A stretch of 64,000 nt of DNA, from the IMG/VR virus record IMGVR_UViG_3300044535_002275, positions 1 through 64,000 of that record; one strand, given 5' to 3'. Positions 1 through 64,000 of the stretch are shown in pieces; the first letter of the stretch is position 1; every line of letters starts with the position of its first letter. Source of the stretch: a virus. A program made the position numbers and the translations under genes. The notes beneath the pieces are model-generated. The model was given only the letters and a program-made list of their open reading frames with translations. It was not told the DNA's origin and searched no databases.

Positions 1-619
1 AAGCTGCCATGATTTCGGCTTCTACGTCGATACCATGCATGGCTTGTGCGTCTTGAGCAGCTTCAAATGTCCAGCGTGCCTGCAACTTACGTGTTTTAGC
101 TTCAACAGCTTGCTTCAGGATCTGTACAGAGATTTGACGTCCGCCGTTGCCTTCTAGTGTAGCTGTGTTGGCACCGGTGTAACCCTGTGCTGCTGTCTGT
201 GTTGTTGCTGCGTTGTCAGCACCGCGAGCGCCGGCTGAGTAAGCAGTGGCGATCTTGAATGGACTCAAGGCTTCTTCACCAGCTACAACTGAAGTTGCTG
301 CTGCTGATTGGTCTGTCATTGTGCTTGCATAACGCACACGCAGAGTGTGGATCTGACCAACTGGGCCAGTCATTGGCTGAACACCAACCAACTCGTTGGC
401 AATAACAGTTGGCATGACTCGACGGATCACAGGCAAAATCACACGGTTTAGTGTGGCGATGTTGCCGCTTACAGTCGAACCTGCACTTGCGTTTTCTTTC
501 AGGTACTTGCGGGTGTTTTCTAAGATAACGCCCATTGTGTTACGACGGCTACCTTTGAGGCCTTCCATAAGGGCTTCTTTGGTCTCGTCCCAACGGCTTT
601 CTAACAGTTCTTGTGACAT
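1..619 (-). CDS. gp23: Major capsid protein, T4 gp23-like (N-terminal part; runs off the window edge)
   Basis: Not in the ORF track. Manual translation from ATG at 619 gives MSQELLESRW...ILPVIRRVMPTVIANELVGVQPMTGPVGQIHTLRVRYA...RKLQARWTFEAAQDAQAMHGIDVEAEIMAA, the typical gp23 motifs. GGAG RBS upstream; lies directly after the scaffold gene. Confidence 0.97.
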   Translation of the reverse strand, partial: MSQELLESRWDETKEALMEGLKGSRRNTMGVILENTRKYLKENASAGSTVSGNIATLNRVILPVIRRVMPTVIANELVGVQPMTGPVGQIHTLRVRYASTMTDQSAAATSVVAGEEALSPFKIATAYSAGARGADNAATTQTAAQGYTGANTATLEGNGGRQISVQILKQAVEAKTRKLQARWTFEAAQDAQAMHGIDVEAEIMAA

Positions 620-634
620 TTAAGTCTCCTCTAA

Positions 635-1720
635 TTAAAGACCTGCCAGGCGCTTGATATCGATCACGTTGGAACGGTCTTCTTCAACTGCCTTGACGGT
701 TTTATCACCAGTTACTTCAACCACGCTTTCTGTAAGACTCTTGCGAGTTTTAGGAGCAGCGTCGTTAAGTACAGCTGGTAGATACTTTTCGAATGCGTTT
801 TTCAGACGACTGGTCTGTACGCTTTCTAACAAATTCTTCATGACTTCACGCTTCTCATCGTTGAGAGGAGCCAGCAATTCTTCCATGGCAGTTTCACGTG
901 CTGTGGATTCTTTGATCATGCGAATTTCACGCTCTTTAGTTTCGACCAGTTGCTTTGACTTCTGGACGATTCTTGTAGCTTCTTCTAGCTGACGATTCTT
1001 GTCGCTGACTAATGTCTGCAGTTTGCGGACTTCGGCATTCTCATTGAGATATGTCGAACCAAACTCTGCAGCATACGCTTCAAAAATACGACGTCCAAAA
1101 TTGTTCTCGCGAGCAACTCGGATGTCTTCGTGCAACTGTGACATTTCAGCTTTTAGATGGCTAGCAACAGCACGACTCATCTTGGCAGCAGATTCTGTTA
1201 CAAATCGAGCCTTGAGAGCTTCCAGCTTGCTACGGGCTTCGCGAACCAAACGAACTTTTGTCTCAACGACATCACGCTTGTCTTGTTGGAATTCCATAAT
1301 TTCCTGGGCTAGTGCTTCCACAACAAAACGCTCCAATTTCTGGATGCCTTCTGAGTGAACTTGACGATCTTTGCGCAGTTCGCCAATTTCTTCGGCCAAT
1401 TTAGAAACCATAAAGTCGTTGAACTTTACAGCACTTTCTTTCATTTTGCCTTGGAACTTGACACGATCTTCTGCCAGTGCTTGCTTTTCAGCAGCAACAG
1501 CTTGAATTTCTGCGGTCAGACCTTCTGTTACCATGCGATCTAGGGCTTCAACCATTACTGTCTTGTCTTGCTCGTAGCGTTGTGCATACTCTTCTCTGAG
1601 TTCTGCACGTAACTGTTCGCGAGCTTCTGTGAGTTTAGATTCCCAAGCTTCGTTGAGTTCTTGTCCCACGTCCTCGTTAATGAGTCCGCTATCTAGCAGT
1701 GGTTTAATAGCATCAAACAT
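635..1720 (-). CDS. gp22: Prohead core scaffold protein, T4 gp22-like
   Basis: Long Glu/Lys/Ala-rich coiled coil located between the protease and the major capsid gene. Confidence 0.88.
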   Translation of the reverse strand: MFDAIKPLLDSGLINEDVGQELNEAWESKLTEAREQLRAELREEYAQRYEQDKTVMVEALDRMVTEGLTAEIQAVAAEKQALAEDRVKFQGKMKESAVKFNDFMVSKLAEEIGELRKDRQVHSEGIQKLERFVVEALAQEIMEFQQDKRDVVETKVRLVREARSKLEALKARFVTESAAKMSRAVASHLKAEMSQLHEDIRVARENNFGRRIFEAYAAEFGSTYLNENAEVRKLQTLVSDKNRQLEEATRIVQKSKQLVETKEREIRMIKESTARETAMEELLAPLNDEKREVMKNLLESVQTSRLKNAFEKYLPAVLNDAAPKTRKSLTESVVEVTGDKTVKAVEEDRSNVIDIKRLAGL

Positions 1721-1729
1721 CTATTTCTC

Positions 1730-2353
1730 CTAGATTTTGAGATCTTTGATGAGGCGTTTTACTTCCTCTTTCAAATATCTCTGTACCTTGTTGTCCGACC
1801 CAGCTTCGCGTGCCATTTCTAGCATGCGATGCCCGTGGCGCATATTCAACAAGCCTTCATAGATGGCTTTTGGATAGGCATTAGGCGCTGATGGTTGGGC
1901 AACCACATCCACAGTGACTATTTCAAAGTCACTGACATGTCCGTTTGCTTCGTTAACGTTACCGCTACCTCGGCTCGAAACTCCCAATTTCACACCACTT
2001 TCCAGCAGTGTGCGGACGAGATTTCCCATGGGTGTTGGCAATATTTTCATTTTACCAAAGCCGTTGGGGCCGTCCATCCACATTTCTATCATGTTGATAC
2101 AAACGCGGTCTAAGTTAATTTTTAAATCATCTGGATGATCCAGTTCCCCAAGAACTGAATTACCTGCTTTGATTTGCTCCATAAGGGTGCCAACAGCACG
2201 CTCTATTTCTGAAACAGGATACACACGCTCATTGGCGTTTTTTACTCCGCCTTGAATGCAAATCCCTTTCATATAAAGATCCTTGCCGTCGACACCTTCC
2301 ACAACCATGCGGGCAGCGTCGAACGTCAAGTTTTCTCTTAGGTAAAGAGCCAT
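1730..2353 (-). CDS. gp21: Prohead maturation protease, T4 gp21-like
   Basis: Motifs KNANERVYP, LGELDHP, GVSSRGSG and DVVAQPSAPNAY. Confidence 0.96.
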   Translation of the reverse strand: MALYLRENLTFDAARMVVEGVDGKDLYMKGICIQGGVKNANERVYPVSEIERAVGTLMEQIKAGNSVLGELDHPDDLKINLDRVCINMIEMWMDGPNGFGKMKILPTPMGNLVRTLLESGVKLGVSSRGSGNVNEANGHVSDFEIVTVDVVAQPSAPNAYPKAIYEGLLNMRHGHRMLEMAREAGSDNKVQRYLKEEVKRLIKDLKI

Positions 2354-2366
2354 TTACCTGGGTTCC

Positions 2367-3125
2367 TTATTGGATAACACTTTTAGTATTGACACCTGTG
2401 GCTTGGGCTAGGTGTGGTTTAGTTGCAGGTGCTTGCTTAGGGCTTGTTGTGCTGCCCATGTCTTTGACAGCAGGCGCACTGCGACCTTGTGCTGTGTCAC
2501 CGGTCATTTTGACTGGATGAGCTTGTGCACCTTTGGCACCAGCGTTAGCTGCTACTGTACTTTTTTTGTTGACTGAACCTTCTTCCGAAGTAACTGGCTT
2601 AGGAGCAGCTTTGAGATCAACGTTTTCGTACATGCCTTCGGTTTCTAACTCGTCATCAACAACTTCTTCGCTGTCCATGTCGGGTGTGTCCATCTCGTCG
2701 TCCATTTCGATGTCCATTTCGTCGTCACTTTCATCGTCGCCCATAAGGCTTTCAAATTCAGCCATGAGTTCGTCCAGCTTGTCTTCGAGATCAACAACAC
2801 GATCTTCTAATTCTTCGTCACCGCCTACGTCGTCGTGATGATCAGAATCCATGTCGTCCATGTCATCTTCACCTTCCATGGAGATACCTTCTTCTTCAGT
2901 TTCGATATCGTCGATTAGATCGTCGGCTTGATCGCCGCCCATTTCCTCGATTCCTTCTTCAACTGCTTCTTCATCCATGTGTTCGGATTCTTCAATTTCT
3001 TCATCCTGCATCATTTCTTCGTAGATAGCACGACTTTTTTCTACTACGATGTCGTGAAATAATTCACGGGCTTTGGCTTCTTCATCATTGATTACATATT
3101 CAATGAGTTGTTCAAATTTATTCAT
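2367..3125 (-). CDS. Highly acidic prohead core protein (gp67-like position)
   Basis: Asp/Glu-rich low-complexity protein between portal and protease. Start moved to ATG 3125 because GGAGG lies just upstream. Confidence 0.65.
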   Translation of the reverse strand: MNKFEQLIEYVINDEEAKARELFHDIVVEKSRAIYEEMMQDEEIEESEHMDEEAVEEGIEEMGGDQADDLIDDIETEEEGISMEGEDDMDDMDSDHHDDVGGDEELEDRVVDLEDKLDELMAEFESLMGDDESDDEMDIEMDDEMDTPDMDSEEVVDDELETEGMYENVDLKAAPKPVTSEEGSVNKKSTVAANAGAKGAQAHPVKMTGDTAQGRSAPAVKDMGSTTSPKQAPATKPHLAQATGVNTKSVIQ

Positions 3126-3232
3126 GAGGACCTCCAATGTAATGGCTCTGTTAGATATTTAAGCCAAACGAAATAAACACAGTAGATTACCGGTGTTTTT
3201 GATAGATTTTTGACGATTTTTGTAATTTTTAC

Positions 3233-3451
3233 TTAGGCCAAGGGCTGAGCTGGTGGTGCATACTGTTGTTTGACTTTTTTTATTTTTTCTTTAAACTCAT
3301 AAGCCCGAACGTCGTTCATTTTTCTCAGCTTGTTGAGTTGACGTAAAGTCAGCTTGGTTTTTCGCAATTGTCCCAATGCAGGTTGCGAATTGTCTTGTGC
3401 CAAGTCTTGATATGCGTCTGGCGATCGTTGATAAAGCTCTGTCAGTATCAT
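3233..3451 (-). CDS. Small basic prohead protein (gp68-like position)
   Basis: 72 aa with RKTKLTLRQLNKLRKM, directly downstream of the portal gene. Confidence 0.6.
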   Translation of the reverse strand: MILTELYQRSPDAYQDLAQDNSQPALGQLRKTKLTLRQLNKLRKMNDVRAYEFKEKIKKVKQQYAPPAQPLA

Positions 3452-3459
3452 AGTGATAT

Positions 3460-5286
3460 TTAGCCCGCCGGCGCAGGAACAGCTCCGCCTGGTGCTGCTC
3501 CTGCAGCTGGTTGTGATCCTGGAGCAGGACCAGCTGGAACATTAGCAAACTCATCGCCGCCTGGTTCGCCTACACCAGCCATTTCTCCGCCGGTGGCAAT
3601 GTCACCTTCAAAATCTGCCGGAGTTACACCAACACTACGCAAGTCGCCGCCTTGTGCTGTCGGCGCTTCTGGATCAGTGCGTTCTTGATGCCAGAGTTTT
3701 TCGTTTTCTTGAATTTCTTCCTCAGTCAATCCTAGATAACGTTTGAGTAAGAATCTTTTGCTCATGTATGGAACTTGTTCTAACTGCTGAAATGTACTGA
3801 CCCTAGTGGTGTCTAATTCAGCTTCTCTGTAGCTAGCAAAGTTCTGTGGTGGGTTAAACGCTATAGAGAACAGGCTAGAATCAATGTTGAAACCTCTCCA
3901 ACGCATAAACATCTTAAATTCGTCGTCAAGTTTTTCAATAATCAAACGCTGTAAACGCTCACAATACTGATTAAACCGATATTCTTGTATCAGTGCTGTT
4001 CCAACACGCCCGTCATTCATGGGACGGTCTGAATCGTCTGGTCCAGTGGGTAAGTAGCTGCTAGGCACACGTAGACCACGACACATCTTGTTGTTGAAGT
4101 ACTTTAAGTCGTCAATTTCGCCTAGATTACTGCCGCCTGGTAAAGTTTCTACGCTGCTGCCTCGTCCATCTGCTGTTTGTGGAAAGAAGTAATCTTCGTT
4201 GATGCTAAGTGGATTATAACTGCTGTCCATTATGTGTTGTCCGCCACCGTTGCCACCAGTGTTGCTGGGTATTCTGCGCTGATGAATTTCGTTTTTGACA
4301 CGTTCAACAAAGGCCATGGCCAGGTGACTGGGCATATTGCCCACGTCAATTTTAAATACCCTACGCTCAGGTGCTCGTGCTGTACGATAGATCAACACAG
4401 CATCTTCTAACAGTTCTTTTTGTTTGAACACACGAAAAATAGTTTCCAGCACACTCATGGAAAACGGCCAGTAGTAGTCTAATCCTTCGCTAAGTCCCAA
4501 ATGAACTACATGCTTGGCATCCACTACAGTTTCGTTCATTGCTGCTGAAAATCTACTGCCGCCTGAACCTTGTCCGCCTGCGCCAGCATTGGGCGCAGTG
4601 TAATTGTACGGAGCTACATAAGCACCCGACGGCGGTGTCGATTGATAATCCGTGGTGGTTTTTACTGCCACACTCAGATTTTGAAAGTTGGGATTAATGT
4701 CTCTAATCACATACTGCTCAGGACGCTTTCCTTCACTTTCGTTAACAATAACTCTAGCAACCTTGGTCATGTCGACCCAATACATTTCAAACGTTTCTGG
4801 ATCACGGACAAAGACTTGATCGCCGTACTTTAACGTATTACGAAAAATTCTAAAGATTCTTTGATCTAGTTTGTTGAGTTTACACCACTGCTGCAACTGC
4901 TTTCTTATGATGTCAATTTCATGGTCAGTGGGATCATCATTATAAACAACTTGAAAAGGAACTGTTTCTCCCTTGACTGTCTGAGTACAAAATTCTGCCA
5001 AGATGTCCAAACAGGCATTGATTTCACTGTCTGAATCCATATTTTCGTATTGGTTGTATCTCTCAATTCTATTAGGATGCCCAGAATATACTTCTGGAAG
5101 TCTACTAGCATAATTGCGATATGCAATATCGGCATGTCCACGCATGGGGTCTCTGCCGTCTTGTCGACCGTAGCCAGGCAATCCGTCTGCGCCTTTGCCG
5201 CTGAGAGGACTAAGTTCTCCGCCAACGTTGGCTACTTTAAAGTACTTGCGCCAACCTTTCTTACTGTTATTTTGCGAATCTGCCAT
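3460..5286 (-). CDS. gp20: Portal vertex protein, T4 gp20-like
   Basis: Motifs LLEDAVLIYRTARAPERRVFKIDVGNMP, EDYFFP and GSSVETLPGGSNLGEIDDLKYF. Confidence 0.97.
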   Translation of the reverse strand: MADSQNNSKKGWRKYFKVANVGGELSPLSGKGADGLPGYGRQDGRDPMRGHADIAYRNYASRLPEVYSGHPNRIERYNQYENMDSDSEINACLDILAEFCTQTVKGETVPFQVVYNDDPTDHEIDIIRKQLQQWCKLNKLDQRIFRIFRNTLKYGDQVFVRDPETFEMYWVDMTKVARVIVNESEGKRPEQYVIRDINPNFQNLSVAVKTTTDYQSTPPSGAYVAPYNYTAPNAGAGGQGSGGSRFSAAMNETVVDAKHVVHLGLSEGLDYYWPFSMSVLETIFRVFKQKELLEDAVLIYRTARAPERRVFKIDVGNMPSHLAMAFVERVKNEIHQRRIPSNTGGNGGGQHIMDSSYNPLSINEDYFFPQTADGRGSSVETLPGGSNLGEIDDLKYFNNKMCRGLRVPSSYLPTGPDDSDRPMNDGRVGTALIQEYRFNQYCERLQRLIIEKLDDEFKMFMRWRGFNIDSSLFSIAFNPPQNFASYREAELDTTRVSTFQQLEQVPYMSKRFLLKRYLGLTEEEIQENEKLWHQERTDPEAPTAQGGDLRSVGVTPADFEGDIATGGEMAGVGEPGGDEFANVPAGPAPGSQPAAGAAPGGAVPAPAG

Positions 5287-5323
5287 GTATTAATCCGTAT
5301 ATTTCATTTGTATTACTTATTCG

Positions 5324-8300
5324 TTATGAAGTGTTGACTTGAATTAGTCTGTTGATAGCACCTGTTTGTTCGCGCTGTGCTGTAATCATTTCGCTCAATA
5401 ATGCAGGTACAGCAGGATCATTGGTGCCACCGGTACCAATCTTGCTGACTAATTGACTGGTAAGATTTTCCATTCCGCTAGTAATGGCTGTTTGAGTTGC
5501 TTCGGTTTGTGCTTGCATAGCTTGTGTGATTGCCGAAATATCGCCGCCAATAGCGCCTGGAGCTCCGCCAGCAGTGACTCCGGCCAAGGGGGTCGTTGCG
5601 CTACCCCCGAGCATGCCACCCAACATGCCCATCAATCCACCGCCACCGGCAGGCGCACCACCTCCAAGCATACCACCCAGCATGCCTATTAATCCGCCAC
5701 CGCCGGGAGTTGCTGCACCTGCTGTCATTCCAGGTATTGCTCCAGCAGCTGGCATTCCCGGTGCTGCAGCGGTCATTGTGCTGCCTTTGCCAGCTGGCAT
5801 GCCCAACATGGCCATTACATCGCCTTGCTCGCTTATAAATCTATTTTTGACACTCTTTTGCACTTCTTCGGTGCTGCCACCAAATCTAGTACCGCGTTCA
5901 GCATAAACAGCTTTAACAAGATCTTCTTGGCTCATGCCCTCTTTGAAGACTTTGTTCATAATACCTGATGCGCCGCCGCCACCGTGCTGCACAGAAGTAC
6001 TCCACATCATTTCCTGAAGGCCTTTGTTGCCTTCAATCATTTTCTTGAGTTTAGGATCTTTTAATCCAGCCATTGCAGGATCAAAGCTGCGTTTTTTAAT
6101 AAATTGATGCTCTAAGTCACCTAACTCTCCAGCAGCAGCCATTTGTTTCCAAACGTCTACAGATTTACCGCTAGTACCGCCGGTGTCAGTTTCAGCTCCG
6201 GCTTCTCTTAGCTTCTTAGCAACATCTCCACGACCCGATTGTTCTGCAAACTTTAGAAAATCTTTCATTGCACCTACTTTAGATGCAATTTGATATTTTC
6301 CGTAACTGGTGCCGCCGACTTTATCCCAGCCAACTGTTCCGCTGCCTCGGCCGCCGGTTTCATATTTTTCCGACATTTTACCAAGGCTGTCTGACATCAT
6401 TCCTATAGAAGGATATTGCGTTGCGCCTGATCGACGACCTTGCCTAGCAATATTAGGATTACCAGTAGCAGCGCCGCCAGCTGTAGTACCAAATCCCGGC
6501 ATGTTATAAAACTGACTAGGATCAACTTTAGTTCCATCTTTTAAACGCATTTCGTGATGCAGGTGTGCACCGGTACTTTTACCTGTATTGCCTACAGTTC
6601 CAATCTGTTGACCGGCCTTAATAACATCGCCAGTCTTGACCATGGTTTTATCCATGTGAGCCAGCATGTGCTTGACTCCTGTAACGGTATCAGTGACCTC
6701 AACCATGTTGCCGTAGCCGCCAGACTCTTTTTCACTTAGGACTCTAGCTACACCCGAAATAGGTGCCATGATCTTGTCGCCGATTTTTCCAGCTAAGTCG
6801 ATAGCGCCGTGTCCTTGCACTTTGCCATCCATCATGCGATTGCCAAAGCCGCTGGTCTGAACCATTTTTTCCAAGGGATTAACAATAGTACCAATCTGCT
6901 TGGCAAGAGCTGGATCTACTGGAGCGGTTGGTTCGTGCGGATGTGCATGATCATGTTCGGCTAGAGCTTCTTGAGCAACTCTCTCAGTTGTACTACCGCC
7001 CATTAAGCCAGAGCCACCAGTTATAGCTGTCAGTATCTTGTCCAAAGTAACGTTGGACTTGACCAGTTCTTCGTTGCTTTTTTCTATCAAAAAGTTAGTT
7101 TCATTGGCTGGATTAAACACCGGACCGGCATTCATGCCACCAGCTAAACTACCTAATGAGCCAGCATCTATCTTAACTGGAATTGTTTTTCCGTCGGGTA
7201 ACGGTATTACAGCTTCTGTTCCGTGCAACAATTGTATATGGCCGCTGTTAGGGCCTGTTGCAATACCCCCGGATGCAAATCCCGGAGTTAACAGATTTCT
7301 CATTAACTCTTGCTGTGTTTTGCCGGTCTCCTCATCTTTTTGTTGTCCGGCTCCGGGCAACATGTCAGTAAGGCCTTTCATTGCATTAGTGAACTTCTGT
7401 ACAGTCCAGGTAGCAGCAGGTATTATCTTTCCAAAAAAGTCAGAAACATTCTGAGATTGTTTAAGTGCTTTGCCAGCTCTGTCTGCTTCTCTTTCAAATT
7501 CTTTGTCTTGTTTGCCTGCAATGTCGGTTCTAATTTTTTCTTCAACTATTAGACCGTTCTTAAGCTTTTCGAGTGCATCAAATATTGGACCAACTCTCAT
7601 CCCTGTAAGATCTTCGGCGCCGCCAACTTGCCCTAGTGTTCCTAGTCTTTCAGTAAAACCTTTGCCTATCTGAGTCAATACCTTTTGTGCCAGTACCTGA
7701 GGATCAATGCCTTTTCCAGATTCCATAGTTTGAAAAGCCTCACCACCGGTCAATATGTTTATACCCTGTGTTCCTTTACCTCCCATGAATCCGCCGGCCT
7801 GAGCCAATATTGCTGATGCTGCATCTTTAGCACCAACGTTGCTGAGTTGTTCAGCAGTTTTTTGATATCGTGTTAATCTTTCTATTTCTTGCTGATCACC
7901 AGCTGCTTTGGCTTGTTCCAACTTAATACGGAACTGTTCCACAGCCATTGCTTGATTTTGAGCTTCTTGTTGTTCTTCTACAGTTGCGCCTGTTTGTCTA
8001 CTGACTTTGACAAGATTTGCATAGTATTCGTCGAATGTTTTAGCAGCATTTTTTTCTTGCAGTTGACGGCTTCTGCCCATGCGTGTTTCATTAAGTGCAA
8101 AATTCATTAGGGTTGCATTTTGCGCTTCGTATCCTTGTCCTAGCGCATAAAACTTATCTCTTATGCCAGATTGTTCAATGTCAGATGAAAGGCGTCCTAA
8201 TACTTTTGCTCCTTCTGTAGCCCCACCAGCAAACATAGCTAGATTTTTGCTGTTACTGGCTAGAAAAGTTGAAAATTGTTCTAGGTTTTCAGTTGAATAA

Positions 8301-9049
8301 TTAAGTTGAAAAGCTAAACTTCTTAAACCATCAAGACTGCCAACGGCACCAACACCAGCAGCTGATAACTTTTGATATGTTGCTAATTCTTTCTGCGCTT
8401 GTTTAGCTGCTGCTACTCCTAAATCTAAGAGTATTTTACCAAAAAAAACCACGCCTTTTGTAGCTGGGCCGCCTACTGCTGCTGCAAAATCCAGCACAGG
8501 TTTAGACGAACTGGCTATATTTTCTGCAAAGTCGCCAACACCGCCAGATCCTTGTCTTATTAAAGAACCTAATTTACCAAAGCTTGCTCCTAATTCTGCT
8601 GCAGACTTACTTGCTTGCCCAAGTATCGCAGAGTTTCTTGCCTGGGCGGCTGCAAATGCTTTTACTCCAGCTGCACTTTGTACACTCGGCGGCTGTCCTT
8701 TTGCTGCTGACGATTTTTTCGCTGTTGATGCTGCTGTGCGAGCTTGCTTAGTTCCGTAAACAGCAGCAGCTTTTTGAATCTGATTTGCAATTTCTCCAGC
8801 TAAAGAAGTAGCAACTTTTTTTGTGTTATCTTGCGTATTATTTGCAGAGGATGTTTTATTGATCGTCGAGGCTGATTTACCGGCATTTGTGGCTGCTTTA
8901 CCCGCGGCTGTAGCCGCTTTACCGGCTGCTTCTGCAGCAGATACTGACGCTTCTGAGGATTTTCGAACGCTGTCGGTTAACGCCGACAAAGACCGAATAA
9001 GCTCGTCGATTTTAGCATTTAGTTCATCTGAATTATTTGGATCAGCCAT
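5324..9049 (-). CDS. Tape measure protein with C-terminal M23 peptidase and lysozyme-like domains
   Basis: Ala/Gly-rich helical N-terminus; GFASGG...LHGTEAVIPL motif; M23 signature HGAID...GGYGNMV...AHM...GNTGKSTGAHLHHE; then MSEKYETGG...SYGKYQI...WSTSVQHG. Confidence 0.8.
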   Translation of the reverse strand: MADPNNSDELNAKIDELIRSLSALTDSVRKSSEASVSAAEAAGKAATAAGKAATNAGKSASTINKTSSANNTQDNTKKVATSLAGEIANQIQKAAAVYGTKQARTAASTAKKSSAAKGQPPSVQSAAGVKAFAAAQARNSAILGQASKSAAELGASFGKLGSLIRQGSGGVGDFAENIASSSKPVLDFAAAVGGPATKGVVFFGKILLDLGVAAAKQAQKELATYQKLSAAGVGAVGSLDGLRSLAFQLNYSTENLEQFSTFLASNSKNLAMFAGGATEGAKVLGRLSSDIEQSGIRDKFYALGQGYEAQNATLMNFALNETRMGRSRQLQEKNAAKTFDEYYANLVKVSRQTGATVEEQQEAQNQAMAVEQFRIKLEQAKAAGDQQEIERLTRYQKTAEQLSNVGAKDAASAILAQAGGFMGGKGTQGINILTGGEAFQTMESGKGIDPQVLAQKVLTQIGKGFTERLGTLGQVGGAEDLTGMRVGPIFDALEKLKNGLIVEEKIRTDIAGKQDKEFEREADRAGKALKQSQNVSDFFGKIIPAATWTVQKFTNAMKGLTDMLPGAGQQKDEETGKTQQELMRNLLTPGFASGGIATGPNSGHIQLLHGTEAVIPLPDGKTIPVKIDAGSLGSLAGGMNAGPVFNPANETNFLIEKSNEELVKSNVTLDKILTAITGGSGLMGGSTTERVAQEALAEHDHAHPHEPTAPVDPALAKQIGTIVNPLEKMVQTSGFGNRMMDGKVQGHGAIDLAGKIGDKIMAPISGVARVLSEKESGGYGNMVEVTDTVTGVKHMLAHMDKTMVKTGDVIKAGQQIGTVGNTGKSTGAHLHHEMRLKDGTKVDPSQFYNMPGFGTTAGGAATGNPNIARQGRRSGATQYPSIGMMSDSLGKMSEKYETGGRGSGTVGWDKVGGTSYGKYQIASKVGAMKDFLKFAEQSGRGDVAKKLREAGAETDTGGTSGKSVDVWKQMAAAGELGDLEHQFIKKRSFDPAMAGLKDPKLKKMIEGNKGLQEMMWSTSVQHGGGGASGIMNKVFKEGMSQEDLVKAVYAERGTRFGGSTEEVQKSVKNRFISEQGDVMAMLGMPAGKGSTMTAAAPGMPAAGAIPGMTAGAATPGGGGLIGMLGGMLGGGAPAGGGGLMGMLGGMLGGSATTPLAGVTAGGAPGAIGGDISAITQAMQAQTEATQTAITSGMENLTSQLVSKIGTGGTNDPAVPALLSEMITAQREQTGAINRLIQVNTS

Positions 9050-9058
9050 ATATTCCGC

Positions 9059-9082
9059 GGTAAGTATACAGATATATTTACC
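9059..9082. promoter_or_regulatory. Palindromic pair of divergent late-type promoters (TAAGTA + at 9061-9066; TAAATA - at 9075-9080)
   Basis: GGTAAGTATA-CAGA-TATATTTACC fills the 45-nt gap between the divergent tape measure and chaperone genes; resembles the T4 late promoter TATAAATA. Confidence 0.6.
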
Positions 9083-9094
9083 TAAGGATTTTTC

Positions 9095-9934
9095 ATGAAT
9101 TCCAATCCACTGTCAAAGTTTTTTCGTCAACCTTCGATCTATGTTCGTTTACCCAGCGGCGGAAAAGGCTGGCGCCCTGGTTCGTTAAACTTACCGGTCA
9201 ACGGAGAAATGCCAATTTTGCCAATGACTGCCATCGACGAACTGGTTTATCGTACTCCAGATGCGCTGTTTAATGGCGAAGCTGTGACAGGTGTTATTCA
9301 AAGCTGTTGTCCTAACATTGTCGATGCTTGGGCTTGTCCTAGTATCGACTTAGATGCTCTGTTGGTTGCTATTAGAATCGCCAGTTACGGTCACAATATG
9401 GAAATCGAATCCACGTGTCCAAACTGCAGCGAAGAACATCAATTTGATTTGGATTTGCGCACTATAATTGACAATTTAAAATCCAGCAACTTTGACAAAG
9501 AGTTTGTGCAAAATGATCTGACTTTTTATTTTAGACCTTTGAACTACAGAGAAATGACTGACAACAGCTTGTTCCAATACGAACAGCAGAGAATTCTACA
9601 GTCAGTAAATGCCAACGAAAACATCCCCGAGACTGAAAAAGTCACACAGCTCAATGACATGATGAAAAAACTAGTGGGCATCACTGTCAAGGCAATTTCG
9701 CAGAGTATAGTAGAGATTAGAACTCCAAACGGTGTTGTTCAAGATCAAAATCACATCGAAGAGTTTATCAACAACTGCGACAGAAACATGTTCAATACCA
9801 TTAGAGATAAAGTAATCAAAAATCGCGAAGAAAGTGAACTGCAACCGTTGACCATTACTTGTCCGTCCTGCAGCCACCAATATCAGCAGGCATTTACCTT
9901 GGATATGTCTAATTTTTTCGTGTCCGCCTCCTGA
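9095..9934 (+). CDS. T4 gp26-like baseplate hub/tail assembly chaperone
   Basis: NPL..FFRQP.IYVRLPSGG, PMTAIDE, DLDALLVAIRIASYG, two CxxC pairs, C-terminal NFF. Confidence 0.8.
   Translation: MNSNPLSKFFRQPSIYVRLPSGGKGWRPGSLNLPVNGEMPILPMTAIDELVYRTPDALFNGEAVTGVIQSCCPNIVDAWACPSIDLDALLVAIRIASYGHNMEIESTCPNCSEEHQFDLDLRTIIDNLKSSNFDKEFVQNDLTFYFRPLNYREMTDNSLFQYEQQRILQSVNANENIPETEKVTQLNDMMKKLVGITVKAISQSIVEIRTPNGVVQDQNHIEEFINNCDRNMFNTIRDKVIKNREESELQPLTITCPSCSHQYQQAFTLDMSNFFVSAS
9913..9919 (+). other. Putative -1 programmed ribosomal frameshift site T TTT TTC
   Basis: X XXY YYZ heptamer four codons before the stop; the -1 frame is open and continuous into the ORF at 9961. Confidence 0.65.
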
Positions 9935-9960
9935 TTTCAGACTCTGACCAGATCGTCAAA

Positions 9961-10149
9961 ATGATCGATCGCATGGAGCAGGAGGCTGTTTCGTTACGTG
10001 GAGAAATATTGAAATTGTGTTGGTACATGCGTGGTGGATTAACTTACAGCGAAGCCATGCATCTCAGTATCAAAGAACGTGAGCTGATTAGTCAGCTCAT
10101 TAAAGAAAATTTAGAAACAACAAAGAAAAGCGGATTACCATTTTTTTAA
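9961..10149 (+). CDS. Small tail/baseplate chaperone partner, probably the frameshift extension of the upstream gene
   Basis: LKLCWYMRGGLTYSEAMHLS..ERELI...IKENLE resembles a chaperone 'T' segment. No clear RBS; in frame with the -1 product. Confidence 0.7.
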   Translation: MIDRMEQEAVSLRGEILKLCWYMRGGLTYSEAMHLSIKERELISQLIKENLETTKKSGLPFF

Positions 10150-10154
10150 ACATC

Positions 10155-10652
10155 ATGGACATCAATCAAGTCAAAGCAGATATAACACAGTGGGCAATGG
10201 ATTTTGTAGAAAAGTCCAATCCTTTGTTAAACGGCTGGGCACCGTGTCCTTATGCTAGAAAAGCCAGAATTGACAACAAGTTTGATATACGTGTTGGACA
10301 AATAAATCCCATATCTGATGGTGCATTTCAGCAGATGGAGCACTACGATGTAATTGCTTACGTCTACGACAGAGCTCGGTTTTCAGCAGAAGAATTTAAC
10401 GAAATGGTAGATAATCTAAATGCTTGGCATTTAAAAAATAAAGATATGTTTGCCTTAGCGGATCATCCTGCAGATATAGAAACAGTCAATGGTGTTACAA
10501 TGAATCAAGGAACTTATGCTATTTGCTTTTTACAAAGTTTAGGAAAGCTTAATTCTCATGCTCGTTTACTAGCAGAAAAAGGATTTTACAACGGATGGCC
10601 AGAGGATTATCTACAGGTACTGTTTGCTGGCCGCGAGGACCCTAGACTGTGA
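10155..10652 (+). CDS. Hypothetical protein, DUF1415-like (CPYA motif)
   Basis: W...FVE......CPYARKA and a DHP motif. Confidence 0.5.
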   Translation: MDINQVKADITQWAMDFVEKSNPLLNGWAPCPYARKARIDNKFDIRVGQINPISDGAFQQMEHYDVIAYVYDRARFSAEEFNEMVDNLNAWHLKNKDMFALADHPADIETVNGVTMNQGTYAICFLQSLGKLNSHARLLAEKGFYNGWPEDYLQVLFAGREDPRL

Positions 10653-11092
10653 CTTATCAATTTGCCAGAGTAGATCTTTCAAAAAACAGTTATCAGCCTG
10701 CAGTACAATGGGCTTATCTAGATACCAATGATCCTGCTATACAGGAAAGACTGTTGGAAATTTATAGAACTTACTGCATATACAAACACTTTGGATCTGT
10801 TATGCCAATGTTTGTCAGCAGATTTTTAGATCCCATGGCCGATGTCATTGGTTACTACGATCAGGATCGATTAGTGGCTTGGAGCTTGATACGTCGATTT
10901 GATGAACACAATGCCTTATGCGATCAATTTGCATGGACTTATCATAATCCTAGACAGCGTCTAGGAATTGAAACGCTAAAGACCGAGTGTGCTGTTTACA
11001 GAGAAAGAGGTTTTCGTTATCTTTACTTAGAACAAGCACATTTATACAAACAAGAAATTGAAGGATTTGAAATTTTAGGACCTATGGAATAA
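10649..11092 (+). CDS. GNAT-fold protein resembling the C-terminal domain of arginyl/leucyl-tRNA-protein transferases (ATE1/Bpt)
   Basis: YY.QDRLVAWS...FAW.Y..P..RLG...L..E....R.RG..YLYL.....YK matches the remembered ATE_C pattern; GTGA overlap with the upstream gene. Confidence 0.55.
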   Translation: MTYQFARVDLSKNSYQPAVQWAYLDTNDPAIQERLLEIYRTYCIYKHFGSVMPMFVSRFLDPMADVIGYYDQDRLVAWSLIRRFDEHNALCDQFAWTYHNPRQRLGIETLKTECAVYRERGFRYLYLEQAHLYKQEIEGFEILGPME

Positions 11093-11094
11093 TT

Positions 11095-11427
11095 ATGGAC
11101 ATCTACACAATCTGGGCAAACAAAGAAGGTGACATATCAGATCTAGAATGGGTCACAGGCATGCGAGCATTCTTTGATCATCTGGTTTCAGAAGGACGTA
11201 TGGAAAGCTATAGAATCACTAGATGTAAGATGGGATTTCGCAGCATTGCCGACATGCCCGAATGGATGATACTCATGGAGTTCCGGGACATGGCACAGAT
11301 GGATAGTGCATTTAAACGTGTTGCTCCATTAGAAGGCGAACTAGAAAACAAGCACAAGAGTTTCAATCAGTTTGTTGCTGGTGACATACAACACGCTCTG
11401 TTTAGGGATTGGCCCGATCAACTCTAG
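11095..11427 (+). CDS. Hypothetical protein, DUF6614-like dimeric alpha-beta barrel
   Basis: HL..EGR..SYRITR.KMGF......EW.I.MEF.DMAQ.D.AF...ALFRDWPD. Confidence 0.5.
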   Translation: MDIYTIWANKEGDISDLEWVTGMRAFFDHLVSEGRMESYRITRCKMGFRSIADMPEWMILMEFRDMAQMDSAFKRVAPLEGELENKHKSFNQFVAGDIQHALFRDWPDQL

Positions 11428-12170
11428 GTGAATTGGGGATATCCCTTAAATTCAGAAGCCACATAGTCTGGATCGTATACTGGCAGTAGACTAAACAAAA
11501 ATGTTTCTGCCGGCACAACCTCTGCAAATAACCCACCTTTGGTAGTAAGAGCCACCACTGTTTCAACATTAAAATAATTATACGCAGTGTCGATTGTTTC
11601 TTCCCAGGCCCAAAAACTGCCAATGTTGTGTCCGTCTGGCGACAGTTGATAATTGGCATCAACGCAACCACTGAAACAAAACCAATCTCTACTCCACTGC
11701 AAGGGATGTGCTTGCACCAGAAGTCTCCACCCCTTTGGCATTTTTGCACGCCAAGGAAAACCCATTATCTTAAAGGACCATTCGTAATTTCCTGCACCAT
11801 CGTTGGCTGCCCAACAGGTACCGTGCAGCATTTCTGGATGAAGATATGCTTCAGCCCAGCCCTTGGGTTTAGTGTCCATATGGCGCCAGTTGTCTAATGA
11901 ATGTTTAATTGGCATAGTATAACCTAACTTCCTTACACCTTTAATGCCCTCACAGAATTTAACACTGCGCCAGCCGTGAGCACTCAACATGTTGACATCA
12001 TCTGACGTTTGCGTAGGCAATTGAGCATGTCTTAGATTACCAGGTAAATGACGAAACCACTCTGGTCTTGATTCTTGAAGCTGTATTGGAGCAGGACACA
12101 TTGACTCAGGAACACCATCCGGTAGTAGAGCACGTTCCCATGTGAGATATTCGTTAACAATGATTTGCAT
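11424..12170 (-). CDS. Hypothetical phage protein
   Basis: 248 aa with PEWFRHLP...VKFCEGI......GYTMP. TAAGTA motif 8 nt upstream; stop codon overlaps the convergent gene in CTAG. Confidence 0.7.
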   Translation of the reverse strand: MQIIVNEYLTWERALLPDGVPESMCPAPIQLQESRPEWFRHLPGNLRHAQLPTQTSDDVNMLSAHGWRSVKFCEGIKGVRKLGYTMPIKHSLDNWRHMDTKPKGWAEAYLHPEMLHGTCWAANDGAGNYEWSFKIMGFPWRAKMPKGWRLLVQAHPLQWSRDWFCFSGCVDANYQLSPDGHNIGSFWAWEETIDTAYNYFNVETVVALTTKGGLFAEVVPAETFLFSLLPVYDPDYVASEFKGYPQFT

Positions 12171-12189
12171 AGTGTTTTTACTTATAGAT

Positions 12190-12681
12190 TATTGTACTGT
12201 ATGAGTAAGAACTTCTGCGAAGTTCTGTTGATTTCGCTACCGCTCATCAACATTTTTTTAAAGCATTTAAGATATCTCATCTAGACTCAACGGCCACACT
12301 TAACCCACACAGGGTTAAGAAATGGTGACCTCATCTGAGCTCTTACTACCACACTAGCGTTAGAACTACAAGATATCAACATGATATCTAACACAGGCGG
12401 TTGTCCGGTACCTGCTCGTTCCGTCTTAATATACAACGGTAGTCTGCAACACACACGCTGTCGTATGTGCAAACCTGAGGTTTTTCTCCTCTCTTTTTGC
12501 CTTTTATATCTTTTTCAAACAATCAAATCGCAGGGCTTACAAAGCGATCTTCATCCTTTCGGGTAGTGATTGAGTGCTTCGTGCAGCGCGAAGACTTCCG
12601 TCCCTGTGACTCTCGTCCAGGTTTAGGGCACCCGATGTAGACTGGTGCTGGTCAATAAACTGCTGTAGCGTTGCCTGAGTA
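12190..12681 (-). ncRNA. Candidate large structured non-coding RNA (~490 nt), family unknown
   Basis: The only long non-coding gap in the window. Minus-strand stems include CCUG-GAC[GAGA]GUC-A-CAGG, CC[GAAA]GG inside an AAUCA/UGAUU + AUCGC/GCGAU junction, CACAUACG[ACAG]CGUGUGUG, GCAGG-UAC-CGG[ACAA]CCG-CCUGU, AGAUAUCA/UGAUAUCU and GGUCAC..CUUAACCC/GGGUUAAG..GUGGCC. GNRA loops and G-U pairs favour the minus strand. Confidence 0.6.
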
Positions 12682-13110
12682 TTACAGTTTGTTTTTTATA
12701 TGTGATCCATGTACACGTACCTGAATATGACCGTTGTAGTAGTCATCTGATTCCAGTACTCGCCGCGCAAATTGTTCGCGGGCTTCTATGTACGAGCATT
12801 CGGATCTTGATCGACAGTAGTATAATATTTCGCGATGGAAATTGCCTGTGCCTTGCTGATTGATGTCTTCTGTGAGATTAGGAGATGATCCCCAGTATTG
12901 TTGCCAGTCTGAATCTATTTTAGTTTTAATTTTTTTACGTTTTTTGTTGCCGTTCTTTAATTTTACTACACGATAGGTGGTCTTTGCAAACTTTGCGAGC
13001 TTCTTGCCCACATACATTTTGCCATTGGCATTATTAGTAATCAGGTAAACAAACCCCACACAATCGTCGGGTAATTCATTTACAGCAGTTCCTTGATAAT
13101 ACCATGTCAT
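12682..13110 (-). CDS. Stand-alone GIY-YIG endonuclease (EndoII/Seg-like catalytic domain)
   Basis: GFVYLITN...KMYVGKK, YWGSS, conserved E and YN; Lys-rich insert; no C-terminal DNA-binding domain. Confidence 0.85.
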   Translation of the reverse strand: MTWYYQGTAVNELPDDCVGFVYLITNNANGKMYVGKKLAKFAKTTYRVVKLKNGNKKRKKIKTKIDSDWQQYWGSSPNLTEDINQQGTGNFHREILYYCRSRSECSYIEAREQFARRVLESDDYYNGHIQVRVHGSHIKNKL

Positions 13111-13177
13111 GGTACATACTTATCTGTTGCCTTATAATGAAATACATTTTTATAGATTCTTTCTTTTAAGTAAAAAA

Positions 13178-14056
13178 TCAATTTGTAAATTGTATATTTC
13201 TTTGCCATTGATTGGTAAAATTTGATTGATTGTTAACAGTGCTGCAAGTTTGTTTGCATACAGGGTTACATTTATCAGTATTCCAGTTGGCTTGTATTTG
13301 ATCAAAATTGTCGATTGTTTCTTTTCCAGTGCCAAGCCAACAGCAAGGATGTAGTACTCCTTGGGCACTGAGATATAAACTTTGGTCGTTGTTTCTGAAA
13401 CAATTGATTGGGCCCAAATCGGCTGCTGGTCGCGTCCAGCTCTTTGGCGGCAATAGCCAATCAACGGTAGACTGGCGCTTGCTGACTTTTGCACGAAACC
13501 AAGTAAAACCCATTTTGCGAGCCAGGCGCTCGCAGTCGTTGACCTGATGTTCGTTGTGTTTGTAAACCAACATATCCCAATGTGCTGACCCGCCGGCTTG
13601 AATAAATGCCTCTGCATTTTTCATAACCAGATCCCAGTTGACATTACGACGGTAGATATGATTGGTATCTTCTAGCCCGTCAATGCTGAACACTACATAG
13701 TCTTGCGGTTGGTTTAAAATATCTGCTAGATCTTTCCACCAACGAGTATTTTGTAAGCCACCATTGGTGTTCATCCCCAGCACAATATCGGGATTAATAC
13801 TTCTAAAATATGAAAAGATGTCAACTGATTGTCGATTAGCAGCTGGATCGCCGTAGTTACCGCACATGAACATTTTGTCTAACTGAGATATTGTCAATTC
13901 GCCAAGCAACTGCCTGATAGACTCTTCTGTTAGATAATGATGTTTATCTTTGTCAAAATTGATATCAGTTTCTCTTGCGCACAACGGGCATGCCGCCTGA
14001 CATACATCAGTAGGCTCTAAATGCAAAACTCGTACAGTATCAAGCAATGTCAACAT
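13178..14056 (-). CDS. Radical SAM enzyme with C-terminal Cys cluster (twitch-like)
   Basis: CQAACPLC, MCGNYGDP, TNG, FSIDG, and C-terminal C...PCCW...C...C...C. Likely start is ATG 14056, overlapping the end of gp46. Confidence 0.85.
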   Translation of the reverse strand: MLTLLDTVRVLHLEPTDVCQAACPLCARETDINFDKDKHHYLTEESIRQLLGELTISQLDKMFMCGNYGDPAANRQSVDIFSYFRSINPDIVLGMNTNGGLQNTRWWKDLADILNQPQDYVVFSIDGLEDTNHIYRRNVNWDLVMKNAEAFIQAGGSAHWDMLVYKHNEHQVNDCERLARKMGFTWFRAKVSKRQSTVDWLLPPKSWTRPAADLGPINCFRNNDQSLYLSAQGVLHPCCWLGTGKETIDNFDQIQANWNTDKCNPVCKQTCSTVNNQSNFTNQWQRNIQFTN

Positions 14057-15803
14057 CGGTATTATAACTGGTAAATCCGTTCTCTTTGACAACACGTAGA
14101 ATATTTTCTACACGTCCGGCCAGCTCGTCTCTGTGACTGACCAACCAGATGCTTTTGTGTCGTTCTCGGCTCATTTGTTTCAGCAAGGCCAAGCTGTTTT
14201 CAACACCTTGTGTGTCTAGTCCGTTGTCAATCATTTCATCAATGAACAACAAGTTGATGGGCTGGTATAGGCTTTCAAACACATCTCTGAATGCCCAACT
14301 CATGCTCAAGATTAATCGATTACGCTCGCCACGGCTCAAATTGTCAAAATCCAATTCTCTGCCCAGTTCTTCGATGCTGACAGTGAGATCGTTTTGAAAC
14401 ACCACTGTATGCGGCAATCCAATGCGATCCAGGTAATGTGTGAGTCTTGAATTGAGATAGCTGAGATTTTGTTCGATAATCTTTTTGCGAATAAAACTGT
14501 CTTTGCTGGTCAACAACTTGAGCAAGAACTCTTGATGCTCTTGTAGTCTTGTCAAATCGTTCATGTGGTCGTAGCTGACTTCCTGTAAGGCCTGTTGCTG
14601 CATATCTTCGATCTGTTCAGCATAAGGATCTGAATCCTGACTTCTGGTAGCTAGTTCTTTTCTCAAGCTTTCCAAGCTGTTGCGATGGTCGAGTGCATCT
14701 TCTAATGTATCGTAAAAAACACTTGGCGCTGTACCTAGGTCACCAAGGTCATCTAACTCGTTTTCGTGTTCCATGTGTTGTGTGTTGTTGGCCAGCAATT
14801 GCAGCGCAGTTTCTTGCAACGAAGCCTGCTTGCTGCTGCGAATTTCGTCTTGTTTGTGGTCATGTATGCCTTGTCCACACGCATAGCATTGATGCGCATC
14901 TAATGCAGCAATCTCTGCTTTGAGTTTGACAACCAACTTTTCCAATTTGGCATCATCACTTTCAATACTTCTGATCCAGCGGGTATGTTCGTCGATGGAT
15001 TTTTTCTTGGCGTGAAATTGTTCCAGTTCGCGGTGCGCAGCAACTTCGGCATCAATGTCAATGTGTTCTAGACTAGAGATACCCAAGTTGAGTTTTTCAA
15101 CATCTTCGTTGCGTTTGGCAGTCCACATGCGCTGGCGCTTGTACAAGCTTTCGATCTGTTCTTCAATTCGCTTGTTGGCTTCTTGCACAGCACGTATACG
15201 AAATTCTTCTTGTTGTATTCCATCCTTGGTAGTCTTGTTCAGTTCTTTGATACGATCAGCACGTTCGCTTAACAAGGTAATGCCCAGCAGTTGCTCGATT
15301 AGAGTACGTTGTTCGTTGGCTTTCAAACTGAGAAACGGTTCAGTGTAAGTGTTGAGAGCCAAGATATGCTTGAACATGTCGTGACTGAGACCCAGGGTAT
15401 GTTCAATGGCATTTTGTGTTTCTCGACTGTCGCCTTGCGAGTCATCGACGATCTCTTGTTCTCTATGATTCACATAGAATTTTAACACATTGGGTTTACG
15501 ACCACGTTCGATTCGATATTCTTGGCCACCCACAGCAAAGTCCAGGCTGACCAGCATGTTTTTGCCGTTGGTCTTGTTAACAAGATTGTCCTTTCTGATA
15601 TTGCTTAGAGCTTGTCCATAAAGAGCATAGCTGAGTGCATTGATGATTGTGGTTTTGCCTGTGCCGTTTCTACTGCCATCACCGCCTAGGTCTAAGTTTT
15701 CTCCTAGAACCAAAGTAAGATCACGACGATCGAAGTCGAGGCCCTGCGTAGCATTGCCCACGCTCATAAAATTTCGTACTGTCAAATTCTTTATATTAAT
15801 CAT
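14040..15803 (-). CDS. gp46: Recombination endonuclease ATPase subunit (Rad50/SbcC-like), T4 gp46
   Basis: NFMSVGN, Walker A NGTGKTT, zinc hook CYACGQ, signature LSRGE, Walker B LLFIDE, SH switch. Confidence 0.95.
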   Translation of the reverse strand: MINIKNLTVRNFMSVGNATQGLDFDRRDLTLVLGENLDLGGDGSRNGTGKTTIINALSYALYGQALSNIRKDNLVNKTNGKNMLVSLDFAVGGQEYRIERGRKPNVLKFYVNHREQEIVDDSQGDSRETQNAIEHTLGLSHDMFKHILALNTYTEPFLSLKANEQRTLIEQLLGITLLSERADRIKELNKTTKDGIQQEEFRIRAVQEANKRIEEQIESLYKRQRMWTAKRNEDVEKLNLGISSLEHIDIDAEVAAHRELEQFHAKKKSIDEHTRWIRSIESDDAKLEKLVVKLKAEIAALDAHQCYACGQGIHDHKQDEIRSSKQASLQETALQLLANNTQHMEHENELDDLGDLGTAPSVFYDTLEDALDHRNSLESLRKELATRSQDSDPYAEQIEDMQQQALQEVSYDHMNDLTRLQEHQEFLLKLLTSKDSFIRKKIIEQNLSYLNSRLTHYLDRIGLPHTVVFQNDLTVSIEELGRELDFDNLSRGERNRLILSMSWAFRDVFESLYQPINLLFIDEMIDNGLDTQGVENSLALLKQMSRERHKSIWLVSHRDELAGRVENILRVVKENGFTSYNTDVDIA

Positions 15804-16816
15804 AGGTTCTGGTATATTTTCAACAGGAGTTTTGGATCGTAAAACTCGCTTTCGATGGCAGTGATTTGATCCGTTACAATCTGATCCACACTTTCAAACT
15901 TGATCTCGCCCGGGGCCATGTCGGTGTCAACCGCAGCATTTTTGTTGGGTATCAAGGCCATTTCTCTCAGTTGGTAGTCTTTGACGAATGTTTCCTTGAT
16001 AAAATTGGCTTCTTCGTAACTGATCTCAATGTCCAGCTGCACACGAACATGCATGCCAGGCGCTAATAGATTGGCTGCATTATCAATCACCTGACTCAAC
16101 CCGTAAACTCGATACAGAGGTTGTCCCGGCCAAGCATGATACACCGGCTCCGATCCCCAGTCCAGCACCATCATGCCACGTGCGTCATCGCCGGCGTCGG
16201 CAAAGTTGTGCGGAAAGCAGTTGCCGATGTAGTTGATGTTTTTCTTTTGCTGACGCAGATGAAAGTGTCCACTGAATACTGATTCAATGCCGCCGAAACT
16301 GTCTATTTTGACTTCGCCGTGATCGGGCATTTCCACCATGGCATTCATTTTAAAATGCGGTAATTCAAAATGTCCAAACACATACTTGGACGATAACTTC
16401 GGAATGCGCTTGTAATCGTCGCCCACCAACCACGGAGCAATTATGACATCGCCTTCCTGAAACCAGTCGTTGACAATTTCAATATTGGGCAAGTGTCGTG
16501 CCCATTCGGCACCGTGGATGTCGCGCCGGTCTCGGTAGTAGAGATCGTGGTTGCCAGGGATAAAATAGAATCGATCAAATGCAGCCGACAGCTTTTCTAA
16601 AGCTCGCAAGCTGAAGTTTAATGTCTGTAAATTGATACTGGCTCTATGATGATGCCAGTCGCCCAGAAACATGCCAGTTTCGCAACCGTTCGCTCGGGCA
16701 GTGGCAATAAACCAGTCGACGAATTGTTCGCAGTCTTGATTGTGCAGCAGACTGTTGCTCTTGAGACCAAAGTGTATATCGGTGCAAACTGCTGCTTTTT
16801 TAAACAGATTACTCAT
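15800..16816 (-). CDS. gp47: Recombination endonuclease nuclease subunit (Mre11/SbcD-like), T4 gp47
   Basis: Metallophosphoesterase motifs DIHFG, GDWHH, GNHD, GHFE and SGHFH. Confidence 0.95.
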   Translation of the reverse strand: MSNLFKKAAVCTDIHFGLKSNSLLHNQDCEQFVDWFIATARANGCETGMFLGDWHHHRASINLQTLNFSLRALEKLSAAFDRFYFIPGNHDLYYRDRRDIHGAEWARHLPNIEIVNDWFQEGDVIIAPWLVGDDYKRIPKLSSKYVFGHFELPHFKMNAMVEMPDHGEVKIDSFGGIESVFSGHFHLRQQKKNINYIGNCFPHNFADAGDDARGMMVLDWGSEPVYHAWPGQPLYRVYGLSQVIDNAANLLAPGMHVRVQLDIEISYEEANFIKETFVKDYQLREMALIPNKNAAVDTDMAPGEIKFESVDQIVTDQITAIESEFYDPKLLLKIYQNL

Positions 16817-16851
16817 TGTGTCCTTTAATGACAGATATCAGGAATTGTACA

Positions 16852-16881
16852 ATTATAACAATTGTACATTCCGATAGTCAA
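16852..16881 (-). promoter_or_regulatory. Sigma70-type promoter for gp47/gp46, embedded in a long inverted repeat
   Basis: Minus strand reads TTGACT-18 nt-TATAAT with a TG extension; inverted repeat spans about 16829-16880. Confidence 0.6.
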
Positions 16882-16892
16882 TCAGTTAGAGT

Positions 16893-17843
16893 CTATTGTC
16901 GAGCGTCTTCGTCAGCTTGGAAATCAGCTGGATCAAGTACAGTGACAGGTCCTGGTTGTTGATGCGGTTTTCCTGAATTCTGGCGAGTCCACGAAGGATT
17001 AAGTCCGTTCATTTCCAAAATATCGTCGCGAATGTTCTGCATTTTCTTTTCGATATTTAGGATACGAGTAAAGCTATTGGTAATAGCAGCAGTATAGTAA
17101 GCAAAAGGATTTTGGCTCTTGCTTTCGTCAAACTGCAAACCAATCTGACTTAGCTGCAGTAGAGCTTGTCCACGCATTTCTTCGTTGTAGGTGTAGCCAC
17201 GCCAGTTGCTTCTGGTAGCATAACGTTCGCACAGCTTCAAAAACATTCTAGCCAATTCAGCTGTCATGTCACCGTGATCTCTAGAATATTCGCCTGTTTC
17301 TAAGTCTCCTTTCCAGTGGCTCTTGCCCACAAGAAACGACTCCTTGTCTTCGGTTATGCGATAGTGATAAAAAGGAGGAAAGTTTACACGCACATGCGTG
17401 GGATCCAACACAATTTCATCCACAATTCCGGCCAAGGGATCTTCTACCGGATCTTCTAACTCCAGCATGTCTTTGAGTTGTTTCTTTTTACCCACCGGTT
17501 TGGGTTCTTTTTTGGGTGCCCACGGTATGTGATCCCAGCAAGTGATTCTAAACACCAGATCTGTGTTAGGTATCTTTTTGTCGTTGACAATTTCGCCTGT
17601 TTCTCTCTTGATGCGATCGGCACGATTGCGCCTGGCTTCGGCAATGGTACGTTGATTGATTTTATCCAAAGACGGTAAAATAATATCGTATTGGTGATCC
17701 AGTTTTGGATCGCGAAAAGAGCAATAAGTATTTTTGCTTAGATGAATTTGCTTTAGTAAATCTCGATTGTTGAGATAATTAACTCGTCCAGGCGCTTTTA
17801 CGGGCACTGCCTTGGGGGTTGGCGGAATTGTTGTAGACAACAT
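16893..17843 (-). CDS. gp55: Late-transcription sigma factor, T4 gp55-like
   Basis: NYLNNRDLL, NWRGYTYNEEM and FDESKSQNPFAYYT...NSF.RIL..EKK; located next to gp47/gp46 as in T4. Confidence 0.92.
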   Translation of the reverse strand: MLSTTIPPTPKAVPVKAPGRVNYLNNRDLLKQIHLSKNTYCSFRDPKLDHQYDIILPSLDKINQRTIAEARRNRADRIKRETGEIVNDKKIPNTDLVFRITCWDHIPWAPKKEPKPVGKKKQLKDMLELEDPVEDPLAGIVDEIVLDPTHVRVNFPPFYHYRITEDKESFLVGKSHWKGDLETGEYSRDHGDMTAELARMFLKLCERYATRSNWRGYTYNEEMRGQALLQLSQIGLQFDESKSQNPFAYYTAAITNSFTRILNIEKKMQNIRDDILEMNGLNPSWTRQNSGKPHQQPGPVTVLDPADFQADEDARQ

Positions 17844-17859
17844 CTGTCTCCTGATAGAT

Positions 17860-17894
17860 TACTTATTATAGCACGTTGTTGTCAAAAAACAACG
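17860..17894 (-). promoter_or_regulatory. Extended -10 promoter (TGcTATAAT) overlapping a late-type TAAGTA, with an upstream inverted repeat
   Basis: Minus strand ...gTGcTATAATAAGTAatctatcAGGAGacagATG; inverted repeat CGTTGTT-7-AACAACG at 17874-17894. Confidence 0.5.
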
Positions 17895-17955
17895 AATATT
17901 TTTATAAACTTAGCCGTTTTTTCCTTCGATAAATAATGCATAGGATACTGACACT

Positions 17956-19119
17956 ATGGCCACGGCGCAACAACAGCAGAATTTTGTAGATTTTTTTTAC
18001 CAGTCTTGGAATAATAGTCCCAAGACACGCCAGGCCTATGATCGCGCAGTACGCGGCGCCCAAAATAAAACTGGTATTTCTGCTAGTGCAGTTACCGCAC
18101 TTCCGACATTTACACAATTAGTAAATGCCGGAAGTCCGTCAGTAGCAACAAATCCTCCCAATCCTCAAACACCAACAGCAACTACGCAACCGCAATTTGT
18201 TAATAATGCTGGTGGTGCTGCTACAGGTATTAGACAGGTAAATGTTGCACCAGTATCGCCTTTGGCCATTTCGTCGTTACCAACTGCACGAGCAGTACAG
18301 CAGAAAAATACTCAAGACAACGCTCGAGCACAGGCAAGATTGCAAGCACAAAAGTCTCAAGCAGCCAGCGGTGACTGGAGACTTAAACTGCGATTGGCTC
18401 CTGGTAGCGACTATCTCTATAATGCCCCAGAACCTGGCATTCTACAACCATTGCAAGTGACAGACGGGGTAATATTTCCTTATACGCCCACTATCACCAC
18501 AAATTACACAGCTCAATACAACAGCTACGATCTTACACACAGTAACTATCGCGGTTACTTTTATCAAGGAAGTCATGTAGGAGAACTAAACATACAAGGT
18601 ACATTCACTGCGCAAGACTCAAATGAAGCAGCTTATTTGTTGGCAGTAATACAGTTTTTTAAAAGCGTGACCAAAATGTTCTATGGACAGCAGGATGCCT
18701 TTAGAGGTAGCCCTCCCCCGTTGGTGTTCTTACAAGGTTATGGCGATTTTCAATTCAATCTAAACCCCTGTGTGGTACAAATGTTTGATTATAGCTTGCC
18801 AGCCGATGTAGATTACATTCGTGCTGGCGCACCTAACATTGATGGTACAAATCTACTGCAACGCCGAGACCGACAGACTACTACTGTCAGTGGCGGTAAT
18901 CCATCCAACAGCAGAATGTCTGCTGCAGGTTTGGCACCAGGCGGAGTACGTCCTCCCCCACCGCCGGTAAATTTAGGACGAGCGCAACCCACTTATGTTC
19001 CAACTAAAATGGATATAAAAATTACACTATTGCCAATGCAGACACGTTCACAAGTTAGTCGACAGTTTAGTATGGAAAATTTTGCCAATGGTTCATTGGT
19101 TCAGAGAGGTTTTTGGTAA
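17956..19119 (+). CDS. Baseplate/tail tube initiator-like protein (gp48/gp54-like)
   Basis: GVIFPYTP, F.KSVTKMFYG, GSPPP.VFL.GYG..QF...P.VV..F...LP.DVDY; first gene of the baseplate cluster; TAAATA at 17930. Confidence 0.65.
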   Translation: MATAQQQQNFVDFFYQSWNNSPKTRQAYDRAVRGAQNKTGISASAVTALPTFTQLVNAGSPSVATNPPNPQTPTATTQPQFVNNAGGAATGIRQVNVAPVSPLAISSLPTARAVQQKNTQDNARAQARLQAQKSQAASGDWRLKLRLAPGSDYLYNAPEPGILQPLQVTDGVIFPYTPTITTNYTAQYNSYDLTHSNYRGYFYQGSHVGELNIQGTFTAQDSNEAAYLLAVIQFFKSVTKMFYGQQDAFRGSPPPLVFLQGYGDFQFNLNPCVVQMFDYSLPADVDYIRAGAPNIDGTNLLQRRDRQTTTVSGGNPSNSRMSAAGLAPGGVRPPPPPVNLGRAQPTYVPTKMDIKITLLPMQTRSQVSRQFSMENFANGSLVQRGFW

Positions 19120-19419
19120 ATGGCCACTTACAACACAACTAGTCCGTATTTCTTAACAAACTACGTGCAGTTTTACTTGGATGTCATGACTGATCGTCCT
19201 CTACCCAAGGAGCAAGATGATACATTGTTTGAAATAACACAAACTTATCAATATAGACCTGATCTACTGGCCTATGACTTGTATAAAGAATCCGGTTTAT
19301 GGTGGGTATTTTATCAGCGTAATCCCAATACCTTAACTGCTCCTCCCTGGGACTTTGAAGCAGGACGTTCGATTTATCTTCCAAAAATAACAACCCTACA
19401 AACAATACTAGGATTCTAG
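19120..19419 (+). CDS. Baseplate wedge subunit, gp53-like (LysM-like)
   Basis: YQYRPDLLAYDLY....LWWVF..RNP. Confidence 0.8.
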   Translation: MATYNTTSPYFLTNYVQFYLDVMTDRPLPKEQDDTLFEITQTYQYRPDLLAYDLYKESGLWWVFYQRNPNTLTAPPWDFEAGRSIYLPKITTLQTILGF

Positions 19420-19423
19420 CACA

Positions 19424-22201
19424 ATGGCTAATTCCCTACCAGTACCGTTTGTGCCCAATATTAACGTAGGCACCAACGCAGCAACAAGAAATCCTGCTAA
19501 TTCAGCCAAAGACGACAACACTGTTCAGTCCCAGGTATCTCGCGCGGTTCGCGACAGCAACTTAGAAAGAATCATTCCACAAGACAACATTTTATCTCAG
19601 TATGCATCTTATACCTATAACATCAGCATTTACATAATGTCTCCTGATGATTATAATCAAATAGTACGTACCAAGAAATTCAAAATTCCCGGGTCTCAAT
19701 TATTGATCAGCAGCGGCGGAGCACCTAATACTTCTCCAGATGGTACCGGTCCTGCAGGAGGAAATGTTGGAGTTACCGGAGTGACTTCGCAGACGCAGGC
19801 TGATGCTTCCGCCGGACGTAACCAATTTTTTCCATTGGATTTTTATATTAACGACGTAAAATTAACAACCATGCAACCCGGTAAAGGGACTAGAAGTCCG
19901 CATTCCAACACAACACTTAATTTTAAAATTATTGAACCCAATGGGATTACGTTTTTAGATAACTTGTATGCTGCAACACAGGCTTACATAGGAAAAAAAC
20001 AAAACTACGCTTCGCAAAATTTTTTGATGTTGATTAAATTTTACGGTTACGACGAAACTGGTAAAATGGTACTGGCACAAGGACTTGAAACCGCTGCTGG
20101 AAGCAGCGCCACGGTCGAACGGTGGATTCCTTTTCAGTTTACTGGAATAAAGTTTCGTATTGCCAATAAATTAACCGAATACGAATGTTCTGCACAGTGC
20201 GTAGCTAATACTATTGCAACCGGCCAGATGCGCGGAATTATTCCCTACAACCTGGAAGTAAATGCACCAACTTTGCGAGACGTTCTGCGCGGCGATGCCG
20301 GTTATAAAACCGAAGCTCCGGTAGCTGGCCCAGCAACACCAAAAGCACCACCCAAAGCCACAACAGCACCGCAGCCAACTATTGTGTCGGGATTGGTCCA
20401 GGCCTTAAATCAGTACCAAGAAAAATTAATAGGTGCATCTTCTGATGCTGTTGGAGAACCCCCGTTTACTGTAGCCGATGTTTACGATATTATATTTACA
20501 GATTCTGCAATCGAAAATGCTTCCCTCTTGCCGCCAGGCGGTGCTCCGCAATCTCAAGGCGCAACCTTGCAACCAACAACAGCCAATCAACAGGTTAACG
20601 GTGCAGTACAAACTGGTGCTGCTAATTCCAAGACTGTTAGTGCCACAGCTGGTACTAGTATAATTCAATTCTTAGATCAGACTATACGCAACAGCAAGTA
20701 CATATATGATCAGCAGCTAAAACTTGTCACTGTCGACGGCACCGAAGTCGAAACAGACGTAGTAGATACTGGACAAGGTATAAACTGGTATCGAATTGGC
20801 CTTAAAACAGAACCTATAAAATACGATCCCAAGCGAAGAGATTATGCTTATAAGATCACTTACATTGTGAGTCCTTATCAAGTGAACGAAGTTAAAGGTC
20901 CTTATTTTCCTACTACAAAGTTTAAAGGAACACATAAAAAATATCTGTACTGGTACACAGGTCTCAATTCTGAAGTGCTAAGTTATGAACAAGATTTTAA
21001 TTATCTTTATTACCTTGTAATTAACAGCGGCCAGTCGCTGCCGTCGTTGTCACTGGATTTTCGTGAGGACGCCAAACGTGCTTATCAAACTACCAGTAAC
21101 GAAAGCAGCCAAGGTCTGCCAGGAAAAACCAATGATGCTGGTGCCAATGCAGCAGATCAATTGTATAGCCCTAGTGACTTGGCTAGAGCCAAGTTATCAA
21201 TATTGGGTGACCCAGCATGGATACACCAAAATGAACTGTGGTTTGGTGCCACCGATGTAGCAGATGCGCAAGCTCCTTTTTTCCCCGACGGAACTATCAA
21301 TACCGAAATACAAGAACCATTGTTTGAAATAGGTTTCAACAAGCCAGTGGATTATAATTTACAATCTGGGCGCATGGAAGTCAGCAGTGCTTATCTTGGA
21401 GCCAACAGATATGTCACTGGGGATGGCGGTAACGGGCTGGCAAGTCAAAGCTACATTTATCGTGCAATCAGTGTGGTCAGTACATTTGCCAACGGTAGAT
21501 TTACACAGGATCTCGAAGGAGTACTAGTAACTTTCCCCCGCAGTGCAATCAAAGCCAACGATGATGTTGATGCACAATATGTTGAAACTGAAAAAGAAAC
21601 TGAAAGATTATTGGCAAATCTCGACAAAGCCAATGCTGCTCGAGGCCCTGCAAATATATTAACACAATCTACATCTGCACCAGGACAACCGTCATCTACT
21701 ACTACACCTCCGGCTGGACAAAATCCAGCTGCTCCGGCCCCTGTAGCTCCAGCCGGAGCTCCTACCAGCAGTGGACAGCCAGTGGGTACAGCAGCAGCCG
21801 CTAACAATACTAATGCTCAGTCTGGTGGAACTCGGGTAACGACTAACCTAACAGCACAGTTTAGCGAAGCAACATTTCGTGAACGAGATCCTGCAGGAGC
21901 CGCTGCATTCCGTCAAGCACAACAAGCCAGGGAACAAGAACTTGTTGTGTCTGAAACAGCTAAACTAACAGCACAAGCTAATCAAAATAACAATGGCTCA
22001 ATATCACCACGCCAGCGAGAGTTGATAGCACAACAAGCACTGACTACAGCTCAACAGCAAAGTCGCATTGAAACTATACAACAATTTGCTCCGCAGATTG
22101 AAGCAGCCGGCGCTGGCTCTGTTGTCAGCACTACAAGTCCAGCAGCACAACAAGGCGCCGCAGTACCTCGGGCACCACAAATTGTTAGTAGGGAACCATA
22201 A
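19424..22201 (+). CDS. Baseplate hub protein (gp27-like) with low-complexity C-terminus
   Basis: Sits between the gp53-like and gp5-like genes; L.ILGDP.W and Y..ISV.STF.NG.FTQ.L hub motifs. Confidence 0.6.
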   Translation: MANSLPVPFVPNINVGTNAATRNPANSAKDDNTVQSQVSRAVRDSNLERIIPQDNILSQYASYTYNISIYIMSPDDYNQIVRTKKFKIPGSQLLISSGGAPNTSPDGTGPAGGNVGVTGVTSQTQADASAGRNQFFPLDFYINDVKLTTMQPGKGTRSPHSNTTLNFKIIEPNGITFLDNLYAATQAYIGKKQNYASQNFLMLIKFYGYDETGKMVLAQGLETAAGSSATVERWIPFQFTGIKFRIANKLTEYECSAQCVANTIATGQMRGIIPYNLEVNAPTLRDVLRGDAGYKTEAPVAGPATPKAPPKATTAPQPTIVSGLVQALNQYQEKLIGASSDAVGEPPFTVADVYDIIFTDSAIENASLLPPGGAPQSQGATLQPTTANQQVNGAVQTGAANSKTVSATAGTSIIQFLDQTIRNSKYIYDQQLKLVTVDGTEVETDVVDTGQGINWYRIGLKTEPIKYDPKRRDYAYKITYIVSPYQVNEVKGPYFPTTKFKGTHKKYLYWYTGLNSEVLSYEQDFNYLYYLVINSGQSLPSLSLDFREDAKRAYQTTSNESSQGLPGKTNDAGANAADQLYSPSDLARAKLSILGDPAWIHQNELWFGATDVADAQAPFFPDGTINTEIQEPLFEIGFNKPVDYNLQSGRMEVSSAYLGANRYVTGDGGNGLASQSYIYRAISVVSTFANGRFTQDLEGVLVTFPRSAIKANDDVDAQYVETEKETERLLANLDKANAARGPANILTQSTSAPGQPSSTTTPPAGQNPAAPAPVAPAGAPTSSGQPVGTAAAANNTNAQSGGTRVTTNLTAQFSEATFRERDPAGAAAFRQAQQAREQELVVSETAKLTAQANQNNNGSISPRQRELIAQQALTTAQQQSRIETIQQFAPQIEAAGAGSVVSTTSPAAQQGAAVPRAPQIVSREP

Positions 22202-24621
22202 TGGCAAATAATATTCAACGCAGTCGAGGTCGCGGCCAAGGTTATAAATTTGACCGAGGTGGCAATCCAGCAGAATTTGGTCCGTTTGTAGGGGAAGTTA
22301 AGAATAACGTTGACAGCAATAGATCTGGTAGATTGCAGGTCTATATCGAACAGTTCGGTGGCGAAGATCCCGATAATAAGAGTCTTTGGCGCACAGTCAG
22401 TTATGTACCGCCGTTTTACGGTTCTGTCATGCAGTCGGGCACAGATACCGGGACAGGTGATTATGTCGGCAATCCACAAAGCTACGGCATGTGGTTTACT
22501 CCTCCTGACATTGGTACTTTGGTAATTTGTTTTTTTGTTGCTGGAGATCCCAACCAAGGATACTACATTGGTTGTATTCCGGATGCCAGTGTAAATCACA
22601 TGATTCCGGCTATTGGTGCCAGCAAGAATTTCGATCTCGGTGACAGCAAAGACAAAAGTTATTTTAGTAATGCCAAGCAGTTGCCGGTAACCGAAATCAA
22701 TGTGGAAAACGAAGAGATTGATAAGAATCCTAGATTCTTTGATCAGAAGAAACCGGTACACTCGTATGTGGCTGGTATCATGCTGCAACAAGGCTTGATC
22801 GACGACACTGTTCGCGGCCCAATTACCAGCAACAGTCAAAGAGAAAGCCCCAGCTCAGTGTATGGAATCAGCACGCCTGGACGCCCGGTATACCAGGCCG
22901 GATTAAATGAGAACAAAGAAAACATTGTTGACAAAACCAACAGTGATGCCAAACGTCTAGAAGATGTTAAAATCATCTCTCGTCGAGGTGGGCACAGCAT
23001 TGTCATGGACGACGGTGATCTCCAGGGCTTTGATAACTTAATTAGAATTCGTACCAGCAAAGGTCATCAGATTACCATGAGTGATGATGGCGACTGCTTT
23101 TACATTATACATGCCAACGGACAGAGTTGGATTGAACTAGGAACTGAAGGTACTGTAGATGTGTACTCTACCAATTCAGTTAACGTGAGAACCGAAGGAG
23201 AAATTAATTTACATGCCGACAAGAACATCAACATGTATGCCGGCGAAAGTATTAACATCAAGAGCAAAACAGTTAAAATCAACAGCGATAAAGACTTAGA
23301 TGTTGCTGCAACTGGACAATTAAATCTTTATGGCAAGGCCGGCGCCGGCTTATCAAGCGAAGGGTCTTTAGGACTGAAAAGTGAAGGTGGCGGCTGGGAT
23401 GGTGGCGGCTCCTTGAACTTTAAAGGTGGTACTATCGATCTCAACGGCGGAAGCGGCCCAGGAAAGGTATCTAAGCCTACACTTATTGATGATTTAGAAT
23501 TACCTGATACTATATTTCAGGATCAAGTAGGATGGAAAGTAGAAGAAGGAAAATTAACCACAATCGTAACCAGAGCACCTACTCACGAACCATATCCGTA
23601 TCATAACCGTGGAGTCGAAGCAAGAGTTTCACTTGACGAAGGCGGCAGCACTGTAGCCACGACCGCATCAGCAACACCTACCACTGCTGCATCAGTGGAA
23701 CCGCCGTCTACTTCCACAACTGCAGTAGCAAAACTAGCAACCGAACCAGTTACTGTTCCGGTTAATCCTGCTCAGGTCTTAAAAGAAACTCCTGCTGTAT
23801 CTGGGATTGGGAATTTGTCAACTAAAGAAGTTACTGGGCTGATGAGCAGCGCAGCAGCCAGTGTGGGTCAAAGTTTTAATACATTCAGTGTGGATAAAGG
23901 TATTGGAAAATTTGGGCTAGCACCCATACAATTGGAACAACTGGGATTCCTTAAACCTGGTACAGTATCCAAGTATCTTGGCAATGCCAACAGTCTTAAT
24001 GCAGTTTTGACTAGCCCTGCAGTATGGACCGGTAAGAGCAACGTTACAAATATCAACGGTATTCTTGACAATGTTAACTTACAAGGACTCATACAACAGG
24101 ATCTCATGAGACAAGGATATGTTCAATTGCAAAAAACTGGAGTACTCAAAGGACTTGAGCCAGTAAACACTGTAGCACCGTTGATTCAGTCGACGGTAAA
24201 ATTTGGTCCTGGGGCAGTAACTCAGTGGGTCGGTGGTCAAGCCAATCAACAGATTGTAAATCAAATAAATGCACTGTCAAAAAATGCTCAACAGGCTATT
24301 AGTGTGGTTACTACCAAGTTAGGACTAGGCAATTTTGGTGGAATTATTGCTGCCATTACAGGTGTTACACAAACTGTCAGCAGAAACGTAGTGAACTCTG
24401 CGGTGGTTAATGTTATTGATAATCCTAAGGTTCCTGCTCCGGAGTTTACACCCAAGGATAGAACCACAGTAATTGATATACGTGCCGAACAGCAGGACGC
24501 AAGAGTTGCTGCGTATTTACAAGCTCGCAAAGAAGGCAAGTCAGAGGCAGAAGCACAAAATATATCAGCTGCTGTTGGCAACAATGTAGGTGCTGCTGCA
24601 CTGAGTAGAGTAACAATATAA
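22201..24621 (+). CDS. Baseplate central spike, gp5/VgrG-like
   Basis: OB-fold D..RSGRLQVYI...SYGMWFTPPDIG..V, then GGHSIVMDDG, IRIRTSKGHQI and beta-helix repeats, then PTHEPYPYH. Confidence 0.85.
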   Translation: MANNIQRSRGRGQGYKFDRGGNPAEFGPFVGEVKNNVDSNRSGRLQVYIEQFGGEDPDNKSLWRTVSYVPPFYGSVMQSGTDTGTGDYVGNPQSYGMWFTPPDIGTLVICFFVAGDPNQGYYIGCIPDASVNHMIPAIGASKNFDLGDSKDKSYFSNAKQLPVTEINVENEEIDKNPRFFDQKKPVHSYVAGIMLQQGLIDDTVRGPITSNSQRESPSSVYGISTPGRPVYQAGLNENKENIVDKTNSDAKRLEDVKIISRRGGHSIVMDDGDLQGFDNLIRIRTSKGHQITMSDDGDCFYIIHANGQSWIELGTEGTVDVYSTNSVNVRTEGEINLHADKNINMYAGESINIKSKTVKINSDKDLDVAATGQLNLYGKAGAGLSSEGSLGLKSEGGGWDGGGSLNFKGGTIDLNGGSGPGKVSKPTLIDDLELPDTIFQDQVGWKVEEGKLTTIVTRAPTHEPYPYHNRGVEARVSLDEGGSTVATTASATPTTAASVEPPSTSTTAVAKLATEPVTVPVNPAQVLKETPAVSGIGNLSTKEVTGLMSSAAASVGQSFNTFSVDKGIGKFGLAPIQLEQLGFLKPGTVSKYLGNANSLNAVLTSPAVWTGKSNVTNINGILDNVNLQGLIQQDLMRQGYVQLQKTGVLKGLEPVNTVAPLIQSTVKFGPGAVTQWVGGQANQQIVNQINALSKNAQQAISVVTTKLGLGNFGGIIAAITGVTQTVSRNVVNSAVVNVIDNPKVPAPEFTPKDRTTVIDIRAEQQDARVAAYLQARKEGKSEAEAQNISAAVGNNVGAAALSRVTI

Positions 24622-24637
24622 CAAGGTTAAATATAGC

Positions 24638-25012
24638 ATGGCTACTTTCATTGGATTCAACACAATAAATCAAAATAAAAAATTCACTCTAGTGGATTTT
24701 GAATTAGTCAAACGAGATTTTCTTAACGCACTAAACATCAGACAAGGAGAAATGCCGGGATTGCCTGGGTACGGAACTACTCTCTGGAGCTTTATTTTTG
24801 AAAATCAGAGTCCAGAAATGGAAACTGCTCTTTTAAACGAAATTCAACGGGTAGCCACACAAGATCCCAGATTATATGTAGCCAATGCCGAGGTTTATCC
24901 CCAAGACAACGGTCTACGCATAGAAATGACAATTCAAGTTGTGCCCAGCACTGAAGCACAGCGTCTTTCGTTATTTTTAGACCCTGAAACTCAAAGCGCC
25001 AACTTCATCTAA
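24638..25012 (+). CDS. gp25: Baseplate wedge subunit, gp25-like
   Basis: LVKRDFLN...IRQGE....P.YGT.LW..IFE...DPRL. Confidence 0.88.
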   Translation: MATFIGFNTINQNKKFTLVDFELVKRDFLNALNIRQGEMPGLPGYGTTLWSFIFENQSPEMETALLNEIQRVATQDPRLYVANAEVYPQDNGLRIEMTIQVVPSTEAQRLSLFLDPETQSANFI

Positions 25013-25059
25013 AAGTACCATGATATTTCTGTCGATAAATACAAGAACAGCGAGACATT

Positions 25060-28000
25060 ATGGCCAAGACTACGAGACAAACAGCAATATTCGGAGTAGA
25101 AGACTGGAAGCGTCTATATCAGACCTATAGAGAGGCTGATTTCCAAAGTTACGACTTTGAAACCTTACGCAAGAGTTTTGTTGATTATCTACGTCTTTAC
25201 TATCCAGAAACTTTTAACGACTACATCGAAAGTTCTGAATTTATTGCTCTTCTGGATGTTATGGCATTTATGGGCCAGGCCTTGGCCTTCCGTAATGATC
25301 TTAATGCACGTGAAAACTTCCTAGATACCGCAGAACGCCGAGACAGTGTTGTGCGCTTAGCCAACTTGGTGAGTTATACTCCCAAACGCAATCAAGCAGC
25401 GCAAGGATTTCTTAAAGTTTTTTCAGTAACAACAACCGAAGATATCACTGACTTTAACGGTATTAACTTGTCCAATGTCACGGTCAACTGGAATGATCCC
25501 ACTAATCCCAACTGGCTCGAGCAATTTACTTACATTGTCAATGCAGCCATGGTCGACAGTCAAAAATTTGGTCGTCCTGGTAACAGTCAAGACATTTTAG
25601 GAGTAAGAACCGAAGAATATGCTTTAAATTTGGTACCAGGATTCCTGCCTATTGTGGGATATAACAGCATTGTTGATGGAGTCAGCATGCCTTTTGAAGC
25701 GGTCAGTAGCACCAGTCAGGGTCGTGATTATGTCTACGAACCGGCACCGCGCCCTAGTGGAATTTTTAATGTACTGTACCGCAATGATCAGTTGGGTTTC
25801 GGCAGCGACAACACTGGCTATTTCTTTTTATTCAAGCAAGGTATCTTGCAAAACCAGGACTTTAACTTAGCAGAAGCTATTCCAAATCGTACTGTCAACA
25901 TCAATATTGAAGGTGTTAACAACGAAGATTACTGGCTTTACAAATTAGACAATGTAGGCTCGATTGAAAGCGAATGGCTGTATCGTGAAAGCATCTATGC
26001 TGCTGCAGTTGAACAGCTATCGCCAGAGCAGAGAAAAATTTATTCAATTACTAGCCGAGCCAACGATCAAATCACATTGACATTTGGCGACGGCGTATTT
26101 GCCGAAGTACCGGTGGGAATATTTCGAAGTTATGTTCGAGCTTCTAACGGATTACAGTATATTATCAATCCTGAAGAAATGCAGAGTATTTTGATTCCAA
26201 TCAGTTACATTAGTCGTGTGGGTCGATTAGAAACTATTACTTTTAACTGCGGTATTACTAACCCTGTCAGTAATGCACAGCCTCGCGAAACAATTGAAGA
26301 AATCAAGCAACGTGCGCCTGCTCGTTACTACACACAAAATAGAATGGTCAACGGCGAAGATTACAATAATTTTCCGTTCACTCAATACAACAACATTATT
26401 AAAAGCAAAGCAGTGGCTCGCAGTGCCACAGGAACTAGTAGATACATTGATCTCAATGACGTTACTGGCAAGTATTCTTCCACTAACATTTTTAGCAGTG
26501 ACGGCGTTTTATACAGAGAAAATCTCTTGCCTAGTTTTGAATTTGACTGGGTAAATCGCAATGACATTGTTGACGTCATTACTAATTCTATTGAGCCGTT
26601 GTTGAGCAGCCGCAGTATGTTGCAGTTCTATTATGCCAATTTTAACCGTCCAAGTCTGCAGATTTTAAATTTGGCATGGCAGCAGAGTACAACACTGGTC
26701 AACGAGACCACTGGATATTTTTATAATACTCTCAATCAAGCTCCGCAGCCCATTGGCGTCTATGCCAGCAACAATGCCAAGTACATCGAGCGAGGTGCAT
26801 TAATTAAATTTGTTCCGCCAGCTGGTTACTTTTTTGACGCCAACAATCGTTTGGTGGCCGGGATTCCTGTCAGAGCCGACGAAAGACTAGAACTTTGGGC
26901 AACAGTTTCGGCAGTGGTTTTAGATGGAACTAATTTGGGTGTCGGCAATCTCGATAACGGCACCGGCCCTGTAGTGCTTAATACTTTTGTCCCCACTGGA
27001 GCCCTTGCATTGCAAGTGATACCTAAGTTTGTAGATGATTTGCCATCTACACTTGAACAAAGTATGTTACAGCAGGTTGAATTGTTTAGAGATTTCGGCC
27101 TAGGGTACGACAACAACGACAGCACGTGGTATATCATAACCAGCACTAATCTTGCCAACGATGCACCGTTTAGTCTAGCAAATGCACAAAACACTCAGGG
27201 TATTAATCTTGACGCTTCCTGGTTGATACAATTTGTCACAGACGGAGAAAGTTATACTGTGGTTTCTCGGGGTCTTGATTATATTTTTGCCAGCGTTATT
27301 GAAACTAGATTTTTCTTTGACGGGAGTGAAAAAGTTTATGACAGTCGTACTGGTAAAGTAATCAGCGACTTTGTGAGAGTATTAAAGACGAATGCTCGTC
27401 CTGACAGCAACGAACCGTTGCCGGGTGACATAACTATGGAAATTATTGCACAGCCTGTACAAAGCGACGGTTATGTTGACGATTATCAAGTGGTGGTTAG
27501 TTACAGAGATTCTGACAGTGACGGAGTTGCTGATAATCCAGATTTCTTTGACGAAATAGTTGCGCCCACAGTTAATCCTACAACAAAATATGTGTTCTTG
27601 CAATTGACAACAGATTTTGATGACACTGAAACTTATCTTCCTGTAGCAGCTGGGATAATAAATGCTTCATATCCAACTAAAGATTCTATTGAATTAGTTA
27701 AAAACGAATTTATCAACGGACAGTTGTTTTACACTTATCAGTCTCAAGAATTTTATGAGTTAGTGATATCCAATGTTAATGGATTAATACAGCGTGTGCT
27801 CAATCCAAGACTAGACTTTTTAAGTCGTGTAGGCCGACAGAGTTTATATTTTCAGTACCGACATAATAGTCCATTGACTAATGTAATTGATCCTGGCGCT
27901 ACCAATATCATTGACTTGTACATAGTTAATCAAGAATACTATACTGCCTACCAGAACTATATCAAGGACTCAACTGGTACGGTGGCAGAACCTCTGCCAC

Positions 28001-28524
28001 CGTCGATCAGTCAGCTGAGTCTGGCTTATTCGGGACTCAATGATTATAAAATGATTTCTGACAATATGGTTCTCAACAGCGTGGTGTTTAAGCCTTTGTT
28101 TGGTGCCAAGGCAGCACCAGAACTGCGTGCAACTATCAAGGTAGTGCGTGCTCCAAAAACAACCGCTAGCATCAGTGAAATCAAGAGCCAGGTAATTGCC
28201 AACATCAACGACTATTTTACTATTGATAAATGGGATTTTGGTGATAATTTCTTTTTCTCAGAGCTGGCAGCATTTTTACATGAAAGACTGGGATCTATTA
28301 TCAGCAGTGTGGTACTGGTACCTCTGAACCCTTTAAAGAGTTTTGGTGATCTTTATGAAATACGTTCTGCACCTAATGAAATTTTTGTCAGTGCAGCAAC
28401 AGTTAATGATGTTGAAGTAATCGATGCTCTTACTCAAAGTGCAATACGTAGTCAGACTCCTGTATCGGGATTATATCCAGTCAGCAGTCTTGGCAGCAGT
28501 CTTAGTCAAACAGGCGAATATTAA
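25060..28524 (+). CDS. Baseplate wedge subunit, gp6-like (extended)
   Basis: DFETLR, FNDYIESSE, ENFLDTAERRDSV.RLA..V.Y.P, FGDGVF and ETIEEIK.RAP..Y.TQNRMV..EDY. Confidence 0.88.
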   Translation: MAKTTRQTAIFGVEDWKRLYQTYREADFQSYDFETLRKSFVDYLRLYYPETFNDYIESSEFIALLDVMAFMGQALAFRNDLNARENFLDTAERRDSVVRLANLVSYTPKRNQAAQGFLKVFSVTTTEDITDFNGINLSNVTVNWNDPTNPNWLEQFTYIVNAAMVDSQKFGRPGNSQDILGVRTEEYALNLVPGFLPIVGYNSIVDGVSMPFEAVSSTSQGRDYVYEPAPRPSGIFNVLYRNDQLGFGSDNTGYFFLFKQGILQNQDFNLAEAIPNRTVNINIEGVNNEDYWLYKLDNVGSIESEWLYRESIYAAAVEQLSPEQRKIYSITSRANDQITLTFGDGVFAEVPVGIFRSYVRASNGLQYIINPEEMQSILIPISYISRVGRLETITFNCGITNPVSNAQPRETIEEIKQRAPARYYTQNRMVNGEDYNNFPFTQYNNIIKSKAVARSATGTSRYIDLNDVTGKYSSTNIFSSDGVLYRENLLPSFEFDWVNRNDIVDVITNSIEPLLSSRSMLQFYYANFNRPSLQILNLAWQQSTTLVNETTGYFYNTLNQAPQPIGVYASNNAKYIERGALIKFVPPAGYFFDANNRLVAGIPVRADERLELWATVSAVVLDGTNLGVGNLDNGTGPVVLNTFVPTGALALQVIPKFVDDLPSTLEQSMLQQVELFRDFGLGYDNNDSTWYIITSTNLANDAPFSLANAQNTQGINLDASWLIQFVTDGESYTVVSRGLDYIFASVIETRFFFDGSEKVYDSRTGKVISDFVRVLKTNARPDSNEPLPGDITMEIIAQPVQSDGYVDDYQVVVSYRDSDSDGVADNPDFFDEIVAPTVNPTTKYVFLQLTTDFDDTETYLPVAAGIINASYPTKDSIELVKNEFINGQLFYTYQSQEFYELVISNVNGLIQRVLNPRLDFLSRVGRQSLYFQYRHNSPLTNVIDPGATNIIDLYIVNQEYYTAYQNYIKDSTGTVAEPLPPSISQLSLAYSGLNDYKMISDNMVLNSVVFKPLFGAKAAPELRATIKVVRAPKTTASISEIKSQVIANINDYFTIDKWDFGDNFFFSELAAFLHERLGSIISSVVLVPLNPLKSFGDLYEIRSAPNEIFVSAATVNDVEVIDALTQSAIRSQTPVSGLYPVSSLGSSLSQTGEY

Positions 28525-28526
28525 TA

Positions 28527-31500
28527 ATGGCAACACGTCGTACAGTTGATTTACTACCCGAGATTTTTAGAACTGATACCAATCGCAAGTTCTTAGGAGC
28601 AACGCTTGATCAGTTGACACAAGAACCTAACTTGATACGTACTCAAGGTTATGTGGGCCGTCGTGTTGGACCCGGTGTCAATCCTGCTGATAATTACGTA
28701 GTCGAATCTACAGCCGCCCGTACTGATTATCAGCTTGAACCCGGTGTAATTTTTCTGCAGCCAGAAACTACTCGTGCCATTGACGCAATCACTTACCCTG
28801 GCATGTTAGATGCACTGAATTTACAAGGTGCAGATACTACCAGACAAGATCGACTGTTTAAAAGTCAATACTATTCTTGGGATCCGTTTTGCGATTTAGA
28901 TAAGTTTGTAAACTACAATCAGTACTACTGGTTACCTGCCGGTCCGGATTCTGTAGATATTTTTGGAACCCCGATTGCCTTAACAGATTCATGGGAAATA
29001 ACACGCATTGACACCGGGTACACCTTCAGCGACATTGCCGGAGAAAACCCAGTCTTGACGCTAGTTCGCGGCGGCAATTACACGTTTGATGTTAATCAGC
29101 CTGGAAACAACTTCTGGATTCAAGCAGCACCAGGAATTAATGGTAAAATGCCTTATGCTAATAATATCAGCAGTAGGGATGTTTTAGGAGTGATAAACAA
29201 CGGCGAAGATCAAGGGTCTGTTCAATTTAATGTGCCGTTAAAATCTGCCCAAGATTTTTATTATTCTTTGTCCAGCATCGGCGAAGTTGATCTTGTTACA
29301 GATTTAAAATTCAATCAAATCAACAATGTTTATGTAGATCAATTTTTTGCTCAGTACCCCAATGGTATTGACGGGATTTCCGACCTCAACGGTCGAACAA
29401 TAGTTTTTACAAATACTATTGCCGATGCTGAAGCCGGTGGATGGGAAGTTACTACTCAATTTGATCCATTGGTTAGAACTGCTCCGGTTGATCAGCCTGA
29501 TCCATTGAATGGATTTCCTGGCAGTTATGATGTAGAGTTATTTGATCAAACAACCGCTATCACTAATCAGTCTCAGAGATATAGTGTGTGGCAGATACAG
29601 TATGTACTTGATAACCAAGGTAATGCTTACATGCAATTGGGTAGTATTCGATTGGTTCCTAATCTTAGCAAATTTACTGTGCTATTCGGGACCGTCAATG
29701 CCAGTACTCAATGGTACAAAAATGCTTCAGGGTTTTTTGAACAAATTCCTTTACTGACAGCAGTGCTTGATACCCTTTGGTATCAAGATGGAACCAACCC
29801 AGAAATTTTTGGTAGAATTAAATTAGTCGACGCTGGGCAAGAATTAATTATCGATGCCAATGATATTGTTGGAGCAAAAAACTACACTAGTCCAAATGGT
29901 GTAACTCTTACCAATGGATTAAAGGTGCAGTTTCGTGGCGAAGTTGCTCCGGCGCAGTTTCAAAATTTAGAATATTATGTAGAAGGTGTTGGTACTGGAC
30001 CCGGTATTGATGTTAGAGTTGGGTTCATCGACGGCGAAGCTTATTTTGGACCGTCGCACATTTATCAAGGTCGACGCATGACCGGAAATGTGCATTCTGA
30101 TTTAGTTTTCCAACAATATATCTACGACACAGTTGAAGAAAGTTTAGTTAACGTAGGATCCGGAGCACCCGAAGGAGCGCCATTGGCAACACAAGGGCAA
30201 TTAGGCGCCAATATCGGCAACGGCATAAAATTACTACCTGTCACTGAATTTGTTACTCCGGAAAAGTATACTCGCAGTGCAACCATTCCTTACGACAGTA
30301 CACCTTACGATGCCTCACCCTACGATGCCAGACTTAATGCACCGCAAAACTCAGATTATATTACTATTAATCGCGCCGGCCGAGACCTTAATGCCTGGAC
30401 ACGCAGTAACAGATGGTTCCATATTGAGGTAATCAGAGCAACAGCAGATTATAACAATCAAACCCTGGTGTTGGATAATTCTCTCAGAGCCAAGCGTCCT
30501 ATTATTGAGTTTAGAGCCGGATTGAATCTTTATAATTTTGGAACTCAAGGAAAAACTCCAGTTAACGTTGTTGATTTTACAGTTACAGATGCATTCAGCA
30601 CGATCAATGGACAGTTAGGTTACAGCACCGATGGCTATACTTTTTTACAAGGTAGTCGTGTAATTTTTGCAGCTGATACTGATCCTGCGGTTAGAAATCA
30701 AATTTGGGAAGTAACATTCATTGATCCAAACAATTCAGGTATAAAGATCATAGATCTTGTGCCTGTAGTCAACGGCCTGGCACTAAGAAATCAAACTGTG
30801 GTAGTTCTTAGCGGCAATTTACAACAGGGCAAGAGCTACTGGTTTGATGGCGCTGTATGGCAACCAGCTCAAGAAAAAACTCAGATAAATCAACCTCCAT
30901 TGTTTGATGTATTTGACAACGATGGAAACAGCTTTGGTGATTTATCAGTCTATCCCAGTTCAACGTTCAACGGAAGCCAGCTTTTTGGATATGCAATAGG
31001 CACTGGTCGTACTGACGATATACTTGGATTTCCTTTAAGATATCTAAACATCAATAACGTAGGAGATATTGTTTTTGAAAATTATCTCTACACTGATTCT
31101 TTTTTGTACGTTGAGGATAATGTCAGCGAGGAACTGGCAGTTAGCTCTGGTTTTATTCGTCAATACATTGATCGAGTAACTTTTACAGACGAAATTGGCT
31201 GGCAAACAGCCGCAGCTCCTTCACAGAGTCGACAGCTATTTAAATTTTCCTACGATGAATTGCCGCTGGAATTAGACATTGCAGTTGATACAAACACAAC
31301 ATTCACACCGTTACAGATTTTTGTTGAAGGGACTTTTATTGACCCAGAGAATTATGTATACGAAACAACTGCCACAACCACTGTTATAACACTGTTGTTG
31401 GACATACCTGTTGGCACTGTTATTGAAGTACAAGCTCTCAGCAATCAGGCTAGTACTGTGGGATTCTATCAGGTTCCTGCTAACTTAGAAAATAACCCGT

Positions 31501-34500
31501 TGAACGAAAACAGCGATTCATTTACACTAGGTACTATTCGCACTCATTACGAAAGCATTGGACAAAATTTAAGAAATATCGAAGGTCCTATCAATGGAGC
31601 CAACAACAGTCGAGATCTTGGTAACATTCTCAGATACGGCGATGTTATTATACAAAATTCTTCTCCTGTGGCGTTGACCGGTGTATTTTTACGTCAACAA
31701 CAGTTTGAATTATTTTCAGCACTGGATTTTAACAATCAAGAATATGCCAAGTTTAAAAATCTTTTGTTGGATCTTACCACACGCGGAGATTTTGAAAACT
31801 TTACTCCAACGCAGATATTGGACATTGTGTTGCAGGAAATCTCATTGGGCCGCAGTGAGTTGTCACCATTTTACTGGAGCGACATGCTGCCAGCTGGTGA
31901 AACTTTTACAGAAAATACTTACACCTATTCAGTTATTAGCACTCCGGTTTTCGACACCCTACAAACTTACGATTTTGAAAGTTCAAACTTCAAAGGTTTA
32001 TTGGTCTTCCTTAACGGCAGCTTATTAACTAAAGATTATGAATATATCGTATCAGATGATTCACCAACATTAACTATTACAGCGCCATTGGCCATTGGAG
32101 ACTCCATCAGAATTAGAGAATATCCAACAACTTACGGCAGTTATGTACCCAACACTCCTACAAAGATAGGATTGTATCCATCATTTAAACCTGCTATTTA
32201 CATAGACGAAACTTACCTGTCTCCGCGTGCAGTGATTCGAGGACACGACGGGTCTATTACCGTAGCATTTTCAGATGTAAGAGATCAGGTTCTGTTGGAA
32301 TTTGAAACTAGAATATTCAATAATTTAAAGATACAATCGACAGTGCCATTGGTTGCTGCAGATGTTACACCGGGCCAATTTAGAACAACAGATTATACAC
32401 TAACTGAAATCAACCAGATTCTGTCTACGGATTTTTTAAGTTGGATTGGATGGAACAAGCTAGATTATACATCGCAGACGTATCTGGAAAATAATCCTTT
32501 TACCTATAACTATAGTCAGAGTGCCAATGTTTTAACAAAAGCACCATCGATTGGCGCATGGAGAGGGATTTATAACTATTTTTACGATACCTATACTCCC
32601 AACACAACACCCTGGGAAATGCTAGGACTGGCAGAAGAACCCAGTTGGTGGCAGGAAGAATACGGTCCAGGTCCTTATACCAGTGGTAACACAGTTCTTT
32701 GGGACGACCTTGCTGCCGGTATCATCCGAGATCCGCAAGGAGCATATATTGATCCTCGATACGTGCGTCCAGAATTGCTGTCGGTGTTGCCGGTAGGTTC
32801 CGAAGGAGAACTGTTGAATCCGTTGGATTGTACAGTTGGTAATTTTGATGCCACCAGCTTCCGTAGAAGTTGGGTGTTTGGCGACGACGGACCAGTTGAA
32901 AATGCCTGGCGCACTTCCAGCGCATGGCCTTTTGCTGTCATGCGATTATTGGCATTAACAAATCCTGCTAAGTTTTTTAGTTTGTTTGCCGACAGAGATC
33001 GTTATGTTTACAATCCAGCAATTGAACAATTTCTCTGGGACGGAAGATACCGTCTTGATGCCAAAAAGCTGACACCTTTGTACGGTAATGGTGTCAGCAA
33101 AGCCAGTTATCTTGACTGGATTATCGATTACAATCGACAGTTAGGACTTAACAGTACTAACAAACTTACATTAACATTAAACAATATTGATGTCAGATTA
33201 TGCTGGAGAACCGGTTCGTTCACTGACAAACGCTACTTGAAAATTCTAACCGAACGTTCAGCCCCGGATAGTCAAAACACCAGTTTTGTGCTGCCAGACG
33301 AAAGTTATCAGTTATTACTGTACAAAAATCAGCCGTTTGAACGTATAATTTACAGTTCGGTGGTGGTACAAAAAACTGAATCCGGTTATGTGGTCTTGGG
33401 CTATAGCAATCAAGATCCATATTTTGAAGCATTAGTGTCTCGCCCTGGTCCCAACTCAGTTGATATTGCCGCTGGTAATGTATCAGTTAGACTGTCAACT
33501 GATTATACAGATAACACAGTGCGTATACCTTACGGATTTGAGTTTTCTAATACAACTGGTGTATGTGATTTCCTAGCCGGCTATGGACAACTGCTGGAAC
33601 AACAAGGCTTGATATTTGAAAACAGAGAAAATGGTTACACTTTAAATTGGTTGCAAATGGCCCAGGAATTTCTGTACTGGACACAGCAGGGTTGGGCAGT
33701 CGGCTCCATTATTAATTTAAATCCTGCAGCAACTAGTATATCGATTGAAAGGCCTCAAGCTGTAGTCGATAGTATTAATACCTACACCCCTGAGAATATT
33801 ATTCTGAATCAGAATCGTCAAGCCTTGCCGGTATCTGAATTAATTGTTGATAGACTGGATAACTTATTTCGTGTAACTACTACAACTTCTAATACCATCA
33901 ATTATATACAATTAAAGTTTACTGCGTTTGAACATCTAGTTGTTATTGATAACCGCAGTATATTTGCTGACTTGATTTATCAGCCAGTGACCGGTGTAAG
34001 ACAAAGTCGTGTGCTAGTGTCAGGATGGCTCAGTGGCGACTGGACCGGCAGACTTAATGCTCCTGGCTTTATTCTCAATCAAGACAACATCGTAGAATGG
34101 GTACCAAATCGAAAATATGCCAAGGGCGAAATTGTTCTGTTTAAAAATGAATATTGGGCAGCTGGTACTATTATTCAGCCCAGCCAGCAGTTTAATTACA
34201 ACGAGTGGGTCAAGAGCGATTACGCAGATATACAGAAAGGGTTGTTGCCTAATGCCGCTAATGCCAGTGATCAATTATCCACAGCTTACAGCGTGTACGA
34301 TGCTAATCTCGAAAGCGAAGTTGACTTGTTTAGTTACGGATTAATCGGATTCCGACCAAGAGAATATATGCAGGCACTGAATCTTGACGACGTTAGTCAG
34401 GTCAATCTATATCAGCAATTCTTAAAGTCCAAAGGTACACTTCAAAGTGCTGAATTATTCAGCTTGGCTGACCTTGGCAAGGAAACCGCTGAGTATAACA

Positions 34501-37500
34501 TATATGAATATTGGGCTATTCTGCGCAGCGCATACGGAGCCACAGCCAACCGTAGTTATTTTGAACTATTACTTAATCAAGCGTTATTGCCAAGCGATCC
34601 TAGTTTGGTGCAAGTAGTATTACCAGGACAAGAATCTCCAGCAGATCAGGCAATACTGCTGCAAAACGTCTGGAAGTCATCGACTAAGTTGACATCACCT
34701 AACATTCTACCTACCTCAGTTCCTGCAGAGACAGACCGTAATTTACCATCGGCTGGTTATCCCAATCTTGAGGACGTTGATATCACAGCATTTGATTTAG
34801 TTGCTGTTGAAAATAGCGATGCGTTAATAGGTGACATAGGTGTTGGTACTACTATCTGGGTAGCCAAGGTCAATAATTACGATTGGAATGTGTACAGAGC
34901 TCAATTGGTAAATGCTGGAATTACACAAGTTTCTGACAATCTTGAGGGACGAGCACTGGTTGAATTTGACTCAGTTCACGGACTGACAACCGGCGATCTA
35001 TTGGTCATCAAGTTTTTCAATGACGAGATTAACGGAATATATCGTGTTGGTGCAATTCCTAGCATAACAACATTGTTGATTGATTATGTATTCACCGGAT
35101 TACAAACTACCTTCACTGGAACTGGGATTGGATTTACTTTAGAAACTGCCAGAGTCTCCCAGGCTTCTGACATTGTTAATTTACCTTATGCCAAACAATT
35201 ACCGCCAGGCGTGCGTATATGGGTCGACAACAACGGGAACGGACGTTGGACAGTGATCGAAAAAACTGATCCATTTACCTCACCTTTTACAGTGGTCCCA
35301 GACGCTATAGTAGAAAATTCTAGATTCGGAGCTAGTGTTGCTCAAGGATTCCAAAATCTAAGTTCATTGGTAGGTGCTCCGGGATACAATCCTAGTGGTC
35401 TAGCAGCAGCCCCGGGTGCTGTTTATACCTATGTCAAAACTGATGCCAATACTTACAAACAAAATTCAATATTACAATTAGGTACAACAGGAACTGCCGG
35501 TTATGGTAATGCCATCGACATGGGAGATCAGCAATGGGCAATAATTGGAGCCAGTGACAGTTTAAGCGGTCAGGGCTATGCTTCGATAGTTTATAGAAAT
35601 CCTGCTTCTAATGTATTCCAGCAGTGGCAAATTTTGTCTATAGACTCTGGTAGTATAGTAACTGCTGCCGACGAGTTTGGCTACTCAGTAACTATGAGCC
35701 AAGACGAACGTTGGATTTATGTCGGTGCTCCAGCTGGTAATCGTGTATATGCATACGGCCGTGTAGATTATCAGACACAATCTGTAGAATATATTGCTGG
35801 TGCAAGTCAAAACTTGTACAACTATACAGATCATATTGTGATCGACATCGACGATCAAATTGTTGTTGCCAATGGAACAGTTTTATTGACATTGGGAATT
35901 GATTATCTGGTATCGGGTCAGAACATAGCATTTCCTGTGCCACCCTTGGCTGGTTCTCTTATTACAATCAGTCGTAGAAACTCTGCTAGCTTCCTAGGCG
36001 ACGGCAGCACAACATCATTTAATTTAGATATGTTGTATTCTGCTACTAATGATTATAGCGTGTCTGTTGAAGTAGATGGCATATTACAGCGTCCGGTAAC
36101 TGATTACTCAGTGGACGGATCAAAAAATCTTGTGTTTGTTGCTGCACCAGTTGATCAATCTGAAATTTTTGTCCGCGCTCAAACATATTTTACGCCTGTT
36201 GCAACTATCACAGCATCTGGTTTGTCGGCATCCGACAGATTTGGGCACAGCATCAGCACAACCACAGACGGACGTCATTTACTAGTAGGTGCTCCAGATC
36301 GTACTTACACCGATCCTGTTACAAGCGAAGTCTATGTTGAAGCTGGGGCTGTTTATGTATTCGACCGATCTGCACAAAATTTTCAAGTCACAGATGCATC
36401 TGATCAAACTTACACAACTGAGTTACCGTTGGTAACACCAACGCAAGTATTGTTAAACAATGCTGCATTAATCAACTCATCTGGATCTATCGGAGGACAA
36501 TATTCAACAGCCGGTCAGACAGTTACTGTTACAGCTAGCCTTTCTGTAGGCGATATTATTTCAGTTGAAACTAATCAGTTTAATCTTGTACAAGTAATAC
36601 GTTCAGATCAGGTTGACGCAGGATCTAAGTTTGGTTACAAGGTTGACCAATGCGTAAATGACTGTAGTTTATACGTGGGTTCTCCGTTTGCTGATTCTGT
36701 GTTGCCCGAATCAGGCAAGGTTGAATTTAATATCAATCAATCTAGATTTTACGGAACTATAACTAGTACAATTGCTAATCCAACATTAACTACGGGAGAT
36801 TTTGTACGTATTAATAACTTCTTTGTAGAAATCACCGGTACTACTATCGAACAGCTGGTTGAAGATATCAATAATGCAGCTTTGCCTAACGTGCAAGCAA
36901 GTTCTACACCAAATCTTACATTAATTGCCAATGGAACTACTAAATCTTTTGATGTTGGGTCAATTTATTCTGCTGCTGAGTCGTACACTACAGTAGTTTA
37001 TGTCAATGATGTTTTACAGACAAGCGGAGTTAACTACAACTACAGTTCTGCAACTCAACAAATTACATTTACTATAGCACCAGAATCTGGAAGCCGTATT
37101 GTGGTTGTCAGTGGTCGAATAACTGTATCAGCCAAGAATGTTCAAGCAGCACCAGCATTATCAAAATTAATAGTTAGTCCAGGAACTGGAACTGCATTTA
37201 TTGACATCGGTTGGCCGATTTATGCATGGCAACAGACTATTGTTTCTCCTGTAGAACAAGATTTTGCTCACTTCGGCGAAAGTATTTTCATCAGCGACAA
37301 CACAGTTACTTTGGTAATAGGTGCACCGAATGGAACAGCAATACAGTTCGATACATTTGATAATGATACTACAACATTTGATGCTGACAGTATCACGTTC
37401 TTTGATACAGTACCTCAGAGCGGCGTAGTGTACACATACGACTACCTGCCATCTTCGACGCAATCAGTGACTAATCCTGCACAGTTTGTTTTTGGTCAAC

Positions 37501-40500
37501 AGATTTTTGATAATAGTATTAATTCTTTAGACCAATTTGGAGCCAGCATTGATTATACCACTGGCACACTGTTGGTAGGATCACCCGGAAGCGATTTCAG
37601 CGACAGCCAAGCCAATTATGGTCGTATTGTCGAGCTAATCAATCCAGATCAGTCATCTGCTTGGGTAGTAACACGTACTCAGCAACCGGTAGTAGACATT
37701 GATTTGCTGAACACTGTCTACATGTATGACCGCGTCAGCAACAACACCAAACAATATTTTGATTACTTTGATCCATTACAAGGCCGTTTACTGGGCGCAG
37801 TTGCACAAAACATTGACTATATAGGTGCTGTCGATCCAGCAGCTTATAACGTTGGTCCTGTTGGCAACTACGGAAGTTCGTGGACACAAGAACGTGTGGG
37901 AGAAATTTGGTGGGATATATCCACTGTTCGGTTCCTTGACACCAATCAAGATGATGTAGTTTATGCCAGCCGACGCTGGGGGCAGATATTCCCCGGTAGT
38001 GTAGTTAGAGTCAGCCAGTGGATTGCCAGTTCGGTACCACCAACAGAATATACTGGCCCAGGGGTTCCTGTAAACTTGTTTAGCTACGTAATTTCAACGT
38101 CGTTAAATGAACAAGGTATTTTTGGAACCACATATTATTTCTGGGTTACCGGTATCAGTACTGTCAATCGAGCTGCCAAGAAAACACTCAGTATTGAAAC
38201 TATAACTCAATATATTAATAGTCCTAAAAGCAGCGGAATTTCTTACATTGCTCCTATCAATGCCAGTACCGTGGCAATTTATAACGGACTTTCGTATATT
38301 TCTGCTGAAGATACAGTGCTACACATCGAATACGATCAACAGATCAATGACGATGCAGTACACGTTGAGTACCAGTTGGTACCTCAAGACCGAGAAGACG
38401 GCTTTTTAAGTGATAGCCTGTATTTAAAAATGCAAGACAGTTTATGCGGAGTTGATACTCAAGGAAACTTAGTTCCAGATCCCTTTCTCAGCATCAGTGA
38501 GCAATACGGCGTCCAGGCCCGGCCGCGACAAAGCATGTTTGTTAATAGATTTGCTGCACTAAGAAATTATCTTGGTCGCTCTAATACAGTACTAAAGCAG
38601 TTTCCTATTGCCGAAACTCGTAGATTTAATCTACTCAATAGTCAAGAACCAGAACCTAGTAGTTTTTCCGGAGCTTGGGATTTCCGTGTAGCTAACTATG
38701 AAGAACTAACTTATCAAAACTTATCAGAAGTTCCGTTTGGGTACAGATACTTGGTAGCAAACGACTCCACTAATCGAGGACTTTGGACCATCTATCAAAC
38801 TGTCCCTGGCGTAATTCCGGGATCCAAGGAATTGACGTTAGTGCGTGTGCAAAACTATGATACCAAACAATTTTGGAGTTATATTGATTGGTACTTGCCT
38901 GGGTACAATCCCTTAACACGTATTTTAATCGAAGTTCCTACTTATTCTGCACTAGACACTATCTCCGTTCCTAACGGTAGCAGCGTTAAGGTAACTGCAA
39001 ATGCACAAGGTAAATTCGAGATTTATCAGTATCTCAATAACGAATGGGTTCGTGTAGCATTACAGGATGGAACAATTGAGTTTTCGTCAACATTATGGAA
39101 TTATATCGAAGGTCGATTTGGGTTCGATACTGAGGTATTTGACGCACAGTTTTTCGATCAAGAACCGGTAATTGAAACTCGTAAGATTATACAAGCTATT
39201 AATCAAGAATTGTTTATCGGAGAATTATTGATTGAAAGAAACCGATTGTTGATCCTGATGTTCAATTATATTTTGAGCGAACAGCAGGCCCCGACGTGGC
39301 TGACAAAAACCAGTTTGATCGACGTCGATCATACAATTCGCGACCTAGTCCCTTTTCAGAATTATAGAAGAGACAATCAAGATTTTGTAGTTGATTATAT
39401 TAAAGAAGTCAAACCATATCACGTACAGATTCGAGAATTCAACTTGATTTATAAAGGATTCGATCAATACAATGGTACAGTAAACGATTTTGACTTGCCG
39501 GCATTCTGGGATCCTGCACAAAACTTGTTTATTAGTCCGGTTTTAGATAATGTAGGCAATTTAAGCACCACCAGCAGTTTTGCTGCTACTGATCCAATCT
39601 GGACTACATTTCCCTGGAATCAATGGTATCAAAACTATCTGTTGAGCATTGAGTCAGTTAGTGTTGTCAACGGCGGTAGTGGATACACAGTGCCACCGGT
39701 TGTAATTGTAGTAGGCGAAGCAGAAGTAACTGCTGAAATGACAGCTAGAATAAACAGTGCTGGCAGTGTGATTTCGATAGATGTTGTCAATCCAGGATCT
39801 GGTTATAGTACCACTGCGGAAATTATTCTCGAAGGCGGTAACGGAACCGGGGCACAAGCAGTTGCAGTCATGGGCAATCCATTGGTTAGAGATATTGTCA
39901 CCACAATCAAATATGATCGTTATCAATATCAAACTGACATTGTAACATGGCAATCCGGAGTTAGTTACGACAACGGAACACTGGTTCGATTTGATAACCG
40001 AGTTTGGAGTGCTAGTTCTGATGATAGTTCGGCAGTTAGCGGCGATTCATTTGATCCACAGCAATGGACTTTAGTTCCTGCTGGTAACTTAACTGGTGTT
40101 GATCGTACTATGGGCTACTACGTGCCAACAGTCAATCAGCCAGGCCTTGATTTGGCACTGTTAATATCAGGAGTTGATTATCCAGGCGTACAAGTAGCAG
40201 GTCCAAACTTTAGTCAGAACACAGGCTTTGACGTCGGAAACTTTGATATAAATCCCTTCGACAATATTGCTTTTGGACCAGAAGGATTGCCCACTTACGA
40301 TCCAGCTATTTTGGATGCTATTTACGAAAGCGAATTCACTGATCCTTACTTAGGTATTGGACCCACTGCTATTAACATTGATGGCGGAGAATTTGTAGAC
40401 ACTTATTCTAGTCATGCACCTGAAGAATTAGTTCCGGGTGCAATATTTGATACCCTGGATATTCGTGTATTCACTACTCCTGGCTCTGATTGGGTTGGTG

Positions 40501-42458
40501 ACGGTCATGGATTCCCTACTGCTGCTTTGAGATTCACATATCTTCCAGCTACATTGTCATACAGTTTTGACGGCTTGTTGGAAAATACAGTATCCATTAG
40601 AGTATGGAATCAGACTTTGGGGTTTGAATTAAATCCTGTTACTAATTATTCTATTAATTGGAATAATCTCAGTATCTCTATTAATTCAGGTGTGTCCAAC
40701 GGACAAATTATTGTTGTAACTGCTTATGGATTGGGCGGTGGCAATCAGTTGTATAACAATTCTTACAACGGAGTTGAGGTTGGAAATTCTCTGATACTGC
40801 CAGTGGCTACCAGTTTGATTAATGAAATGGTGATATTTGTAAACGGTCAGCTGATAACAAGCTACACCTACTCTGTCTATGAAACTTATGAAACAAGAGT
40901 TGAGTTCAGTAATACATATACCGCCAGCGACTATGTGGTTGTTTCAGTGTTGGGAGTTTCGACACCGATTGCTGGACGATCATGGAGTACACCGCAGACT
41001 CAATATTTCTTATCTGCAGGAGAATTGGCCTATACTTTGTCAAATAGTTTATCTGGCACAAACCCAGCTAATCTTATTGTAGAGAAAAACGGTATCAGAG
41101 CCCGACCTGCTGAAAGTGTTGAGTATATCGATGACGGCTCTAGCCTGCAATTCTATCTACCGACCAGAGGTGGATATAGTCAAGGCTTGGTATCTGACAA
41201 CGATGTAACAGTCTATATCGATAATACTCCCTTAACATTAGGCACAGAGTTTGTAGTAGATCCGTGGGACGGTGTTACTCCGCGTACAGTTACACTAACT
41301 GCACCTCCTCCGGCTGGATCAATTGTGCTAATTTCTGTGCGAACTGCTGCTCAATATTATCTGTCAGGAAATACCTTAATTTGGAAAAATTCTGGATCAC
41401 TTATTCCAGTAGCAGGAGATATTATTTCTGTTACAACATGGAATGATACTTCAGAGCAAGGCATATTAACGCAGGTGTTTGCCGGGCCCACTTCAGAAGG
41501 CGTACAAATAACACAACCGTACGATACAACAGACTTTGACCTTGCTACAGTCACAGGTGATCCAGGATCATTTGATTATAGCGAAGGTACTATTACGCAA
41601 ACTAATTCGTTTGATACTGGTAGAGAAATATTAAATTCGTCTCGGTTAGAAGTTTCGTTAGATGGCATCTATCTATTTGAAGGTATAGGATATTCAGTCA
41701 ACGGTTCTATAGTAAACATTGCTGGCGCACCAATCAGTGCTGCTCAAATTGTTGCTATCACCAGTTTTACCCAAACTGTGGTACCTGGAGAAATTGGATT
41801 TAGAATTTTCCAAGACATGAGAGGACTGCAATCTACCTATAGAATTAATGAACTAGCCACAACAGAATTAGCACAGCCTCTTTCTGCTACTGATGAAATA
41901 ATCTATGTAGTTAATGCTGAGGCTTTGGCCGAGCCTAACTTAGAACTAGGTTTATTTGGATTAATAACAATCAATGGCGAACGTATATCATATCGTACAC
42001 GAAATTTGGCAAACAACACCTTAAGCGGATTGCGTCGAGGTACTGCCGGAACTGCTGCCGACAGTCATATTTCAGGTGCCGAGGTATACGATATCGGACG
42101 AGGAGAATTGTTGCCTAGAGAAGATCAAGATTATATACAATCACAAGATTATCTAGCCAACGGAACTACTACAGTTTTTGTAACTGATGATATTGTGTTA
42201 ACTGGGCTTACGGTGGCGCAACAAAATCGTGCTGTAGAAGTCTATGTTGGTGGATTGTTGCAATCGGGCGGATACCAGGTAACTAGTGTTGCTCCAGTTG
42301 CAGTTGCATTTAATACTGCTCCTACTGCCAACTATCAAGTAACACTATTAGTGCGCCGCGGAGTCAGTTGGTATACTCCGGGTCCAGGTACTGCTAGCGA
42401 TGGTGTTCCCTTACAAGAACAGCAGACTACAGCCGCAAGGTTTATCCGTGGTGATTAA
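28527..42458 (+). CDS. Giant (4643 aa) baseplate/virion structural protein, gp7-like position, with seven FG-GAP-like repeats
   Basis: Follows gp6; FLKSKGT and YIKEVKPYH motifs; many repeated beta-rich modules; FG-GAP-like blades at about 35320-37590. Confidence 0.75.
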   Translation: MATRRTVDLLPEIFRTDTNRKFLGATLDQLTQEPNLIRTQGYVGRRVGPGVNPADNYVVESTAARTDYQLEPGVIFLQPETTRAIDAITYPGMLDALNLQGADTTRQDRLFKSQYYSWDPFCDLDKFVNYNQYYWLPAGPDSVDIFGTPIALTDSWEITRIDTGYTFSDIAGENPVLTLVRGGNYTFDVNQPGNNFWIQAAPGINGKMPYANNISSRDVLGVINNGEDQGSVQFNVPLKSAQDFYYSLSSIGEVDLVTDLKFNQINNVYVDQFFAQYPNGIDGISDLNGRTIVFTNTIADAEAGGWEVTTQFDPLVRTAPVDQPDPLNGFPGSYDVELFDQTTAITNQSQRYSVWQIQYVLDNQGNAYMQLGSIRLVPNLSKFTVLFGTVNASTQWYKNASGFFEQIPLLTAVLDTLWYQDGTNPEIFGRIKLVDAGQELIIDANDIVGAKNYTSPNGVTLTNGLKVQFRGEVAPAQFQNLEYYVEGVGTGPGIDVRVGFIDGEAYFGPSHIYQGRRMTGNVHSDLVFQQYIYDTVEESLVNVGSGAPEGAPLATQGQLGANIGNGIKLLPVTEFVTPEKYTRSATIPYDSTPYDASPYDARLNAPQNSDYITINRAGRDLNAWTRSNRWFHIEVIRATADYNNQTLVLDNSLRAKRPIIEFRAGLNLYNFGTQGKTPVNVVDFTVTDAFSTINGQLGYSTDGYTFLQGSRVIFAADTDPAVRNQIWEVTFIDPNNSGIKIIDLVPVVNGLALRNQTVVVLSGNLQQGKSYWFDGAVWQPAQEKTQINQPPLFDVFDNDGNSFGDLSVYPSSTFNGSQLFGYAIGTGRTDDILGFPLRYLNINNVGDIVFENYLYTDSFLYVEDNVSEELAVSSGFIRQYIDRVTFTDEIGWQTAAAPSQSRQLFKFSYDELPLELDIAVDTNTTFTPLQIFVEGTFIDPENYVYETTATTTVITLLLDIPVGTVIEVQALSNQASTVGFYQVPANLENNPLNENSDSFTLGTIRTHYESIGQNLRNIEGPINGANNSRDLGNILRYGDVIIQNSSPVALTGVFLRQQQFELFSALDFNNQEYAKFKNLLLDLTTRGDFENFTPTQILDIVLQEISLGRSELSPFYWSDMLPAGETFTENTYTYSVISTPVFDTLQTYDFESSNFKGLLVFLNGSLLTKDYEYIVSDDSPTLTITAPLAIGDSIRIREYPTTYGSYVPNTPTKIGLYPSFKPAIYIDETYLSPRAVIRGHDGSITVAFSDVRDQVLLEFETRIFNNLKIQSTVPLVAADVTPGQFRTTDYTLTEINQILSTDFLSWIGWNKLDYTSQTYLENNPFTYNYSQSANVLTKAPSIGAWRGIYNYFYDTYTPNTTPWEMLGLAEEPSWWQEEYGPGPYTSGNTVLWDDLAAGIIRDPQGAYIDPRYVRPELLSVLPVGSEGELLNPLDCTVGNFDATSFRRSWVFGDDGPVENAWRTSSAWPFAVMRLLALTNPAKFFSLFADRDRYVYNPAIEQFLWDGRYRLDAKKLTPLYGNGVSKASYLDWIIDYNRQLGLNSTNKLTLTLNNIDVRLCWRTGSFTDKRYLKILTERSAPDSQNTSFVLPDESYQLLLYKNQPFERIIYSSVVVQKTESGYVVLGYSNQDPYFEALVSRPGPNSVDIAAGNVSVRLSTDYTDNTVRIPYGFEFSNTTGVCDFLAGYGQLLEQQGLIFENRENGYTLNWLQMAQEFLYWTQQGWAVGSIINLNPAATSISIERPQAVVDSINTYTPENIILNQNRQALPVSELIVDRLDNLFRVTTTTSNTINYIQLKFTAFEHLVVIDNRSIFADLIYQPVTGVRQSRVLVSGWLSGDWTGRLNAPGFILNQDNIVEWVPNRKYAKGEIVLFKNEYWAAGTIIQPSQQFNYNEWVKSDYADIQKGLLPNAANASDQLSTAYSVYDANLESEVDLFSYGLIGFRPREYMQALNLDDVSQVNLYQQFLKSKGTLQSAELFSLADLGKETAEYNIYEYWAILRSAYGATANRSYFELLLNQALLPSDPSLVQVVLPGQESPADQAILLQNVWKSSTKLTSPNILPTSVPAETDRNLPSAGYPNLEDVDITAFDLVAVENSDALIGDIGVGTTIWVAKVNNYDWNVYRAQLVNAGITQVSDNLEGRALVEFDSVHGLTTGDLLVIKFFNDEINGIYRVGAIPSITTLLIDYVFTGLQTTFTGTGIGFTLETARVSQASDIVNLPYAKQLPPGVRIWVDNNGNGRWTVIEKTDPFTSPFTVVPDAIVENSRFGASVAQGFQNLSSLVGAPGYNPSGLAAAPGAVYTYVKTDANTYKQNSILQLGTTGTAGYGNAIDMGDQQWAIIGASDSLSGQGYASIVYRNPASNVFQQWQILSIDSGSIVTAADEFGYSVTMSQDERWIYVGAPAGNRVYAYGRVDYQTQSVEYIAGASQNLYNYTDHIVIDIDDQIVVANGTVLLTLGIDYLVSGQNIAFPVPPLAGSLITISRRNSASFLGDGSTTSFNLDMLYSATNDYSVSVEVDGILQRPVTDYSVDGSKNLVFVAAPVDQSEIFVRAQTYFTPVATITASGLSASDRFGHSISTTTDGRHLLVGAPDRTYTDPVTSEVYVEAGAVYVFDRSAQNFQVTDASDQTYTTELPLVTPTQVLLNNAALINSSGSIGGQYSTAGQTVTVTASLSVGDIISVETNQFNLVQVIRSDQVDAGSKFGYKVDQCVNDCSLYVGSPFADSVLPESGKVEFNINQSRFYGTITSTIANPTLTTGDFVRINNFFVEITGTTIEQLVEDINNAALPNVQASSTPNLTLIANGTTKSFDVGSIYSAAESYTTVVYVNDVLQTSGVNYNYSSATQQITFTIAPESGSRIVVVSGRITVSAKNVQAAPALSKLIVSPGTGTAFIDIGWPIYAWQQTIVSPVEQDFAHFGESIFISDNTVTLVIGAPNGTAIQFDTFDNDTTTFDADSITFFDTVPQSGVVYTYDYLPSSTQSVTNPAQFVFGQQIFDNSINSLDQFGASIDYTTGTLLVGSPGSDFSDSQANYGRIVELINPDQSSAWVVTRTQQPVVDIDLLNTVYMYDRVSNNTKQYFDYFDPLQGRLLGAVAQNIDYIGAVDPAAYNVGPVGNYGSSWTQERVGEIWWDISTVRFLDTNQDDVVYASRRWGQIFPGSVVRVSQWIASSVPPTEYTGPGVPVNLFSYVISTSLNEQGIFGTTYYFWVTGISTVNRAAKKTLSIETITQYINSPKSSGISYIAPINASTVAIYNGLSYISAEDTVLHIEYDQQINDDAVHVEYQLVPQDREDGFLSDSLYLKMQDSLCGVDTQGNLVPDPFLSISEQYGVQARPRQSMFVNRFAALRNYLGRSNTVLKQFPIAETRRFNLLNSQEPEPSSFSGAWDFRVANYEELTYQNLSEVPFGYRYLVANDSTNRGLWTIYQTVPGVIPGSKELTLVRVQNYDTKQFWSYIDWYLPGYNPLTRILIEVPTYSALDTISVPNGSSVKVTANAQGKFEIYQYLNNEWVRVALQDGTIEFSSTLWNYIEGRFGFDTEVFDAQFFDQEPVIETRKIIQAINQELFIGELLIERNRLLILMFNYILSEQQAPTWLTKTSLIDVDHTIRDLVPFQNYRRDNQDFVVDYIKEVKPYHVQIREFNLIYKGFDQYNGTVNDFDLPAFWDPAQNLFISPVLDNVGNLSTTSSFAATDPIWTTFPWNQWYQNYLLSIESVSVVNGGSGYTVPPVVIVVGEAEVTAEMTARINSAGSVISIDVVNPGSGYSTTAEIILEGGNGTGAQAVAVMGNPLVRDIVTTIKYDRYQYQTDIVTWQSGVSYDNGTLVRFDNRVWSASSDDSSAVSGDSFDPQQWTLVPAGNLTGVDRTMGYYVPTVNQPGLDLALLISGVDYPGVQVAGPNFSQNTGFDVGNFDINPFDNIAFGPEGLPTYDPAILDAIYESEFTDPYLGIGPTAINIDGGEFVDTYSSHAPEELVPGAIFDTLDIRVFTTPGSDWVGDGHGFPTAALRFTYLPATLSYSFDGLLENTVSIRVWNQTLGFELNPVTNYSINWNNLSISINSGVSNGQIIVVTAYGLGGGNQLYNNSYNGVEVGNSLILPVATSLINEMVIFVNGQLITSYTYSVYETYETRVEFSNTYTASDYVVVSVLGVSTPIAGRSWSTPQTQYFLSAGELAYTLSNSLSGTNPANLIVEKNGIRARPAESVEYIDDGSSLQFYLPTRGGYSQGLVSDNDVTVYIDNTPLTLGTEFVVDPWDGVTPRTVTLTAPPPAGSIVLISVRTAAQYYLSGNTLIWKNSGSLIPVAGDIISVTTWNDTSEQGILTQVFAGPTSEGVQITQPYDTTDFDLATVTGDPGSFDYSEGTITQTNSFDTGREILNSSRLEVSLDGIYLFEGIGYSVNGSIVNIAGAPISAAQIVAITSFTQTVVPGEIGFRIFQDMRGLQSTYRINELATTELAQPLSATDEIIYVVNAEALAEPNLELGLFGLITINGERISYRTRNLANNTLSGLRRGTAGTAADSHISGAEVYDIGRGELLPREDQDYIQSQDYLANGTTTVFVTDDIVLTGLTVAQQNRAVEVYVGGLLQSGGYQVTSVAPVAVAFNTAPTANYQVTLLVRRGVSWYTPGPGTASDGVPLQEQQTTAARFIRGD

Positions 42459-42475
42459 ACAGCATAAATAATATC

Positions 42476-42628
42476 ATGAACGATAATAAAGATACTAATT
42501 CTCAGCCAGCAAAACCACAAAATTCTGTGGCCACGAAGCCCAACGAAACCGGGTCGGTGTATATTGAATCCTTTATTAAGATTCATGACCCAAATACTCA
42601 AGAAGTGTTAGTGGAGAAACGAGCATGA
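42476..42628 (+). CDS. 50-aa micro-protein (missed by the ORF track)
   Basis: MNDNKDTNSQPAKPQNSVATKPNETGSVYIESFIKIHDPNTQEVLVEKRA. TAAATA 5 nt upstream; ATGA overlap with the next gene. Confidence 0.7.
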   Translation: MNDNKDTNSQPAKPQNSVATKPNETGSVYIESFIKIHDPNTQEVLVEKRA

Positions 42629-43230
42629 TGTCTTTAGGCCCAGTGACTATAGAAGGTTTTTTAAAGATATATGACCCAAACAATGGGGAAATTTTTGTTG
42701 ACAAACACAATGCAATTCATTATGAAAATATGAGTATTGCATTGGCTCAGTCCCTGGCAAATAAAAATCTAGGCTACATCTACGCCATGGCCTTTGGCAA
42801 CGGCGGATCTAGTGTGGATCCCACTGGTGTTATTACCTATTTGCCGCCGAATGTAACAGGACAAAATGCCGATCTTTATAATCAAACTTTTATTAAAGTG
42901 GTAGATGATAATAGCCCAGCAAATACTGATCCTACACGCAACAATCTTTCTGTATTGCATACATCGGGGCGAGTTTATACTGATGTTTTAGTAACTTGTT
43001 TGTTAGATTATGGTGAACCCACTGGTCAACAGGCATTTGATAACAGCACCAATTTTAATGGTGAATATGTATTTGATGAACTGGGATTAAAAGCCTGGGA
43101 AGGGACTTCAAGTGAGTTGATGTTGATTACTCATGTTATTTTTCACCCGGTACAAAAGAGCCTTAATCGTCAAATACAGATCGACTATACTGTGCGTATA
43201 CAAACACTTACTAACCTAAGTGCGACATAA
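42625..43230 (+). CDS. Virion structural/baseplate-associated protein
   Basis: NAIHYEN, MAFGNGG, FDELGL and THVIFHPVQKSLNR.I.IDYTVRI; lies in the tail cluster. Confidence 0.65.
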   Translation: MMSLGPVTIEGFLKIYDPNNGEIFVDKHNAIHYENMSIALAQSLANKNLGYIYAMAFGNGGSSVDPTGVITYLPPNVTGQNADLYNQTFIKVVDDNSPANTDPTRNNLSVLHTSGRVYTDVLVTCLLDYGEPTGQQAFDNSTNFNGEYVFDELGLKAWEGTSSELMLITHVIFHPVQKSLNRQIQIDYTVRIQTLTNLSAT

Positions 43231-43280
43231 ATATGCGTATAGAAACCTACCATAAATACTGACAGGACGGAGTAAAGAAA

Positions 43281-44642
43281 ATGGCATATACAATTAATTT
43301 AACTGATGGCACCATATTTGCTACTATTGCAGATGGTACTATCAACACCAGCTCAAGTATGATTTTAGTTGGTAAAAACTACGCTGGCTACGGTGAATTC
43401 CTAGATGAAAACTTCATTCATCTTTTGGAAAATGGATCCAACTCCGTTCCTCCAGGTGCTCCGTTAACTGGACAACTTTGGTGGGACAAAGCCAATAGTC
43501 TGATGAAAGTCTACACTGGTACAACATTTAAAACTATCAGTGCAGCTACTGCCAGTGCTACAGCGCCAACCAACAACGTCACCGGTGATATTTGGTGGGA
43601 TACTACCAATCAGCAGATGAAAGTCTGGAACGGTACTAGTTTTACTCTTGTAGGTCCTGCCAGCAGTGCTGGACAAGGAACTTCAGGTGCTATCGTAGAC
43701 ACAGTGACAGACAACGTTGCAGTTGATCATGTTGTTATCAAAATGTTTGTAAACGACGTAATTGTTGCAATCATTTCAAAAGATGCTACATTCACTCCTC
43801 AAGTTGCGCTGTCGGGCTTTGCAACCATTGGGCCCGGTATGCAACTCAGTACAACTGTCAGCAATAACTTATTCCGTGGTACTGCATCTAATTCCAGTTT
43901 GTTAGACGGAGTTGCAAGAACTGCATTTTTAAGATCTGATACCAATTCTACTACCACTGGTACTCTTGGTGTACTTAACGATACCGGTTTGACTGTAGGT
44001 GCTGACCAAGATGCTAAGATTTCTGTTTCCACAGTTACTTCTGCTGTCAACATTCAGAATCAAACACAAGATGCTAACATTGCTATTCAGGTCAATGACG
44101 GCGGTTCTACCACAACAGCATTATTAGTTAACGGTGCTACTAGCCAAGTAGGCGTATTAGGCATTACTAATCTTAACGCCAGCGGCGTAGGTAACATCGG
44201 CGCAGCAGGTGCAGCATTTAACACAGTGTTTGCTACTGCTACCACAGCTCTTTATGCTGACGTGGCAGAAAGATTTGCAGCCGACGAAGAGTATATGCCT
44301 GGAACCGTGGTTGAAATTGGTGGAGAAGCAGAAATCACCAAAGCGGTCAATGAACTGAGCGAAAATGTATTCGGGGTCATAAGTACTAGAGCTGCATATC
44401 TCATGAACTCGGGTGCAGGAACAGATTCAACTCATCCTCCTATCGCAATGACAGGTCGCGTTCCAGTAAGAGTATCGGGTATAATTCGTAAAGGTGATCG
44501 ATTAGTTGCAGCTGGTAACGGTCTGGCAAGGTCTGCTCGTGCTAACGAAGCAACTGCGTTCAACGTAATTGGTCGTGCATTAGAAAATAAGACAACCGAC
44601 GACGAGGGCGTAATCGAAGCCATAGTTACAATTAATAATTAA
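43281..44642 (+). CDS. Tail fibre-like protein with C-terminal intramolecular-chaperone/peptidase G2-like domain
   Basis: LVGKNYAGYGE...ENF.HLLEN, two G.LWWD repeats, and C-terminal YADVAERF...GVIS...AYLMN...PIAMTGRVPVRV.G...KGD.LV. Confidence 0.75.
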   Translation: MAYTINLTDGTIFATIADGTINTSSSMILVGKNYAGYGEFLDENFIHLLENGSNSVPPGAPLTGQLWWDKANSLMKVYTGTTFKTISAATASATAPTNNVTGDIWWDTTNQQMKVWNGTSFTLVGPASSAGQGTSGAIVDTVTDNVAVDHVVIKMFVNDVIVAIISKDATFTPQVALSGFATIGPGMQLSTTVSNNLFRGTASNSSLLDGVARTAFLRSDTNSTTTGTLGVLNDTGLTVGADQDAKISVSTVTSAVNIQNQTQDANIAIQVNDGGSTTTALLVNGATSQVGVLGITNLNASGVGNIGAAGAAFNTVFATATTALYADVAERFAADEEYMPGTVVEIGGEAEITKAVNELSENVFGVISTRAAYLMNSGAGTDSTHPPIAMTGRVPVRVSGIIRKGDRLVAAGNGLARSARANEATAFNVIGRALENKTTDDEGVIEAIVTINN

Positions 44643-44653
44643 CGGAACAAAAC

Positions 44654-45637
44654 ATGACTTATTCATTAGGTGGATTAATCCAAGCAGCAGATTACAATGG
44701 ATTTGTGGCCAATACTGTTGGCGCTAACGTTAACGGTATATGGGGCGCAGGATCAACCGACAGTGGTTACGGACAATCTGCATTGTCTACTGTGTCTGCA
44801 GCAGGAACTATTACAGCGACTCAGTGGGCATCGTTGGTTAATACTATAAGTTCTATGGCTAGTCATCAAGGCACTACTATTACTGCAAGATCGGCACCAG
44901 TTGCTGGTAACACAATTACTATTTTGAGCAACCTCAACACCGATCTTACTAATCTCACTACTAATCGTGGTAACGCTGCAGCATCTGGATCACAGTTTAC
45001 TGGATGGACAGGTACTGCTAGCAAAACCACAGGAACTGGATCTGGTACTACTGCTTGGACAATTACTTTTACTCATACAATTACCTGGGCAAGTGCAGCA
45101 GCAGCAAGATATTTTTTCAACGCCGGCGGCAGAATCAAATGGGAAACAAGTAAAACTGCAGATGCAACAGAAGCTGATACTGAGTGGAACGATTTGGCCA
45201 ATACCTTAGTAGGTGATATTTTTATCACCGGAGGAACAGGATCCCAGACCATTGCCGGAACATCGTACACAGGAACCACAAAAATAGGTGGAACAGGATC
45301 TCCTAACATTCTGTTGACTACAACTGGTTGGTACGATCTTACAACGTCGGATACCAACATTTACAGACAGTTTGCTGATACAGCACCTTACACTGGACAG
45401 TATATCAACATTGCGGCCAAAACAGCTGGGTCAGGAACACAATTGGTACTTACTACAACCTGGGTTGATCCCGGTGGATCAGGCGCAGGATCAACTGACG
45501 CTATTTCTGGTGGCACTGCTACTACCGGTATCTCGTTTGGTACAGCGCCAGCTACAGTGGTAACTTATTTCCCTCCTTCGGCTACTTATCTCAGCAACAC
45601 CTGGGGTACACCTACTGTTGCCGCTACAACTGCTTAA
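44654..45637 (+). CDS. Thr/Gly-rich virion structural protein
   Basis: MTY..GGLI.A.DYN, GYGQ and ARYFFNAGG.I; last gene before a terminator. Confidence 0.65.
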   Translation: MTYSLGGLIQAADYNGFVANTVGANVNGIWGAGSTDSGYGQSALSTVSAAGTITATQWASLVNTISSMASHQGTTITARSAPVAGNTITILSNLNTDLTNLTTNRGNAAASGSQFTGWTGTASKTTGTGSGTTAWTITFTHTITWASAAAARYFFNAGGRIKWETSKTADATEADTEWNDLANTLVGDIFITGGTGSQTIAGTSYTGTTKIGGTGSPNILLTTTGWYDLTTSDTNIYRQFADTAPYTGQYINIAAKTAGSGTQLVLTTTWVDPGGSGAGSTDAISGGTATTGISFGTAPATVVTYFPPSATYLSNTWGTPTVAATTA

Positions 45638-45658
45638 TTAATAAATCAAGCAATTTTG

Positions 45659-45689
45659 GTAAAGGACTTTCGATAAGTCCTTTACTTTT
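45659..45689 (+). terminator. Rho-independent terminator ending the tail operon
   Basis: Perfect 11-bp stem GTAAAGGACTT-TCGAT-AAGTCCTTTAC followed by TTTT. Confidence 0.8.
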
Positions 45690-45709
45690 ATCTACATTTA
45701 CTGTATAAT
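45681..45709 (+). promoter_or_regulatory. Sigma70-type promoter, probably producing a leaderless mRNA
   Basis: TTTACT-17 nt-TATAAT; the ATG at 45716 begins 7 nt after the end of the -10 box. Confidence 0.55.
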
Positions 45710-45715
45710 CAAAAG

Positions 45716-46024
45716 ATGGATAATAATGACCTTGTTAAACAGGCTCGTAGCCGTTTTGATCATGCAGCGGCCAAGCGAGTTCTTAAAGAAAAATACGAAG
45801 CCAAAATGTTGTTTGCTTACAACGGTGGCATGTGGAGAGCTGGTCCCGAACTGAACACAATGATTTTTACCTGCGGGCGTGTGGGAGAAATTGTTTTACC
45901 AGATTTGTACGAAACTCCAATCAAAGTTGATTCCGCTGAATTAATGAAGCTGAGCCAGGAACGCTGGAATGAACAAATGAATGCCTGGTTGATCGAACAC
46001 GAAGAATTATCTCGACTACGATGA
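45716..46024 (+). CDS. Hypothetical protein
   Basis: 102 aa; ATGA-coupled to the next gene. Confidence 0.75.
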   Translation: MDNNDLVKQARSRFDHAAAKRVLKEKYEAKMLFAYNGGMWRAGPELNTMIFTCGRVGEIVLPDLYETPIKVDSAELMKLSQERWNEQMNAWLIEHEELSRLR

Positions 46025-46824
46025 TGCGCGGCGTAGTCATATTTGCTTACAACAGTGGTGACATTGATTATCAAGCAATGGCTGCTTGGAGTGCTGGCCG
46101 CATCGCTAAACATTTAGGATTACCAACTACACTAATAACTGATATTGCTCCAACCAATTCGACTGTATTCGAAGATGTTGTTGTAACTACTGCTGAGTCG
46201 GGCGGTACCAGATACTTTGCCGATATCGGCAACAACGTAACTTGGTTCAATGGCAATCGGATGGACGTGTATAATCTGAGTCCTTATGATGAAACACTAG
46301 TGTTAGATGCGGACTATGTTGTTTGTAGTGATCAGTTAAATTTATTGTTTGATTCACCGCAAGATTTTTTAGCACCGATTACAGCATATGATATCACTGG
46401 TACACGTACATTTGATGATCTTAATTTTTTTGGCAATGTGCGTATGCCCATGGCCTGGGCCACTGTTATGAAATTTCGTCGATCCCTGTTGAGTAAAAGT
46501 GTGTTTGACATGATGTCAATGATTCGAGATCACTGGCAACACTATCGAAATTTATATGGAATTGCTAGAGCTACTTATCGCAACGACCATGCATTGAGCA
46601 TAGCCCTAAACACTCTTCACGGACATCAAGGTTGCTGGCCTAGCATTCCATGGCAATTGGCCAGTCTAGTACCAGAACATCGATTAACTCAATTAGATGA
46701 TGATAAGTTTCAGATCACATACAGTACTAGCGACAACAAACAGCGTTATATTATAATTGCTGGTCAAGATTTCCACGCCATGGGTAAACAACACTTGGGA
46801 GACATCATTGCCGGTACTAGCTGA
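46021..46824 (+). CDS. GT-A fold glycosyltransferase-like protein (GT8-like)
   Basis: RG..IFA.N....Y...A, LSPYDETLVLDADY (DxD), RND.A.SIA, C-terminal H..GK. Confidence 0.65.
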   Translation: MMRGVVIFAYNSGDIDYQAMAAWSAGRIAKHLGLPTTLITDIAPTNSTVFEDVVVTTAESGGTRYFADIGNNVTWFNGNRMDVYNLSPYDETLVLDADYVVCSDQLNLLFDSPQDFLAPITAYDITGTRTFDDLNFFGNVRMPMAWATVMKFRRSLLSKSVFDMMSMIRDHWQHYRNLYGIARATYRNDHALSIALNTLHGHQGCWPSIPWQLASLVPEHRLTQLDDDKFQITYSTSDNKQRYIIIAGQDFHAMGKQHLGDIIAGTS

Positions 46825-47614
46825 ACGAGGATATTTGATTCCTGCTATCAATACCGAGGATGTTGATTACATTGCCTGCGCAGAACAATTGGCGCAGAGT
46901 ATTAGATCTTGGCATCCAGAAGCCCGCATTTGTTTAATGACAGCTGAAACTTATCAATCCAGACAATGCGGATTGTTTGATTGGGCAGTTACTTTGCCTT
47001 ACGGCGACCAATCTACAAATAAAAAATGGAAATTAAGCAATGATTGGCAAGCAGGGTTCTGCTCGCCATTTCGCCAGACCATTAAACTTGAAGCTGACAT
47101 GCTGATTACTAGTCCTATTGATCATTGGTGGACTATGCTAGAACATCGAGACATAGTGATCTCAACAGGTGCTAGAGATTATTATGATCAGCTAGTCACT
47201 AACAGATACTATCGTGAAACATTTGATACCAACGATTTACCTGATGTATACAATGCTGTAACTTACTGGAGGCTTAGTCAAACTGCTGTAGAATTCTGGA
47301 GATTAGTTCGTGCTATATTTAAAAATTGGGAAGAATTCAAGACTTTATTAAAGTTCCCCGACGATGATCCAACAACTGACGTGGTATACGCTATGGCAGC
47401 AAAAATTATAGGCTCAGAATTAATTACCATGCCATTTGCTAGTTATCCTCGCATTGTTCACATGAAGCGCAGATTAATTGGCACACGTACAGATAATTGG
47501 ACACAAGAGCTGACTTGGGAAATTGATCAAGGACGATTAAAAATCAACACTGTTGCTCAACACGGCGCATTTCATTATCTTGTTAAAACCTGGAGACCCA
47601 ATGAACAACAATGA
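46808..47614 (+). CDS. GT-A fold glycosyltransferase-like protein, paralogue of the upstream gene
   Basis: RGY...A.N...DY...A..LA.SI, SPF.QTIKLEADM, TDVVYA, HMK. Start taken at TTG 46808 after GGAGA. Confidence 0.6.
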   Translation: MPVLAERGYLIPAINTEDVDYIACAEQLAQSIRSWHPEARICLMTAETYQSRQCGLFDWAVTLPYGDQSTNKKWKLSNDWQAGFCSPFRQTIKLEADMLITSPIDHWWTMLEHRDIVISTGARDYYDQLVTNRYYRETFDTNDLPDVYNAVTYWRLSQTAVEFWRLVRAIFKNWEEFKTLLKFPDDDPTTDVVYAMAAKIIGSELITMPFASYPRIVHMKRRLIGTRTDNWTQELTWEIDQGRLKINTVAQHGAFHYLVKTWRPNEQQ

Positions 47615-47945
47615 AATTTTTGAGGAATTTTGGGCGAATTATTCATGGCCAGAATCTGTGCCTGTGTTTTATCGTTTGTACTATAATGAATTGGGAGAAC
47701 CAGTAGTTTATAGCATGGAAGACCGACCTGGTAAGTATATTGAAATCACCGCCGAACAATTTGCCGCCAGTGACCCGCATGTGCGTGTTCGAAACGGCAA
47801 ACTCATTCAATTGCAATTTGCAAGAACAACTAAACTGGTACCTTCTGACACAGGTACTCCTTGCGATCCCGCTAACATAGCGATAGTAGTTGACGAAAAC
47901 CAAATTTTTCAAAGATGGAAATTAACTCATTATGAAAACAGTTGA
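47601..47945 (+). CDS. Hypothetical protein
   Basis: ATG 47601 after GGAGA; overlaps both neighbours in operon fashion. Confidence 0.65.
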   Translation: MNNNEIFEEFWANYSWPESVPVFYRLYYNELGEPVVYSMEDRPGKYIEITAEQFAASDPHVRVRNGKLIQLQFARTTKLVPSDTGTPCDPANIAIVVDENQIFQRWKLTHYENS

Positions 47946-48858
47946 CATAGCAGACTTGGATGTAATTTATCTCAGTTATGATGAACCGCAGAAAGAAGAA
48001 TTTTGGGTAAAAATAAAAAATCAAATCCCATGGGCGCAACGTGTAGACGGGGTTAAAGGGTCCGATGCGGCACACAAAGCCGCCGCTGAAGTCAGCACAA
48101 CTGACCGCTTTGTTCTCATCGACGGCGACAACATGCCAGACTGGGAATTTTTTAATTTAACCTTGTCATACCCTACAGCAGAATACGAAAAGGCAGTGTA
48201 CCGCTGGCGTGCTCGCAACCACATCAACGGTCTCATGTACGGCAACGGTGGCATTAGTTCTTGGACTCGAGACTTTGTGCTCAACATGAAAACTCACGAG
48301 AACACCGACGGCCGTGATGAAACTGTAGTTGAATTTTGTTTTGATCCTGCATATTGGCCCATGCACGACTGCTACTCAACCACACATCCCAACGGCAGTC
48401 CCAAGCATGCTTGGCGTGCAGGGTTTAGAGAAGGTGTTAAAATGTGTCTTGACAAGGGTCGTCGCCCAACTCTGTCTGAGTTCAAAGCCCGAGTGCATCG
48501 TCGCAATCTTGATCATCTAACTGTTTGGCATAATGTAGGAGTAGATGTCCAGCAAGGGGGCTGGGCCATTGCGGGTGCTAGGATGGGTACTTATAAGACC
48601 ATGTTAAGTGATTGGGATTACAGGGAAGTGCAGTGGTTTGATGCCTTAGAAGCTTTATGGGAAGATACCAAGGGCAGAGATCCATTTGACATCATTATGG
48701 CATACCAGGATCCATTACGTACCCAATTAGATCTTCCTATGTGTATTCACGGTCCTGAAATAAGCAAATTTTTTAAGCATCATTATCGCAGCAACTGGCA
48801 CAATCAGGGTGTCATGGTCAGAGAAATTGATGTGATTCGGAGACAAGAAGGATGGTAA
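47932..48858 (+). CDS. Glycosyltransferase-like (GT-A, family 2-like) protein
   Basis: D.IYLSYDEP, RVDGVKGSDAAHKAAA, FVLIDGDN (DxD), NGLMYGNGG and AWRAGFREGVKM. Confidence 0.65.
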   Translation: MKTVDIADLDVIYLSYDEPQKEEFWVKIKNQIPWAQRVDGVKGSDAAHKAAAEVSTTDRFVLIDGDNMPDWEFFNLTLSYPTAEYEKAVYRWRARNHINGLMYGNGGISSWTRDFVLNMKTHENTDGRDETVVEFCFDPAYWPMHDCYSTTHPNGSPKHAWRAGFREGVKMCLDKGRRPTLSEFKARVHRRNLDHLTVWHNVGVDVQQGGWAIAGARMGTYKTMLSDWDYREVQWFDALEALWEDTKGRDPFDIIMAYQDPLRTQLDLPMCIHGPEISKFFKHHYRSNWHNQGVMVREIDVIRRQEGW

Positions 48859-50255
48859 ACAACAAAGGCGACGAATCAATTGACAACAAGAGTCGATTCA
48901 TGAGCTCAGCTGAGCAAATGAAGCAAGATTTAGGTCCTGCATTATGTTTAGCCAAATGGAAACAAGTCAGTTTGCACTTGCCTACAGGACTCAATAACTC
49001 GTGTTATCATCCGCCTTTGCATGCAATTGATGCCACACTATTGGCTGACAATCCTGGTGCATTACATAACACGCCATTCAAGAAAGAACAGCGTAAAATC
49101 ATGTTACGTCAAGAAAAGCCCGCGGAGTGTAGCTACTGTTGGAACATCGAAGCACACGACCAACTAAGTGATCGTCACTATCGATCTGGCGAGCCCTGGG
49201 CAGCTGATGCATTGAATTTTGTTAAAAACTCAACCGGAGATGAAGATGTCGTTCCTAGTTATGTGGAGGTTAATTTTAACCACGCTTGTAATCTTGCTTG
49301 TAGCTATTGCAGTCCTCAATTTAGTTCCACATGGGAGCAAGAAATTAACCGCATGGGCGGATACCCTACAAGTCGTATTCACAACGATCCTAGTCACTTC
49401 ACTGGCCGTAACCGGCCTATTCCTGCTAGGGACAGCAATCCTTATGTAGAAGCATTTTGGCGATGGTGGCCAACATTGTATCCACAACTGAAACATTTTC
49501 GTATGACCGGCGGCGAGCCGCTTATGGACAAAAACACCTATCGGGTATTTGACTATGTGCTGGCCTTGCCCAATCCTGATCTGCATTTGAATGTGACCAG
49601 CAACTTTAGTGTAGACACTGGCTTGTTCGAAAAGTACATTGGTTATGTAAAACAATTGTGCAACACACAAATCGAACACTTCATGCAGTATGTCAGTCTT
49701 GATTCAGGCATAGCTCGACACGCCGAATATATCAGACACGGTATGAACCACGATCGAGTAATGTCGTATTCACATCATTTTCTAGCCGAAATTCCTTATC
49801 GCAACAGTCTCACATTTATCATCACAATGAATAATCTCGGTGTGTTGGGTTTACGGAAACTTTTGCAAGACATATTGGACATGCGACAATCCTACAGCAC
49901 AACATATCAACGTGTATGGTTTGATACACCGTTGCTGCGACAACCAGCCTGGCAAAGCCTGCAAATTTTGCCACCATCGTACGCTGATATCTTAGATCGC
50001 ACAGCTGACTGGATGGAATCAAATCTAGAAACTGCCGAAGATCCTTTTCATGGCTTCAAAGATTACGAAGTTCAACGGCTACGTAGAGACATTGCCTGGA
50101 TGCGAGAAGGGACTGAAAAGACGGACGAGAAGAAAGCTGATTTTTACAGATTTTTCAACGAACACGACCGTCGGCGCGGCACTGATTTTTTGCGATCATT
50201 TCCTGAAATGACCAATTGGTGGAAGGAGTGCGAAGCGCATGCTAGAAAATCGTAA
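48852..50255 (+). CDS. Radical SAM enzyme with N-terminal twitch-like domain (#1)
   Basis: N-terminal CLAKW...SCYHP...CSYCW; CNLACSYC; TGGEPLM. Confidence 0.9.
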   Translation: MVNNKGDESIDNKSRFMSSAEQMKQDLGPALCLAKWKQVSLHLPTGLNNSCYHPPLHAIDATLLADNPGALHNTPFKKEQRKIMLRQEKPAECSYCWNIEAHDQLSDRHYRSGEPWAADALNFVKNSTGDEDVVPSYVEVNFNHACNLACSYCSPQFSSTWEQEINRMGGYPTSRIHNDPSHFTGRNRPIPARDSNPYVEAFWRWWPTLYPQLKHFRMTGGEPLMDKNTYRVFDYVLALPNPDLHLNVTSNFSVDTGLFEKYIGYVKQLCNTQIEHFMQYVSLDSGIARHAEYIRHGMNHDRVMSYSHHFLAEIPYRNSLTFIITMNNLGVLGLRKLLQDILDMRQSYSTTYQRVWFDTPLLRQPAWQSLQILPPSYADILDRTADWMESNLETAEDPFHGFKDYEVQRLRRDIAWMREGTEKTDEKKADFYRFFNEHDRRRGTDFLRSFPEMTNWWKECEAHARKS

Positions 50256-51375
50256 CCTGGTCGTTGATACTTTTAGCGAAGTATACAATTTAATGAAACC
50301 ATGGATGACGCATGATTTTTGGGATTTTGCAAATCACGAAATTATTGGCAATTCCGTTTATATCATTAGCAGAAAACAATTTTTTGAATATCCGGAAAAA
50401 ATTCGAACTCTATTAGAGCGCGACGATCTTATTGTATTTTTTGATAATGCAGCAGAAGGATCTTGGACATTGATCAGTCAGCTACAAGCATTAGGGCTTA
50501 AAGAGTTAGCACTAAACAAAAAATTATTCTTAATCGGCGGCGGAGATATTGAGTCATCGTATGTGCATGTGCAATTTGAGCATTTTTTATCTAGTATTTT
50601 ACGCTACGAAGAAAATAGTCAAGCAACCAAACATATTGATAATATTTTTAAAAAAACTGACAAACCTTACAAATTTTTATTTCTAAACGGTCGAGCAAGA
50701 CCACATCGAAAATATCTCTTCGAACGATTCAAAGAAGAAGAATTATTAGATTGTGCAATTTGGACAATGCTAGACAGTCGTCCCAGTATTAGTCGCTCTT
50801 TTAAATTAGAAAAAGATGGCATTAATTTAATGGCCACAGTTTCTCCTCTAAAATGGTTACCTGAAGAATACGAATATCAAACATATAGAGGAAATGAAAT
50901 AGTGCCGGGTCCTCCTGAGCGTACATTTATCAAACACGAATTGTTTAAAAACGAATGGGGCGAAATCTATCTAGAACCAGCTCCTTACATCGACACTTAC
51001 TTTAGTTTAGTTACAGAAACAGTGTTTGAGTATCCGTACAGTTTTAGGACAGAAAAAATAGCTAAACCATTGGCAATAGGACATCCTTTTATTGTTGCTG
51101 CCAACACAGGATTTTATCGAGACCTGCGTAATTTGGGGTTCCGAACATTCGATAATGTCATTGACGAAAGTTTTGATACTATTGAAAATCACCAAGACCG
51201 AATGAATCGAATCTTTGAAATTGTTAAAGATCTGTGCCGACAAGATTTGCAATCTTTCCTAGCAGAGTGTTTTAATATTTGTAAATACAATCAACAGCAT
51301 CTAATTGAACTAATCCCGCAACTTCAGCAGCAATTCCCAGAAAAATTTTTTAAGACGATAAACCAACATGGATGA
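50239..51375 (+). CDS. Putative glycosyltransferase ('TEK' family, GT10/GT-B-like C-terminus) #1
   Basis: FLFLN.R.R.HR...FSLVTET......FRTEKIAKPL..GHPFIV......LR.LGFRTF...IDESFD. Confidence 0.5.
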   Translation: MLENRNLVVDTFSEVYNLMKPWMTHDFWDFANHEIIGNSVYIISRKQFFEYPEKIRTLLERDDLIVFFDNAAEGSWTLISQLQALGLKELALNKKLFLIGGGDIESSYVHVQFEHFLSSILRYEENSQATKHIDNIFKKTDKPYKFLFLNGRARPHRKYLFERFKEEELLDCAIWTMLDSRPSISRSFKLEKDGINLMATVSPLKWLPEEYEYQTYRGNEIVPGPPERTFIKHELFKNEWGEIYLEPAPYIDTYFSLVTETVFEYPYSFRTEKIAKPLAIGHPFIVAANTGFYRDLRNLGFRTFDNVIDESFDTIENHQDRMNRIFEIVKDLCRQDLQSFLAECFNICKYNQQHLIELIPQLQQQFPEKFFKTINQHG

Positions 51376-52696
51376 TTTAACATTCCGCAAGCAAGTACTT
51401 GATCCGCTAAGTTCTAGTTTTTGTGGAGCCAAGTGGTACAATGCTACAATCTGGCTAGGATCCGGCATGACCACTAGTTGTCACCATCCGCCGGCGCATA
51501 AAGTCGGTGTGGAAGCAGTGACAGCCAATCCCCGGGCTCTGCACAACACTCCTGAGAAAAAAAGAGATCGGGCGCAGATGATTGCGGGAGAACGTCCGCC
51601 TGGCTGCGAATACTGTTGGAAGATTGAAGACATCGGACGTGACAACATCAGCGACCGTGTTTATAAAAGCAAAATATATCCCATAGCAGAATTAAAAGCT
51701 GCTGCAGCAATGCCAGTGGATCAAGATGTCAATCTTAAAACGCTGGAAATTGCGTTTGATCGCACTTGTCAGTTTGCTTGTAGTTACTGTAATCCTGCAT
51801 TCAGCAGCACCTGGGTCAATGATATCAAAAAGCACGGAGCATACATCAATTTGGTAAGCGACGGTCGCAATCACTTTACTCACACGCACGAGTCTGCACA
51901 GTTATATCGATTTGGCGAAACAAATCCTTATGTGGAAGCATTTTTTCGTTGGTGGGAAACTGACTTACATCGTACACTAGACGAGTTACGAATTACCGGC
52001 GGCGAGCCGTTGATGTCAGGATATACCTGGCGTCTAATTGATTGGTTCAAAGACAATCGCGGAGCAAGTGCAACCCGATTGGCCATCAATAGTAACCTAG
52101 GTGTTGATATTGACCTGGATAGATTTATCAACAGTGTCGACGGACTAGCAGTAGATGTGTACACCAGCAACGAGTGTTACGGCAACCATGCAGAATATAT
52201 AAGAGACGGTCTTGATTACCCTGCCTGGTGCGACAATGTAATCAAGTTGTTAGAAAGTTCTGTTCGAGCAGTGCATGTCATGTGCACCATCAATGCTTTG
52301 TGCTTGGAAACCTTACCAGAGTTTTTATCATCTCTGGTAGCATTAAAAAATATCTATGGACGTGAACGAGTTAATTTTACCTTAAATATTTTACGATTTC
52401 CTAGCTTCCAGAGTCCCCTAATTTTGCCCGACGAAATCAAAACACGTTACCGTAAAAACCTAGAAGCATGGCTAGATTACAATGCAGACAATCCTGTCAT
52501 GCAGGAACACGAACTAAATCATTTGCAGCGTTTAATTGACTACTTAGACACAGTCAAAACACCACACAGAGAAACGTTTGATATGCCTAAGCTATTGAAT
52601 GATTTCAAACAATTTTATGCACAATACGATCAGCGTAGAAACAAAGACTTTACAACGACGTTCCCTAAACTAAAAGAATGGTACAATTCACTATGA
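51368..52696 (+). CDS. Radical SAM enzyme with N-terminal twitch-like domain (#2)
   Basis: FCGAKW...SCHHP...CEYCW; CQFACSYC; TGGEPLM; close paralogue of #1. Confidence 0.9.
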   Translation: MDDLTFRKQVLDPLSSSFCGAKWYNATIWLGSGMTTSCHHPPAHKVGVEAVTANPRALHNTPEKKRDRAQMIAGERPPGCEYCWKIEDIGRDNISDRVYKSKIYPIAELKAAAAMPVDQDVNLKTLEIAFDRTCQFACSYCNPAFSSTWVNDIKKHGAYINLVSDGRNHFTHTHESAQLYRFGETNPYVEAFFRWWETDLHRTLDELRITGGEPLMSGYTWRLIDWFKDNRGASATRLAINSNLGVDIDLDRFINSVDGLAVDVYTSNECYGNHAEYIRDGLDYPAWCDNVIKLLESSVRAVHVMCTINALCLETLPEFLSSLVALKNIYGRERVNFTLNILRFPSFQSPLILPDEIKTRYRKNLEAWLDYNADNPVMQEHELNHLQRLIDYLDTVKTPHRETFDMPKLLNDFKQFYAQYDQRRNKDFTTTFPKLKEWYNSL

Positions 52697-54015
52697 GCAA
52701 ACTTAGTAATTACAACTGGAAGGATCGCATACCTAATTATATAAAAATTGATTCACTAAATGAAGATCAACGACACAAATTAATCGATAGCGACACATTC
52801 TGCATGCTTCCGTGGATACATTTACATGCATGGCCGGATGGGCGTGCTTATCCTTGCTGTCTGGGCCAGGCTAAACATCCAGTAGGAAATTTCAAAGAAA
52901 AAAGCATGAGAGAGATATGGAACGACGAACCCATGAAAGAAATGCGTCGCAACATGCTAGCAGATAAGCCTTGCAAACAATGCGGAGATTGTTATGAGCA
53001 AGAAGCTGCTGGATTTTCGAGTATGAGAAATAACAGTAATAAAAGCTTTGGACACTACATTGACGAAATCGATCAGACATTACCAGACGGCAGTTTACCT
53101 GATATGAAATTGCACTATTGGGACGTGAGATTCAGCAACATTTGCAATCTTAAGTGTCGCAGTTGTGGTAGTATTTTTAGCAGCAGATGGTATGATGATG
53201 ATGTTAAACTTTGGGGCAAGCCTTTGCGTCCGCGAGTACAATTTGCAGGGCGGCACGAAGAAGATGTTTGGGAACAAATGCAAGAGCACATTCCGCACTT
53301 AGAACAAATTTATTTTGCTGGTGGCGAACCGTTGATAATGGAAGAACATAATCGCATACTTAAACTGCTGATCGAAAAAGGCAACACACGAGTAAGATTA
53401 ATCTATAACACAAATCTTACAGAATTGAAATTCAAAAAAGAAAGCGTTTTAGAACTATGGAAACATTTTCCTTCGGTATGTGTAGCTGCTAGTCTTGATG
53501 ATATGGGCGATCGAGCTGCTGTAATCAGATCTGGTACCGACTGGACACAGGTAGAACAAAACATACGTGATCTCAAAAGAGAATGTCCACATATCGATTT
53601 TATGATTAGTCCTACATTGAGTATGATGAACATATGGAATTTTGTCAACTTTCATCGATATATGATCGAAGGAGGGTTTATTGAACCCAAGGATTTTAAT
53701 CTAAATATTCTTCAAGGTCCCGATGACTACAGAATCGACGTATTGCCAATGGAGATAAAATTACAATTTAAGCAACAGTTTGAAGAACATATTGAATGGT
53801 TACGTCCTCAAGATCCTATAGAACGTGCAGTAGGCGGATTCGAAGGCGCAATAAAATTTATGATGGCTACTGACAACACACACCTGTTGCCTAAATTCTG
53901 GAAAACAGTTAATGACCTTGACTGGAGTCGCAGCGAAAGTTTGTTGTCGGTTGTACCAGAATTATCTGCTATAATTGAACATAGACCGATCGATACAAGG
54001 GTTCCGATAAAATGA
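52678..54015 (+). CDS. Radical SAM enzyme with N-terminal twitch-like domain (#3)
   Basis: FCMLPWIH...YPCC...CGDC; CNLKCRSC; AGGEPL. True start may be ATG 52693. Confidence 0.9.
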   Translation: MVQFTMSKLSNYNWKDRIPNYIKIDSLNEDQRHKLIDSDTFCMLPWIHLHAWPDGRAYPCCLGQAKHPVGNFKEKSMREIWNDEPMKEMRRNMLADKPCKQCGDCYEQEAAGFSSMRNNSNKSFGHYIDEIDQTLPDGSLPDMKLHYWDVRFSNICNLKCRSCGSIFSSRWYDDDVKLWGKPLRPRVQFAGRHEEDVWEQMQEHIPHLEQIYFAGGEPLIMEEHNRILKLLIEKGNTRVRLIYNTNLTELKFKKESVLELWKHFPSVCVAASLDDMGDRAAVIRSGTDWTQVEQNIRDLKRECPHIDFMISPTLSMMNIWNFVNFHRYMIEGGFIEPKDFNLNILQGPDDYRIDVLPMEIKLQFKQQFEEHIEWLRPQDPIERAVGGFEGAIKFMMATDNTHLLPKFWKTVNDLDWSRSESLLSVVPELSAIIEHRPIDTRVPIK

Positions 54016-55223
54016 AATTACCTACAGATAAATTCTGCGTACTACCATGGATCAGCTTAGAAGCCAGTCCGATAGGTACAGTGCGTCCTTGCTGTTTAGC
54101 CGACGACGAAATCGTTGACAATGCCGGTAACAAATTTGAATTGGCCACAGCTAATTTTATAGATATACAGAACAGTAATCACATGCGTCAATTGCGGGAA
54201 CAATTTTTAGACGGACAAAAACCACAAACTTGTCGCAAGTGTTGGAATGAAGAACGATCAGGTCGTACTAGTAAACGTATGCATACACTGGATAGACTTA
54301 AACACATGTTGCCAGACCAGGATTGGACAACTGATGCCAAGTCGCTTATGTTTTTAGATTTAAAATTGGGTAACATTTGCAATTTAAAATGTCGTATCTG
54401 CGGTTCTTGGAGTAGTAGTCAATTTGCTGCTGAAGAACTAGGTCACATGAATCCAGCAGAAGATAAAAAGAAAACATTTGCTTATCAAATGCTAAAGGCA
54501 GGAGCATGGCCTAGAGAAAATCAACAGTTTTGGAATCAACTGGATTCTGTTGTTGACCAGATTCGATATATTGAATTCACTGGCGGCGAGCCATTTATGA
54601 TACAAGAACATTTTCAGTTACTGGAACGTTTAGTTGATCGCGGCATCGCTGGACAAGTTGAAATTCACTACAACACCAACGGCACACAGTTCCCAGAACA
54701 AGCTGAAAACATTTGGCAGCATTTTAAAACAGTAGAAATCGCTTTCAGCATCGACGATCTAGGCGATAGATTTGAATATCAACGAACCAATGCTGTATGG
54801 TCGGAAGTTGAGCACAACATTGCTAAATTCGATGCTATGCGTTTCCGTAATTCCAACATACAGTTACAGGCATGCATCACAGTCAATATATTCAACATTT
54901 ATTATATTGCCGAAGTAGCCAAGTGGGCTGCAAAACAAAATTTTAATTTCGTTTACTGGAACATGATGCATGACGCTTGGTATTTTAGCATTGCTACCTT
55001 GCCCGAATCGGCAAAATCTGCTATTACTCAACATCTCAGTCAACAAGATGTTCCAATACAATACCGAGCAGAATTTGAGAGAATTTGCGATTTTATGAAT
55101 CGAGGAGCTTCAACCGACGGATCAATACTACGAATGAAGATACGTGATCTAGATCATAAACGTAATCAAGATCTAAGACAAGTAGCAGCTGAATTTGCTG
55201 AGTTAATTGATTACAAATTATAA
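54012..55223 (+). CDS. Radical SAM enzyme with N-terminal twitch-like domain (#4)
   Basis: FCVLPW...RPCC...CRKCW; CNLKCRIC; TGGEPF; YNTNG. Confidence 0.9.
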   Translation: MKLPTDKFCVLPWISLEASPIGTVRPCCLADDEIVDNAGNKFELATANFIDIQNSNHMRQLREQFLDGQKPQTCRKCWNEERSGRTSKRMHTLDRLKHMLPDQDWTTDAKSLMFLDLKLGNICNLKCRICGSWSSSQFAAEELGHMNPAEDKKKTFAYQMLKAGAWPRENQQFWNQLDSVVDQIRYIEFTGGEPFMIQEHFQLLERLVDRGIAGQVEIHYNTNGTQFPEQAENIWQHFKTVEIAFSIDDLGDRFEYQRTNAVWSEVEHNIAKFDAMRFRNSNIQLQACITVNIFNIYYIAEVAKWAAKQNFNFVYWNMMHDAWYFSIATLPESAKSAITQHLSQQDVPIQYRAEFERICDFMNRGASTDGSILRMKIRDLDHKRNQDLRQVAAEFAELIDYKL

Positions 55224-55226
55224 TAC

Positions 55227-56525
55227 ATGCAAAAACCAGAAACACTATGTATGGCACCGTGGACTCATACGTATCTAAGTCCGCAAACCGAAAGACGTAT
55301 GTGCTGTGCCAGCAGAGAGCCTGCTCAAAATTTTCAACAGTACATTGATACAAGTGCAGGAACTGGACGTTATATTCCAATCACACTCGATCAGCACTGG
55401 AATAGCGAACACATGAAAAGTGTTCGTCGTAGAATGATGGCCGGAGAAATCTTGCCCGAGTGCGAAGTTTGTAACGATAAGCTGTTAAATACAGATGTCT
55501 ATAGAACTTATTTTTGGCATTTGTTTAAACACAAGTATCAAGACATATGGACTTCAACTGACGACACTGGTGCAACTACAATGAAACCAGTTAGTTGGGA
55601 CTATCGTTTTAGTAATTTATGCAATTTTAAATGTAGGACTTGTGGAGACATGTTGTCCAGTGCATGGGAAAGCGAGCAACGGCAAAATAATATGATCGAC
55701 TGGTCGAATCCTAAAAATAACTGGATGCTACCGGAAGTTAAACAAGAAATTACTGCTTTTCAAGATAGACAAATAGAAGCCGAATTTGCGCAAGCAGTGG
55801 CAGAACATAGAGTAGAAGAAGTTTATTGGGTCGGTGGAGAACCGCTCATGTACGAACAGCATTGGCGATACATGCGTCAGATTGTCGATCAAGGCGACGG
55901 AGGACTTGTTTATGCTAGGTATAATACTAATCTTAGCCGCGTACAGTATCGCGGTATTGATCTTTACAGCGACATACTTGATCGTATACGTGATTGGCAA
56001 ATCTGTGCCAGTATCGACGGTACAGGAGCCGTCGGAGAATACATTCGTACCGGATTATCATGGCCTGTATTTTTAGAAAATTTCAAACGAGGTGTTGATC
56101 ACATGCGTCATCCTCGTCAGATGAGATTAGATTTTACATTAACATTACCTGGATTATTTGAAGTATCTAATATGCAATCAGCTGCTGATCAATTGGGAGT
56201 AGGTATTTTGGCCAAGGTTATATTCAGCTTTAGTCCAGACATTATCATGAGTCCACTGGCATTACCTCGACACATATTAGATAGAAAAATCAATCAGCTG
56301 GTAAAACAATTGCCCGCAGGTGCCTTGCAAGATTTATTGTTACAGCTTAAATCCAGACCTACGTTCCAGGAACAGTGGCCCGATCAATGGCGCGATGGAT
56401 TGGTCAAAGGCAAACAAAGAGTATTAAAACTAGAACACATTAGAAAGGATCGTTATACGTTAGGAGATATTCTAAGTGAAGATTCCGAAATAAAACAATG
56501 GTGGGACGATGTCAAAACAAATTAA
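55227..56525 (+). CDS. Radical SAM enzyme with N-terminal twitch-like domain (#5)
   Basis: LCMAPWTH...MCC...CEVC; CNFKCRTC; VGGEPLM. Confidence 0.9.
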   Translation: MQKPETLCMAPWTHTYLSPQTERRMCCASREPAQNFQQYIDTSAGTGRYIPITLDQHWNSEHMKSVRRRMMAGEILPECEVCNDKLLNTDVYRTYFWHLFKHKYQDIWTSTDDTGATTMKPVSWDYRFSNLCNFKCRTCGDMLSSAWESEQRQNNMIDWSNPKNNWMLPEVKQEITAFQDRQIEAEFAQAVAEHRVEEVYWVGGEPLMYEQHWRYMRQIVDQGDGGLVYARYNTNLSRVQYRGIDLYSDILDRIRDWQICASIDGTGAVGEYIRTGLSWPVFLENFKRGVDHMRHPRQMRLDFTLTLPGLFEVSNMQSAADQLGVGILAKVIFSFSPDIIMSPLALPRHILDRKINQLVKQLPAGALQDLLLQLKSRPTFQEQWPDQWRDGLVKGKQRVLKLEHIRKDRYTLGDILSEDSEIKQWWDDVKTN

Positions 56526-57600
56526 AATGACGCTTGGGAATTATTTAACCGGAGATAAATTACCAGTTTATATCGATGTTTACCAAAATTCACTGAGTGA
56601 AAAATGGATGGCTTCGTTAAATCAATTATTGAAAAATAATTATCATCTTGAAAAAAATTATTGTTTTTTTGGATTTGTCGACAACGAACGTGACGGACCC
56701 TATATACTAGAACAGATTAATAAATCAATAGCAGCTATTAATGCGTCTAATTTAGACTACCACATTGACGATTATTTTTCTATGTCGAACACTATAGCAC
56801 CTGGTGAAATAGGTGATGGCAAACCAGGAAGAAAAATTATTCGTGACAAGTTTAACTGGCTGCATAGATATTTTGAAGATCTTCAAGGAGTAAGTGGTAA
56901 CTTATCGCCGCACTATATCAAAGCCGATGCAACAACACGATGGCATATTAGACAATTGAACTTGCTGTGCCACGAGTTTGAATCCTGGGCACTGAGCTAT
57001 CGAAAAGTTGCACACGCACCTGAATGGCAACGCATGAGTCAGTTGATGTGTTGGTTACATGCTCCGAGATTTGTGTTAGATAACGAAGATTATGACTTGT
57101 TTGGGATTGAAACAATCAATAGATCATTGGGTGGTGTATACATAGGAGTAAACAAAGCTGTAGGTAAACATCACTGGGAAGTATTTTGTGACGAAGGTAG
57201 AGATTCCAGATTAGAAGAATTAGTAACTACATCATTGAGACCTCAAACTGAAGCTGCTGGAGATTTTGATATCGAATGGTCCAACGATCCTGGAAAATAC
57301 CACTGGCAACAAAAAATGCTAGGAGATTTTAGAACATGGTTAGTCAACAACGGATTTGATCCAGACGACAAAATGCTAACGATCGGGCACCCGAAAATTG
57401 CACAAGTTAATTTGCAAAAATCTTTCGGCACAGAAAATTATCAACACATTTGGAATACGCTCTATAAATATCTCGACGTGTACAGCATCGAAACCGATTC
57501 GGAATCTGCAATGTATGATTATCATTGGTCAGATTCTGATTTTGTTGAACGGCAAATAGAAATAATATTCAAAGGAAAAGCAAATGAATTGGCTGCGTAA
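56509..57600 (+). CDS. Hypothetical protein
   Basis: 363 aa in the operon; FNWLHRYFE and LNLLCHEFE helices with His/Glu residues that could bind metal. Confidence 0.75.
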   Translation: MSKQIKMTLGNYLTGDKLPVYIDVYQNSLSEKWMASLNQLLKNNYHLEKNYCFFGFVDNERDGPYILEQINKSIAAINASNLDYHIDDYFSMSNTIAPGEIGDGKPGRKIIRDKFNWLHRYFEDLQGVSGNLSPHYIKADATTRWHIRQLNLLCHEFESWALSYRKVAHAPEWQRMSQLMCWLHAPRFVLDNEDYDLFGIETINRSLGGVYIGVNKAVGKHHWEVFCDEGRDSRLEELVTTSLRPQTEAAGDFDIEWSNDPGKYHWQQKMLGDFRTWLVNNGFDPDDKMLTIGHPKIAQVNLQKSFGTENYQHIWNTLYKYLDVYSIETDSESAMYDYHWSDSDFVERQIEIIFKGKANELAA

Positions 57601-57685
57601 AATCATTGACAAAATTAAATTAGAAATTCGATATAGAAAGAAACTCAAAGAACTACGCAAAAGAGATCCGTTTATCTACAAATGA
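57584..57685 (+). CDS. 33-aa basic micro-protein coupled to the carbamoyltransferase
   Basis: MNWLRKIIDKIKLEIRYRKKLKELRKRDPFIYK. AAGGA RBS; ATGA overlap with 57682; exactly fills the intergenic gap. Confidence 0.7.
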   Translation: MNWLRKIIDKIKLEIRYRKKLKELRKRDPFIYK

Positions 57686-59169
57686 AACATATCTTAGGAA
57701 TCAGTGCTGGATTTCATGATGCTGCTGCTACTGTAGTTCGCAAAGACGGAGAAATAGTATTTGCCGGACACAGTGAACGATACAGCAAGAAAAAGAATGA
57801 TGCCGATATTTCGTTAGAATTATTAAACGAAATTGACATGTCTTCTATTGATACTATTGCTTATTACGAACGTCCTGCAATGAAGCAACTGCGTCAACTC
57901 TACAGCGGTCAAGGCATTGAGTGGAATAAATTAACAGCTCGGCAAGTTCTTGAGAAGCAGCTGGGCTTTAATAGAATCAATGGTCGTCAATTACAAACTT
58001 ACAATCATCATTTAAGTCATGCAGCAGCAGGATTTCAAACCAGTCCCTTTGATCGTGCTACCGTAGTAGTTATTGATGCAATCGGTGAATGGGACACAAT
58101 TAGTATATGGGCAGCAGATTATAGTCGGATGGGTCAAGCAGTTTATAGAAAACTTTGGGGACAGCGTTATCCCCACTCAATAGGACTTTTTTATAGTGCA
58201 ATTACTCAGCGAGTCGGACTACATCCATTGGACGAAGAATACATAACCATGGGTATGGCAGCATGGGGGAAATCGACACATTCTCTAGCCATGCTCGATG
58301 ATTTATTACAAGATCAATCAGCTATTCGATTCAAAGATAATTTACATACCGGAATTGATCAATCTTGGATGTCTTCTGTAAAGAACGAAGACATTGCGGC
58401 TAGTGCTCAAGAACTTGCCGAACAACTGATTTACAATGTAATGCAACGAGCTGCTGAGTTTAATTGGAGCGATAATTTAGTTTACATGGGTGGAGTGGCT
58501 TTAAATTGCTTGGCCAATAGAAATCTTGGAAATTATTTTGATAAAATTTGGATTATGCCTTGCCCTGGTGATGCTGGTAGTAGCCTCGGTGCCGCTGCCC
58601 TGGCTCATGGTCGTCGCCTTAATTGGCAACATCCCTACCTGGGTCATGTTATACCTGGCGCATACCCTGTTGCTACTGCTGTTGATTGTTTGCTTGCTGA
58701 TCGCATCGTGGGAGTAGCCAGTGGCGCAGCGGAATTTGGACCACGAGCACTGGGCAACAGAAGTTTGTTGGCCGATCCACGCGGCCCTGATATCAAGGAA
58801 CAAGTAAATGAAATCAAACGTAGACAACAATTTAGACCTTTTGCCCCTGTCATCTTGGAAGAATATGCTGATCAATACTTTGATCTTCCTTGCGGTTTCG
58901 ATAGTAGTCCTTATATGCAATCTGTCGCCCGCTGTCTGGCTCCTGACTTATATCCTGCTATTGTTCACGTGGATGGCACTAGTAGAGTTCAAACAGTGGC
59001 TCCGGACTCGAGCTCAGGAATCAGACAACTGTTAGAAGCCTGGCATGCACGCACCGGATGTCCTATGTTGTTAAATACCAGCTTAAACATCAGAGGTGAA
59101 CCCATGGTCAACAATAGAGCTGACGCTGATAGATTTGAAAAATTATATGGAGTAAAAGTAGTTTCGTAA
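57682..59169 (+). CDS. O-carbamoyltransferase, CmcH/NodU/TobZ family
   Basis: GIS.GFHDAAA, ERYS..KND, HHLSHAA, DAIGE, GGVALNC, GDAG, EFGPRALGNRS, FRPFAP, HVDGTSRVQTV and LNTSLN. Confidence 0.95.
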   Translation: MKHILGISAGFHDAAATVVRKDGEIVFAGHSERYSKKKNDADISLELLNEIDMSSIDTIAYYERPAMKQLRQLYSGQGIEWNKLTARQVLEKQLGFNRINGRQLQTYNHHLSHAAAGFQTSPFDRATVVVIDAIGEWDTISIWAADYSRMGQAVYRKLWGQRYPHSIGLFYSAITQRVGLHPLDEEYITMGMAAWGKSTHSLAMLDDLLQDQSAIRFKDNLHTGIDQSWMSSVKNEDIAASAQELAEQLIYNVMQRAAEFNWSDNLVYMGGVALNCLANRNLGNYFDKIWIMPCPGDAGSSLGAAALAHGRRLNWQHPYLGHVIPGAYPVATAVDCLLADRIVGVASGAAEFGPRALGNRSLLADPRGPDIKEQVNEIKRRQQFRPFAPVILEEYADQYFDLPCGFDSSPYMQSVARCLAPDLYPAIVHVDGTSRVQTVAPDSSSGIRQLLEAWHARTGCPMLLNTSLNIRGEPMVNNRADADRFEKLYGVKVVS

Positions 59170-59173
59170 CGTA

Positions 59174-60193
59174 TCAAAGATACGTTTCTAAACCACCGCG
59201 TCGACGCAAGTCCTGAGTACAGCAACTAATACCACCATCCCAGAAGTAACTGTGTCGCAATTCGCTAATGATCGGTTCAATTTTGTGTTTGCGACAAAAA
59301 TCAAAAACTTGCTTGTTGTAAGCACTAAAGATAACATGTTGTTCATCTAATACCAAGCAGTTGACGTCGAACACAGTTTCGGCAACAAACCCCGTCCAAT
59401 TAGTAAGATATGTGTTTACGTAATTAGTAAACTCTGGAGTAGGAGTTTGTCCTTGAATGTACCATGCTCCAGGACTTTGTTCATATTTAAATTTACCAAT
59501 TTCCATAGCAGCCCAGATACTACTGTCCCAAATTTTACACACATCCCAACCAGGAAAATCTCTTGCTAGATTCAGATTAACATCGTGCTTGCTAGATAAA
59601 ATAACCCCAGGTTTAAGTATAGCAAATACAGCATCACCGTGACCGTCGGTTACTGCTTCGTGAATTCTATATTCTGGCCCTAGTACATTTTCAACAATCC
59701 ATTGAGTTTGATCTGGACGAAGAAAATCGCTATTGTCAAAAAAAACGTCTCGCCCTACACGTACAATACAACTAGCACTGGCGCCGTTTAATATACAATC
59801 CTGATCCCATGCACTTTTATGTGGATTAATTACTTGATCTGTATATTGCCCGCAAATCTCGTCTAGCTCGTGCATAGCTAATACACGTAACAATTTGTCT
59901 CCGAGAGTAATTTGCCAGTCTCTGGGAGTCAGTGGAGGTAGCGGAGCACCACCGCCTTCGGTTTGAAACCAAACAAACTGATCTTTAGGTGGTAAATCCG
60001 GCCGCAGTACACGAGCACCGTATTGTTCGATTGTTCGTTGAAGATTGTTGAGATCTTCTTCAGTTTCGGCTAGTATTTGCTGCAACTGATTGCGGACTTG
60101 AGGATTTTCAATAAAATCAAAATAATCCGGACTGTAGGCACGCCCTACAATAACTTCTTCAAGAGGTTGCCAACTGGTATAAGAATTGATCAT
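59174..60193 (-). CDS. Amidinotransferase (glycine/inosamine-phosphate amidinotransferase family)
   Basis: NSYTSWQPLEEVIVG, PRD, GHGD and C-terminal GGISCCTQDLRR (catalytic His and Cys positions). Confidence 0.85.
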   Translation of the reverse strand: MINSYTSWQPLEEVIVGRAYSPDYFDFIENPQVRNQLQQILAETEEDLNNLQRTIEQYGARVLRPDLPPKDQFVWFQTEGGGAPLPPLTPRDWQITLGDKLLRVLAMHELDEICGQYTDQVINPHKSAWDQDCILNGASASCIVRVGRDVFFDNSDFLRPDQTQWIVENVLGPEYRIHEAVTDGHGDAVFAILKPGVILSSKHDVNLNLARDFPGWDVCKIWDSSIWAAMEIGKFKYEQSPGAWYIQGQTPTPEFTNYVNTYLTNWTGFVAETVFDVNCLVLDEQHVIFSAYNKQVFDFCRKHKIEPIISELRHSYFWDGGISCCTQDLRRRGGLETYL

Positions 60194-61380
60194 GTGTATT
60201 GTAATTTATTAAGTAAGGTATTTAAGCGATCAAATTTACGTTGATTAAATAATTTTTGATTGTGTTCTATGTCATCTCTACAAGAATCAAACCATTTGTG
60301 CATGTCTTGTTGTTGCAGTTTAGCAATAGAATCTCGACACTTAATCCATCTTTGGGTGTTATCAGATACAGTATCGTAATTGTTGTCTATGGCATGATCA
60401 AATGTTCGATATCCTAATTCTCTTAGTGCTTGTAAACTACCTGCACAACCTACAATAACAAAAGGATGCCCGTGTTTGATTGCCTTAAAGGTTTTTTCTG
60501 TTAGAAAAGCACCCCTGGAACTGTCGGCATCGTAATGAGTTTCTAATACTATACTGCAATAAGAGTCAGTGTAGTGATCGTAAACTGTGTTGTGATGATC
60601 GTTGTGTTGATCTATACTCAACGAGTCGCAAGAATACGGGCAATTGGACAAAAACTTGTAAAGATTATCTCTAATATTTAATGTATCAATTTCAATGGGA
60701 CAGTCAGATTCAGATTCCCCAGTTCCGAGCTCTGTTGAATAACTCCAAAAACTCTGATTTAGTAAATTTTGATTCTGCAGGTCTGTCATTACAACAGCTC
60801 GCCACCATTTATGCGTTCTTGATAACACAGTGAATTGCTGATTTCTTGAACGCTGATGTATTTCTGCTGCTGTCGAACTTTGATTTCTTTGCCAGTACAA
60901 CAGTTCGTGATCAGGAAACCAGGCAAATCCTTTCAACGACGCCGCTGCAGTATTGCCACTAACAAAGCGATAACAATTGCTGGATAATTTGTGTTGTTGA
61001 CACAACTGATCCAGTCTTTGTTTTATATCAGCAGGGCTATCGCCTTCGTGATAATAAAATAAAACTGTTAATTTTTCTGCCCGAAGTGATTCTGATACTT
61101 CAGCAGGCATAAGAGCAAAGTAATCAATTGCGAAATCAAAAAATCCCAGGCCTATGCAATAAAACGAATCAGGCGGCCATGATTCTTTGACCCAGTGAAA
61201 CTCGTATGGATAATTGTGTGTACGGCAGTGCTCAAACAACTCAACTGGAACAGTGTGTGGCCAGTGCTGACCAAATTCCCGCCAGGCAGCAGTATATGGT
61301 CTGGCTTGCCATGTAGTCAATGCAGGGTATGCTTTATTTCGAACAATCCGATCAACTACAAAATTAAATTTTGAACTCAT
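60190..61380 (-). CDS. Putative glycosyltransferase ('TEK' family) #2
   Basis: SIVLET........FLTEKTFKAI..GHPFVIVG..GSL..LRELGYRTF...IDN.YD. Confidence 0.5.
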   Translation of the reverse strand: MSSKFNFVVDRIVRNKAYPALTTWQARPYTAAWREFGQHWPHTVPVELFEHCRTHNYPYEFHWVKESWPPDSFYCIGLGFFDFAIDYFALMPAEVSESLRAEKLTVLFYYHEGDSPADIKQRLDQLCQQHKLSSNCYRFVSGNTAAASLKGFAWFPDHELLYWQRNQSSTAAEIHQRSRNQQFTVLSRTHKWWRAVVMTDLQNQNLLNQSFWSYSTELGTGESESDCPIEIDTLNIRDNLYKFLSNCPYSCDSLSIDQHNDHHNTVYDHYTDSYCSIVLETHYDADSSRGAFLTEKTFKAIKHGHPFVIVGCAGSLQALRELGYRTFDHAIDNNYDTVSDNTQRWIKCRDSIAKLQQQDMHKWFDSCRDDIEHNQKLFNQRKFDRLNTLLNKLQYT

Positions 61381-62455
61381 TTAACATTCCAGTTAATTCA
61401 GTCCACAAAACTTCTGTTAGCCCACCATTATAAAAATGATTGTAGTTGTGTTCTACAATTGGCAAGCATGCACGATGTATAGCTTGTCTTTCTTTAACAG
61501 ATAACGAATCCAATTGTTTAAGTAATGTAGTTACACGCTCGATGCGTTGAAAATCATCAATTTCTTCATCGTAGCTTTCGTCGAATATGCTCGAGAAAGT
61601 CTTGAATCCATAACCTCGTAGATAATCAAGACTACCAGCAGGAGCTACTAGTACAAATGGCATTTCTAATGCAATGGCTTTAAATGTTTTTTCGGTGATG
61701 TGTAGTCTACGTCCAAAGTATACAGTTTCGGTCGGAACATAAACTAGACTATCGGCAGCTTCGTTAAAGTTAGTAAGCCAACAAGAAGTCATGTGCTGTT
61801 GTTCCTCTCCTGGAAATAACTTAGGCAATGATGCTTGATTTAATACTTGTTCAATGTCGTTATATGTGTTACAATATTTTTGTGCTATAACACTAATATC
61901 TATATTTTCATAACTACAAACTCTCGGAGCAGAAATCCAATTATGATCCAGCTTATTCTTAAACACATTATACAAAAACAAAACTCTATGGTCACGTTTA
62001 CCAGCAACTATTCTATTTGGGCTCATAAATGTGCGAGTGGGGGCACGGTCTCTGGCTCTTGGTATTAAAAAAGTTTTATCGTAACCACGAAACCAGTCCT
62101 GACAAGCCCAACCATGATAAAAGTAATAATGCGGCTGCCATCCATACTGTTTGATCAATTGTTCAACCGGTTCACCGATTTCGCTAACAACTACATGTCC
62201 TTGAGGCTTGGCCCAGATGTCTTTGTTTCTTCTGATTACATCATCAAATAAAGGTTTATGCAAATCCAAATGAATAGGTTCTTGGTCGTGAAAAAATACA
62301 TAATCGGTTTCTATGACATTGTCCTGCCCTAGGTTAAATAGACTGTCAGGATCACTGCGTCCTGGCGGATCACAAAAGAAAACTCTAGTTCCGTCTTTGT
62401 TTTGATTAATCCAAGGCCAGAACGTGTTGTTGTAAATTTCATCTATTCTAATCAT
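61364..62455 (-). CDS. Putative glycosyltransferase ('TEK' family) #3
   Basis: NR....R.HR...YVPTET.......ITEKTFKAI....PFVLV...GSL.YLR.YGFKTF..IFDESYD. Confidence 0.5.
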   Translation of the reverse strand: MIRIDEIYNNTFWPWINQNKDGTRVFFCDPPGRSDPDSLFNLGQDNVIETDYVFFHDQEPIHLDLHKPLFDDVIRRNKDIWAKPQGHVVVSEIGEPVEQLIKQYGWQPHYYFYHGWACQDWFRGYDKTFLIPRARDRAPTRTFMSPNRIVAGKRDHRVLFLYNVFKNKLDHNWISAPRVCSYENIDISVIAQKYCNTYNDIEQVLNQASLPKLFPGEEQQHMTSCWLTNFNEAADSLVYVPTETVYFGRRLHITEKTFKAIALEMPFVLVAPAGSLDYLRGYGFKTFSSIFDESYDEEIDDFQRIERVTTLLKQLDSLSVKERQAIHRACLPIVEHNYNHFYNGGLTEVLWTELTGMLNEFKI

Positions 62456-64000
62456 GTTTGATATTTTCTATCTAGGTAAAAAGCCCAATTTGTTTGCTCA
62501 CGAAAGAGCAGTGGATAATATTGAACAAGCACAACAGCTAAGTCGCACAAGATATTTTTGGATTGTCGATTACTTATCGGATTATACAGGGTGGGATTGG
62601 CTTTGGGAACCTGTGCCGTGGCAATCCCATCAGAGACATGCATGGCCCAGTCAACACCAGCTAGATTCTGGCACTTACCTTGTACCAAAATTAGGTTACG
62701 CAGAAACAAATTATCATACAGATCAAACTATAATACGTTTGCCGTCTTACGATAATTGGGAAATTCTAGAAAAAATAGATGACTTACAATGGGATTGGTC
62801 GTGGCATCCTAATGCGTCGGACCCTGCATACATTTACGATTTTGGTAATCAATGGAATCCTCCCGAATATAAAGCTAGTGTTCGATATCATGTTTCTGAA
62901 GCCACGGAAACAAAATACATAAGTCATATAAGAACAGTTCGTCTTCCGCAACCTGGTTTATTTAGGCACAATCTGGCTGTGAGTTCTTTTGATTATAGTT
63001 GGGAACCAAACCCGTTTGATCCGCCAATGACTTATGTTTTCGGAAATCAATGGAATCCGGCTGTATTGGAACCAACAGTGATCTACGATACACCCACAGC
63101 AACGGAAATCAAATATATAGATGATATCAGTGCTGTGGTAGCCAAGGATATGTCTCATTGGCAGATATTAGACGATATTATTGATTTTGATTACAGTTGG
63201 CGACCGAATCCCACTGATCCTCCGTACATCTATATATTTGGTAATCAATGGTTAAGTCCGGAGCAACGCCCTGCACTAAAATACGTAGTACCTGGTGCAA
63301 CTGATATCAAGTACATGGATGAACCCAAGGCAGTTCGAGTTGCAGATCCAGATAAATTTGAAACACTGCATGAATGTGATTTTGATTACTCTTGGGAACC
63401 AGATCCTGGATCACCGCCTTACGATTATGTATTTGGTAATCAGTGGTGGCCAGCCGAAATTATGCCTACTGTTAGATATAACATGCTGGGCGCAACTGAT
63501 ATCAAGTACATAGATCAACCTATGGCTCGTTTGCCCGAAAGGCACGATAACCATTGGGAAACTGTAATTGATTGCGAATGGGATTATAGTTGGATTCCAG
63601 ATCCTGGAGATCCGCCGTACATTTACGTATTCGGCAATCAGTGGTATTCAGCAGAAGTAATGCCCACAGTGAAATATCATGTTGCAGGAGCAACACAAGA
63701 AAAATATTTAGATTATCCTGCAGCAAAATTGTTACCATCAATTGAGTATTGGTCTATTCCTGAGGAAGTCGACCGTGTCAATATTGATTTCAGCTGGGTG
63801 CCGCACCCCAACGACGACCCTTATATACACCATTTCGGTAGCGAGTATCAAGTTAGTGTTGGTTTAACATACACTGTACCGGGTGCAACTGAATTGAAAT
63901 TCGAAGGAGAAATTCCTTTACTGTCAAAAGAGAAAAAAGCAATTGATGTAGTAGATATGTTTTTTATCGACCGAAGCAACGCTATGAGCAATACTAGATT
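62454..64000 (+). CDS. Large Trp/Pro/Tyr-rich tandem-repeat protein (partial; runs off the window edge)
   Basis: Not in the ORF track. The frame is open from ATG 62454 to the end: MFDIFYLGKKPNLFAHE...SRTRYFWIVD... followed by ~66-aa repeats. Confidence 0.85.
   Translation, partial: MFDIFYLGKKPNLFAHERAVDNIEQAQQLSRTRYFWIVDYLSDYTGWDWLWEPVPWQSHQRHAWPSQHQLDSGTYLVPKLGYAETNYHTDQTIIRLPSYDNWEILEKIDDLQWDWSWHPNASDPAYIYDFGNQWNPPEYKASVRYHVSEATETKYISHIRTVRLPQPGLFRHNLAVSSFDYSWEPNPFDPPMTYVFGNQWNPAVLEPTVIYDTPTATEIKYIDDISAVVAKDMSHWQILDDIIDFDYSWRPNPTDPPYIYIFGNQWLSPEQRPALKYVVPGATDIKYMDEPKAVRVADPDKFETLHECDFDYSWEPDPGSPPYDYVFGNQWWPAEIMPTVRYNMLGATDIKYIDQPMARLPERHDNHWETVIDCEWDYSWIPDPGDPPYIYVFGNQWYSAEVMPTVKYHVAGATQEKYLDYPAAKLLPSIEYWSIPEEVDRVNIDFSWVPHPNDDPYIHHFGSEYQVSVGLTYTVPGATELKFEGEIPLLSKEKKAIDVVDMFFIDRSNAMSNTR
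62592..63905 (+). repeat. Seven degenerate ~66-codon coding repeats, consensus (F/W)DYSW.P.P.DPPY.YVFGNQW.......V.Y..PGAT..KY.D
   Basis: Units start at about 62592, 62790, 62988, 63186, 63381, 63579 and 63783 (spacing 195-204 nt). Confidence 0.85.

What the first reader, a model, noticed from the sequence alone, without database searches (positions are those of the whole stretch)
12190..13122. Candidate nuclease-RNA system: minimal GIY-YIG nuclease immediately followed by a ~490-nt ornate RNA
Seen: in a genome whose genes mostly abut or overlap, the only long non-coding stretch begins at the nuclease stop codon. It folds by eye into ten or more helices with GNRA tetraloops (GAGA, GAAA), G-U pairs favouring the nuclease strand, a three-way junction, an A-rich linker and a repeated C(U/UC)AGAUGAG. 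The 142-aa nuclease has its own late-type promoter (13117), no DNA-recognition domain, and a basic insert (KLAKFAKTTYRVVKLKNGNKKRKKIKTK). Known: nuclease-adjacent structured RNAs exist (HEARO/IscB, TnpB omega RNAs), and phi29 uses a packaging RNA. I do not recognise this RNA. Inference: a co-transcribed RNP (RNA-guided or RNA-regulated nuclease), a virion/packaging RNA, or an R-loop replication origin with a dedicated nickase.
Basis: partly seen in the sequence, partly recalled or inferred. Interest (0 to 1): 0.82.

Follow-up and report, generated by a model that had tools for sequence, protein, structure and literature searches.

The report
Extended Polynucleobacter-1 phage RNA beside nuclease
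The gene-free gap behind a small nuclease gene of this giant T4-like lake phage encodes a real, roughly 455-base, doubly knotted non-coding RNA whose first third is the orphan Rfam motif Polynucleobacter-1; the evidence makes it the nuclease's neighbour and not its guide, and its function is still unknown.

Summary
A 142-aa GIY-YIG gene (12682-13110, minus strand) is followed by a 511-nt gene-free gap that encodes a structured RNA (about 12205-12660). The RNA is not unknown: its 5' third matches Rfam RF01718 (Polynucleobacter-1) at 112 bits, against a cut-off of 37. Weinberg et al. (2010) had already noted that this motif lies downstream of one gene family, and I show that family is this nuclease.

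Beyond what is catalogued:
- The RNA is three times longer than the Rfam model, with 15 covarying helices and two pseudoknots.
- It has at least three classes that differ in 5' and middle domains.
- Its tail carries two 7-nt "twin boxes", identical to each other in 108 of 113 RNAs although at least 10 words occur.

A nuclease-RNA partnership is not supported. Nucleases that are 98.6% identical flank different RNA classes and box words. The RNA body swaps as a cassette with a breakpoint at the nuclease stop codon. An unrelated PD-(D/E)XK nuclease replaces the GIY-YIG gene in some loci. Distant homologues of the nuclease have no such RNA.

The best reading is an autonomous RNA gene that shares the nuclease's transcription unit. 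This scan had already reached a similar reading on at least eight other genomes.

The parts
12682..13110 (-). 142-aa single-domain GIY-YIG nuclease gene (SegE type; phrog_447, often mislabelled 'NAD synthetase'; homologue of P-SSM2 PSSM2_218)
   Evidence: PF19835 at E 3.7e-32. phrog_447 at E 2e-35. 36% identity, E 1e-19, to PSSM2_218. The GFVY, YIG, E109 and N126 positions are invariant. AlphaFold2 mean pLDDT is 80, and the best fold matches are the I-TevI catalytic domain.
13116..13123 (-). ATAAGTAT box 6 nt upstream of the nuclease ATG: a conserved locus-specific signal, possibly a promoter (unverified)
   Evidence: ATAA[CGT]TA lies within 45 nt of the ATG in 65 of 134 unique loci, against 1 of 134 in a control window. 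It is not enriched in the window as a whole.
12517..12653 (-). 5' domain of the RNA: a full-length match to Rfam RF01718, Polynucleobacter-1 (helices H1-H6)
   Evidence: cmscan gives 112.2 bits against a gathering score of 37, E 8.6e-25, covering model positions 1-141. Helices 1-6 are 96-100% paired with compensatory changes.
12491..12519 (-). A-rich single-stranded linker between the 5' domain and the uncatalogued part
   Evidence: Conserved and A-rich in the 61-sequence alignment.
12354..12491 (-). Uncatalogued middle domain. It holds hairpin H7, the long hairpin H8 whose loop (12456-12461) pairs with 12354-12360 (pseudoknot 1), and helix 12433-12437 / ACAAC within 12396-12412, which crosses two other helices (pseudoknot 2). 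It includes the invariant GGUACCGG..ACCGCC and a window-specific insert hairpin (12369-12390).
   Evidence: Unbiased scan of all column pairs. Helices 7-12 are 89-100% paired, and pseudoknot helices 9 and 10 are about 96% paired with 6 of 6 and 3 of 5 pairs compensated. Coordinates.
12276..12339 (-). Twin-box module: box 1, CUC+AGAUGAG (12330-12339); central hairpin (12299-12319); box 2, UCU+AGAUGAG (12276-12285)
   Evidence: The two 7-mers are identical in 108 of 113 unique RNAs although at least 10 words occur. The module is present in all three RNA classes. No third RNA column and no nuclease residue covaries with the boxes.
12208..12250 (-). 3' end module: a hairpin with a conserved GAGCG-NN-AGCGAA loop (12228-12250) and a terminal 8-bp hairpin (12208-12226). 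Conservation stops after this.
   Evidence: All 8 pairs of the terminal hairpin are compensated. The region is shared by all RNA classes, and it is where homology between genomes resumes. On this RNA strand the hairpin has no following U tract; the only terminator-like call on it was on the opposite (+) strand.

Best explanation
The gap encodes the full-length form (about 455 nt) of the Polynucleobacter-1 RNA. It is an autonomous, trans-acting, doubly pseudoknotted non-coding RNA of giant T4-like freshwater phages.

Inferred steps: it is made as the 3' end of whatever mRNA lies upstream, usually the GIY-YIG nuclease mRNA, because it always starts 10-50 nt after a same-strand stop codon. It is then released or stabilised, with two 3' hairpins marking its end.

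Shown from comparative data: its body is a modular cassette. There are at least three alternative 5' and middle domains on a common 3' module. The cassette recombines between otherwise collinear genomes independently of the nuclease.

Inferred working surface: two identical single-stranded 7-nt words (the twin boxes) displayed on either side of a hairpin, read by a bivalent or dimeric partner that is not the neighbouring nuclease. The adjacency to the nuclease would then reflect a shared transcription unit at a fixed genomic slot downstream of the gp46/gp47-like recombination nuclease genes.
For: - Identity: RF01718 at 112 bits. Weinberg 2010 (PMC2864571, supplementary file 1) places the motif downstream of the GOS11034 / PSSM2_218 gene family, and that family is this nuclease.
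- Extent and structure: conservation spans 12660-12205. 15 helices and 2 pseudoknots show strong covariation.
- Autonomy from the nuclease:
  (a) GIY-YIG proteins 98.6% identical flank class I, II or III RNAs, while within class I the proteins fall to 58% identity.
  (b) Pairwise locus comparisons show homology up to the nuclease stop codon, none across about 375 nt of RNA body, and homology again from the last ~60 nt of the RNA.
  (c) In 5 loci a PD-(D/E)XK nuclease (PF24608, E 3e-28) precisely replaces the GIY-YIG ORF in front of the same RNA.
  (d) ORFs of 243-365 aa are inserted between nuclease and RNA in 7 loci, and two loci have no nuclease ORF within 400 nt.
  (e) Nuclease homologues at 35-50% identity (Melnitz, S-SSM4, phiM12, P-SSM2) have no such RNA.
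  (f) The 5' half-motif occurs in Burkholderiales MAG contigs with no GIY-YIG gene.
- Twin boxes: identical in 108 of 113 RNAs, with at least 10 words. Nuclease pairs at 97% identity or more differ in word in 5 of 17 cases, and no protein column tracks the words.
- Fixed slot: the upstream neighbour is a radical SAM gene or a ~590-aa gene in 102 of 150 loci.
Against: - There is no expression data.
- Linkage to a nuclease gene of some kind is very tight. About 98% of class I loci with enough upstream sequence have one, and two unrelated nuclease folds end at the same spacing from the RNA. That could mean functional coupling and not mere synteny.
- No reader of the twin boxes was found in the RNA, the nuclease or the 159.5-kb genome fragment.
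- The shared 3' module could still bind the nuclease. My tests exclude co-evolution with the boxes and with the 5' and middle domains, but they do not exclude binding as such.
Confidence: 0.55

Rival explanations
1. Homing-endonuclease landing pad. The slot just 5' of a conserved RNA gene is occupied by free-standing, Seg-like endonuclease genes (GIY-YIG, sometimes PD-(D/E)XK, plus other inserted ORFs). These would cut the RNA gene region of co-infecting relatives, and the resulting double-strand-break repair would create the recombination breakpoints at the nuclease/RNA junction. The RNA would be the target or neighbour and not a cofactor. This can be true together with the best explanation.
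For: - The protein matches the SegE-type Pfam family and PHROG homing-endonuclease families.
- Two unrelated nuclease folds are swapped precisely in the same slot.
- Further ORFs pile up between nuclease and RNA.
- Mosaic breakpoints lie exactly at the nuclease stop codon.
- The RNA part nearest the nuclease is the most variable between classes, and the distal 3' end is shared.
Against: - The nuclease is nearly universal and not sporadic: about 98% of loci have it, there are at least 8,000 protein clusters, and it is near-universal in cyanomyoviruses.
- It has no DNA-binding domain (142 aa, against roughly 220-250 aa for Seg proteins; that figure is from my own knowledge).
- Catalytic motifs are intact everywhere, which suggests a selected function.
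- Homing should co-convert the nuclease with the adjacent RNA allele, yet the two are uncoupled.
Confidence: 0.2
2. Nuclease-RNA partnership. The RNA binds the upstream nuclease, which has no DNA-binding domain, and guides, tethers, regulates or neutralises it. The common 3' twin-box module would be the docking platform, and the box words possibly a programmable specificity element.
For: - Near-obligate same-strand adjacency holds across three RNA classes and even across two nuclease folds.
- The nuclease lacks a recognition domain and has a confident basic beta-hairpin arm.
- Box words that vary between near-identical nucleases are what a programmable guide would show.
Against: - The same protein family works without this RNA in hundreds of cultured phages.
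- The basic stretch is family-wide and not specific to the RNA-linked clade.
- Replacement by an unrelated fold argues against a specific protein-RNA interface.
- ORFs can separate the two genes.
- There is no free guide-like segment. A 7-nt word is too short to give specificity, and neither the word nor its complement is enriched in the genome.
- There is no Rfam similarity to the HEARO/omega RNAs.
Confidence: 0.1
3. Cis-acting 3' UTR element. The structure acts only on its own transcript, for example by protecting or timing the mRNA of a potentially toxic nuclease, and has no trans function.
For: - The RNA always starts right after a same-strand stop codon.
- Weinberg 2010 scored the motif as possibly cis-regulatory.
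- Two 3' hairpins close the unit.
Against: - About 455 nt with two pseudoknots, invariant loop nucleotides and twin boxes kept identical is far more than mRNA protection needs.
- The upstream ORF varies: GIY-YIG, PD-(D/E)XK, radical SAM or unknown ORFs.
- Two loci, and the bacterial half-motifs, have no upstream nuclease ORF.
Confidence: 0.08
4. A group I intron carrying a homing endonuclease, a packaging RNA, or an R-loop replication origin.
For: For the intron reading, only the layout of an endonuclease ORF next to a structured RNA. There is no positive evidence for the other two.
Against: - No Rfam hit to Intron_gpI, GIR1 or phi29 pRNA, even at E up to 1.
- The flanking genes are not halves of one gene. 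The downstream 248-aa gene occurs only in this window, and in many loci the neighbour is on the opposite strand.
- The locus sits among recombination genes and not among packaging genes.
- Compensatory changes indicate a folded RNA.
Confidence: 0.02

Closest known systems
Polynucleobacter-1 RNA motif (Rfam RF01718; Weinberg et al. 2010, Genome Biol 11:R31, PMC2864571)
   Same: The window's 12517-12653 matches the whole 141-nt model at 112 bits. The gene association is the same: downstream of the GOS11034 / PSSM2_218 family. The freshwater habitat is the same, and the function is unknown in both.
   Different: - The catalogued motif is only the 5' third of a roughly 455-nt RNA.
- The middle pseudoknot domain, the twin boxes and the 3' hairpins are not in Rfam.
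- The 2010 paper found the motif in no purified phage and did not recognise the neighbouring gene as a GIY-YIG nuclease.
- Class II and III RNAs replace this 5' domain altogether and hit nothing in Rfam.
Large ornate bacterial and phage RNAs of unknown function (GOLLD, ROOL, OLE, raiA)
   Same: It works like them in a descriptive sense: a large, multi-helix, pseudoknotted orphan RNA carried by phages that also encode many tRNAs (27 tRNAs and a tmRNA in this genome).
   Different: There is no sequence or structure similarity: no Rfam hit. It is smaller than GOLLD and ROOL. It is not next to the tRNA cluster, which lies about 80 kb away. Its twin-box feature and cassette-like allelic classes are not described for those RNAs (that last point is from my own knowledge).
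Omega RNAs of IscB (HEARO) and TnpB
   Same: A structured RNA encoded directly beside a small nuclease gene and probably on the same transcript.
   Different: The nuclease has a GIY-YIG fold, not RuvC/HNH. There is no transposon context, no guide segment and no HEARO hit. The RNA class and the nuclease are evolutionarily uncoupled, and the nuclease is replaceable by a PD-(D/E)XK enzyme.
Free-standing Seg-type GIY-YIG homing endonucleases of T4 (SegA-G)
   Same: GIY-YIG catalytic domain of the SegE Pfam family, an intergenic position next to a conserved gene, and a local recombination mosaic.
   Different: There is no C-terminal DNA-binding domain. The distribution is near-universal instead of sporadic. 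Homologues form a widely conserved gene of cyanomyoviruses, T4-GC 213.

Membership tests
Rfam RF01718 Polynucleobacter-1 RNA | Covariance-model score above the curated gathering score, over the whole model | tested here: met
   112.2 bits against a gathering score of 37, model positions 1-141 of 141, E 8.6e-25, minus strand only.
Rfam RF01718 Polynucleobacter-1 RNA | The model's helices are supported by compensatory changes in homologues | tested here: met
   Helices 1-6 are 96-100% paired, with 3-5 compensated pairs in most of them.
Rfam RF01718 Polynucleobacter-1 RNA | Lies downstream of a gene of the GOS11034 family (PSSM2_218-like), as described by Weinberg 2010 | tested here: met
   The upstream gene is 36% identical (E 1e-19) to PSSM2_218. 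The same arrangement holds in 108 of 118 motif-bearing viral contigs.
GIY-YIG nuclease superfamily (the protein) | GIY and YIG strands plus a conserved Glu and Asn; I-TevI-like fold | tested here: met
   PF19835 at E 3.7e-32. GFVY, Y33-x-G35, E109 and N126 are invariant. The best fold matches are the I-TevI catalytic domain (1mk0, 1ln0) at probability 0.98-0.99, but with a weak E of about 0.05.
GIY-YIG nuclease superfamily (the protein) | Conserved catalytic Arg after the YIG strand (I-TevI R27) | tested here: inconclusive
   By eye, an invariant S67-D68-W69..Y72 lines up with I-TevI's R-W..H. Invariant K36/K37 or residues of the basic arm could substitute. No residue-level superposition was made, and the model's C-terminus, including N126, has low confidence.
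Seg-type free-standing homing endonuclease | C-terminal DNA-binding domain and sporadic presence among close relatives | tested here: not met
   The catalytic-domain match covers residues 3-129 of 142. The gene is present in about 98% of loci.
RNA-guided nuclease systems (IscB/HEARO, TnpB omega RNA) | RuvC-type nuclease, a scaffold RNA with an adjacent variable guide, and protein and RNA inherited as a unit | tested here: not met
   The fold is GIY-YIG. There is no HEARO hit and no guide-like segment. Nucleases 98.6% identical sit beside different RNA classes.
Group I intron with an internal homing endonuclease ORF | Group I ribozyme core, and flanking exons that form one conserved gene | tested here: not met
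   No Intron_gpI hit at E up to 1. The downstream gene is found only in this window, and the downstream strand varies between loci.

The most novel reading that the evidence does not exclude
The twin boxes are a programmable, duplicated recognition word. The RNA's shared 3' module would dock whichever nuclease is encoded upstream (GIY-YIG or PD-(D/E)XK) and use the two identical 7-10-nt words to bring it to a nucleic-acid target, or to sequester it. That would make this the first RNA-directed GIY-YIG system. My data exclude co-evolution of the nuclease with the words, and with the 5' and middle domains. They do not exclude binding to the common 3' module, and words that vary between near-identical nucleases are what a programmable element would show.
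Probability: 0.06. Interest if true: 0.9.

Novelty: new variant of a known kind. Interest (0 to 1): 0.5.

Why it matters
Large, intricately folded RNAs of unknown function are rare, and those that have been solved turned out to be ribozymes, guide scaffolds or self-assembling cages.

This result shows that an orphan motif catalogued in 2010 is only the first third of a roughly 455-nt, doubly pseudoknotted RNA. The RNA is carried by a very abundant group of uncultured giant T4-like freshwater phages; its neighbouring gene alone forms at least 8,000 protein clusters.

It also gives concrete handles for experiments:
- exact boundaries of the RNA;
- three interchangeable allelic classes on a common 3' module;
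- two 7-nt boxes that selection keeps identical, which implies a bivalent reader yet to be found.

It corrects a widespread mis-annotation as well: the neighbouring gene is labelled 'NAD synthetase' in many GenBank phage records but is a GIY-YIG nuclease. And it tempers the attractive idea of a new RNA-guided nuclease.

Tried and rejected
- Group I intron with a homing endonuclease: no Rfam hit, and the flanks are not one gene.
- tRNA or tmRNA: none in the window.
- RNase P-like RNA: a few short resemblances by eye (GGAAGUC, ACAACCGCC, AGAUGA). But there is no Rfam RNase P hit at E up to 1, and the GGAAGUCUUC segment forms a local covarying hairpin instead of a P4-like long-range helix.
- Hammerhead core around UGAUGAGCG..GAAA: that segment is a covarying hairpin stem, and the 'CUGAUGA' is not conserved.
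This was checked by eye only.
- CsrA-type GGA sites: many RNAs, this window's included, have AGA and not GGA.
- AGGCAAC flanking the nuclease ORF as a duplication or signal: not enriched, 8 found against 8.1 expected.
- ATAASTAT as a general promoter of this phage: not enriched in the window.
- Box 1 pairing with box 2, or with the invariant UUGUUUGA strand: possible on paper, but it does not explain why the boxes change in step. Thermodynamic folds are inconsistent between homologues.
- An internal or protein reader of the boxes: none found.
- The box word or its complement in the phage genome, its tRNAs or its tmRNA: no enrichment and no exact complement.
- A hidden RNA downstream of the nuclease homologues in Melnitz, S-SSM4 or phiM12: none.
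- Phage DNA databases: no nucleotide match for the locus.
- One script call returned no answer and was repeated.
Full report
**What is there.** On the minus strand, ORF 12682-13110 encodes a 142-aa protein that matches the SegE-type GIY-YIG Pfam family over residues 3-129 (E 3.7e-32). It lies downstream of a radical SAM gene (13178-14095) and a gp46/Rad50-like gene (14040-15803). From its stop codon to the next gene (11424-12170) there are 511 nt. This is the only internal stretch of 250 nt or more in the window that has no ORF of at least 80 aa. The window is the first 64 kb of a 159.5-kb IMG/VR virus record that CheckV rates 44% complete. Related contigs reach 315-355 kb. The rest of the record encodes 27 tRNAs and a permuted tmRNA. 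So this is a giant T4-like phage.

**The RNA is partly known.** A scan of the region against all of Rfam gives one hit: RF01718, Polynucleobacter-1 RNA, at 12517-12653 on the minus strand. It scores 112.2 bits against a gathering score of 37, and the whole 141-position model is matched. The only paper in the library that names the motif is Weinberg et al. 2010. Its supplement says that most copies lie downstream of genes of the family GOS11034, with possible homology to PSSM2_218 of cyanophage P-SSM2. It also says that the 3' half is not always detected and that no copy was seen in a purified phage. I fetched PSSM2_218: it is 36% identical to the window's nuclease (E 1e-19). In GenBank phage records and in PHROGs it is widely labelled 'NAD synthetase'.

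**The RNA is much larger than the catalogued motif.** In nearly all of them the next ORF of 80 aa or more begins only 370-670 nt after the core. Sequence conservation runs from about 12660 to 12205 and then stops. I aligned 61 diverse copies and scanned every column pair for Watson-Crick compatibility and corrected mutual information. This recovered the Rfam helices and nine more:
- a hairpin H7;
- a long hairpin H8 whose 6-nt loop pairs with a strand about 100 nt downstream (pseudoknot 1);
- a helix that crosses two others around an invariant GGUACCGG..ACCGCC (pseudoknot 2);
- a central hairpin;
- a hairpin with a conserved GAGCG-NN-AGCGAA loop;
- a terminal 8-bp hairpin.

The formal count on this structure gives 82 pairs, 94.6% paired against 36-40% for slid partners. 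57 pairs have changes on both sides, the covariation score is 0.44 against about 0.06, and no shuffle out of 500 reaches the observed values. Every new helix except the GAGCG stem, which is misaligned by MAFFT, is 89-100% paired. The abundant conserved G-U pairs fix the strand.

**Linkage to the nuclease, in both directions.** Of the 118 RNA-bearing contigs, 108 have a GIY-YIG homologue (62-90% identity) upstream on the same strand. In 101 of these it ends 34-88 nt before the motif core; in the other 7, ORFs lie in between. Starting instead from the protein, 580 viral contigs encode a close relative. Among the best 80, almost all with enough downstream sequence carry a long non-coding RNA. The protein family is huge: at least 8,000 clusters at 90% identity, all called 'hypothetical'.

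**Three RNA classes.** The protein-first sample showed that the Rfam motif is only one of at least three alternative 5' domains.
- Class I has the RF01718 domain.
- Class II has an unrelated 5' domain but the same middle pseudoknot core and the same 3' end.
- Class III differs in both the 5' and middle domains and shares only the 3' module.

Classes II and III hit nothing in Rfam.

**Is the nuclease the RNA's partner?** Several independent results say it probably is not.
1. GIY-YIG proteins that are 98.6% identical sit beside class I, II or III RNAs, whereas within class I the proteins diverge to 58% identity.
2. Pairwise comparisons of such loci show 77-95% nucleotide identity through the upstream genes and the nuclease, right up to its stop codon. 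There is then no detectable similarity over about 375 nt of RNA body. Similarity returns at the last ~60 nt of the RNA and in the downstream genes. So the RNA body behaves as an allelic cassette that recombines independently of the nuclease.
3. In five class I loci the same slot holds a 172-aa PD-(D/E)XK endonuclease (PF24608, E 3e-28) that ends at the same distance from the RNA. Homology with GIY-YIG loci stops at the end of the upstream gene and resumes at the RNA's 5' end.
4. Seven loci have one or two extra ORFs (243-365 aa; two of them radical SAM) between nuclease and RNA. Two loci have no nuclease ORF within 400 nt.
5. Homologues of the nuclease in Methylophilales phage Melnitz (50% identity), cyanophages S-SSM4 and P-SSM2, and Sinorhizobium phage phiM12 have no comparable RNA. 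S-SSM4 has a tRNA there instead.
6. The RNA-linked clade has 6-11 extra residues there, and AlphaFold2 models the stretch as a confident beta-hairpin arm. The fold's best matches are the I-TevI catalytic domain.
7. In bacterial genome collections the core pattern is rare: 5 MAG contigs. Two are short fragments with nuclease plus full RNA, probably mis-binned phage DNA. Three (Limnohabitans, another Burkholderiales bin and Haliscomenobacter) carry only the 5' half of the motif and no GIY-YIG gene. In the two longer contigs the half-motif sits beside a DUF6641 gene, and in one of them next to a type III restriction-modification system.

**What still argues for some coupling.** A nuclease gene of one fold or another precedes the RNA in about 98% of class I loci with enough sequence, always on the same strand. 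The RNA always begins within 10-50 nt of a stop codon. The simplest account is a shared transcription unit in a fixed slot: the upstream neighbour is the radical SAM gene or a ~590-aa gene in 102 of 150 loci. The RNA would then be produced as the 3' end of the mRNA. A conserved ATAA(C/G/T)TA box precedes the nuclease start in 65 of 134 loci, against 1 of 134 in a control window. But it is not a general motif of this phage, so calling it a late promoter remains a guess. A second account, compatible with the first, is that the slot is a landing pad for free-standing homing-type endonucleases next to a conserved RNA gene. That would explain the fold swap, the extra ORFs and the breakpoints at the junction. 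It fits poorly with the near-universal presence of the gene and its missing DNA-binding domain.

**The twin boxes.** The most conserved single-stranded elements, shared by all three classes, are two boxes on either side of the central hairpin: CUC+7-mer and UCU+7-mer (12330-12339 and 12276-12285; the word is AGAUGAG in this window). I had seen them change in parallel. After earlier notes of this scan made the same claim, I tested it. The two 7-mers are identical in 108 of 113 unique RNAs, although at least 10 different words occur, and the same words occur in different classes. Three of the five exceptions are false detections by my pattern. With 108 sequences anchored on the boxes, no other RNA position covaries with them (mutual information 0.33 or less, against 0.9-1.0 between the boxes). 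Nucleases that are at least 97% identical differ in word in 5 of 17 pairs, and no protein column tracks the words. Neither the word nor its complement is enriched in the phage genome fragment, and neither occurs in its tRNAs or tmRNA. Something bivalent reads these boxes. It is not the nuclease acting as a co-evolving reader, and I could not find it.

**Verdict.** The interpretation as a nuclease-RNA system is only partly supported: the RNA is real and the adjacency is real, but partnership is unlikely. The element is a member of a known Rfam family whose published description covers a third of the molecule. The full-length architecture, the alternative classes, the cassette behaviour and the twin boxes are not in the literature I could search. 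Earlier agents of this scan reached a similar reading on at least eight other genomes. Function remains unknown.

Noticed in passing
G000:C1:91681-105772 (outside the window, same virus record): The phage carries a permuted (two-piece) tmRNA with tag AANDELFLAAA and 27 tRNA genes in one minus-strand cluster.
   Followed up: partly
L047:13755-14273 (-), also L087, L095, L119, L114: A 172-aa PD-(D/E)XK endonuclease (PF24608) precisely replaces the GIY-YIG gene in front of a class I RNA. This is non-homologous nuclease replacement in one slot.
   Followed up: yes
L165, L169, L176 (class II); L141, L185, L189 (class III); downstream of the GIY-YIG gene: Two further large structured RNAs share only the 3' module (class III), or the middle and 3' modules (class II), with the window's RNA. 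They have no Rfam match.
   Followed up: partly
L207:465-557 (-) and L208:351-439 (-): Burkholderiales MAG contigs carry only the 5' half of the Polynucleobacter-1 motif, with no GIY-YIG gene. In both it sits beside a divergently oriented DUF6641 gene. In L207 a type III restriction-modification pair follows (Mod 1282-3426, Res 3426-6137).
   Followed up: partly
L186, L194, L198, L182: between the GIY-YIG stop codon and the class III RNA: A small ORF of about 60-72 aa with two Cys-x-x-Cys pairs is inserted between the nuclease and the RNA.
   Followed up: no
window 13116-13123 (-), and the same position in 65 of 134 related loci: A conserved ATAA(C/G/T)TA box lies 7-37 nt (mostly 11-15 nt) upstream of the nuclease ATG, with no evident Shine-Dalgarno sequence between them. 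It is not a general motif of this phage.
   Followed up: partly
GenBank phage records, e.g. NC_006883 PSSM2_218 and KR052481 (table): The GIY-YIG family (phrog_447, T4-GC 213) is annotated 'NAD synthetase' in many phage genomes. Pfam and the predicted fold say it is a nuclease.
   Followed up: yes
L121:2480-3181 (cyanophage S-SSM4): The cyanophage homologue of the nuclease is followed, after 195 nt, by a tRNA-Arg gene instead of the large RNA.
   Followed up: no
window 11424-12170 (-): The 248-aa gene directly downstream of the RNA has no Pfam family and was found in none of the 118 related loci. The region downstream of the RNA is hypervariable between relatives.
   Followed up: partly
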